Of a stretch of DNA of 64,000 nt, positions 1-64,000 are shown in pieces. Position numbers and translations under genes: made by a program. Numbering within the stretch: the first letter of the stretch is position 1; each line of letters starts with the position of its first letter. This DNA is from the human T2T-CHM13v2.0 reference genome, Homo sapiens. The notes under the pieces are model-generated. The model had not been told where the DNA came from. It searched no databases and worked only from the letters and a program-made list of their open reading frames with translations. The stretch lies in assembly GCF_009914755.1 (NCBI RefSeq), contig NC_060925.1; one strand, 5' to 3'.

Positions 1-749
1 TGGGTGGTTTTAAATTTCTTCTGCTTTTTTTTGTTCTTTGTAAACTTTTGGTTGGATGCTTGTATTATTAATCTTTTTTTTTTTTCATTTTTTATTGAAA
101 TAAGGTTCTGAGCATTGCTTTAGGTGAATTCCACAGGATATATATTTTATATAGATGTATGTGGTCTATATATATATGTATGGGCATGCATATGTGTATG
201 TACTTGGGTATATTCAGTATGTATATACATATACACGTATTTGATGTGGTTATGGAAATAAATTGAAAGAGGACAGAAACTAATGATAACGAACTCAGAA
301 AACAAGTGAGAATATTATAATAGTTCACATGAGAAATTTTGATGGCCTGAATTGAAATCATAGCAGTAGAAATGGAAAGAGCATAGAGAGAGATTGGAAA
401 TGAAGTGTATGAGAAAAGGAAAATAAATATCTTAGAATAATTCGCAGCTTTGTGGTTTGAGTAGCTGGTAGATGAAGGTGTGATCACTGATTTAGGGCTT
501 ATGTTCAGTATGGAATAATGGAAGAATAGATTTGGGGTGGAAAGGTGAGTTCAGATATAGACATGTTTGCATTAAATCCTGGTACAGATACCTTATTAAA
601 AATCAGATATTCAAGTCAGGGGCTCGGGAAAGAGGAGGAAGCTAGAGATTTTGAGGGAGGGGGTCAGAGAAAGGGTAGATAGTTGATTTTGTGGTTTGAC
701 TGAGGTGGTCTAGGATAGTATCTCTTTGACCTAGAGATAGTAGGTCTAA

Positions 750-1122
<373 letters not shown>

Positions 1123-1458
1123 TGATGATAAATTAAAAATAAATTAATATAAGCATATTCTGGGTTATCTGAATGACTACCATGCTATACAGATTTTAGT
1201 GCCAGTATTGTGTTTAAATGGTTGCTAAGTGATCATCTAGAGCCCACATGTATGATAAATCTGCTGTATTGGAACTTATATCAGGTTAATGTGTATTAAT
1301 GTAAAGTCAAGAAAATCATCTTCAACTTCTGTACTCATACTGAATTGTTTTGCCATTAAAAATATCTTTTATAGTGATAATTTCAGGTGAAAGCTATTTT
1401 CATAGAACTTCCTGAGAAACAAATCTCATAAAGAAGTTTTTAAGAAACTTATAAATGA

Positions 1459-1757
<299 letters not shown>

Positions 1758-2074
1758 AAGAAATTTTAATTGTCACAGACTGATTAAAGAAAATAGGACT
1801 TATATGTAGATTATGTGTTCAGGCCAATTGAAGCTTTATAAGATGTCATGGTTCCCTCTGAACAAGGTATTTCATGGAAACTTGGAGAGAGAAAAGTGAT
1901 GAAGTGATGGGAGAGCTGACTGATCATGTGACTCATTGGTAGGTGTGTGTGTACATGTGTATATATATATTTTTGTGAGCATCGTACTGCATGAATCTCC
2001 ATTTATCTCTAAGTATCAATTTATAACATTTATTAGTGGTAAGCAGTGTGGCATTTTTATTGAATACTAATTTT

Positions 2075-2387
2075 TTTATTTTTATGTTGATATACATATA
2101 CATTGTGAAATGATTACTATTATCAAGCTATAGTCACCATCCTGTACATTAGATCTCCAGAACTTATTCATCTTGCGTGACTGAACTTTGTACCTTTTGA
2201 CCAACTTTTCCCCATTTCCCCCAACCCCTGAGCCCCTGACAACCACCATTCTATTCTCTGCTTCTATGAGTTTGACTTTTTTAGATTCCACATGTAAGTG
2301 AGATTATGCAGAATTTGTCTTTTTGGGCCTGGCTTATTTCATTTAGTATAATGTCCCCCGGTTCATCCATGTTGTTGCAAATGACAG

Positions 2388-2423
<36 letters not shown>

Positions 2424-3340
2424 GAGACGGAGTCTTGCTCTGTCGCCCAGGCTGGAGTGCAGTGGCACAATCTCAGCTTGCTGCAACCTCTGCCTCCCAG
2501 GTTCAAGCCAGTTCTCCTGCCTTAGCCTCCCAAGTAGCTGGGACTACAGGTGCATGCCTCCACACTGGACTATTTTTTTTTTTATTTTAGTAGAGACAGA
2601 GTTTCACCGTGTTGCCCAGGCTGGTCTTGAACTCCTGAGCTCAGTCAGTCCTCCCGCCTCGGGCTTCCAAAGTGCTAGGATTACAGGCCTGAGCTGCCAC
2701 ACTTAGCTCCTTTTTTTTTTTTAAGCTGAATTTATTCCATTGTATTTATATACCACATATTCTTTATCCATTGATCTCTCGATGGACATTTAGGTTGATT
2801 CCATATCTCTTACTGTTATGAATAATGCTGCAGGGAACGTGAGAGTGCAGATACCTCTTTGAGATACTGATTTCATTTCCTTAGGATCTATACCCAGAAG
2901 TGGGAATGCTGGATCATATGGTAGTTATGTTTTAATTTTTTGAGGAACCTCCATACTGTTTTCCATAATGGTTGTACTAATTTATATTCTTCTCAACCAA
3001 CAATGTTCAAGTGTTCTCTTTTCTCCACGTCCTTGCCAACAGTTATCTTTTATCTTTTTGATAATAGTCATCCTAAGAAGTATGAGTATTATCCCATTGT
3101 GGTTTTGATTTGCATTTTTCTGATGATTAGTGATGCTGAGCATTTTTTCACATACTAGCCAGCCATTTATATGTCTTTTGAGAAATGTCTATTTGGGTCC
3201 TTTGCTCGTTTTTTAAAATTGGATTGTTGTCTTGCTATTGAGTTGTTTGAGTTCCTTATATATTTTGGATATTAACCCCTAATCAGGTGTATGGTTGCAA
3301 ATATTTTCTCCCATAGTTTATCTCTTCACTGCATTGTTTT
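2075..3340 (-). mobile_element. Old L1 (L1MA-type) 3' end, interrupted by an Alu
   Basis: ttagattccacatgtaagtgagat, tacccagaagtggga, gtggttttgatttgcattt L1 motifs. Confidence 0.85.
2389..2710 (-). mobile_element. AluS inserted into L1MA
   Basis: Long poly-T + Alu dimer. Confidence 0.93.
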
Positions 3341-3609
3341 GTCGTGCTAAAATGCATTTTGTATAACAGTTTTACAATTCATAAAAGATTTTAAACATAT
3401 AAATAATCATATTTAAAATATCGTATAATACAACTGAAATTAGAAATAATAATAATCTACGTGCTTTTTAAAATAAGCGCATCTATTGTAGTTAAGTTTG
3501 GCTTTTTAGTCTTGTTTGGTGTCCTGGTATCTTACTACTGAAGATGTGCATTCGGCAGATCATCGGAGTTCAAACAGATGTTGAACATAGAGGGTTGAAT
3601 AATGTATGA

Positions 3610-4030
3610 CCCCTGTAGTAGACTCAGATTCCCCTTTAAAGAAGGGTTTCCTGCCCAGCTGTGAGAAATGTGAAATCCTGACAGCCCCCTCTTTCCCCGC
3701 CTTTGTCCCCCACCTTAGAGTCTGGCTCAGCTCTAGAGACACTCCCCTCTCCTCATGTCACAGACTTCCTGGGGCAGCATGCATTTGCAGACTGAGCAAG
3801 GCGGAGGTAAAAAAGGCCTGACCATTTCAGCCCATCAGAGAGCACTCTGATGGACAGTGCTTGCTTTAGAATTTCCTATATGGTTGGCTGAAGTTATTTT
3901 GGGCTTGCATCAGTTTGAGTTCTGTCCAAACCTGATTTCTCTGCCTTCCATTCACAGGTGTTGATCCCTGATGAACATTTGTACCCCAGACACCATATTA
4001 CCTCAGCTTCAGAGAAACCAGCCTGCAGTA
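3610..4030. mobile_element. Degenerate ERVL-class LTR (LTR16/LTR33-like)
   Basis: ttcacaggtgttgatccc ... cagcttcagagaaaccagcctgca terminal motif; family from memory. Confidence 0.45.
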
Positions 4031-4737
4031 GCTCCTGATAGCATGGAACTAGTTTAATGGAAGGGAATATACATCCAACAAGAAATTTAAAACGTGATCA
4101 ATGTTATGTAGAAGCATAGGGTGCCATGGTAGTGCGTTATGGAAAGGACCGATGCCCAGCTAATTATATTGTTTTGGGAGGTAGCCTAGACTAGTAGTCA
4201 GAATATGAACCTTGGGCATACTGCTTACTCTCTCCAGGCCACTTTCCTCATTTGTAATATGGGAATGACACATGTTCTGTCATCCTTTAGAAGACTAGCC
4301 TAGGATTGCTCACATGGTTGGGGAAAGATTCCCAGCAGTAAGAGGGAGCAATGCACATTTTCCAAGCCTCTGTTTGTGTCAGTTTGCTGATGTCCCATTG
4401 GCCAAAGCGGTTTACATGGCCAAGCTATGATTCAAGGATGAAGAAGTAGACTTGCATTTATGTTTGTATTTATACACACACATACACACACCTAAAAATT
4501 ACCAAACAGAATGTCTGTTACATAATAGTGGTAGTTAAAATTTATTAAGCACTTTTTGTAAATAATGCCTAGTAAGAGTCAGGTGGACTATTATTATTTA
4601 ATATGTTCTATCTCACTATGGTGTGAAAAAGAAGAAACGCTTTTAAATAATTTGGTATATTTGACATCTTAAAATCATCTTAATGATAACACTTTTCACA
4701 TAAAGTAAAGCTCTCTCTCTCTTTTTTTCCTCTGCAG

Positions 4738-4774
4738 TAAGAAAAGTGGAAAACCACCATTACAGAACAATGAG
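4738..4774 (+). CDS. ABCD3: ABCD3 exon 2 (37 nt) (G)KKSGKPPLQNNE
   Basis: Polypyrimidine tract + tctgcag| ... GAG|gtaaaa. Confidence 0.95.
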
Positions 4775-5064
4775 GTAAAAGTTTAAATCATCTTCTTTTT
4801 GGGATTTCATGCATTTATTTCATTTATTTTGTCATATGATTCTGATTTAGGATTAAATTTTATAATTAGTAGGGAACTTAAAAATACTCCAGTCTTCTAC
4901 ACATTACAGGAATACTCTCTGAAATAGGACTCCTGACAGGAAAGTGTTACTCTAGGAGGCAGCATTAACTGCATTAGTTCTAGCCCATGATGATATTAGT
5001 TTCCCCCCCTCTTCTAGCTTCTTAGCAGTGACTCTGTTATATCTTTTGTATCGAGATATATCTT

Positions 5065-5340
5065 GTCCCCCCTCCCTTCCCCTCCCCGCTTCCCTCCCCT
5101 CCTCCACCTCCCCTCTCCTTTTCTCCCTTCCTGTCCCCTCCCCTCCCCTTCCCTCTTTTTTCTTTTCTTCTCTTTTCTTCAAAATTTTCTTTTTACCAAC
5201 CAGGTCTCATTCTGTCATCCAGGCTGGAGTGCAGTGGCATGATCATAGCTCACTGTAACCTTGACCTCCTGAGCTCTAAGGATCCTCCTACCTCAGCCTG
5301 AAGTAGCTGGGACTGTAGATGTGAGCCACCTTGCCTGGCT
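5065..5340 (-). mobile_element. Alu monomer (FRAM/AluJ arm) with pyrimidine-rich low-complexity tail
   Basis: caggctggagtgcagtggcatgatcatagctcactg; CT-rich run 5065-5195. Confidence 0.85.
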
Positions 5341-5739
5341 CTGTTTTCTCTAGTACACCCACATATATTTGAAGATAGTTGTATCTTACGAGTCTTTCTT
5401 TTCCTGTGCTAAGCAATCTTGATTCCTTCTAATATGTCTCATGTGACATGGGTTCTGATCCTTTTTCAGTTCTGTATACATTCCTTTGGACCTATACTAG
5501 TTTTCTTAGGCATTGTGCTTAGAATGGAATGTAGTTGTCCAGTTATGGCCTGACTAGCATGGAATATATCAGCATGATTACATTTCTTGATATGAATACA
5601 ATATTGCTAAAATTCATCCTAAAATTGCTTTTAATTCTTTAACCGTAACTATTTTTTACATTAAGTGGAATTTATGGTAAATTATAAACTTCAGGTGTAT
5701 TTTTGACAACTCTATATCTCTACATGTTATATTCATGAT

Positions 5740-6290
5740 AGATTTATTGAGATATATATACCATAAAATTTATCCATTTAAGTGTATAAATGAGTAGTTA
5801 GTGTAGTCACAGAGTTGTGTGGCTATCACCACTACCTAGTTTTAGGAAATTTTCATCTCTCCAAAAAAATCCTGTACTCATTAGCAGTCATTCCTTATTA
5901 CCCTCTTCCCCCAATCCCTGGCAACCACAAATCTGTTTCTGTCCCTGTTGACTTACCTGTTCTGGACATTTCAAATAAATGAAATCATATAATATGTGGC
6001 TTTTTATGCCTAGCTTCTTTCACTTAGCACAATGTTTTCAAGGTTCATCATGTTGTTGTATCAGTATTGCATTCCTTTTTATTGCTGAATAGTGTTCTTT
6101 GTATGCATATACCACATTATGTTTATCAGTTCATCAGTTGGTGGACATTTAGGTTGCTTCTACTTTTTGGCTATTATGAATAATAACAATGCTGCTATGA
6201 AAATTTGTGCACAAGTTTTTATGTAGAGATATGTTTTTATTTCTCTTGGGTGTGTATCTAGGAGTGGAATTGCTGGGTCATATGTTAACG
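5740..6290 (-). mobile_element. L1MB-type 3' fragment
   Basis: cctggcaaccac...ttctggacattt...tcacttagcacaatgttttcaaggttcatc...ggagtggaattgctgggtcatatg. Confidence 0.8.
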
Positions 6291-8312
6291 CAGTTGCTTT
6301 GTTTTAGATAAACATTAATTTATTGCGGTAAATGTCAGCTTATTGGGTTTAACCTACTATCTATACCATTAGTCTAATTTTTAGTGCAATTCTCACATCT
6401 GGTATGTTAAGTAGAAGAATTATCTACAAATTTAATTTGCCTTTCCTTTCTTTCACAGAACTGCTGATAGTATTGACTATGTAAGGACCAAGGAGATTGC
6501 TCTGTGACATCTCTTAATCTTTGTTTCTGGTTATTCAGCTGTGACTACATCCAACTATAGCAAAATCTGGTTCTTATTTCTCCATTGAGACCACAATAAT
6601 TTTATAAGAAACATCTAATTCCTTTATTAATTTATTAATTCACTTAGTAAGTCAGTCTTTCAGTAAGTAATAAGTTTCCACCCTCATGGAGCTTACATTC
6701 TGCATATCAGCTAGTATGCTAGTTATGGTATCCTTAACAAATAAGAAAATTAGAACAATTTAACATGACGTACTTTCAGTAAACTGATGCTGGCTTCTAG
6801 TGATTAGTGTCTCTCAAGTCTTCCCCAACCCTCCATGTCAGTGTCTGTTCTCTGAATATCCTGGTGATTGACATCAAGATTGTTGTTCTTTAGTCTCTGT
6901 AATATTTCCTTCCTAGTCTTTGAAAAATGTGATAAGATGTGCTTATGTCCACTTCTCTGGCATATCTCCAGCTCCGTGATCTCTCATGTCTAAGTTCTAT
7001 CTGAGTAATCAAATGTTAGTTATCTGAACTTAGTCATATCTCTTATTTGCATATTGGATATCTGCAAGTTCTAGGACAGCTAGATTCATTTTACTCATTT
7101 TTTTCTTATTTTTCTGTACAATATTTTAGCATATACTTATTTGCTGGTTGCATAGTGTGAGAAAGATAAATTTAGGTTATATTAAGTGATTGGCAATAAA
7201 AAGGACACAATATGCACACTGATAGCACATTTGTTAAATGTATAGGAAGTACACACGTGTGCTAAAATGAAATCTAGTAGGATATGTAACAAAGGCAGTA
7301 GGTTTAATTTTCTTATTTTTGCTCGTCAGAATTTTCTAATTTTTCTACAGTGAATATGTTACTTTTGAGGAAAGCAACTTAACGTATTTTTTTGGTAGAA
7401 ATTTTTTATATCCTTTGTGATGGAGATAGGGTGGGGAGAGGCAATTTTCATAAGACGTGAATTTTAAGGAGGAAAAAAGAATTTAATTAGAAAGTTGGAG
7501 AACAATATAATGAAATTCAAAATGTATAAAGATAAGTACTGTGCTGGGTTCAGTATTTAGCATTCCCATGCATATTTTTGTATTTTGGCATGTGTGTGTA
7601 TGTGTGTGTATCCATAAACAATATAGTTAGAATTACTTTACATATTTAAAAGTTTCATAAATTCATGTGTAAAATGAATTGCATGTATCATTCTAATTTT
7701 TTCCAGCATACTATTTTTTAGGTCACTTCATGTTTAAAGCTGTAGACCTGCTCTTTCATATTCTGTTTCTGTGTATGTGAGCTGCTTTCTTTTTTACAGT
7801 TGTATAGAGTTTTCATTGAATAATTTTGCTATGATTTATGTAATATTGGTGTACATCAGGTTGTTTTTAATTTTATGGTATTATAAACGAGTACGATGTT
7901 TTTATTTGTGTGGCTAAGCATATGTGCAGGTATATTTGTAGGGTAAGTTCCTGAAAGTAAATTTACTGGGTTATTTTACATTTTACAGTCAGTGTACATT
8001 TTACATTTTGATAAATGATACATAATAGTTGTACCAGTTTTCACTTTTCCCTACAATGTATAGGAATACTTATACTCTGTCAGCACTACATGGCCTCTTA
8101 TTTTACTGCTATTTCAAACATCTTTTTCAGTCAGTCTCACCTACGGTGATTGACGTATCAATAGGAACTTCTCATTGTACTTTGACCTTTGTTACCTTTT
8201 GAATTTTAGGTTTTCTTTTTTCCTTTGTTGCATTATTACTTCGACTTCTCAAATAGCTTTTAATGATTTGTTTGCTTTTTCTATAATGTTCATGTTAAAC
8301 TTATATCACCAC

Positions 8313-8423
8313 AGTGGTCTTTTTTTTGTATTTAAAAAAATTATTGGGAAGTTTAGAAGTGGGAAAAGTGGTCTTTTTTTGTATTTAAAAAAATTACTGG
8401 GAAAGTTTGGAAGTGGGAAAAGT
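8313..8423. repeat. 54-bp tandem duplication (2 copies)
   Basis: agtggtcttttttt..gtatttaaaaaaatta.tgggaa..gttt.gaagtgggaaa at 8313-8366 and 8367-8420. Confidence 0.92.
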
Positions 8424-10905
8424 TCATTGTGAATTTAAAATGAATTCTTAGGAAAGGCTAGTAATATTATGTACTGCCTCTATAGTTACTCTTATTTAGA
8501 TTGGTTTCAGGTAGAGTTTTGCTGTGATCAAGATTCCTGACATCTCTTTGAATTCAGCCCTTCTGAGCCAGCCTCCCAGTCCAGGTGATCCTTTGCAGAA
8601 AACAATGATAATTTGGAAGAATATAGTTAGTTCCTTTCATGGATTGAAACGTAATGAAAATCCATCAGGTTTCAGTCAGTTTAAGGATAGGGAAAGTGAC
8701 AATAGGAACAGAAGAAAATGAGGAGGAATTTTATACAAGTTAGCAACTAATATTTTAAAGTGTTTCAACGTTACTCTCTTGTAATTCTTTTTTTCTAACT
8801 TTCCTCATTGTTTGTCTTAGATCATTTCTTTAGAGTAGCTAGAAACAGGTGGTCCTCTGTTTAACTCAGATGTCCATTTCACCTCAGGATTGTGCCACTT
8901 AAAGTTCCAGCTAGCAATAGAGAAGGGTGTTGCCTACAGGTAAGGCAAGGTGAAGTGAGGAGGGAGTGGTGATGGCGATAGGAGGAAGAACAAGTAGTTT
9001 AACTTCTTTTTTTAAAAAGGTAGTTAATATGTATCACCTTTTCTTTACTCTTTTCTTCCTATGTTTTCTGGGTTTGGGGAAAATACAAACAGATTAGGTT
9101 GAATGTGTAAGGTTTAGCTTGAGGAGAATAGGCTAGTTCAACTAACTGGACTGTGAGTGGGGCTTTTTGTCTGTTTTGTTTGCTGTTGTGTGCTTATCAT
9201 TTGGAATAGGGTTTGGATCAAGTAGTTGTTTGTTGAATGAATGAATGTAAGCATGTATGAATTAAGTAGACTGAGCCTGTAACTCAGTAGGATGAGGTTT
9301 GCAACTTTGTCTGAAAGACCTGAAATGCTGAGTCTCTGTTCCAGCAGTTGCAGGGTAGGTGGATTCTTTTCCAGTTCCTCCTATTGTAGTCTTTCTAGTC
9401 TAACCCTATAAACACAGTGCCTTCAGACTTCCTTTTTTGGCCTACAGTTCTGCACTGCACTCAGTGCTTATTTCTTAGGATTATGTCTATAAAGCCTTAG
9501 CACAGTGTCTGACACATAGTTGGTAGTTATTATTATTCTAATTCAGTACCCAAACAGTTCACTTAAGGCTCATCAAGTTAGATATTTATTTAATCAAAGC
9601 ACATTTACATTATAGCTAACTAATAGCGTTACTCTACTAATACAAACAGGTATTTGTTTGTCAGGAGCACAGTAGTTAGCCAGATAAGTGAGCTGTGATA
9701 ATGGAGTTGGGGAAAGGGTTAGTCAGGGAATTGGGGTTTTTCTGGAGTGTCTTGCCTTTTCCAAGAAGTTTCCCCTGTCCTTCCAAACAGTCCAAGAGTA
9801 GTAAGTCTCGTCACGTGTTTCCTTATCTTTGCAAATGGTTTAGTACTTCCATTTTCATGGAGCTAGTGAAAATGAAAAAACTCTTGAGAGAGGTAAGATT
9901 ATCTTCTTTTAAATCCCTCTACACTCACAGTAAGCTCTCAATCTTTACTGTGGCTTCAAGGCTCTGTCCTTTATAAGCCCTGCCTACCTTTTAAACTTCT
10001 CTCATTCTTGTTCCCTTTGCTACAGCAATACTGCCATCTTGCTGTGAAATGTGCACACCTATTTTATTTCCAACACTGTATTTTTGTGCTCGTTGTTCCT
10101 TGTGCTTCACTCCCTCCCCTCTGCTACCCACTTTAAATAATCACATGGCTTTTTTTTATTTATGTCTAAGCTTAAATGTCAAGAGACTTTTCAGACCATC
10201 CTGTGTGAACTGTTCTTTTTTTTCCCCTCATGACCCTGTCTAGTCTGTCTGTAATAATTTATTTATTGGTTTATTTTTTGTCTATGTTTCTCCCGCTAGA
10301 ATGTGAGCTGCATAAGTGAAAGAACCTTGTCTGTCTTTGAATTTTATGAGGAAGAGAGAGTGAATTGACAGACTGTATATTGGAAATGTTAAATGGTAAA
10401 TCTAGGAATCCAAAAGTTTCCTCTATTTAATATCAGGCAAAATTCTGTTCAGGATTTTTTTTTTTTAAATATGGTGTTAATCAGGAAGTGGCTAATACAA
10501 AACTCAGTAAACCCTTGACCTTTTTTCAGCTGTCTCTCTGACCTCGTCCTCTGTGATGGTACCTTCCTCACAGCTCCAGCCAGGTTGGCCATTTTGTTCT
10601 TCCTCAAGCACGTTGCAGGTGTTCACCTTGGTATTTTGCAGTTGCTATTTCTTCTGCTTGCAGTTTTCTTCACCCAGATAATTGTGTGGTTCCAGAACTC
10701 ACTTCCTTATTCAGTTTTTAGATAACATTGTTTTCTCAAAAACATGTTTGAATATGAGGAGCAGTGTAAGTATGCAAGTCTGTGTTTTGTAAATTCAGTT
10801 TTTATCTTGATAGCTGTTTATGTTGACTTAGATGAAACATGGTTCTTTAATTTTATGATATGTTTGTTATAGCTATCTTAAAAGGGCTTCTTTTTTTTAA
10901 TGCAG

Positions 10906-11004
10906 AAAGAGGGGAAAAAAGAGCGAGCTGTGGTGGACAAGGTGTTTTTCTCAAGGCTCATACAGATTCTGAAAATCATGGTCCCTAGAACATTTTGTAA
11001 AGAG
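10906..11004 (+). CDS. ABCD3: ABCD3 exon 3 (99 nt) KEGKKERAVVDKVFFSRLIQILKIMVPRTFCKE
   Basis: tgcag| ... GAG|gtaagt; in frame with exons 2 and 4. Confidence 0.96.
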
Positions 11005-11032
11005 GTAAGTCTTATGAAATTATAATCTTAAG

Positions 11033-11425
11033 TATATTGGGCCGTTCTTTAATAAAATACCTGAGGCTGGGTAATTTATAAAGAAAAGAGATTTAATTGG
11101 CTCCTGGATCTGCAGGCTGTACAAGCATGGCACAGCATCTCCTCCACTTCCGGGGAGGCCTCAGGAAGCTGGCAATCACAGCTGAAGGTGAAGGGGGAAG
11201 CCAGTGTCTCACATGGTGAGAGAGGGAGCAAAGGGCCAAGGAGGTGCCACATACTTTTAAACAACCAGATACATGAGAACTCACTCACTGTCTGGAGGAC
11301 AGCACCATGCCATGAGGGATCTGCCTCCATGACCCAAACACCTCCCACCAGGCCCCACCTCCAACACTGGGGATTACATTTCAACATGAGATTTGGGTGG
11401 AGACAGATACCCAAATTAAATTATT
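11033..11425 (-). mobile_element. MaLR solo LTR (MSTA/MSTB-like) about 30 nt after exon 3
   Basis: tacctgaggctgggtaatttataaagaaaagag...gggaggcctcaggaagct...aggccccacctccaacactggggattaca..tcaacatgagatttgg. Confidence 0.9.
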
Positions 11426-14049
11426 AAGTGTTCAACTTTCAAGGTTATGTAAGATTAGAACAGTAAAATCATAACACTTTGGTTATACTATAGGTCAAAT
11501 GTTTTCTCTGTAGGTCAAGAAGATTACTAAATTTTTGTCTTTAAATCATCACCTGTCATACAAAAAACCTTGTTCAGTGCCAGTTTTTAAATAGTTTTCT
11601 CTTGTTTCTGAAGTATTTTTTCATTTTATTTTATGTGAAATGCTAGGGTACTGCCATACAGCTACCCTAAATGGTGTTGCTTTGTTATAGTTAAATACTG
11701 TTGATAAACACTAGATTAAATTTCAAAAGACAAACCCTTTTATTACATTGAGATGTTAACAAGTCACATTAGTGTGGAGTATATTTGATTAAATATTTTT
11801 AAGATATGCAAAATGATATCTGGATTCATCAGTTATTTCATTCAGGAAGTGAGCTGCTTATACGAATAGTTGTATAATTCGTTCCTTTGCTTTTTTATCA
11901 AGATTATCTTCATTATTTGATAAACATTTTTAATGATTATTAAAATAATGCCGTATTCTCCATCTTCCTCAGCATTCTCTCATTCTGTAACTAGAAGTAT
12001 CATTACCTTCAGCTCTTCCTCTTCCCCTTGTCACCCTTTTTGGTCACTGGGATCTGCTAATTTTTCCTATACTTAACTGTTACAAAAGCATTGCAGTTCC
12101 CAAAGAAAACGTACATTCCTTCATCATGCTGGATTTGCTCTTTCCCTCACTTTGGCATCATCTCCTGATGATTCTGCCCTTGAGAAATTCTTTTTTTAAA
12201 AAAAGTAATGGCACTTGTTTTTTCCTAATTAGACAGAGGTAATACATGTTCCTTGAAGAAAATTAGAAAATGCAGCTAGATTTATTTTTTGGCACCTATC
12301 AGCCTCTTACTCGTTTTGATATATAGTCATCCTGTGTGCAAGCATATATTTTAATTTAAAAATGGGATCACACACTTTTAAGATCTGCTCCTTCCCTTAT
12401 ATTATAAATGTTCTTTCTAAGTATCCTAAAGTTTCTTATAAATTATTCTCTCCCTTTACATTCCTACTGTTCTCACTATATCTTACCTGGATTATTATAT
12501 CTTAATTGGTCTTTTTGCTTCTTTTCCTTTTCCAATTTGTATTCTTTCTTAAAATCCTAATCAAAACATGTAACTTCATTTTCCTTATAGGGTAAATCAC
12601 AACCTGACTTTGGCCTTCCTTTTAATACCATCTGCTTAGGAGATCATTGTTTTACGATCTGGCCCTATGTCCTCAGCCTTTCATTTGTTTACAACATCAT
12701 GTCTGTGACATCCTGTACGTCCCCACAACAAAAACAAATATGTTTTTAAAAATTGCTTAATGCTTATCTTTTTTGTGAATATTTCCAGTGACTCTTCAGG
12801 CATAACTAATTGTCCTGCCTTTGAAGAATCCTTATTTAAAATACAAGCTTCTCTGGAAAGATGCATATGTTACCTTCCAATCAGTTAACAGCTTAATGTT
12901 CATTTTAACTATTGCAGGGGTTCAATGAATGTAAAACAAATTTGAAACATTGGATGAGTCCCTGGGAATTAGTAAGGGAGGTAGAAGGGGCTAATTTGGC
13001 CAGCTTCCTACCCTCTGCAGGCCTTCTTCCCTTACTTTAACTTCTATGTCACTGTCTTATTGTTCCAATTTAGAAAATTTAAGATCAGCTTTAAATATGT
13101 GTACTTGGGGTTGGGGTGGCAGGATTCTCATCTCACAGAAAGATAACTGATTCCCAGCCAGTCACCCAGCATCTTGACTTTCCCTGCTTCGTAATCTGTC
13201 TTGCACAGCATTGCTTAAGTAATATTCTTTAAACATCACTTTTTAACATCACTTTTTGTTCTACTGAGAAGCTTGCGAGAATTTTATGTGTGTAAACTCA
13301 GTACAGTACCATAGTTCATATGATTTTAATCCCTTTTTTCCCCCATTAAATCCTTCATCTTTTTTACCTTTAATCCTCATTCTCTTTTTTGTTTTACTGT
13401 TTATCATATTTCTAATGCCATAACTGTCTTTTGCTACCCCAAACCTTCCCATCCCACAGCTTAGGACATGAAATGATACAAATATGTTTGCCTAAATTTG
13501 TCTGCTACTTTTTATGTGTAACTCTTCCCTTCATAACTAAATTGAAAGCCCTATGAGGGCATGGACACTATTATAAATTTTTCTAACAAATTAAACCAAA
13601 TTTATTCTACCTAGGCAAAATTTTAGGCTTCAATTTTGGTTAGTTGTATAACTGTATATGTGCAGTTACTGTCATTTTTCTTTGTTAAAGTTATATGTCA
13701 AAATATAAGAAAATCAACAATACACTATGATCTAGGTAATCTAAGTTACATTCCCAGCTTCTGTCCTTGACTAGGTATATGAAGGCAAGTCCTTTGACCT
13801 GCCTAGGATTCACTTTTGAATTCTGAATGAGAAAGATTAAATGAATCTATGAGGCTTTTTTCATTTATATAATATTCTTGCGTTCCCTTTAAACTATATT
13901 TAAAATTACTTATAGAAAAAATGTCAGCCAACTATATTGAAACTTACATAAAGCTTTAGATTTGGAAACCAAAAATTGTTACCAAGGTAATATTTCTTTG
14001 AACTTTCTAAAATGCATGTATTTAATTTACTATACCTGGTTTATTTTAG

Positions 14050-14138
14050 ACAGGTTACTTGGTACTTATTGCTGTTATGCTGGTGTCTCGAACATATTGT
14101 GATGTTTGGATGATTCAAAATGGGACACTAATTGAAAG
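14050..14138 (+). CDS. ABCD3: ABCD3 exon 4 (89 nt) TGYLVLIAVMLVSRTYCDVWMIQNGTLIE(S), first TM helix
   Basis: ttttag| ... GAAAG|gtactt. Confidence 0.96.
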
Positions 14139-15773
14139 GTACTTTTTCAATCACCTTCCTCCTATATGTATGAAATGCTAATTTGTCTCATATTTATGCA
14201 TTATCTTTATAAGCAACAAATAGATTCTAAGTTAGGTAAAAGATAACCCAAGTCAAATTATGTGTTTGTTCATTTACTTAAAAAATACTTAGTGTTTCCC
14301 ATGTGCCAGGCAATGTGCTATACTGTGATGGGGTCTATATGCCAGCAACTAGGAGAAACTGTACCAAGCCTTGCTGAGCTGACAGTTTATCAAGAGTTAG
14401 AGACAGGTAGACAGAAAATTAAAATGCAGCATAATAAGTGCTGTAATGGGAATTCTAAAAAACCACCAAGTTGGATTTTTGAAATTAATGAGATAATTTG
14501 GAGGAAAATTTCAAAGCATTTCAAAGAATCACATTGAGCATGTTTATTAGAAGGGAAGACAATTCTTAGACATTTCTTTCTGCATCTGGTGATAGTGCTT
14601 TTTATATTTTTTCATTATAGTCTTTCTACATATTATTAATCACTGCAATTGCTAATTTTGAATGTAAAAACGTAAAAAATGTCAGTTGGGATATCTTGGG
14701 TTATAACAATTTACCATTTATCTGTTAATAAAGAATTTATTTTTCATAATACCAATTAGAATGTCAGAGTAAACATTTTTGCTAGGAATTTTATTTCCTG
14801 GTATGCAGTATTTTGTCAGAAAATTCCTTAAAGTATTTAATCTAAAATAACTTTTTGAATGACAGTACTTAAAATTGTTAAATGCCCCAACATTTTGGAA
14901 TAAAGGTTTTTTTCTCTTAGATTATTGATCTGCTTCTTAAAGATTTGTAGGAAGAGGAAGAATGCTTTATGACCATGCTCTCTGACTCATTTCTCTAGGA
15001 CAGTAAAAAATCTTGTATGTATAGGATTAAAGCCTTGAATTACATACTTCTGAATATGGGTAAATTATGTAGGCCCTCACATTCCACCCAAGTCTCCCTG
15101 AAACCTGTGGTCAGTCCTGTGCCTTTTAATTTTAATCAAAGTAATATATGAATGTAACTTTAAAAGTAATACATGAACATAGCTTAATGTCAGATGTTCT
15201 GCAGGACTTAATGACAAAACACATGAATTCCTTGGCTCCTCTCACTCACAACTGTCATTACGTGGAGCCGGTCTTTTTTCCTATTCTTTTTACTGCTTCA
15301 TCTCTTATTTTGTGTCTGTGTTTCCATATTGCATACTTGTATTACTGTTCATAGATTTCTCAGTTTCAAGAGTGTAAGTGTTCATTTCCTACTTTGGAAG
15401 GTGAGAATTAGCTCTTTTACACTCCCTCCGTGCTCATCTTCTCAATGTTTTATATGTATAATAAAAATTATATAATTTTTGGTTAAATCACAATTTATTG
15501 TTTACATGATTTTGACTATTGCTTACAGCTGAGCCACATGGCATACTTTGGTAGTTGCGTTTCCATACAACTTTTTGTTTTTCCTGGTGTTTACAAATTG
15601 GCAGTTATTTGTGCACATTAGTTTTTTTTTTTTTTTAAACCTACTTCCCCCTAATTCAGTTTGAGCTTTTTGACAATACTGAGAAATCTTCTCAGTATTG
15701 TAATATGGTCAGACACCAACTAATCTATCAACTTCATCTTTCTATTTCCACCCCCGCCCTATACGTTTTGTAG

Positions 15774-16062
<289 letters not shown>

Positions 16063-16404
16063 CTTCTTGCTTTAATCAGGATTGGTTGCATTTTAGGCCC
16101 ACTGAGTAGCAATCACGTTTGAATTTGCTTTTATCATTATTTTGGGAATTTCTTTCATCTTTGTATCCTGAATTAAATAACCTGTTTCTGGATTTTTTGT
16201 TTTTCTCTTCCTCAGTTTACTTTCTCGTTTTGGCAGATGCACTCTTTTTCTGAGTAAGGATGAAGGGAGATAAATTTTTGAGACCTTGCAGATCTGAAAA
16301 TGTCTTTCTTCTAGTCTCATACTTGATTGATAATTTAGCTATGTTTGTGCATTCCAAGTTGGAATTCACTTTTCTTCAGAATTTTGAGAACATCACTCTG
16401 TTCT

Positions 16405-16555
16405 GGGTCTCAACCTTGGCTGCAGAATGATTGGAATCATCTGGAGAATTTTAAGAATTATGAATGTCTGGGCCCCACCACTAGAGATTCTGATTCAATT
16501 AATCAAACCTTTTTGAAGCATCTAGTGGATTCTGTTGTGCAGCTCCAGGGTGGGT
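16405..16555. mobile_element. MER5-type hAT-Charlie fragment within an ancient L1M region
   Basis: ctcaaccttggctgca...gaatcatctggaga...ctgggccccacc..agagattctgattcaatt. Confidence 0.65.
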
Positions 16556-17289
16556 ATTGAGGCCTCTTGCCATTCCGATTGCTCAGCTATAGCTGGAGAT
16601 TTGTTCCTCCCTCAATCTCCCCCTCAATCTTTTTTTAAAAAATTGTTGATGTTGTATTACTGGATGTTTGAAAATTTCACTGAACATTGGTATGAATTTT
16701 TTTTTTTTGTTCATTGTGCTGGGCACTAGGTGAACTCTTTTTCCATCTAGAAACTTATTCTTCATTTGAGAAATTTTCTTGTGTTTAAAAAGAAATTATT
16801 CCTCCATTTTTTCTGGAATTCTTATTAGCTGAGTGTTGGAGCCTCTGGACTGATGATCTGATTATCTTATAATTTCTCTTCTATTTTTGTCTCTGCCATT
16901 TTATTTTATTTTCTAGGAAATTTCTTTATTATCCAGTGAATTTTTATTTGTTATAATTTTATTTCCAAGTTATCTTCTATATGGATGTTCATTTTTATAG
17001 CAATCATTCTTTTAAGTATGCAGTATTTTTTCACCTCTGAAGCTATTTAAGTTTTTAATGTGTTTTTAGCTCCCTGCATTTTTTGTTATTCTGTTGTCAT
17101 TCACATTAGAGGCCTTCCTCAAGCATTCTGTGACTCTTGGCTGTGAATTCATATTTAAAAGTAAGTGCCTTAAACACTTACTAGAAGCTGGAGTTGAGAG
17201 CTTGTTAACTGGTCTCCCTTGAAGGGTGTTTGTAGGGGGACCCTAATCATGTGCACGTGTGTGTAGTACTCAGTTTTAAAATTTAATTA

Positions 17290-17642
<353 letters not shown>

Positions 17643-18298
17643 GATTAGCATAAGGAACTTCCTTATATTCTTAACCCACATTCACCAATTGTAAAACACT
17701 CATTTTAAAGTTGTTAACTTTCTCCTAAATAGTTTTGAGCCTCTGCTGTGTATGAAATTCTTTAATATTTGGACCTTATCTCAAAAAAAGTTTTAAAATA
17801 TTGTACATTCGTACAGGATAATTTTATTTGAAAAGTTAACATATATCTCCATCTCAGTATTTAAGCTACAGTGCAAATTGATTTATTTATTTTCTCTTTT
17901 TGCCTTTTCTAAAGTAAGTCCAGATTCATGTATTTCTGCTAAAGAAAGCCTCAAAGAGACTTATTATGGTCCTTAATGTACTTCATTTTAATATCCTTTT
18001 CATATTTTAAGCTTATTTGTTGATGGTGACTAATGACTTTGGAGTATGGGCAAATCTTAATAGGAAAGACACCCTCTTTAAGGTAGAAACTATACTAATT
18101 CCATGACATGGAGGAAAATTCTTCATACCTTGTTGCTGCTTTATCTAATCATAAAAATATATTTTATTTTCACCCATTTGGCTACAAGCAGAATTTAAAA
18201 ATTACCAAACTCTCTTTTATAAAGATTCTTAAACATTTGGAAGTTGTAGTGATTAGGGCTATTGTAAAATTGTTTTTTGTTAATTATTTTTTTTGCAG

Positions 18299-18368
18299 TG
18301 GAATAATAAGCAGAAATAAGGCTTTATTCAAGAAACCATTTTTTAAATTTATAGCTGCTACTCCAATG
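18299..18368 (+). CDS. ABCD3: Candidate alternative exon 5a (70 nt), paralog of exon 5: (S)GIISRNKALFKKPFFKFIAATPM
   Basis: T-rich tract + ttttgcag|T GGA ATA ATA ... CCA ATG|gtaaac; same length and phase (2/0) as exon 5, no stop, 12/24 aa identical; usage not demonstrable from sequence. Confidence 0.7.
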
Positions 18369-19262
18369 GTAAACCATTGCTGAATGATGGCATGTTCTTG
18401 TGTGTTTCACAGCTTGGGCAGCACTAAAGCACTTTGGTTTTAAGTAAGGTTTGGTTCAAACAATTTTAACATAAATTCTCTGAACCTTTTGTACTGTCTT
18501 GATTGCTTAATGTCTGTAATATTCTTATTGCTATAAACAACATTTTTGTGTGGTTCTATTTAACTTTCTTGTAGTTAGCGTTTTTTTTTTTTTAACTGTT
18601 TTACTTTTTAGGGGCTATATAAACATTGGAGTATTAATTTCTCTTAATCAGTCTAAAGGAACATTTCCCAAAGTATGTTCTGTGGAATCTTGGCTATGAT
18701 AGAGGAAATGTTTCATGCTACAAACCCCTCTCAGAGAGTTAAAATGCACATACTATACATTAAAAGCTTTGAGAAGGTCTTTGGTAAAGACATTTGTTAG
18801 ATTTGTTTAACCTAGGATTTCCCAAATTTATCCATCTCGTCCCTCACAGAAAAGAAATTATTTCTCTAGTCATATACTAGTAATTTTTGTGTGTGCGTGG
18901 GCAGCTAGGTTTAAACCACTTAGTCCAGTGTTTAAATGTTTTATATAAATATGTCTTATGAAATTTGGGAACATTATTAAGTATTACTTGAAGTAAGAGT
19001 TCTGTGATCAAATACATACTATCTTTGTATTAGGTCATAGACATATCTTACTCAAAGATCCTTTACTTATATAATACTGCTTTGTTCAAATTTTTAATAA
19101 AGTTTTAGAACCCTTTTTAAAAATTTTTAATGTATATTTTAAAAGCAGAAAAATATGTAAAACAGATTAACAACAGGCAAAAGAGAAGCTAGTCTAGCTG
19201 AAGTGTGTTGAGGAACATGAAGCTTCTGTAGATCCATTCTGGGCTCTGATCTATGCGTTAGT

Positions 19263-19453
19263 CCCAGTATTGGCAAACTAGGACCCACAGGTCAAATCTC
19301 ACTACCTGCCATCTGTTTTGGTAAAGTTTTATTAGAATACAGCCACACTTCTTGGCTGCTTTTGTTTTACAGTGGCAGAATTGAGTAGTTGCAGCGGAGC
19401 CCTTAGGGTGCACAAAGCCTAAAATATTTACTCTTGACCCTTTGCTGATCCCC
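19263..19453. mobile_element. MER58A-like DNA transposon
   Basis: ttggcaaact...ttattagaatacagccac...ttgagtagttgc...aagcctaaaatatttact. Confidence 0.75.
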
Positions 19454-19890
19454 ATTAAGTCTGTCTCCCTGCCATTAGTTCACACAAATGAGAATCAGAT
19501 TATTAAAATATTTTAAAACAAACAAATGGTACTTTGTTTATTCATAATAACCCATTCCTGGGACTATAAAGTTGTTAATTGTTATGCTAGCTTAGTTTCT
19601 TTTGTAGCCACTTAAGCCTTTTTTTAAAGCAGCCATTTTTACTAAGAAATAATTAGTTATCATTCTGTTTAATTTTGCCATTTGCAGGATGAGGTTCCAG
19701 CAAGTTCAAAATGATGACATTTTAAAGTTGCAAACATGTTTTTGCAAAAAAGTGGTTTTTAGCATCTTTTTTATTGATTGTTTTGATTTAATAGAAGTTT
19801 CCAAGAGTAATTTTAGAGCTTTACAGAAGTTTTCCTAGTGTTAGATTTTGCTTCTTTTGCAACTAATGCATTGCATGTGGTGGTTTGCAG

Positions 19891-19960
19891 TGGTATCATT
19901 GGTCGTAGCAGGAAAGATTTCAAGAGATACTTACTCAACTTCATCGCTGCCATGCCTCTT
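19891..19960 (+). CDS. ABCD3: ABCD3 exon 5 (70 nt) (S)GIIGRSRKDFKRYLLNFIAAMPL
   Basis: tttgcag| ... CTT|gtaagt. Confidence 0.96.
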
Positions 19961-21268
19961 GTAAGTTTAATTCATTAAAAATCTTTTTAACACGGGAAAT
20001 TTGCATCTTATTAAAATCTTTAAGGGTTTTACTTATTAAATTCTTTAAAGACTTATGATACTAAGTTCCTATTTTCAGTTTAGTTTTGTAATTTATAATA
20101 TAATTTTCAATGTAAACCTTCATACTAGATAAAAAAGGGATTATGTTTGGTTTAATTTCATTTATAATGTGTATATATATTCATATACATATGTATGTGG
20201 GTGAGGGGTTTTTTGGCATTTTTTTTTTAACCTTCAGTCCAGGTTTTCTTCAGTGTTTAGCATCATCAATGACCATTAGATAGCAGTAGCACCCTTCTCC
20301 TAGTTCTAACAACCAGAAATGATTCCAGTCATTGCAAAATGGGTATGGGCAGGGGGCAACTTGGGGAGTTGGGGGGATTTAGAGGGGGGAATGCAAATCA
20401 TCCTGGTTACTTTAGGCCATAAACTATTACAGTAACTTGAACTACTAATTTACTTTAAGTTAAATTGGAATTTATGGTCTGAATTTTTTACAGATAAATT
20501 GTTTAGTCTAAAATATAAGTGATTTTCTTAGGTTGGTTCTCATTTTAATTTTCTTGGCGCTGTAAGAATGTAATATTCTGAATTTGTGGGTAAAAATGAG
20601 AAGCTTGGTTGTAAAATCCAGTTATGTTGAAATTGCCAGAAATTCTTGTTTAATAAAGCTGGAAGCTGGGGCTACATAGCTTTTAGACTTTTTAAAATAA
20701 ACAATTGGAATAAGCAACATAGATATCAAAGATTAAGATTCAGCAAAGACCACTTGAGAAAATTTGTAATGTAACGATGGAAAATGTTAGTAAAGATGGC
20801 TCTAGAAATAATCTGGAAAATAGCATTAGTTGGTGTAAAACCTGTAGTGTTTTTTTTTTTTTAACAAATGCAAATATAGTGTATATAGAATTCCGTTGTC
20901 TAGGGTTGTAGTGCTGATAGTAGGAAACAGAAAATATAAATGTCTGAACTCCTAAAAGCAAGTCTTTACATTGGCTAGAAAGGGGATATATTTGACTTTT
21001 TGCCCGTTTACCAAAAAAAATGGGCAAGGTATGTCGCGTAATTAGTGATATTAACATATTCCATGTAAACTTTAACATAGAATAATTCAAACGAGGTACA
21101 TTTGGTTTAGCTAAATGCAGTAAAGTAAAACAGAACTGAATTATATAAATTTGGACTAAATTATAAAAATTGTAGGATTTGGGACACAGGAAATAATAGA
21201 GAAATAAATTATAGTTTAGTAAGCAGAAATGAAAAGCAAAACCAATAATATTTGTTTGTTTGTTTTAG

Positions 21269-21366
21269 ATCTCTCTGGTTAATAACTTCTTGAAGTATGG
21301 GTTAAATGAGCTTAAACTGTGCTTCCGAGTAAGGCTCACTAAATACCTCTATGAGGAGTATCTTCA
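21269..21366 (+). CDS. ABCD3: ABCD3 exon 6 (98 nt) ISLVNNFLKYGLNELKLCFRVRLTKYLYEEYL(Q)
   Basis: ttttag| ... CA|gtaagt. Confidence 0.96.
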
Positions 21367-21739
21367 GTAAGTGATAACCTATTTTTATATTAAAAATATT
21401 TAAATAGAAGAGTATTTATGAAGCTGATCAATATAGCAGTTTTTCTTATTTATTGTATGTTTTCTAAGAAAACCACTCTTAGGTACAGAAGCATGTTGGG
21501 AACAACCTTTCAGTTATTTGGAATCTAGTCCTGGCTCTTCCATTAATTGACAAGTCATCATTTTCTGGACTTGTGTCCTCCTCTCTAAAAATCAGTTAGG
21601 GCAATCAATAGGATCTCTTCTGGCTCCAAACTTTTTTGTTTCTATGTATTTGAGCTAGGTGGTGTAATATGATTTTTTTGTTGTTGTTTTATCTTTAAAG
21701 TCACTTGTTTTAAAATCACTTTTCTTCTTGCTATTTTAG

Positions 21740-21863
21740 AGCTTTCACATATTATAAAATGGGGAATCTGGACAACAGAATAGCTAATCCAGACCAGCTG
21801 CTTACACAAGATGTAGAAAAATTTTGTAACAGTGTAGTCGATCTGTATTCAAATCTTAGTAAG
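21740..21863 (+). CDS. ABCD3: ABCD3 exon 7 (124 nt) AFTYYKMGNLDNRIANPDQLLTQDVEKFCNSVVDLYSNLSK
   Basis: ttttag| ... AAG|gtaagt; ABCD-family NPDQ motif. Confidence 0.97.
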
Positions 21864-23470
21864 GTAAGTTTCTCTCCTTTTTAAAAGATTATTTGTTTAA
21901 TTTTTTGAATTTTGAATCTAAGCAAATTTATATAGAATTGATTTTATGGACATAACAGCAGCATGTAAATATTTAATGCTTTTATAAGAAAATTAGAGTT
22001 GTTGTAATAGTTTTAATTATTTTAATTTTTTCTATTATTTTTGTGAGGTACTTTGGCAAAGAACTGATAATTTAGTGTCTTATAAGGATTTTCTAAGAAT
22101 TTTGCAGGTTGATTCCATTAAAACAACAGAAATTTGAATTCTCATCTTTTGACCTGTGTGCATCCGGCCATTGTTAGAGATTGACTGTCAATTTATGTTT
22201 CTAACTCCACACTTATAACACTAGACTAGGACTTCCTTTCTGCCCATTTCTCTGCTTCAGTATCTTTAATTCTAATAGATCATTAGTAAGTAGTAGTCAA
22301 AAAATTTCACAAGATGCAAGTATATTTCAGTTTTCTAATTACTGTTTTTCCCATTCTCCTCAGAATATTGCCAAAGCTCCTGACTGTGATAGGCCTTAGT
22401 CAGTTTTCCTTCTTCTCACTGATTTCTCCAGTTCTTATCTTAGTCATGTTATCTCACCACCCTTACAGCTTTTGCTGTAGTCTTCTTATTAAACCCTCTT
22501 CTTTGCCATTACCTCTTGCATTGACTATGATATGTAGTAGGCACCTATAAAATAGTCTGCCCAGCATCCCCTCCCCTCTTCATCTGAGATGCTTCAGTTC
22601 CCACTCTAACTCATGTGACTTCCCTTGGTGTTGGCTAGGAGCTTGTCTCATACTGGACCAATGATAGTATCTTTGCCTCTGGTCACAGTTGACCTAGATA
22701 TACAGTTTTGAGACAAAAGAAAACCAAAACTATAAAAAGGACTGGGTCACATTGTAAGAATAGGAATGTTCTTGCTTCAACCAGATGGATGGAGGGAAGG
22801 CAATTCTTAGAGATATATATCCACAAGAGCTGCTCTCCTCATGCCCAGGCCCAATGCTTTTCACTTCCAGCCCAACTTTGTTATTTATTTAGCTCTCCAG
22901 AAGCCTTTGCTAACTGATCCCAAACTCGGGAACTCTGACAACTACAAATAGTTCAGTAATTAAGCTTTCTTTTCTGTTCCCATTACCACATTTGAAAGTT
23001 TGTTCTCTCTCTTTCTCTCTCTCTCTGTCTCTGTGTGTGTATGTGTGTGTGTATGCATGCATGCATGGTGGGAATGGGGGGTGTATCTATACAACTTTCC
23101 ATGTAATTTTATAGACATTATTATGTATTCTTTAAATCTTGGCACTTGAGCAAGTCTCAGGTTTTGTCAAATCTGGAATACAGAAGAATATTAAATTAAG
23201 TACTTGTAGTGGGGCTGTACACCAGTGTGTAAGTTAGATGTTTTAAACATCTAATTGACCTCCAACTTAAATTATGAGTCATTATTTTTGTCATAAGTTT
23301 TAACAGTTCTTGAATTTTATAAGTATCTCTAGCTTCTTGATAACTTATAAGGCAAAAAAAAAAAAAAAAAAAAAAAAAAAGGAAAGGGAAAGGTAGATGT
23401 TGAAACAAGCCAGTTAACAAACCAAGCCATCTATCCTAGTAATAATGTGGATTAGAAAGTGCTGGCTGTT

Positions 23471-23711
23471 GGCCGGGCATAGTGGCTCATCCCTGCAATC
23501 ACAATACTTTGGGAGGCCAAGGTGGGCAGATCGCTTGAGCCCAGGAGTTCAAGACTATCCTGGGCAACATGGTGAAACCCCATCTACAAAAAATACAAAA
23601 ATTACCCAGGCATGGTAATGTGCGCCTGTACTCCCAGCTACTCCAGAGGCTGCAGTGAGCCAAGATCTCCAGCCTGGGTGACAGAGCCAGACCCTGTCTC
23701 AAAAAAAAAAA
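23471..23711 (+). mobile_element. Alu with internal deletion
   Basis: ggccgggcatagtggctc...poly-A. Confidence 0.9.
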
Positions 23712-24302
23712 GTGGAGGTGCAAGCAGTGGCTGTTGACTTAAAGTGAATGAACACAATTTGTGTTTCTTGAAAAACATTTCAAACTAATGCAGCTGATGG
23801 TGCTTGAACAATCAATGGCTTACTTGATTATTTTGCCATGGAAGTGATAAAGTAATAGAGTCAAACAATATTGGAGCAGGAAAAGCTCCTCACTTTACAG
23901 GTGAAGATATGTAGAAACAAACTGGTAGCAGATTTGGGGTTACATCTCAGGTCATTTTATTCAGTGTCTTTACATTATATTGACACATTACTGAGTTACT
24001 AGTGGTTAATTATCACAGTAGAGGTATCTTAGTTGATGGAAAGTGATAAATGTTTTTCCTACTTGATGGTCAGTAGACATTGTGTAAGCTGTTCCCATTT
24101 TAAGTTTCTTGAGAGGAAAACTGTTATCTTTCATGTATTCTTTGATCTACTTACTATCACAGTACATTGTACATAGTGGGACCTCTACATGTTGATAATT
24201 ATATATTAAATGTTTAATGACATTTTATAGTTAACATGTTGTATTAGCTATCATTCTAGTGCTTTAGTTTTAATTCTGTGTATTCTAATATTTATTTTAC
24301 AG

Positions 24303-24359
24303 CCATTTTTAGACATAGTTTTGTATATCTTTAAGTTAACGAGTGCAATTGGAGCTCAG
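24303..24359 (+). CDS. ABCD3: ABCD3 exon 8 (57 nt) PFLDIVLYIFKLTSAIGAQ
   Basis: ttacag| ... CAG|gtgagt. Confidence 0.96.
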
Positions 24360-24567
24360 GTGAGTCTGCTTTTATTTCAACTTTTAAATTGATATAATAT
24401 AATATTTGAAATACATATTGTGAATAGCTTGATGGCCTGTAAGAATTTTTGTAGATCTCAAAGAATGTATTTTCACATGATTTACCTAACAAAGTCTGGT
24501 TATAAAATAATACTTCATTCGAGATTTTAGAAGTACTAATTTTTCTTTTTAATTTTCCTTAAATTAG

Positions 24568-24594
24568 GTACTTGGAAAAATTTTGTGGCATTAA
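24568..24594 (+). CDS. ABCD3: Alternative terminal exon of a short ABCD3 isoform: VLGKILWH*
   Basis: Branch-like tactaat + pyrimidine tract + attag|GTA CTT GGA AAA ATT TTG TGG CAT TAA, in frame with exon 8; AATAAA at 24740-24745; matches my recollection of an annotated ~236-aa isoform. Confidence 0.8.
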
Positions 24595-24612
24595 AAACCA
24601 GACAAATGTATT

Positions 24613-24746
24613 GGCCAGGCGTGGTGGCTCATGCCTGTAATCCCAGCACTTTGGGAGGCTGAGATGGGAGGATCGCTTGAATCCAGGAGTTCGAGACAAG
24701 CCTGGACAAAAAGCGAGACCCGCTTCTTTAAAAAATAATAATAAAA
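24613..24746 (+). mobile_element. FLAM/Alu left monomer; tail carries AATAAA
   Basis: ggccaggcgtggtggctcatgcctgtaatcccagcactttgggagg...aaaaataataataaaa. Confidence 0.9.
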
Positions 24747-26507
24747 CAGAAGTTCTTAAACCATGAATATACTTGTACTTATTGTTTCAAAGTAATGTCT
24801 AAAAAGAGATATGGAGACATCCATTTTAATATGAAATTCTAATGTTAAAATAACGATACATTTAGAGTGGGTGTAACAGTTCCAAGAATATTTTATAATG
24901 TAAATGGTTGGCTATCCCATGAGCCTTATTATCCAAGTCTCTGATATTTGTGATGGCAAGAATCACTTTTAAGTTTTCTTTGAGTTATCTTATTGAAATG
25001 TAACTTTAGTCATTTAATATGTAATGTTATTGTTACATATTTATAACACAGCCATATAATAGTATGGTTGTTTTACATATGTGTATGTGTGTATATGCAT
25101 TTCAGTTGATTAATAAATTATTTCCATACTGGTTTTTGTTGCTTTCCAAAACACTGGAAAAGCAGGGTTTTGGTTTTGCTTTGTTTTGTTTTTCGAATTT
25201 TTCTGTTTATTTTCCTAATTCTTTGCTGTCTTGTGATCCAGGTTTTATCATTCTTGTATTTTGTTTTACTATAACCAAGTGAATAGGCCAAATCCTTCTT
25301 GTCTCCTTGCAGTCATATTTTTATGGTACTTAACTACATTTTTGTGATACTTAAATATGTCTCCATGTCTACTTGTTATCTGATTCTGCATTTCTTAAAG
25401 GCAGAAACTGTTTTAGTTATCTTTTTGGTCCACATTTGTAGTAGTTGTTGATATGCATTGAATTGATCAGATTTACTTTTTTTTTTTTAATCTTGAATAC
25501 TTACTAGCACATATATTGTGCTAGATAGTAGGAATAAAAAGATAAGTAAGACACAATTCCTGCTGAAGAGGAATTACAATGTGGTAAAACAGGTAGATAG
25601 TCAAACAATTATGATGCAGCATGATAAAGTTTAGTAATAGAAGTTTCAAGAAAGTATTTAGTGCCAAGAAGAACTGGAGGTGATATCTGAGCTACTTTGG
25701 GGAGGTAAGTAAACATCCATTAGATTATGTCAGGCTTGCCAAACATAAGAACAACCTCACTGAATGGAAACTGTTCAGGAAACATTTATATATTTTAGTA
25801 TGGCAGAGTATAGGGTATATAGGGGAATGAGGGAAGTGCCTATGATGAACTTGGAAAGGTATGCTTCAAGCATACCTTTCTTTTTCTCTTGGGATGGTCA
25901 ATGGGTGATGAGGTCACGTACAAAGTTATTAATACATAGTACAGCAGCTGGAAGCAAGATGTACACGCAGGGAAAGACAGAGCTCGTTCAGGGGGAGCTG
26001 AACTTGAGGCATCTGCACAGTATTAAGGTAAAGATGTGTAGTACTTATTTCTTGGGTTCATAAGAGTGATAGGACTAGAGGTATAGATTTGAGATGAGAA
26101 GAGAACTAAGGAAGGAGTTTGAGGGAATATTAACATTAAAAAAGAAGGCAAGAAAAAGAGGTCTAAGAATTATTGTGGAATCTTAAGAGATTATCAAGAA
26201 GAGTTCCAACAGGAGAGTGTTAGATAACATAGAAAAACTGTGAACTGCAATTAGGAGTTTTTAGGTGAGCAAAATGTAGGAGAGCTGAGGGATAAGCTAC
26301 AGTGGTAAGAGGAAAAGCCCATGAGTAGTAAAAGTGTAGAGGCTACTGTGTACTTTTTCAGAAAAAAAACAAAGGGAAAAAATTACCCAGTAGGGCAATT
26401 TCTTTCAGTCATTGAGGTTAATTATAAAAATTGTACATGTTTGTATCTAAGTGAATTTATTATTATATCCCAGAACTTTGTGTATCTTTCTCTCCCAATA
26501 ATAATAG

Positions 26508-26650
26508 GGCCCAGCGAGCATGATGGCCTACTTGGTTGTTTCTGGGCTATTCCTAACTCGACTTCGAAGACCCATTGGTAAGATGACAATAACTGAGCAA
26601 AAGTATGAAGGAGAATATAGATATGTTAATTCTCGGCTCATCACAAACAG
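26508..26650 (+). CDS. ABCD3: ABCD3 exon 9 (143 nt) GPASMMAYLVVSGLFLTRLRRPIGKMTITEQKYEGEYRYVNSRLITN(S)
   Basis: aatag| ... CAG|gtaaag. Confidence 0.96.
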
Positions 26651-27549
26651 GTAAAGACAAATGCATTAAAGCCTTGCTAAAAATTAATTTCTATGGATAT
26701 TGATGTCATTTAAATTGACTCCAAAAAGTCTAGTGACACTGTTACTGTAATAATGTGCATATTGTGTTGAAAATATACATTATGAAAGAGACTAGTTTTA
26801 TAAAGTAGTAATCATGAATATTTTGAACTCTTTTTCTTACTAACCATGTAGTATTCCTGATTCACCTGTTCATACCTTCTGTTGATGAATTTTCTGTTAA
26901 TTTTACTTCAGACATAATCAGTTTACAATTCAAATTTCAACTTACAATACCTGTTCCAAGACAATTTTGTCTCAATTTTTCCACAAATATTTTTATTTTG
27001 ACTGTTCATAATGCTCAATGATTCACTGTCACTGCATGTGCCTCTACCTATTTTCTAGAGTTTTTTAAATGTAAGATAGGAAGAAAAAGTGTGGACTTTG
27101 GAGCCAGCCATACTAGCTTCAAAATCTACCTCTTCCACTTATCAGTTGCATGTATTTGATTTTAGCGAATTATTCATAGTTTCACTTTTGTTTATAATAG
27201 GTAGATAATATAGGGTTGCAATGAGGATTAAATTTGATAATACATATAAAGCTTCCAGCTCAGTTTTTTATATGGAGCAACTGCTCAATAAATGTTCTCA
27301 TATATTGATCTGTTAATGTTAAGTCATTTTGAGGGTTCTAATATGTATTTAATATTCTACTCTATAGGCATTTGCAAATGACAGTTCCCTCTTCCTTTAT
27401 TTCCTTGGATTGCTAAAATAGTACAAGTTTTAAATAGGGTTTTTTGCTCTAGGGAGGCAGCGGAATAGAGTTAAGAGGTGATTTGCCAAGTAAATGAAAG
27501 ATGCCTTTTAGTGAAAGAAGCAGAAAGCATGACTCATGGCTCCAGTAAT

Positions 27550-27910
27550 AAGAACACTCACTGCTTCACGTGAGAACCCTTAAGACAGGGCAGTTCCAGG
27601 TATGGCATTATCAGGGCTCTGGCTCTCTGGTGTTCTCTTGGCTCTGCCCTGCTTTGTATGCTGCCCCATTCCTCGGGCTAATTCTTCTTGTGACCACAAG
27701 ATGGCGATAGCAGTTACAGATTTCACTAGCTCCTCTCCCCTGCAGAAAGCTCCAGAAACAAAAAGGGGCCATCTCGCCTGGTGTGTCTTTATGAGAGCAA
27801 AGAAACCTTTCCCAAGAGTCCCACAACTGACTTTCCCTCATATCTTATTGGCTGGAATGGTTACTTGACCATGCCTAAAGCAATCACAGCAAAGTGATTG
27901 GCTTAGACCA
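27550..27910. mobile_element. MLT1-type MaLR LTR, degenerate
   Basis: cacaagatggc, aaacctttcccaagagtccc..ctgactttccctcatatcttattggc..gaatggttacttgaccatgcct. Confidence 0.6.
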
Positions 27911-29213
27911 GTTGGGACCCTAAATGGGGTTGAGGCATTCCTAAAGCATTAGGGTACATGGAAAATAATAGATAACTTTACAAAAGTTGGGATTATTTTA
28001 GGAAGAAGAACAATGAAGAGAATAGATGTTGGATGGGCAGCCATCAATATTCCAGGATGTTTTATCCTTTCAGATTTTTCATTAAGGCTAAAATGACTCA
28101 GTTCAGGAGGAGAATCCTCACCTCATCTTCTTCCATAGGCTTAGGTGTGGAGAGGAGATAGAAGGAAGTTTTTTTAAAAAGTAATTAGAGGTATAGAATT
28201 GTAGGCTTCTTATACTCTTGAGTCTCTGTCATTGTGTCAAGGAAACCATGAAACGCGTGACAAATGTGTCATATCTTATGGGAAGTTAATTTTACTTGAA
28301 GTGGTTGAGGTAGGTGGTACCTTGTTTTTATGAAAAACGCAGGTCCATTTCAAAATAGAAATATAAAACATAAATTGTTTAGGGGAAAAAAGAGACTTTA
28401 AAGAAATATTTCAACCTTGCCTTCTAGACTTCTCTATAAATATTTTTCTCTGCCATAAGAGGTACTTTGCTGGGAAAGCTTACATCATTCCTGTGTAATA
28501 GAAAGACTATAAATGTTAGGGTCAGATAGGAGTTATGATTTCAGCTCCCTGACCTGCTGGCTCTGCAACCTTTACAAATTTACTTAACTACACTGAACTT
28601 CTCTTCATCTATAAAATACCCTTTTTTTCTAGTCGTGATCCCTGTGGCCCTTGTGGACCCATGCACATCTGCTCAGGAAACGTGGAATTGTTGTGAGGAT
28701 ATGATGGGGTTCCAGGGTTTCCTCCTGGGAGCTGGCACTTTGAAGCCGGTGGGACTTAGCCTGCTTTTCTGTCTTTAAAAGGCTGTATGTCAAGTCATCA
28801 CTATCCATCTTTTTCTAGCTGTTGCTTTTTCATCTCTTTCTTGTTTGGGCCTGTACTTTAACTTGAAGTCTGCAATGTTGGTCCCAGCCCTGCCTTTCTG
28901 TACATCACAGCAACTTCTTTCTCTAATTTCGAATTTCTGAGAATTCGTGCAGTATGTCTTTTGCAGCCAGGATACCTATGCCATAGGTTGCAGTCCAGCA
29001 TATGATTCAGTCAGGAGTGTATTCCTGTGCTCCGATCAGCTGAGCTAGGAACAGAATCTCAGGTATAGACTGTGGCTTGAGATGCACCAGATAAGCTCTT
29101 AGTCACAAAATGTCCATTTAAATACAAACATTCAGCCATCATATACTGTATTTCAATTATTTTCCAAGCATAGGTAACATTAAAATTAATTGCTAAATTA
29201 TTTTCTTTAATAG

Positions 29214-29283
29214 TGAAGAAATTGCCTTTTACAATGGGAATAAAAGAGAAAAGCAGACAGTCCACTCAGTCTTCCGAAAACTG
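29214..29283 (+). CDS. ABCD3: ABCD3 exon 10 (70 nt) EEIAFYNGNKREKQTVHSVFRKL (EAA-like motif)
   Basis: ttaatag| ... CTG|gtaaga. Confidence 0.97.
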
Positions 29284-29543
29284 GTAAGATAACACACTTG
29301 AGGTTCATGTGTTTATGGAAAGGGTTTTTTTTGTTTGTTTGTTTTGCCTATGGCCGACACACATACACACACACACAAACACACACGTATGTATACATAT
29401 CTTAAAGATTTTTTGAAAAATAGCTATAAAGGATTTTATACTGCATTTTTAATAAAAAATATGAGATTAAAAACTATCATATCAATATATTCAAGTGCCC
29501 ATTTATAAAATTGCATAGATTTATTAAAATAATATTAAGTGTA

Positions 29544-30847
<1,304 letters not shown>

Positions 30848-30956
30848 ATTAAGTGTATTTTTACAGAGGTTGCTTAGGAGCCTTATTTAGTGATTCCCAC
30901 AGAAAGAATTTGTTCCTGAAGCATTCATGAAAATACAATAAAGATTATTATGTAAA

Positions 30957-31172
30957 GCAAGAGTCAGCAAACTTTTTCCATAAAGGGCAAGATAGTATGT
31001 ATATATTTTAGGCTTTTCATACCACACAGTGTCTTGCAACTATTCAGCTCCGCTACTCAAGAGTAGCTATATATAATACATGAATGAGTGGGTGTGGCTA
31101 TGTTCTAATAAAACTTTACTTAAAAAAACAAGTAGCAGGCTAGATTTGGACTATGGGTCAGAGTTTACTGGC
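30957..31172. mobile_element. MER58A-like DNA transposon
   Basis: gtcagcaaacttttt..taaaggg...gtgtggctatgttctaataaaactttac...ctagatttgg. Confidence 0.75.
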
Positions 31173-31743
31173 TTTTTGTTTTAAAGAATATAAGCATTGT
31201 TTCTTGTGAAAGCTTTACTTCAGTTTTTATTTAATTGCCACTTGGAAAATTTGAATTCAAGTACTTTTATTCCATTATTTATTCAAAAGATATTGAATGC
31301 CGTCTAGTTGCCTGTGCTCACTCCAGGTGCTAAGGATGATGGTGGTGGACATGATGGATAAAATCTTGCCTTTAAGGAGCTTACATTTTAGTGGAAGTCT
31401 GAAGTTTGTGAAATTAAATGTATATTTTAGATGAGTTAAAGAGGTTAAAGAAATTGTCATTTTAAATTATTTCAGAAATTGGATTTTTGCCTCGTCGGTA
31501 TTTAACATGGCAGAACTTTTAGAGTGCTCACTGGTAGAATGCATTTAAGGTAATTTTTCAGGGGCCTGCAGTTCACCAGTTTGCTCTCCACACGGCTTGC
31601 TTATTCTCATCCTTTAGATTTTCAGCCCAAATGTTAACACCTTATTGAAGCTTTGTCTTCTCTGATCAGCCTATTTGAAATGGCCTCCAACAGTTACTTC
31701 TTGTTTTAATCATCATCTTTCCTTAAAAGTATATATATATTTG

Positions 31744-32385
<642 letters not shown>

Positions 32386-33585
32386 TTACAGTCTCTAATT
32401 ATCTTGTTTACTAGTTATGCTCTTTCATTAGAATGTAAACTCCATAAATTCAGGGACCTTCTCTGTTCTATTCATTGTATCTCCAGCTTGAGCACAGTGT
32501 CTGACACATGGTAGTCATTGAATAAATGTTCCAGAGATTGTCTAGTTGCAGAAGATACCAAGTTGTTAACAAGCTACCCTGTACTCAGGAAGCCACATTT
32601 TAGTGGAGCAGACAATAAATAAACAACTAGATGTTCTGTATAATTTCAGGTAGTAATGAATTCGGTGGCCAAAAATGAAGCAGGATAAAGGGATAGATAT
32701 GAAGGGGGCTATTGCCCAGCTACTTTAGCTGGAATGGCCAAGATCTTTCTTGAGGAGGTGACATTTAGTCAGAAATCCACATGAAAGTGAAGGAGTCACA
32801 AAATATAGATACCTTAGAAGAATGTATTCCTGGCAGTGAGAAGAGCAAGAGGAAATCCTTAAGAAGGTACATGTTTGAGAAACCGTTATTTCTGGAGCTT
32901 GGTGAGGAGGAGCAAAGTAGAAGCATATGACCTTAAAAATAGAGCTCAGTGCCAGATCATGCAGGACCTTGAATAATCTGGTAGATGGACAGTTTGAGAA
33001 CACTACAACTCCAGAATAAAAAAGCAGTTTTAGACTTGTAGTTTTAAGACAATGCGTGCTCATGTTAAAGCTAAAACTGAGGCTGTGTGGCACTGATTTA
33101 CATTAGCACTCAGTTCAGATTGGGTGTAATACAATTCTTAGATAAAGCACAGACCATGTGTCTCCACTGAAAGCAAAGCATTCAGTGCCAATCCGGACAG
33201 CTAGTGTTTCACTCAAACTAGTTAATCTCTGTTCTTTTTGCTTTCGTTGTTGTCCTCTTTTGGGATATGTGTATCCAAAAGCATGGTGACTACAATAGCA
33301 TTGTGCTATTGCATGCAAGAGAAACAGCATTGTTAAAATTGTTTATGTAATTTCCATGCTGTTTGCATAAAAATGGTTTCATGAAGTGTTTGTTTGGCAC
33401 CCGCTCTGTGAAGAGCATTGTCCTCGGTGGTGTGATGTACAATATAAACAGAATATAAACAGAAATCACGGGCACTCAGTAAATATTTGTTGAATAAATG
33501 AACTATACAGTTTGTTTTATCCTTATAGTAGATTCAGTTTTTTATACAGAGAAAAAGATGGTTTTTTGTTTTTGTTTTCTGCCAG

Positions 33586-33655
33586 GTGGAACACCTACAT
33601 AATTTCATTTTGTTTCGGTTTTCAATGGGCTTCATTGATAGTATTATTGCCAAAT
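33586..33655 (+). CDS. ABCD3: ABCD3 exon 11 (70 nt) VEHLHNFILFRFSMGFIDSIIAK(Y)
   Basis: gccag| ... AAAT|gtaagt. Confidence 0.96.
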
Positions 33656-33737
33656 GTAAGTATATTTTGAAAGAGATGAGATTTGTGGAAAAGGTGAAAT
33701 ACTGTTACTGTTTTAAATCTTACCTGTTTGGTTTCAG

Positions 33738-33835
33738 ACCTTGCCACTGTTGTTGGTTACCTAGTTGTCAGTCGCCCTTTCTTAGATTTGTCTCATCCTC
33801 GACATCTCAAGAGTACACATTCGGAACTTCTAGAG
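33738..33835 (+). CDS. ABCD3: ABCD3 exon 12 (98 nt) LATVVGYLVVSRPFLDLSHPRHLKSTHSELLE
   Basis: tttcag| ... GAG|gtaaac. Confidence 0.96.
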
Positions 33836-33935
33836 GTAAACTGATGATAATACAATGAAAATGTAACAGTAAAAATAAAGCCAAATTTTTAGTCATAGAA
33901 CTATAAGTAAAAACTAATATTTATTTCTATTTAAG

Positions 33936-34027
33936 GATTACTACCAAAGTGGAAGAATGCTTTTGCGAATGTCTCAAGCTCTGGGTCGAATAGTTTTGGC
34001 TGGGCGTGAAATGACTAGATTGGCCGG
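33936..34027 (+). CDS. ABCD3: ABCD3 exon 13 (92 nt) DYYQSGRMLLRMSQALGRIVLAGREMTRLA(G)
   Basis: tttaag| ... GG|gtaaga. Confidence 0.96.
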
Positions 34028-35770
34028 GTAAGATTAGTAATAATGAGCTGTTGCAGAAAATAATTTTTAAAAATATATTATCCTTAATGATTGTATCAGT
34101 TGAGATTAAGATAAGGGGTCAACATTTCCTAGCCCAGGAAGGTGGTTTTGATAGAAAATTAAGGAAGATTTTTCTGATGGTGAACTTTTCATGTTTCTTG
34201 AGGACAGCTGGTTTGCGCAGTACAGTAGATTAGAGGCTGTCAAGTTGTTTGCTCCATGGACACGTATTTGCTAAGTTGGGAAATGTTGAATCATGGCAGT
34301 CTTAATTCACAGAAAACTATGTTTATGAATAGAATTTTCTCATTTAAATTTTCTTGTCCTCTACCATACCTTTTTTTCTTGGATCTTAGATACCGGCAAC
34401 CTAGCAAAACAGATGAATAGAAATGAAGTTGACTTTAATGGGAAAAAAAATGAGATGTTATCTTGTATCTGTAGGCGTGCTTGTGAATGTAGTCATATTA
34501 TCTAGTAGTAAAATTATCTTTAGACAGTAGAATGAAATTAAATATTAAGATTTCAGTATTTCAATCTCCAATATAAAGGGCATGGTATGGTGTAAAAAAC
34601 ACCATAAATTTTAGGTCACCTGAAGAAGTTTGATGACTGAATATCTTTCCTAGGCCTGTGATCCATCTTCATATTTCTCTTTTTCCTCCTTCTTAGCTCC
34701 TGTGGCAGTTATGGTCTTCATGCAATATAGAAGTTGTTAACTACTATGAGTAGAGTCTCTTTCATGAGAATACTAACATTCTTCCTACTTGTTAACTTTT
34801 CTTATGGCTTTACAGTTCATGGTATATAAGGTGCTTCTGTTCCTTTAGGGTGTTTCCTTTCACTCTCTCTCTCTCTCTCTCGCTCTCTTTCTGTGTGGGT
34901 GTGTGTGTCTTTCTCTTTCACTCCCTCCCTTCGTCTCCCTGCCCCCCTTTCTTTCTCTTTTTTCCACTTTGTTGAGGTATGATTGACATATAAGAAACTG
35001 TTCATATTTAGTGTATACAATTTGATGAATATGGGAATAAGTTATACACGTGTGAAACCATCAAGACCATAAACATTCATCACCTCCCAAAGTTTGCTTT
35101 AGGAGGTTTCTGCTTTTTATTCAGAGAAAAATCCTGTTTTCTTCTTCGATGCAGAATACTTTCTCTTTGGCGATCATGGTCATTTTTGTTATCTCCAACC
35201 TCTTGTCGTTAGTTTTGATTTTTCTCTATTGCCACAGTGATTTCTATCTAATAATAAGAACTCATCATCTTTCCCCTCTTCAGAGTAAGAAAGAGGGAAT
35301 CTTTCAGATTCTTCCGTTTGCAGGAAGGCAGCATGCATTCGGCATACATTTAATAAATGCCTTCCTTGGATAGAAAGACCAGCTTTATACATGGCTTTAT
35401 AGGTCACTTCAGCAAGAGATCAGAGTCCATACTTCCTGGGTCTAAGGAATATACTAGTAGTGGTCCTTTTGTAGTATCCAAGAGAAACCTCCTGAAAATT
35501 CTCAGCAAATAACTGCCTTGACTTGGCTATTAATGAAGTATCTGTTGAGTTGGGGATCCTATGGAAACCTCTTCCTTCATCCCTATATTCCTGCTCTCCT
35601 ACTGAAACATAATAAAGCACACATGTTATCATTAATACTTTATGTTGATGAGACTGTTAGGTTACTTCATTTATACTAAATTATAATTTTAGGAACTTCA
35701 GTTTGTATAAAATAAAAGATGTGACAATAGTCTGGAGTTTTGATTATGGTTTCCTTTTCTAAAATTTTAG

Positions 35771-35862
35771 TTTTACTGCTCGGATTACAGAATTAATGCA
35801 AGTACTGAAGGATTTAAATCATGGCAAATATGAGCGCACAATGGTCTCACAACAGGAAAAGG
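35771..35862 (+). CDS. ABCD3: ABCD3 exon 14 (92 nt) FTARITELMQVLKDLNHGKYERTMVSQQEK(G)
   Basis: ttttag| ... AAGG|gtaaat. Confidence 0.96.
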
Positions 35863-35948
35863 GTAAATATGAGTGTCACAGTTTAAGGTCACAATTTTAA
35901 GTGTTTGCTGACATAATATGATGCTTTAATACCTATTTTCCATTTAAG

Positions 35949-36021
35949 GTATTGAAGGAGTACAAGTCATTCCCTTGATACCTGGTGCTGGAGAAATCAT
36001 TATTGCAGATAACATTATAAA
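35949..36021 (+). CDS. ABCD3: ABCD3 exon 15 (73 nt) IEGVQVIPLIPGAGEIIIADNII(K)
   Basis: tttaag| ... AA|gtacgt. Confidence 0.95.
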
Positions 36022-36129
36022 GTACGTACAGAAAAAGGTCTTTTAGCACCATAAATGTTTGTTAAACTTCATAGTAGTCTTTCTTTTTCAGCTTACAATT
36101 GCTTAGTGTTTAAAATTATTTCTGCTTTT

Positions 36130-37195
36130 TTAAAAAACAGCTTAGAGGTATCATTGACCTAAAAATTGTGTATATTAATATTTAAAGTATGCAACTTGAT
36201 GCTTTGATATCTGTGTATGTTGTGAAATGATTACGTTTTGGCTAATTAATTTACCTATCGCCTCTACATAGTTAACCATTTTTGTGTGTGTTTAGTGAGA
36301 ATTTAATTTAGATGTGTCTTAGCAAATTTCAGGTATACAATATAGTATTTTCTACTATTGTCCCAGTACAGTGGATCTACAGAATTTATTCTTCTGGCAT
36401 CACTGAAATGTTGTGCCATTTGACCAATATTACCCCCATTTCCTCTCTCTCTAACCCCCTGGCAACCACCGTCCTACTCTCTACTTCTATGAGTTTGACT
36501 ATTTTAGATTCCACATACAAGTAAGATCACATAGTGTTTCTCTTTTTGTGTCTTGCTTATTTTGCTTAGCATAATGTCCTCCAGATCCATCTATGTTGAA
36601 AATGGCCCAGTTTCCTTCTTTTTTAAAAGTGGGGTAATATTCTATTGTGTGTATTTTGTGTGTATGTGAATATATACACACTGTACACACTATATTTTCT
36701 TTATCCTCTCATCAGTTGAAAGACATTTAGGCAGTTTCCATATATGGACTATTGTAAATAATGCTGGAGTGAACATGGGAGGAAGATTCTCTTTGAGATA
36801 CTGATTTTATTTCCTTTGGAAATGTTCCCAGAAGTGGGATTGCTAGATCATACGGTAGTCCTAATTTTAATTTTTTGAGGAACATCCATATTGTTTTCCA
36901 TAATAGCTGTACTATTTGTAGTCCCACCAACAATGTACAAGGTTTCCTTTCTCCACATCTTTGCCAACACTTACCGTTTGTCTCTTTGATAATAGTCATC
37001 CTAACAGGTGAGAGGTGATGTCTCATTGTGGTTTTGATTTGCATTTTCCTGATGACTGAGATGTTGAGCACCTTTTCGTATGCCTGTTGGCCATCTGAAT
37101 TTCTTCTTTTAAGAAGTGTTTAAGCTCTTTGCCCATTTTTTAATCAGGTTATTTGTATTTTTGGTATTGAGTTGTATTAGTTCCTTATATACTTT
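36130..37195 (-). mobile_element. L1MA-type 3' end filling most of intron 15
   Basis: ORF 36727..37071(-) resembles ORF2 C-terminus ([12 protein letters not shown]-like). Confidence 0.88.
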
Positions 37196-37229
37196 AAAGT
37201 AATTCTCTTTTTAAAAATTTCCTCTATAG

Positions 37230-37293
37230 GTTTGATCATGTTCCTTTAGCAACGCCAAATGGAGATGTTTTGATCCGAGACCTTAATTTTGAA
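37230..37293 (+). CDS. ABCD3: ABCD3 exon 16 (64 nt) FDHVPLATPNGDVLIRDLNFE
   Basis: ctatag| ... GAA|gtaagt. Confidence 0.96.
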
Positions 37294-38023
37294 GTAAGTT
37301 TTTAAATGATCATATAAAAGCTTAAATCATCTTTAAAATGTGAACTGAAAAAGATTACCTGAATATTTAAAGTAACTTTAAGGCTCGACTTAGTCTCTGA
37401 ATCCACAGAATTGCTTTAAAAAGTAAGTCTTTGAAACGCTTAGAAATCTATTTTTCTTAATTGACAGGACTTCAAAATTTCAAATACTACTACCAAAAAA
37501 CTTTTTGCAAATGAAGTTTATGTCAAGAAAGTCATAGAAAATATAGTAAATTGGAGTCTCCAGTGTAAAATGAGTATTTAAACACACAAATATAATTTTA
37601 GTCTCTTTACATTAAAAAGAAACTTATGGTGTGGCTGGTATTGTTGTGACTGTACAGGATGATTTGTACCTATAAAAACAAAATACAGACTGTTTTATTA
37701 CTGATGAAAACGGGAAGAGCCGCACAGTAGCGCTACAAATAGACACTCACCTAAAACAAGTAAAATCCCATGCCAAGTGAAAACTGATGTTGATTCAATA
37801 TACTCTGCTAATGAAATGGGATATGGCAGACCAAATTAAAAAGAAAAGACAAAAGATGAATGTTTTTGTACGATTTGTAAGACTCGCAGATTTAAGGGTT
37901 ACTATTTAGGTTTTCTCTATGTTGTGGCTTTATGAATGGTTCAGATCCAGAAATCTTCATAATTAGTAACAAATTCCTATCACATAGGCTATGTTCCCCA
38001 TTCTAGACACCATTCCTCTAGAA

Positions 38024-38224
38024 CAACACTTTCCCGTAGAACTTTCTGCAATGATGGAAATGCTCTATACTTTCACTGTCCAGTAAAATAACCATGTGTA
38101 GATATTGAGCATGTGAAATGTGACTAGTACAGCTGCAAAACTGAATTTAAAATTTAATTTAATTAATATGATTTAAAATTAAATAGCCACATGTGAGTAG
38201 TGGCTATGGTATTGGACAGCACAG
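38024..38224. mobile_element. MER3 (hAT-Charlie)
   Basis: tagaactttctgcaatgatggaaatg...aatagccacatgtg..tagtggcta...ttggacagcacag; 8-bp TSD ctctagaa at 38016-38023 and 38225-38232. Confidence 0.88.
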
Positions 38225-39011
38225 CTCTAGAATTCCTCTCCACATGCTAATGTGCATGGCCATCTGTAGTTTGTGTTTCATGTGGGGATTTTTTTCCTAC
38301 TGCTTTCTTTGAAGGAATATTGTCTGATAGTTTATAAAATAAAGAATATAATTATTGGACTTGTTTTTAATTTGTTACAGTCTTAAGTAAGTCTTCAGTT
38401 TTCTGCTCTTAGTAATTTATATTAAGCACATGTCTACTTTCTTCTCAATGAATTATAAAAATGAAAATTGTTAGTTATGCAAAGTACTTTGAACTTATTC
38501 AACAATGAGTATTCTATCGTTATCATATTTATTCCAAAGCCAGGAAATACAAGAAGTACAGAAAATGTAAATGTAGTTGGTAAATATTGACTGGCTCCAC
38601 ATATCACAGAAGTGTTTTCTCACATAGCTCCAGGTACTTCAGTCACTTGAATGTTCCTTTGGCAAAGTAGGTAGCCAGGCTTGATTTCCAGTAGCCCCTT
38701 TATTGCCACTGTCCAAGGATAAAAAGGACGTGAGACTTCGTTGAAGAATGCCTCTTGTCCCTTTCTCCTACTTACCCTCACTTCTGTCTTTATGCAGAAA
38801 TAAAATATACCAATAATATAGGGGCACACATGACTGAAGCACAATGAGAAAGGGGGTTGGGATACTTGGAATAGATGGATCATGATTATGGTCCATAATA
38901 ATATTTTGTCTTGATGTTACCACACTAAAGCTGTCACTTTCTTTTTAGTTCAAAGCCTTTTCTTTTAAAGCCCTTATGTTTGTATTGAATAGACTTCTGT
39001 CGTTTCTATAA

Positions 39012-40160
<1,149 letters not shown>

Positions 40161-40888
40161 AACAATAACTACCCTGTATTAAAATACATCAAAATGTTTA
40201 AATTAATGAGTTTATTATGATACTCATTATGTTGAAAAGTGACAAAGGGAAAAAAATGTCTTTAATTCTTTCTCTTTTTTGGGTTTCATTTGGAAAGTCT
40301 TGAGTCCCCACTTATGTCCTTACTTGTTGGAGTGTTTTACTTCATAACCATGTTCCTTACTTCCTGGTGTTTATCCTGTGATTCTTGTTTTCTCCTCCCC
40401 TGGGAACTGTTTCTCTGACTTCTTTTTGGTTCACTGTTATGAATTCTAATCTCTTTCTGACTTAAAGTATTCTAAAGTAGACCTGGGTTTCTCACATTCA
40501 TTATGTCTTTTTATTGTTTTTCTTAACATAGCCTTTCTATAATCAACAAATGTTCTTCAGTTCTTTGCAGCCTCTAATTATTTTCTACTCATCTGGCTTA
40601 CTTGAAAATAAAGATTTCTTTCTCTTGGAAAGAGGCATAATAAAACAGACTTGGCCCCTCAAATAAATCTTTCCTACTTTATGATTCATTTGCCTTTTGG
40701 GTTACATTTGTAACCAAATAATAAAAACTTCTTTGGAATAAGAGATTTTATACCATTTTCCATTATAAACTCCCCAGTACAGACATATTTATCTGTCTAG
40801 ATATTATTCTGGGAAGTATGTAGACTGGAGAGATCCTAAGAGGTAACAGCTTGCAGGTTACCATGTGGGGATTAAAATAGTACTTTGT

Positions 40889-41135
<247 letters not shown>

Positions 41136-42129
41136 GTACTTTGTAAGTTACTAAGATTTTTACCTTTTCAGTAAGGTATACTTATAGTGTTTAAAGAAAC
41201 TAATTAATCTTCATAAACACCATACTTTTATATAATTTTTCTTTTACTTAAATTTATGTGTAGAATTTTTTATTTGTTATGATAAATTTATAGAAAGTAG
41301 GATTTATCAAGGAGTATTATTTGGGGGGTATATTTTTATTGGTAAGAATATGGTAGTTCAAAGCATTGGTTGATCCGGTAAAGCATTCTGAGAGCCCCAA
41401 TAATACAATGCTGTTAAGAACTTAATTTTCAGTAAATGTTACTCTTGGCTTTTAGTCTTAATTTAACCCCACAAAAATATGTACTTAATAAATTTTTAAT
41501 ACAGAAAAATTATCACTGGCTTATCATGGCTGACGTCATAATTGGAAGTTTTGTTCAACACTACCAAATGCCGTGAAGTAAAGAAAAGTGAATGCTGAGT
41601 AGGTTAGCCAGGCTTGATTTAGAGCATAAAAGGATAACTCAGGATTTCAGTAAGTCTGGTTATTATTTATATACATCATTACAAATCTGTTTTTGGGGTT
41701 TCCTGGCATACTGCAACAAATAATGTGGAAGGGTATTATTGGAGGCAGGAATATTGATGCCATTGTAAACCACAAAGAGCAGTTAGGAGGGGAGAATTTA
41801 TATACGGCCAACATTACTCAAATAAAACGTAGCAGGGAACCATTTAATTACCAGCTCACTGAACTTTAGGACCTTCTAAGGGCATCGCTGTTACAGTAGA
41901 GTATGATTATTTTATATGATAACCTTGCTTTATGAGGAACATTCAGTATATTCAATTTTATGTGATAAGGAAATTGTGTTATTTAAAAAGAAGTCTATCA
42001 AAATGATTCTTTATCAGAAAAAAGTTTATTCATCTGAACGACTCTTTAACAATTATGTGTGTAAATTGTTATTTTCTTTTAGATCAACTATGTGTTAGGC
42101 TGCTTCATTCTTTTTTCTTTAAGAAGTTT

Positions 42130-42596
42130 TTAAAATGTAAAAATGAAATTTGGCTTTTTAACCATTTCTAAGTGTATAATTTAGTGGCATTAAGTACATT
42201 TACAGTGTTATGCAGCCACCACCACTATCCATTTCCAGAACTTTTCCATCATCCCAAATAGAAACTCTGTACTCATTAAACAGTAACTCTCCTTCCTTCC
42301 TCTCCCTTGCCCCTGGTAACCTCTCATGCTGTCTGTCTATGAATTTGACTGCTCTAGGAATCACATATAAGTGAAGTCATACAGCATTTGTCCTTTTGTG
42401 GCTGGCTTATTTCATTTAGCATAATGTTTTCAAGGTTCATCTGTATTGTAGCATGTGTCAGAGTTTCATTCATTTTAAAGGTTGAATGCCATTTCATTGT
42501 GTGTGTGTGTGTGTGTGTGTGTCACATTTTGTTTATCCATTCATCCTCTTGGGTCGCTTCCTTGCTTCCACCTTTTGGCTATTGTGAACAATGCTG
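42130..42596 (-). mobile_element. L1MB-type 3' fragment with (TG)n
   Basis: ttagtggcattaagtacatttacagtg...tttccagaactttt...gaatttgact. Confidence 0.8.
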
Positions 42597-42678
42597 ATGG
42601 CTCTCCATTTTGTCACAGTAAAAGTCGAAGTTCTTTCAATGCCTGCCACTACCCTACCCCTACCTGATACATCTCTGA

Positions 42679-43071
<393 letters not shown>

Positions 43072-44137
43072 TAGTTAAATCCTAATTCACCCCTTCTTTC
43101 AAAGTTTTACTTAGTTGTCATATTCAATAAAGTCTGCTCTGACCACCTTAAAAATGCGGCTTTCCTCACCCGCTCCCAAGTTCCCTTTGTCTGTTTTTTC
43201 CTCCAAAGTACTTATTTTCTAATATACTATTTAACTTATATGTTATGTATATTCTTTATTGTATGTCTCTTACCACTAGAATGTAAACCAGTAAGGGTAG
43301 AGGTTTTTGGTTTTTTGTTTTCATTTTTTGTCTCTTTAATTCATTAATATGGCCTACTTGCCTAGAACAGAGCCTGACAGAGAGCATTCAATAAATATTC
43401 ATTGAATTAAATAATAGGAACAGAAGGCTCACCAGCTTAACAAATTTGTTAAAGGCAGGTTACCAGCTAGGGTAACTCATATCTTTCTGATATTTTCTTT
43501 CCTATTGTGTTGCATTGGTGTTTAGTGTTGTAAGCTAGAATTATAGCTAAGATTTTCTGATTCTTTACAGAGTTGATCAGATACTTACAAGATCATAAGC
43601 CTAGAACTTAACCACTCTTTACATTTTCTCATTTATCTTTATGTTGTTGCAGAATAATTTAGTGACACTTGTATATATTTATAGTGCACATATATTTTGA
43701 TAAAACACTTATAATTTCTAAGAATGGAATCTACAGAAACATTGCTTACTGTTACATAAGTTGCTGACTTGTACACTCATTGCAATATTATCTAGAAGAG
43801 CAAAACAAAATGCAGATGACCTAAATATTTAACCAAAGGGGAGTGTTTAAATAAGTTATAGTATATCCTTACTATGGAAGATGCTTGAGGCATTAAAGGA
43901 AAGGAATGGGGGAATCTGAATATACTGACCTGGAAGAATATCTGTGATATATTGTTAAATAATAAAAGCAAGTTGTAGAACAGTCTATAGAGTACGTTTT
44001 CATTTTTTTAAAAGAGACTGTGTATACGCATGTATTTATTGTTTTCAAGAATTCTCAGTTTTCTAAACTTTATCTCTCTTTATCTTAAGTTGATGATATC
44101 AATCAGTCAGTAAATTTATTTATTTATACATGTATAT

Positions 44138-44410
44138 AGATGGGGTCTTGTTCTGTCAGCCTAGGTGACATCATAGCTCACTGCATCCTTAAACTGCTGG
44201 ACTCAAGCAATCCTCCCACCTCAGCCTCCCAAGTAGCTGGGGCTACAGGTGTGCACCACCACACCTGCTTAATTTTTTATTTTTATTTTTTGTAGAGATG
44301 AGGGTCTTGTTTTATTTCCCAGGTTAGTCTCAAACTCCCAGTTTCAAGCGATCCTCCTGCCTTAGCCTCCCAAAATGCTGAGATTATGGGTGTGAGCCAC
44401 AGTACCCAGC
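44138..44410 (-). mobile_element. AluJ
   Basis: atcatagctcactgc, ctcaagcaatcctcccacc. Confidence 0.9.
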
Positions 44411-44641
44411 AATAATAATTTTTTAAGTGAAAAAAAAGTAATGGTAAAAATTGGAAGTAAACAAAGTAAAAGGTCCCTTCACAATACCTCTTCACTGCTC
44501 TACCTAATGCTACATTTACAGACAAATAGAAGGCTTATAATTAGCCAGGAGCTATTAATATTTGAGTCTAAGGAAATGTTGATTAAGTATATGTTAATTT
44601 GATTTAATTACTTCACAGACTGATTTTTTTTTTTTTTTCAG

Positions 44642-44719
44642 GTTCGATCTGGGGCTAATGTTCTAATTTGTGGTCCAAATGGCTGCGGAAAGAGTTCACT
44701 TTTCCGTGTTCTTGGTGAA
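44642..44719 (+). CDS. ABCD3: ABCD3 exon 17 (78 nt) [26 protein letters not shown] (Walker A)
   Basis: poly-T cag| ... GAA|gtaagt. Confidence 0.98.
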
Positions 44720-44822
44720 GTAAGTACAAGTTGGCCTCAAAATTTTGCAGTCTTATTTTGCCATACTGTCTACCACTTTGTAAATTTTACAATTGTTCTT
44801 CTCCCTTCTCTCTCTTTAATAG

Positions 44823-44888
44823 TTATGGCCTCTTTTTGGAGGACGTCTAACTAAACCTGAAAGAGGAAAATTATTTTATGTTCCTCAG
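44823..44888 (+). CDS. ABCD3: ABCD3 exon 18 (66 nt) [22 protein letters not shown] (Q-loop)
   Basis: taatag| ... CAG|gtaaga. Confidence 0.97.
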
Positions 44889-44984
44889 GTAAGACCTAGC
44901 TTGAGTTATCTTTGATCTAAAGATCTTTTTGTTTATTTATTTTTTCATGTTGCTTCTAATTGACTTTTGCTCTACTACTGTCAG

Positions 44985-45074
44985 AGACCTTACATGACCC
45001 TTGGAACACTTCGAGATCAAGTGATATATCCAGATGGACGAGAAGATCAGAAAAGGAAGGGAATTTCTGACCTA
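44985..45074 (+). CDS. ABCD3: ABCD3 exon 19 (90 nt) RPYMTLGTLRDQVIYPDGREDQKRKGISDL
   Basis: tgtcag| ... CTA|gtaagg. Confidence 0.97.
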
Positions 45075-45534
45075 GTAAGGGAATGTTTATATCCTAGATC
45101 CACTGAAAATACTCCAGATTATTTATTTTAATCAATTAAGTATTTTAAATGCCAGGTAGTTTATCTTAAGCTGTAAAGCCTTCCAAAGCTGTAAATTGTG
45201 ATTTTCTAAGCTGAGGTAAGATGTTAATCCCTTGGCTTAAAAAGAGTTTAATCTTAACCTTTACACCATTGTTTGTTTTCTCATTGCCATCATCCTTTTA
45301 CTGTGTACAATAGTGTTATTCTCTTTAAGCTACTAGACATATTTTGTCAAGTTTGGTGTAGATACTAGGAGCTGAAAGGTTCAGGGCTACCTTGTGCCAC
45401 ATTCTTTTCTGAAATGTATCTTTTAAGTGGTACAGACAATAGAATTATAGTGATTCCAGTTTAAAAAATAAACCACTATTAAGAATGTTGGCTTATATTA
45501 AGTTTAATTTCATCTTTAATCATTTTGCTGAAAG

Positions 45535-45654
45535 GTACTGAAGGAATACTTAGACAATGTCCAGTTGGGTCATATCCTTGAACGTGAAGGAGGCTGGGAC
45601 AGTGTTCAGGATTGGATGGACGTACTCAGTGGTGGAGAAAAGCAAAGAATGGCG
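45535..45654 (+). CDS. ABCD3: ABCD3 exon 20 (120 nt) [40 protein letters not shown] (ABC signature)
   Basis: gctgaaag| ... GCG|gtaagt. Confidence 0.97.
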
Positions 45655-46280
45655 GTAAGTATACTGTGAAGAAGTTGCACAAGAATGCAACTGGTTCCAG
45701 CATTTTGATTAATCAGGACACAAAGTTTCATCTTATATTTTTTTATTCAGCAGCTGTTTCAGTATGGATTAGTTTAAATTATCATAAAAGTGCTTGAAAA
45801 TCTTTAACTTGCATGTAAATTTGGAATTCTGAAAAATTCATAAATACCCTGCCAGTATCTATGAAAGGAAAAGCTGCAGATCCGACTATATACCAATAAT
45901 CCATTTTTCTAAAAGTTCAGAGAAACACTGTAGCTCATTATTCCTGGGATATAAGGTAATCCTGGCTGGGTTATGAAATTTCTTCTCATGTCTCTTCCCT
46001 ATAGACATCTCTTTTGTATCACTCAGGCTATTCTTTCTGAAATAGCTGAAGGTATTAGAAACGATCCATTCAAATTTTATCTTTATTCTGTTCTTGCCCT
46101 TTTCCTCCACTATTATATGTATGTTTTTGTTTCAAGGTTCAGTATCTACTACTTAAAGTTACTTAGAATTTTTAAGTTTTCCTAATATAAACAAGCATTT
46201 GAAAGAAACTACTTTAATTGTTATGATGACTAAACTTGTCTCAAACCAAAAATATGCGCTAAACACTACGTAGTAAGAAT

Positions 46281-46505
46281 GAGACCAGCCTGGGCAACAT
46301 AGCAAGACCCTTTCTCTACAAAAAAAAATTTAAAAATTATCTGGGCGTAGTGGCACACACCTATAGTCCTAGCTACTGGGAGGCGGAAAGATTGCTTGAG
46401 CCCAGGAGTTTGAGGCTGCATTGGGCTGTGATCACACACCGTGGTACTCCAGGCTGGGCGATAGAAGGAGATCGTCTCTCTAAAAATAAATAAATAAATA
46501 AAAAT
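46281..46505 (+). mobile_element. 5'-truncated AluJ
   Basis: gagaccagcctgggcaacatagcaagaccc...(taaa)n tail. Confidence 0.9.
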
Positions 46506-47196
46506 TTAAAAAGAACGGTAGTTTGGGTACCTTGTCAAGAGGGGCAACTTCATAAAGAGTCATTTTTTAACTATATATTTCATAGTTTGAATAGATCCAA
46601 GCAAGAGATTCTCCTCTCCCCCTGCAGAGTATGGAGATTAGAGAAAACTGTAGCTAAGGAAAGAAAGCAAAAGAAATTGGCTTATGGCAGAATTTCTGAC
46701 CCATTATATTCAGGTTATATTCCACCTTTTTGTTACCTCCGAGTCCCTGATTTTGCAAGTTGTTTTTCCCAAAATCATACCCACTCTACATGAGGTTAAT
46801 ATTAACCTAATAGTGTGACTTGCCTGGCTAGTGCTATAACGTGAGATGAATCTAGTGTGAAGAGTAAATCATAAATGAGAGAGATAATAGCTATATTCAA
46901 AATGGAAATTAGGCTGAAGGAGTGAAAATTTGAAATGATTAGGCATTTCTAGAGTCAATTTAGAAGATGACTATAGAAATAACTGCAAAAAAGAGCTGCA
47001 AAATAACTTTAAATTTCTGTACTATGTCTTCAGAGAAAATGGAAGGATGTGGTTCAGAAATGGACACGACGGAAACTCAGAGAATGAATAATGAATGTAC
47101 TTAAACCAAGGAACAGTGTGTGTGTGGTATAAAAGTACAGGAGGGATAATTTTGATTTGAAGATTAGGAATTCAAAGGCGTGCCCAGAGCAGTGGG

Positions 47197-47324
47197 GGGC
47201 TGAGGCGGGAGAATCACTTCAACCCGGGAGGCATAGGCTGCAGTGAGCCAAGATCATGCCACTACACTCTAGCCAGGGCAACAGAGCAAGACTCTGTCTC
47301 AAAAGAAAAAAAAAAAAAAAAAAA
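47197..47324 (+). mobile_element. Alu right-arm fragment
   Basis: ggctgaggcgggagaatcactt...poly-A. Confidence 0.88.
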
Positions 47325-48450
47325 CACATGATCCATAATAGAGGCGTTTGGGAAATGGGGAAAGCTCACCTGTGACACCACTGCATATATAACTGGAGCA
47401 TGGCCAAGCCATTGTCTAGAGAATTGAATGTGATGTGTAAAAGAGAGCCTGTTGTTTTGTTTCAGAGGGTGGAAAGGAGAAGGCTAACGCTACAAATACT
47501 AACGTTGGTGAAATTAGGTAAAGATTATATATGTGTATTCATTTTACTGTCCTTTCAGTTTTTTGGTAGGATTGAAAATTACCAAAGTAGAAAGTTGAGG
47601 GGAAAGTAGGTATTAGAATTTTTAGGAAGAACAGACCTAAAAGGCCTAGCCACTTAGAACAGTGAGTCAGCCAGGGTTGCTCCAGCTAATGTCACAATTT
47701 GGGATATCTTGTGTTTCTGACCAAAAGTTATCTTTTCCACTCCATTTTTCTTGCTCTTCCTATTTAGTAATAACTTTTCTTATTTTGAATTATGAAAAAG
47801 TATATATGATGGAAAAGTGGAATATTTATTTAAGTATAAATTGGGCCAAACCCCTTTACCAGAGATACCACTGTTATAAAATTTTTAGTGTTTTTTTAAT
47901 CCATTTTTGTAAATCTTTTTTTTTTTTTACCTTAAATTAGCAACTATCCCCCTTTCTCAAATTCCCTGAGATCTCTAGAATATTAATCCTTCCCTTTCCT
48001 TACAATTGTTCAGTCCTTTTCTGTCTCTGCCTCCTTTCCTGTCCAGTACAGACTTCATAATCCAGGGTGTGGCCCATAGGAGATAAGATATATTTCTTAA
48101 GGAATGAACAGTTCATCCCTTCCCCTTAACTTCCTTTCCCACTTTTTGTGTCATCGTATTACCTAAATCCCAGCCCAGTTATTTGCCTTGGCACTTCTCT
48201 AACCGCTCTTCTGAGCACAGCTAAAAAACATCAGATGGGCTCACAGCATGGCTTAGCAATCATTTTACTTATTTTTATCCTTCTCTCATTTTTCATGACA
48301 ATCATTTTAAAACTACCAATTTTGGGTTTTCTACCCCGTTACTTAACCCACTGCACTTGGCAGAATAACTCGCCTTCTACTTTTCAAAGAAAGATAGGCT
48401 ATTATTTCAATTAAATGACAGCTAATTTTTATTGAGTGCTGAAAAGATGA

Positions 48451-48852
<402 letters not shown>

Positions 48853-48981
48853 TGAACTTTTGTGCAATTCAGTAGCTGGCCAAGCAAAGACAGCTAGTAA
48901 ATGTTAAAGCTGGTGGTGGGGGCTTTGTCAGGCTTAGGCAAGCAGTATGGCTGCAGTGTGCATATGCTTATTCACTTTACA

Positions 48982-49210
48982 ACAAGCTTGTCCAACCTGT
49001 GGCTCACGGACACATGCAGCCCAGGACAGCTTTGAATGCAACCTAACACAAATTCATAAACTTTCTTAAAATCTTATGAGATTTTTTTGTGTGTGTAATT
49101 TTTTTTAAGCTCATCAGATATCGTTAGTGGTAGTGTATTTTATGTGTGGCCCAAGACAATTCTTATTCTTCCAGTGTGGCCCAGGGAAACCAAAAAATTG
49201 GACACTCCTG
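48982..49210. mobile_element. MER30 (hAT-Charlie)
   Basis: tgtccaacct...cccaggacagctttgaatgc...gtgtggcccaagacaattctt...gtggcccagggaa.ccaaaa.attggacac. Confidence 0.85.
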
Positions 49211-49843
49211 CTTTACAACTTTCTTGTATTGTGGCATTAAGTAGCTGACAGCATAGTGGGAGCGAGAGAGACACATGTTGAGAAAATGTCCATGTCATGT
49301 AGTAAGTGTGGTGATGAATGTACGCAGAGAGTCCTTTGGGAGCAGAGAGGAGAGGCATTGGTGGAATGCCCTCAGATAACCATTCCTCTTAATTAACTGT
49401 GTGCTGCTCTGTCCTGACCTCCCTACTTCCGCTGTCTTGGAGGATATGTCATCCTTCTTGAGAAAGGCAAATACTTCCATCTATGTTTATGGAGCCTCTG
49501 TCTTCTGACTTTATCACATCCTTTTCCTTCAGTTATATCCCCTCCCGCAGCCCCCACCTACATTTAACCTCTTCTAGTCCTTCTCTTGTGGAAAGACATT
49601 TTTCAGGTCTCTTTGATCTAAAAAGCAAACTCTGCCTTAGCCAAAGCTTCTCTGTGATCTGTACCTTTCATTTTCTGCACAGTTGAACTTCTTCATAGTC
49701 TATACTTGCTGCCTCCCCTTCCTCACTTCATGCAAACAGGTGGAAAGCTGTTTTAGTCATTCATTTATTAGATAGTTGAATGCTACCCATATATAAGTGT
49801 CAAGTACATGGTAGTGATTAAAACAGTCTCTGCTTTTCTGAAT

Positions 49844-50433
49844 TTTTTTTTTTTTTTTGAGGCAGTCTCACTGTTTCACCTAGGCTGGAGTGCAGTGGCA
49901 CAATCTTGGCTCACTGCAACCTTCACCTCTCAGGTACAAGTGATTCTTTTTTTTTTTTTTTTTTTTTTTTGAGACAAAGTCTCACTCTGTTGCCGAAGCT
50001 GGAGTACACTGGCACGATCTCAGCTTACTATAACCTCCACCTCCTGGGTTCAAGCGATTCTCCTGCCTCAGCCTCCTGAGTAGCTGGGACTACAGGCACG
50101 CATCACCATGCCCAGCTAATTTTTGTATTTTTAGTAGAGACAGGGTTTCACTATGTTGGCCAGGCTTGTCTTGAACTCCTAACCTTGTGATCTGCCTGCC
50201 TCAGCCTCCCAAAGTGCTGGGATTACAGGCGTGAGCTGCTGCGCCCGGCCAGGTACAAGCAATTCTTGTTCCTCAGCCTCCCAGGTAGCTGGGACTACAG
50301 GTATGCACCACCATGACTGGCTAATTTTTGTATTTTTAGTAGATACGAGGTTTCACCATGTTGGCCAGGCTAGTCTCGAACTCCTAGCCTCAAGTGATCT
50401 GCCCTCCTCAGCCCCACAAAGTGCTGGGATTAT
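49844..50433 (-). mobile_element. Nested Alus: younger Alu (49947-50250) inside an older AluS
   Basis: Duplicated target caggtacaag(tg/ca)attctt at about 49931 and 50250. Confidence 0.92.
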
Positions 50434-50449
50434 ATATGAAGTGCTTCAG

Positions 50450-51200
50450 AGGTGTTACAGAAAGGACCCACTTGGATTGTGGCTAGGGATGAGGGTAGGT
50501 TTGCCTGAGATGACATTATAAGCAGAAATCTGAAAGCTCTAAGGAACAGAATAAGGCATTTGAGACATCAGAAAAGAATGATGTGTGTTTAAGGCTCTAA
50601 GGTGTAAAGCACCTTGTTCCTAGCAGTTGAGAGGAGGCGGTGTTGGCTAGAATGTTGGGGTTAGAGCGTGAGTAGAAATAAGATTGTGCAGGTCTTGTAG
50701 ACTGTGGTAAGGAGTTTGAGTTTTAAGTGAAATGGGAAGTTGTTGAAGGGTTTTAAGCCAGAGAGTGAAGTTCCCTGATTGACATTTGTGAAAGATGTTC
50801 TCTGGTTACATGGAGAGTGGACTGGAGAGGAGCAGCAGAAGTGGTAGGAGGCTACTTGTAGTCTATCCAGACAGGAGATGAGTGTGCTCTGGGCTAAGGG
50901 CATGTTTGTGGAGATGAGGAAAAGTGAGTGAACTTGAAACTTCACATTTCTTTCTTGAATGGACTTTTTAGTTCATTTTAAAAATAGCTGTGGGAGAGTG
51001 AAAGGGAAGAGGAAAAGGGAAGGACCAGACCAGGGAGGACTCCTGGCTTTCTAGCTGGAGCAACTGTTTGATAGTTTCATTTGCTGAAGTGTTCAAGATT
51101 AGGGAAGGGAATGGATTTTAGAGGGAAAATCTAGAAATTACATTTGAGTTTTAGACTTTTAACGTTTGAGAGTCCTGTGAGATACCCAAGTAGAAACTCA
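50450..51200. mobile_element. Degenerate L2 fragment
   Basis: ggtaaggagtttgagtttta..tgaaatgggaag..gttgaagggttttaagc...ggaggctact.gtagt.tatccag. Confidence 0.65.
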
Positions 51201-51249
51201 AAGAGGAATTTTTATTTTTAATTTTTTAAATGTTTTAAATTTAAAATGT

Positions 51250-51551
51250 TTGTTTTTTGAGATAGCGTCTTGCTGTTTCAGCCAGGCTGGAGTGCAGTGG
51301 CCTGATCATAGCTCACTACAGCCTTGAGCCTTGACCTACTGGGCTCAAGCCCTCCTGTCTTAGCCTCCTGAGTAGTTGGAACCACAGATGAACACCACCA
51401 TGCTTGGCTAATTTTTTTTTTTTTTTTTTTTTAAGAGATGTGGTTTCCCTGTGTTGCCTGGGCTGGTTTCAAACTCCTGATCTCTAGCAATGGCTCCTGC
51501 GACAACCTCACAAAGTGCTGGGATTATAGGCGTGACCCACTGTGCCTGGCT
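51250..51551 (-). mobile_element. AluJ
   Basis: gatcatagctcactacagccttga; central poly-T. Confidence 0.9.
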
Positions 51552-52575
51552 GATATTTTTATATATCTGGAAATTTGAGAAGTATGAGTGAGAGATGCAT
51601 ATTGCAAGTTTATAAAATGTAAATAGTATTTGAAATCAGAAGATTGGATGAGATCACTGACAGAATACAGGAAAAAGAGGAGGAGACCTAGAAATTAGCC
51701 CTAAGGAGCTCCTGTATTTAATGGTCGAGTGAAGGAGAAAGTGCTAGAAAAGAAGCTGAGAAAGGATCCTCAGAAGTAGGAGGAAACTTAGGTGCATGGT
51801 TTCACTATCACTTTCTCAAGAAGGATGGAGTGGTCTTCTAAAGAGAATGTTGCAGAGAAGGTAAATTAAGGATAGAAGAGTGCCCCATTGGTCTTAAACA
51901 TGGAGATCTTGTCAGGGGGCAGATGACAAAAATTGGAATATCTGTTAGACAAAAGGTCAGAATAAACAATCCCCAGAAAATACATGGGAACATAAATGTA
52001 GGAAAATGTTCATCATTCCTGATAGTCAAAGAAATGTATGCTATAATTTTGATGTTAATTTTCATTTATAAAATTAGCAAAGGCTTAAAAAAATGAGCAC
52101 AACCAGAACTGACAATGGGGATATAAAACAGGTACAATAAAAATTATTGGTGAGAATATTAATTGGTACCATTACTTAAGCAACAAAATATTTAAAATAG
52201 AGACCTTTTTGCGTCGGAGTCATCTAGTCTGAATTCTGAGATTTGGTTAAAATATGTACTCTGTAATCTTATTTGTTTAGTGAGCTTTCTTTAATACTAG
52301 TTTGAAACTTCCTCTCTCATCAGTCTTAAGGTTTGTGTTTTACTTTGAGCAATTAGTATTTCCCATGAAGTACGTTTTTCCCTTTGTTCAGGATGACAGC
52401 AAAAACAGTTATGTTTATATTGTTTCTATTTCTGGGAAGTAGATTTTTTGAATTAGAATAATTTTTATACTTTTGATTTACAAGACTACAAATGCATATT
52501 TAACATAAGTTTGTTTCGGCTTACTAATTTTAGGTCTGCCTGTGTTTTACACAAAAAATTTTTTTTATGCTTCAG

Positions 52576-52680
52576 ATGGCAAGATTATTTTATCATAAAC
52601 CCCAGTTTGCCATTTTGGATGAATGCACAAGTGCAGTTAGTGTCGACGTGGAAGGCTACATTTATAGTCATTGTCGAAAG
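52576..52680 (+). CDS. ABCD3: ABCD3 exon 21 (105 nt) MARLFYHKPQFAILDECTSAVSVDVEGYIYSHCRK (Walker B, D-loop)
   Basis: ttcag| ... AAG|gtaagt; visible in ORF 52567..52779. Confidence 0.98.
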
Positions 52681-53245
52681 GTAAGTACGCAGGTGCTCAG
52701 TTTGAGGAGCCATGGCCTCCTACCTAGTGTAAACTATGTCCAAATCTGTCCAAAGAGAAGATTCCAGGTCACTAAGTAACAAAATTTCTACCAAAAGATT
52801 TCTTGTTTTAATAAAGATTTAAAACATATGAATAAAAGAAAAAGAATTATAAATACAGTTCTGTATATAATTCTCTTTATATATGGGAAATAGATTTAAA
52901 TATGTTGTTTTATATAAGTGAGATATAAAAGATATATATAAATGAGATACAAAAGATATCTCATTTATATATAAATGAGTTACAAAAGTTTTTAACTTTT
53001 ATGTTAAAAGATTTATTTATTTATTTTTTAATTTATTATTATTATACTTTAAGTTTTAGGGTACATGTGCAAAATGTGCAGGTTAGTTACATATGTATAC
53101 ATGTGCCATGCTGGTGCGCTGCACCCACTAACTCATCATCTAGCATTAGGTATATCTCCCAATGCTATCCCTCCCCCAGGCCCCCACCCCACAACAGTCC
53201 CCAGAGTGTGATGTTCCCCTTCCTGTGTCCATGTGTTCTCATTGT

Positions 53246-57070
<3,825 letters not shown>

Positions 57071-57133
57071 TATGATGTTAGCTGGTTATTTTGCTCGTTA
57101 GTTCATGCAGTTTCTTCCTAGTCTCGATGGTCT

Positions 57134-58150
57134 TTACATTTTGGCATGATTTTGCAGTGGCTGGTACCAGTTGTTCCTTTCCATGTTTAGTGCTTCCTTC
57201 AGGAGCTCTTTTAGGGCAGGCCCGGTGGTGACAAAATCTCTCAGCATTTGCTTGTCTGTAAAGTATTTTATTTCTCCTTTACTTATGAAGCTTAGTTTGG
57301 CTGGATATGAAATTCTGGGTTGAAAATTCTTTTCTTTAAGAATGTTGAATATTGTCCCCCACTCTCTTCTGGCTTGTAGGGTTTCTGCCGAGAGATCCGC
57401 TGTTAGTCTAATGGGCTTCCCTTTGTGGGTAACCCGACCTTTCTCTCTGGCTGCCCTTAATATTTTTTCCTTCATTTCAACTTTGGTGAATCTGACAATT
57501 ATGTGTCTTGGAGTTGCTCTTCTCGAGGAGTATCTTTGTGGTGTTCTCTGTATTTCCTGAATCTGAACGTTGGCCTGCCTTGCTAGACTGGGGAAGTTCT
57601 CCTGGATAATATCCTGCAGAGTGTTTTCCAACTTGGTTCCATTCTCCCCGTCACTTTCAGGTACACCAATCAGATGTAGATTTGGTCTTTTCACATAGTC
57701 CCATATTTCTTGGAGGCTTTGCTCGTTTCTGTTTGTTCTTTTTTCTCTAAACTTCCCTTCTCGCTTCATTTCATTCACTTCATCTTCCATCACTGATACC
57801 CTTTCTTCCAGTTGATCACATCGGCTCCTGAGGCTTCTGCATTCTTCACATAGTTCTTGAGCCTTGGTTTTCAGCTCCATCAGCTCCTTTAAGCACTTCT
57901 CTGTATTGGTTATTCTAGTTATACATTCTTCTAAACTTTTTTCAAAGTTTTCAGCTTCTTTGCCTTTGGTTTGAATTTCCTCCCGTAGCTCGGAGTAATT
58001 TGATCGTCTGAAGCCTTCTTCTCTCAGCTCGTCAAAGTCATTCTCCGTCCAGCTTTGTTCCGTTGCTGGTGAGGAACTGCGTTCCTTTGGAGGAGGAGAG
58101 GCGCTCTGCTTTTTAGAGTTTCCAGTTTTTCTGCTCTGTTTTTTCCCCAT
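57134..58150 (-). CDS. L1 ORF1p, open 338-aa frame
   Basis: MGKKQSRKTGNSK...REKG...YPAKLS...PLQNHAKM; no promoter retained, so expression is unlikely. Confidence 0.9.
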   Translation of the reverse strand: MGKKQSRKTGNSKKQSASPPPKERSSSPATEQSWTENDFDELREEGFRRSNYSELREEIQTKGKEAENFEKSLEECITRITNTEKCLKELMELKTKAQELCEECRSLRSRCDQLEERVSVMEDEVNEMKREGKFREKRTNRNEQSLQEIWDYVKRPNLHLIGVPESDGENGTKLENTLQDIIQENFPSLARQANVQIQEIQRTPQRYSSRRATPRHIIVRFTKVEMKEKILRAAREKGRVTHKGKPIRLTADLSAETLQARREWGTIFNILKEKNFQPRISYPAKLSFISKGEIKYFTDKQMLRDFVTTGPALKELLKEALNMERNNWYQPLQNHAKM

Positions 58151-58974
58151 CTTTGTGGTTTTATCTACTTTTGGTCTTTGGTGACCGTGATGTACAGATG
58201 GGTTTTTGGTGTGGATGTCCTTTCTGTTTGTTAGTTTTCCTTCTAACAGACAGGACCCTCACTACTGATTTCTTCTCTTCTTTCCTCCCTTTTTCCTTTT
58301 TTTCCTTCCTAAATGATATAGAAATTTTAGGTAGTCATGTAAAAGATATCTCATTGATATATAAATGAGATATAAAAGATACCTCATTTATGTAAAACAA
58401 CATATTTAAATCTCTTTATAATTCTCTTTATATATGGGAAATATATTTAAATATGTTGTTTTATATAAATGAGATATAAAAGATAAAAGATATAAAAGAT
58501 ACCTCATTTATATAAAACAACATATTTAAATCTATTTCACTTTACCTCATTACTTAGAGTTAATAAACTGACCTTTTCTTAATTTTTCCATTAACTTTAT
58601 CTAAACATTAGAGTTTTTTTATGAATAAAACTCAACAATAATTATTTGGCAATTTTTAATTTATCCGTTTTATTTTCTAGCCTGAGCAATATTTTACCAA
58701 AGCTGCTTTTAGTAGCTAAGTCTGAGGCTATCTTTATTGGTTCCATTCTTTAAGTAATTATTCAATAGTATCAGTTTTCTTTCTTTGAGAAATTGTTACC
58801 AACATCTATACTATGGTTAAATTTTGGAACAAATGTAGTATATCCTAGCTGTTTTATAGTTTCTATATAAGTAAATGAGGTAGATGAGGATTTTTAACAT
58901 TTTGTATGTGTTCTTTGGGAGTTCTCAATAAATAAAAAAGGTCATATTGAGTATATATATTATGAATTCCTACT

Positions 58975-59120
58975 ATTCCAAGTGTGTTCATGATCAGCAG
59001 CAGCAGTGTCACCTAGGGGTTTGTTAGAAATGCAGAATTTCAAGCCCTGCTAAATCAGAATCTGCATTTTACCAAAATTCTAAGATGATTCAAATGCGCA
59101 TTAAAGTTTGAGAAGCACTG
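58975..59120. mobile_element. MER5A-like
   Basis: cagcagcag..tcacct.ggg..ttgttagaaatgcagaat...aatcagaatctgcatttt...taaagtttgagaagcactg. Confidence 0.8.
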
Positions 59121-60214
59121 GCGTGATGATGAAAGAATTTGCTATTCTTTGTAGAAAGATTTTAACTACTGATTTTATCTTGTTAATGATTTATTTTCTA
59201 TTCTTGAATTTGCTTTGGTAATATATAATTATACATTTGTTCATGTTGGTTTTCAAATATATAGGTATTAGAGATGTTTATGGTATTCTCATGTACATAA
59301 AACCATGTAGTCTGCAGTTGATTCAATGACATAGCAGCTCTTTGCTGGTAATTTTGACCACGTGATTTCCTCTTATGCTCTAGCTATAGGCTTGAAGTCC
59401 CCACATAAGACTGTATAAATTCTATAAAACATCAGTTCCATTTAAAAGAAAATTCATATGGGGCCTCATTGATAATTTAAATTACTGTGATACCACTTAA
59501 ACATGTATAAACATGATGAGGTGTGAATTCCTTAAGCTTAGAGCTCTTTTACAGCTACAAAACTAATATAAACTTACACATTAAATACATTAAATACAGA
59601 CAAAACTTAAATACAGTTTCAAATTTACAACATTAAAGAGACCTATGATACCGTTTAGATGAAACTAAACCAGTGGTTTGGGATTTAATTAAGGAAAGAT
59701 AGAATCTGAGGTTCAAATTTCATTATTTTGCATTTTGCTTTTTATTTTGACTTATATACTTCATATATTTTTTATATCCTCATGTAAAGAATGTGTGCAT
59801 TAAGTAGATGTCTAATCCAATTATTGTAGTATCATAAACAGAGAAATAATATCTTAAATGAGCTCTGAAAAATCAGAAAAGTGTGGTATGGTTGAAATAT
59901 ATGTTTTATTAATACTGATAATATGCTTATTTTATTATGCAATTCCTAACCAATTTAAGAACCTTTTTACAGTGCAGCCAAACTTATTACACATTAGAAG
60001 TTTTATTTTATATCACTTTGGCAATCAGAGGTGTAGATACAAACCGAGGAACTTGAATCTCATGGTAAAAATGATCTAGAATATACTTATAATGATCTTT
60101 TAAAAATTATCATCAAAATGAAAATAAAATTAAGAAACCATGGTGGAAATTTCCCAGATGCCCTAAGCATGCATTTGCCAGCCTTGAGTGATCCACTTGG
60201 AGGAACAGTGACCC

Positions 60215-60447
60215 AGAGTGGGGTTTCTCAGTCCTGGCACTATTGACCTTTTCACTGTTAATTCCTAGTTGGGCAGGGTTGAGGGTTGCTGTGCACTGGA
60301 GGATGTTTAGAAAGCATCCCTGGCCTCTGCCCATTAGATGGCAGTAGTGCTTTCAGTTGTGAAAATAAAAATGCCTCCAGTCATTGCCAAATGTCCCCCT
60401 GAGGGACAAATATCACTGACCTCCCCACCTTGGTTGAGAACCACTGA
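60215..60447. mobile_element. MER20
   Basis: tttctca.tcctggcactattgac...ggatgtttag.agcatccctggcctct.ccca.tagatg...cattgccaaatgtcccc...ggttgagaaccactg. Confidence 0.85.
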
Positions 60448-61183
60448 TCTAGAGCAACTACAGCTATTATCTATTAATGTTTTTTTTTTTTTGAAAATCT
60501 GAAGTACAGATCTATAAATACGTATTCACAATCTGAAATCCAGAAAGTGCTTAAATTTAAAACATTTTTCATAATTTTGTAGCAAGCTCACTGGGTAAAA
60601 CTTCACCTAAGCTAACAAAAGATATTTAAACTCTATATGTCTCAATATCAGTGTCCATGTGTGTTGCTACAGAAACATTTATGTGTTTAATTATAAAATT
60701 CTGCCTCAGAACTCTCTGGGGGTGTTAAATAATACATTTTCAAAATCTGAATTCCAAGACACATTCCAAAACAGTAGTTTACGGTAGGGGATTATGACCC
60801 TGTATTTGAAAAGCAAGTTGACTGTCAACAATGCTATACTGATTTAATTTTTCCTGATTTTGACCTTTGGCTATTTTTATCCTTCTCATATTCCTCTCAT
60901 ATATTTTTCACAATAAAATAGGAGACATGATAGGAGATATGTTTTTTGCCCAAAAGAAAATAATACACTTAATGCCAGTACCTGGTAGTTTTTATTATGT
61001 GGTTGATGGCCAGTACTTTCCATTGCTATAAACATTTTGCATCCAGTTGTAAATTTTTTCTCATTGACATTGCTTTTTAACTTTAGTCACTGAAGACTGT
61101 CCTCTTAACAGCTTAAAGTACATGGACTAGTTTAATTTGTGACTCTGTTACTGATTAAACCTAAATCATTTTCTTTGTATTAG

Positions 61184-61240
61184 GTTGGCATCACTCTCTT
61201 CACTGTGTCTCATAGGAAATCTCTTTGGAAACATCATGAG
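61184..61240 (+). CDS. ABCD3: ABCD3 exon 22 (57 nt) VGITLFTVSHRKSLWKHHE (H-loop)
   Basis: attag| ... GAG|gtttgt. Confidence 0.96.
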
Positions 61241-61845
61241 GTTTGTATTTCTTTCATTGAATGGTACAGTGAAATTTTATTTTCTTTAAAATATGAATTC
61301 AGGTTAATATGGTTTTAGATTTTATGGTTTGTATTCCCTTAAACATATGTCTTAAGGAGAAAAGGTGGTTTTGTTTTATAAAATAGGATTTTCTTAAATA
61401 TTATAGTTGTCAGTTTTGAAAGCAATGGTGTAACAGTTTTTCTCCAGTTTTATAAGTGACTCTTATCTGTTAATAGTAACTGACTAAACTTTGCATAGTC
61501 TTATCACAAATATGGTGAAGTAAACTTTTCTTATCCAGCAGTGACAGAGGAGAAAAAGTCTTAAGAAGAATTAGATGGCAAAAAATTTAGGGACATTTTT
61601 AATAGAGGTCAGGACTACAAGGGGGAAGATTGAATAACATAAGCTATGTTTATCAATGTACTGTAGTAAGTAGGATTCATTAGATAGTCACTATAATTTA
61701 CAAAGATATTCAAATGAGGCTTACATTGGTGCACGTGTATTACTTATTCTGGTGCTTCAGTAGTGCCATTCTCACTATGTCAGTTCTTTTCAACTCAATG
61801 TGAAATGCTCAAAACCTGAAAGTAAACCCAGTTTAATTCTCTTTA

Positions 61846-61966
61846 TTTTCTTTCCTCCTCCCTCCCTCCCTCCCTTCCTTTCTTCCTTCCTTTCTTTTCT
61901 TCTTTCCTTTCTGTCTTTCCCCCTTCCCTCTTTCCTTTCTTCTCTTCTTTCCTTCTTTTCCTTCCT
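61846..61966. repeat. CT-rich low-complexity tract (CCCT/CCTT/CTTT)
   Basis: About 120 nt almost purely pyrimidine on +. Confidence 0.9.
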
Positions 61967-63089
61967 AAATGATATAGAAATTTTAGGTAAAAGCAAGGAT
62001 TTGAGAAAAATTGGAATAATGGTAAAGGTGCCTTGTTCCACAAAATACATACCTGATTAAGGACCTTTTTTTGCCAGATACTGAGCTAAGTGTCATGAGG
62101 GATGCAAATTAATTACAGTTTTTACCTTCAAGAACTTTAGGATGTAGATGATAGTCTACAAGTGATAAAATGAAGAGCATAGGATTTGAAGTCAGAGAGC
62201 CTGGGTTCAGGCACCAAAGTTTCTAGCCTCAGTTGCTTCCTTTGTATAATGAAGTTATTGAGCCTTACCTTCCTATCTCTTAGATTACCATGAAAATTAG
62301 ACAGGTAGCCTATATGAAAGTACTTAATAAAATTCAGTGAAATTCTATATAACTGTGTGACTTTTAAAGATAGCTTTTATTATTTTATGGCATATTATAA
62401 CTTGTCAATTTTTCATGAACTGAGCAGGAAATTGAATAACTAGAAATCAAAGGCATTTAAAATATAGCCAAGCCTTTATGTTTTCTCGGAAGTTCATAAG
62501 TATTATAGCCATAGGACATTGAGAGGAATTGAGAGCATTTGGGTTTCACCCTTCCTCTTCTTTTGGAGGTATAGACAAGTAGCAAAATAATCATCACGCC
62601 AGTGATCATGTGAAGGAGGGGAACACAACTAGAATGTGAGGGGCCAGGATAGCTAAGAAATAGTAATACAGAAAATGGAAACTCAGAAAGCTTTCTGAAA
62701 ATAAGCCACTAAATAAAAACAGAAGGCTTTGTAACTGCTGTTGTGTCTTCAGAGGTTAGGATATATCGGCAGTTTTTATAGCTCTTTTTCCCCTCTACTA
62801 AATTAAAAACAAATAAAAAGCCTTAAGCTGGAGATTTCAAGCTGATTAGGAAATCAGGCTACAGGAAACAATACTGACTGACCTATGGAACAGTCTTGCA
62901 TTTAGCACAGTTTAACCTACTGGTAGCTGAGATCCTTGGTCATGGAGTTACGGAAGCATTCTGATTTGTGGGATGCTTATAGATTTAGCTCCCTTAAAAT
63001 AATGAGGAAGTCTGTATTTTACTTTTCATAAAAGACAGTACTATATTCACTCTTAGTTACTGACTTTTTTTCCCCCTTCTTTCCCATAG

Positions 63090-63167
63090 TACTACCTGCA
63101 TATGGATGGCAGAGGCAACTATGAATTCAAACAGATAACAGAAGATACAGTTGAGTTTGGCTCTTAG
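63090..63167 (+). CDS. ABCD3: ABCD3 exon 23 coding part YYLHMDGRGNYEFKQITEDTVEFGS*
   Basis: cccatag| ... TCT TAG. Confidence 0.97.
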   Translation, partial: YYLHMDGRGNYEFKQITEDTVEFGS

Positions 63168-64000
63168 AGAAATCTGGAGAACTATACCTGCTTCAGTGAA
63201 ATAATTACAGAATATACTTAGAAAGGCAAAGTACATTGTAAAATAAAGTTGAGCTTAGTTTTTTTTAAAAAAAAAAACAAAGCAACAAATTAACTAGATA
63301 CAGAATAATGGAGAACAAGTTGTTAAAACATTTAATATTATATAGGATATTGCTAATTGTGTATATGTTGGTTTAATTAATAATATGTACTAAGAATGTC
63401 CTTATTCTTGTGGTTAAAAACCTGCCTAAATTAAATTGGGCTTCAATCACTGTAACCTGATTCATCCTGGGATGTAAACCATTCGAAGTCAGCTAATTGG
63501 ACTTTTATGGCTCTATCTTTTCCTTCAGTGAAGAACCCTATTTAAAACTGGGTCATCATTTGTCCTGTTCTAGCAAGATAGTCTTCAGTTTCATTTTCCT
63601 GTGCCCTGTGGTAGTTGGAAACAAATCATAATGTATTATTTAAATGTTTAACATCATTGCATAACAGCGTTTATTATACAGTGGCAGATTTCTTTAGCTG
63701 CCACAGTAATACTCATTCCTTGTGTGTGTCTTGGAGTGCATTTGACTCCAGGAAAAGCCATTTTGGTTTTCCTTAACTAAATGATAAATGTACCCCTCTC
63801 AGTCTGCAGTATTGAGTTGTTTAAAGTATATGTGCAGTCTTGCTTACAAGGAGGGGTTACCATGTATCACACCTAATCTTCCCAATGTTTGGGATATTAA
63901 AACACAAAGTCCTTAACATGCCAGGCTCAAGGTCTTATAAGAGTTCTAGATTTTTAAGAGAATTAGACAAATTTGTGTGTGTTAGAAGCCCATTCATTAG
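63168..64000 (+). other. ABCD3: ABCD3 3' UTR (probably continues past the window end)
   Basis: Follows stop codon; AU-rich, no recognisable repeats; AATAAA at 63242-63247. Confidence 0.85.

What the first reader, a model, noticed from the sequence alone, without database searches (positions are those of the whole stretch)
18299..18368. Hidden paralogous copy of ABCD3 exon 5: candidate mutually exclusive exon
Seen: 1.5 kb upstream of exon 5 is a 70-nt segment bounded by a T-rich tract + gcag and gtaaac, with the same length and phase as exon 5 (19891-19960). It reads (S)GIISRNKALFKKPFFKFIAATPM versus (S)GIIGRSRKDFKRYLLNFIAAMPL: 12/24 identical, several conservative changes, and most identical residues use different synonymous codons (GGA/GGT, ATA/ATC, AGA/CGT, TTT/TTC, CCA/CCT), the pattern of an old duplicate held under protein-level selection. 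Including both exons gives TGG TAT CAT TGG TCG TAG and skipping both gives a TGA in exon 6, so only one-of-two keeps the frame. Inference: a second PMP70 isoform with a different loop and helix start after the first TM segment (about residues 112-135), which could alter substrate handling. I do not recall this exon in the reference protein isoforms. Pro in place of Tyr may mean it is decaying in this lineage.
Basis: partly seen in the sequence, partly recalled or inferred. Interest (0 to 1): 0.9.

Follow-up and report, generated by a model that had tools for sequence, protein, structure and literature searches.

The report
Known muscle-type alternative ABCD3 exon 5
The segment is a real, very old twin of ABCD3 exon 5 that is swapped in for it, reportedly in heart and skeletal muscle, but it was already described in 2016 and is annotated in many other vertebrates.

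Summary
Observation confirmed. Window 18299-18368 is a 70-nt segment with a U-rich tract + CAG acceptor and a GTAAAC donor. It has the same length and phase as exon 5 (19891-19960) and is 11/23 whole codons identical in protein. Only one-of-two keeps the frame. The match is not chance: score 53 against a next-best 25 in all six frames, and 0 of 200 shuffles reach it.

It is a genuine mutually exclusive exon, here called 5A. Dog and goat ABCD3 proteins carry its translation 23/23 identical, spliced exactly between the exon 4 and exon 6 residues. The same exon type appears as 'isoform X2' in amphibians, coelacanth, gar, many teleosts and probably lamprey. Three species list both types, and one catfish model carries both in tandem.

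It is not new. Goldstein et al. 2016 (PMC4878813) describe an unannotated ABCD3 exon, mutually exclusive with an annotated exon of identical length and homology, preferred in heart and skeletal muscle. Snaptron displays junctions matching that prediction. It is absent from the RefSeq table supplied.

The 'decaying' idea is not supported. The exon encodes the lumen-side tip of the TM1-TM2 hairpin. The proposed regulation by RBFOX-type motifs is inference only.

The parts
18299..18368 (+). Alternative exon 5A of ABCD3 (70 nt; T2T chr1:94,320,299-94,320,368). Encodes (S)GIISRNKALFKKPFFKFIAATPM, residues 112-135.
   Evidence: sequence, frame. (dog P0005 and goat P0006-8 carry the identical 23 residues between exon 4 and exon 6 residues). 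(dog alt isoform matches G000:C1:94320288-94320374). (published description that fits).
18270..18298 (+). Acceptor of exon 5A: U-rich tract plus CAG.
   Evidence: pyrimidine fraction 0.75 over -23..-4, within the range 0.50-0.95 of the gene's 21 annotated acceptors examined.
18369..18374 (+). Donor of exon 5A: ATG|GTAAAC.
   Evidence: same intronic hexamer as constitutive exon 12 (GAG|GTAAAC). 5 of 8 consensus matches, the lowest in the gene, tied with exon 19.
18390..18406 (+). GCATG (18390-18394, +22 from the 5A donor) followed by TGTGTGTT (18399-18406): candidate downstream intronic enhancer (RBFOX-type and GU-rich motifs). Function inferred, not shown.
   Evidence: one of only two GCATG in 18000-20300 (window density 0.83 per kb); the GU-rich block lies in a stretch (18400-18432) still alignable to two unnamed ORFs from other genomes.
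18208..18232 (+). CTCTCTTTT…TTCTT cluster about 70-90 nt upstream of exon 5A: candidate PTB-type silencer. Inferred only.
   Evidence: CTCTCT at 18210, TCTT at 18213 and 18227. (flank alignable to the unnamed ORFs P0003/P0004).
19891..19960 (+). Annotated exon 5 (type 5B, 70 nt). Encodes (S)GIIGRSRKDFKRYLLNFIAAMPL.
   Evidence: Hub annotation..
19862..19877 (+). ACTAAT (19862-19867) and TGCATG (19872-19877, -19..-14 from the exon 5 acceptor), inside the most pyrimidine-poor acceptor region of the gene: candidate repressive RBFOX/QKI-type sites. Inferred only.
   Evidence: the only TGCATG in 18000-20300; 17 in 64 kb. (exon 5 pyrimidine fraction 0.50, lowest of 21 acceptors).
14050..14138 (+). 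Exon 4, the upstream partner of both alternative exons. It ends …GAA AG, so Glu111 and two bases of Ser112 are shared.
21269..21366 (+). Exon 6, the downstream partner of both alternative exons. It contains the TGA met when both are skipped.

Best explanation
18299-18368 is exon 5A of ABCD3, the upstream member of an ancient tandem-duplicated pair (5A/5B) spliced in a mutually exclusive way. Either exon supplies residues 112-135: the last turn of TM helix 1, a 2-3 residue turn on the peroxisome-lumen side, and the first 17 residues of TM helix 2. Because each exon is 70 nt (not a multiple of three), mRNAs with both or neither hit a stop codon within a few codons, 17-18 exons before the last junction. 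They should therefore be removed by nonsense-mediated decay, so only one-of-two products persist (inferred from the frame and the standard NMD rule). According to Goldstein et al. 2016, 5A is preferred in heart and skeletal muscle. I propose, as inference only, the following tissue switch. GCAUG and UGUGUGU just downstream of 5A would promote it. UGCAUG and ACUAAU inside the weak acceptor of 5B would repress 5B where RBFOX/QKI-type factors are abundant. CUCUCU/UCUU upstream of 5A is a possible PTB-type brake elsewhere. The protein consequence is a transporter with a re-tuned lumenal tip of the TM1-TM2 hairpin. Type-specific residues are Ser116 vs Gly, Leu121 vs Asp, Phe126 vs Leu and Ile/Thr133 vs Met. 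They lie next to Glu111, which contacts the CoA adenine in the published ABCD3 structure. Any effect on substrate choice or gating is unproven.
For: Sequence, frame and splice sites.

Not chance: (score 53 vs next 25; 0 of 200 shuffles).

Spliced exactly as predicted in annotated proteins: dog P0005 and goat P0006-8 read …NGTLIES + the 23 residues of 5A (23/23 identical to the human translation) + IS[VL]VNNFL….

Deep conservation: 136 ABCD3 proteins were retrieved. One (P0140) could not be placed. Of the remaining 135, 67 are 5A-type, 62 are 5B-type and 6 are invertebrate, with a mixed, ancestral-looking segment.

Both types in one species: Pelobates P0009/P0104, Pseudophryne P0011/P0106, and Engraulis P0137 vs P0135/P0136. 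Catfish model P0028 holds 5A then 5B in tandem, the same order as in human.

Human expression: the PMC4878813 passages describe a novel ABCD3 exon mutually exclusive with an annotated exon of identical length. [quoted passage not shown]

Only one such twin exists in the window.

Structure: AlphaFold models give H81-116 / turn / H119-168 for the 5A isoform and H81-115 / turn / H119-168 for the canonical one, with local pLDDT 74-85. PF06472 covers 70-338 in both. PMC11369193 passages: Glu111 bonds the CoA adenine, Lys144' of TM2' binds the phosphates, and TM2 tilts away on ATP binding.

Motifs. Flanking intron (window 18033-18466) alignable to unnamed ORFs P0003/P0004.
Against: I could not see Goldstein's S1 Table (supplements closed). 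Identity of their exon with 18299-18368 therefore rests on the matching description and on there being only one such twin in the window, not on coordinates.

No RNA-seq, junction counts or peptides could be examined here.

The RefSeq table supplied lists 8 transcripts and none uses this exon.

No bird, and no 5A-type reptile, protein appeared among the rows shown (one search showed 120 of 572 hits). Retention in sauropsids is therefore open.

The lamprey segment (P0017) has the GIISRN start of 5A but a 5B/ancestral-like end, and no second lamprey isoform was retrieved. An origin before the lamprey split is tentative.

The regulatory motifs were picked post hoc and are short. Paper searches for ABCD3 with RBFOX returned 11 papers, none relevant by title.

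The whole-protein AlphaFold models are poor (mean pLDDT 49 and 64); only the TM1-TM2 region is usable.

No docking/selector-type RNA pairing was found.
Confidence: 0.9

Rival explanations
1. Poison exon: 5A is mainly included together with exon 5. This creates a premature stop so that NMD lowers ABCD3 output; the protein-coding look is a relic.
For: Including both exons gives a stop after five codons of exon 5. The 5A donor is the weakest-consensus donor in the gene, tied with exon 19.
Against: The peptide is 23/23 identical in human, dog and goat. A recognisable 5A type with its own conserved residues persists from teleosts to mammals; a mere stop-carrier would not need this. Annotated isoforms in many species use 5A instead of 5B. 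The published description is of mutually exclusive use.
Confidence: 0.05
2. Dead duplicate (pseudo-exon): a relic of an exon duplication that is no longer spliced in human.
For: It is absent from the 8 RefSeq transcripts in the hub's table. Mammals have Pro125 where other vertebrates have His or Tyr.
Against: The frame, AG acceptor and GT donor are intact. Protein identity with dog and goat is 100%. Human junction evidence is reported in print. The flanking intron is conserved.
Confidence: 0.03
3. Chance resemblance in AT-rich intron.
For: The intron is AT-rich, and the frame is open for 94 codons around the segment, which can happen by chance.
Against: Score 53 vs next-best 25 and a shuffle maximum of 39 (0 of 200), p about 5e-5. 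Exact splice-site placement and phase. Orthologous proteins contain it.
Confidence: 0.01

Closest known systems
The unannotated ABCD3 exon of Goldstein et al. 2016 (SGSeq, PLoS One, PMC4878813), re-examined with Snaptron (PMC5870547; bioRxiv 10.1101/097881)
   Same: Same gene. The exon is mutually exclusive with an annotated exon and has identical length. [quoted passage not shown] My window scan finds only one exon twin that fits.
   Different: Most likely nothing: this is almost certainly the same exon. Added here: phylogenetic depth, type-specific residues, position in the fold, frame/NMD logic and candidate regulatory motifs.
ACOX1 exon 3a/3b, the mutually exclusive pair in the first enzyme of peroxisomal beta-oxidation
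   Same: Same pathway. There are two equal-sized isoforms differing by one alternative exon, conserved from zebrafish to human, tissue-biased, and with different acyl-chain preference (PMC11178532 passage).
   Different: ACOX1 is a soluble oxidase, not a membrane transporter. A functional difference is shown for ACOX1 but not for ABCD3 5A/5B.
Tandem-duplicated mutually exclusive exons of vertebrates in general (for example in tropomyosins, ion channels, PKM; recalled, not searched here)
   Same: Adjacent homologous exons of equal length and phase, with one-of-two inclusion and deep conservation.
   Different: Here exclusivity can be explained by frame plus NMD alone (70 nt). I found no sign of steric hindrance (the two exons are 1522 nt apart), of U2/U12 incompatibility (both donors are GT-A type), or of competing RNA pairing.

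Membership tests
Mutually exclusive exon pair from tandem exon duplication | Two neighbouring exons, same strand, same length and same phase | tested here: met
   70 nt each, both start with the third base of the Ser112 codon, 1522 nt apart.
Mutually exclusive exon pair from tandem exon duplication | Sequence homology beyond chance | tested here: met
   score 53 vs next 25; 0 of 200 shuffles reach 53; other exons' best non-self score 13-34.
Mutually exclusive exon pair from tandem exon duplication | Functional splice sites on both exons | tested here: met
   CAG|T acceptor with a U-rich tract. The GTAAAC donor is also used by constitutive exon 12. No quantitative splice-site model was available.
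Mutually exclusive exon pair from tandem exon duplication | Exactly one of the two is needed for an open frame | tested here: met
   either exon alone leaves the frame open; both gives TAG; neither gives TGA.
Mutually exclusive exon pair from tandem exon duplication | Transcripts or proteins with one or the other, in the same species | tested here: met
   Protein models: Pelobates P0009/P0104, Pseudophryne P0011/P0106, Engraulis P0137 vs P0135/P0136. For human, only from print; no reads were examined here.
Mutually exclusive exon pair from tandem exon duplication | Double-inclusion and double-skip products absent or degraded by NMD | not testable with these tools
   Needs RNA-seq with and without NMD inhibition.
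ABCD3 / ABC_membrane_2 (PF06472) transporter | The isoform with 5A still matches the full TM domain and the ABC ATPase domain | tested here: met
   dog 5A isoform P0005 matches PF06472 at 6.4e-103 over residues 70-338 (profile 1-269 of 269) and PF00005 at 6.1e-18. The canonical P0075 matches at 9.1e-104 and 5.8e-18.
RBFOX-regulated muscle/heart exon switch | (U)GCAUG downstream of the activated exon and/or upstream of the repressed exon | tested here: met
   GCATG at +22 of the 5A donor and TGCATG at -19..-14 of the 5B acceptor, the only two GCATG in 2.3 kb. The choice was post hoc, and motif presence is not proof of binding.
RBFOX-regulated muscle/heart exon switch | Binding (CLIP) and a change of exon ratio when the factor is removed | not testable with these tools
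   Searching ABCD3 with RBFOX returned 11 papers, none relevant by title. Supplementary tables could not be searched.

The most novel reading that the evidence does not exclude
Exon 5A defines a heart and skeletal-muscle form of the peroxisomal transporter ABCD3. In this reading its lumen-side TM1-TM2 tip (Ser116, Leu121, Phe126, Ile/Thr133 in place of Gly, Asp, Leu, Met) changes gating or acyl-CoA preference, in parallel with the ACOX1 3a/3b switch in the same pathway. The pair has been kept since before the split of ray-finned fishes and tetrapods. The switch would be driven by RBFOX/QKI-type sites. Because the exon is missing from the human RefSeq set, variants in it are currently invisible to clinical pipelines for muscle and heart disease.
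Probability: 0.3. Interest if true: 0.55.

Novelty: already known. Interest (0 to 1): 0.3.

Why it matters
The exon itself is in print (2016) and annotated in many vertebrates, so finding it again is not a discovery. Three things still matter.

(1) The RefSeq table supplied for T2T-CHM13 does not contain it. Variants at chr1:94,320,299-94,320,368 and its splice sites would therefore be called deep-intronic.

(2) In the paper searches I ran I found no functional study of the 5A isoform. All ABCD3 structures retrieved from the PDB match the canonical sequence.

(3) ABCD3 has a muscle disease link through a CCG expansion (PMC11283466), and that paper's main text does not mention isoforms or splicing.

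A muscle and heart form of the transporter, parallel to ACOX1a/b, is a testable idea about tissue-specific peroxisomal fatty-acid import.

Tried and rejected

Earlier-findings look-up: not open.

I replaced it with the 44-codon open frame around the exon.

Competing RNA structure as the exclusivity mechanism: the inverted-repeat scan of 14139-21268 gave 91 pairs. The 25 longest shown are an inverted pair of repeats (apparently Alu, recognised by eye; both arms lie in NCBI-masked stretches) at 15794-16061 / 17431-17587, A/T runs and AT-rich matches. None links the exon 4 donor region with sites upstream of both exons, so this was rejected for lack of evidence, though not excluded.

Recent duplication: the flanks of the two exons do not align beyond the splice-site consensus, so this was rejected.

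Other hidden exon twins in the window: none.

Extra genomic copies: none for the 121-nt query.

Which type resembles ABCD1/ABCD2: the paralogues are too diverged to say (local alignment scores over residues 81-170 were 103 vs 106 and 90 vs 99).

Lamprey second isoform: not retrieved (only 23 candidates).

Literature on regulators or on a muscle isoform: one search was badly framed and useless. Searches found nothing relevant. PMC11779911 only lists ABCD3 among ancestry-associated splicing genes, with no exon detail. PMC10760453 and PMC11874975 mention ABCD3 only in a URL and in a reference.

Full report
**1.

- Window 18299-18368 reads T GGA ATA ATA AGC … CCA ATG. It is preceded by ttgttttttgttaattattttttttgcag and followed by gtaaac.
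- Annotated exon 5 (19891-19960) is also 70 nt and starts in the same phase.
- In register the two share 38/70 bases and 11/23 whole codons with the same residue, 12/24 with the Ser codon split over exon 4.
- Eight of the 11 identical residues use different synonymous codons.
- Joining exon 4 to either exon and then exon 6 leaves the frame open. With both exons the frame ends in TAG after WYHWS. With neither it ends in TGA inside exon 6.

**2. The match is not chance**

- I scanned the exon 5 peptide, ungapped and with BLOSUM62, over all six frames of the window. The scores were 116 (self), 53 (the candidate) and 25 (next best).
- The same scan for the other 21 coding exons gave best non-self scores of 13-34, so no other exon has a hidden twin.
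- Among 200 block-shuffled windows the highest score was 39. None of the 200 reached 53, and a Gumbel fit gives p of about 5e-5.
- The flanks of the two exons do not align beyond the splice consensus, so the duplication is old.
- The 121 nt around the candidate occur once in the window's genome, at C1:94320280-94320400.

**3. It is spliced as predicted in other species**

- The 44-codon open frame around the exon was searched against longer proteins. This retrieved a dog ABCD3 (P0005, representative of a cluster of 30) and three goat ABCD3 proteins (P0006-8).
- All four read …NGTLIES, then 23 residues identical to the human translation, then IS[VL]VNNFL… This is exactly the predicted exon 4 | 5A | exon 6 product.
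- Two unnamed ORFs from other genomes (P0003, P0004) run through the exon (21/23 identical) and its introns. They align to window 18033-18466, so about 265 nt upstream and 100 nt downstream are still recognisable.

**4. Evolutionary depth**

- Two further searches were run: the dog region 96-150 (120 of 572 hits shown) and the lamprey region 100-145 (22 hits). Together with the first search they gave 136 ABCD3 proteins.
- One protein (P0140) could not be placed. The other 135 were classed by residues 116 and 121: 67 are 5A-type, 62 are 5B-type, and 6 are invertebrate proteins with a mixed pattern.
  - The 5A consensus is GIISR[DN]..LFK.HF[YF].YI..IP.
  - The 5B consensus is [GA]IIGRS.KDFK.YL[FL]NFIAAMP.
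  - The invertebrates are sea urchin, two hemichordates, two bivalves and a nemertean. They have Gly116, Leu121, His125, Leu126 and Met133.
- 5A-type proteins come from mammals, eight frogs and toads, a caecilian, coelacanth, gar and many teleosts. They are mostly named 'isoform X2'.
- Both types are listed for Pelobates fuscus, Pseudophryne corroboree and Engraulis encrasicolus.
- A catfish model (P0028) contains 5A and 5B in tandem, in the human order, joined by eight extra residues. This looks like a mis-built model.
- The pair therefore predates the split of ray-finned fishes and tetrapods.
- The lamprey X2 segment begins like 5A and ends like the ancestral form. No second lamprey isoform was retrieved, so an earlier origin is only tentative.
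- No bird, and no 5A-type reptile, appeared in the rows shown. That is no evidence of loss.

**5. It is already in print**

- Goldstein et al. 2016 (PMC4878813; I saw the abstract, the passages and section 9) analysed Illumina Body Map RNA-seq.
[quoted passage not shown] - They suggest a specialised function in those tissues.
- The Snaptron paper and preprint (figure legends and passages) display junctions matching this prediction.
- I could not open their S1 Table. The identification rests on the description and on there being only one such twin in the window.
- Whether ABCD3 was among their nine RT-PCR cases, or among the 216 of 249 exons re-validated by RNA-seq, is not stated in what I read.
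- Further searches found nothing more on this isoform. I tried ABCD3 with 'mutually exclusive', 'novel exon', 'alternative exon' plus skeletal muscle, RBFOX, muscle-specific splicing, and MXE.
- The RefSeq table supplied by the hub does not list the exon.

**6. How exclusivity most likely works (inference)**

- Each exon is 70 nt. Double inclusion or double skipping shifts the frame into a stop within exons 5-6 of 23, far upstream of the last junction. By the standard rule such mRNAs are NMD substrates.
- Nothing points to other mechanisms:
  - The exons are 1522 nt apart.
  - Both donors are ordinary GT-A sites.
  - The inverted-repeat scan showed only a pair of interspersed repeats (apparently Alu, recognised by eye), A/T runs and AT-rich matches.

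**7. How the tissue switch might work (inference, post hoc)**

- Only two GCATG occur in 18000-20300. One lies 22 nt downstream of the 5A donor and is followed by TGTGTGTT. The other, as TGCATG, lies 14-19 nt upstream of the exon 5 acceptor, next to ACTAAT.
- The exon 5 acceptor has the lowest pyrimidine content of the 21 acceptors examined, 0.50.
- From general knowledge (recalled), RBFOX sites downstream of an exon promote it and sites upstream repress it. QKI-type ACUAAY at a branch region represses, and GU-rich elements recruit muscle factors.
- A CTCTCT/TCTT cluster 70-90 nt upstream of 5A could be a PTB-type brake.
- This fits the reported heart and muscle preference but is untested.

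**8. What changes in the protein**

- AlphaFold models built on 50-row alignments are poor overall (mean pLDDT 49 and 64). They are usable for residues 81-160, where local pLDDT is 74-85.
- The 5A isoform is predicted as helix 81-116, turn 117-118, helix 119-168. The canonical isoform is helix 81-115, turn 116-118, helix 119-168.
- Exon 5A/5B thus encodes the lumen-side tip of the TM1-TM2 hairpin.
- Ser112, Ile114, Ile115, Arg117, Phe122 and Pro134 are invariant across both types.
- Positions 116, 121, 125, 126, 128 and 133 differ by type.
- In the published ABCD3 cryo-EM study (PMC11369193, passages only):
  - Glu111, the residue just before the exon, hydrogen-bonds the CoA adenine.
  - Lys144' on TM2' binds the CoA phosphates.
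  - TM2 tilts away to open the exit on ATP binding.
- A change in gating or substrate preference is therefore plausible but unproven.
- Both isoforms match PF06472 over 70-338 equally well.
- All ABCD3 entries found in the PDB match the canonical sequence.
- ACOX1 exon 3a/3b is a precedent in the same pathway for an exon swap that changes chain-length preference (PMC11178532 passage).

**9. Verdict**

- It is already known. The remaining value lies in the annotation gap and the untested function.

Noticed in passing
window 15794-16061 and 17431-17587: A pair of interspersed repeats in inverted orientation (arms 48-65 nt, 71-79% complementary) in intron 4, about 0.7-2.5 kb upstream of exon 5A. 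They look like Alu elements by eye, and both arms lie in stretches NCBI masks as repeats. Such pairs can form long RNA duplexes; no link to the exon choice was examined.
   Followed up: no
P0028 (Tachysurus ichikawai ABCD3a isoform X2), residues about 117-170: This predicted protein contains the 5A-type and the 5B-type segments in tandem, joined by eight extra residues (VMVHHVEC). It looks like a mis-built gene model, but it shows both exons in the human order in a catfish.
   Followed up: partly
G000 contigs C2, C10, C16 and C22, e.g. C2:89422284-89425098, C16:32891410-32894232, C22:17063498-17066343: Several partial copies match only the ATPase-domain end of the query (residues about 509-643), at 43-60% identity. 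From memory they resemble the known dispersed ABCD1 partial pseudogenes; I did not check this.
   Followed up: no
window 19868-19890: The acceptor of the constitutive exon 5 has the most purine-rich 'pyrimidine tract' of the gene (0.50 pyrimidines). This is odd for the exon used in most tissues.
   Followed up: partly
window 18033-18298 and 18369-18466: The intron flanks of exon 5A stay alignable, as translated ORFs, with two unnamed metagenome-derived ORFs (P0003, P0004). The species is unknown, so the degree of constraint cannot be judged.
   Followed up: partly
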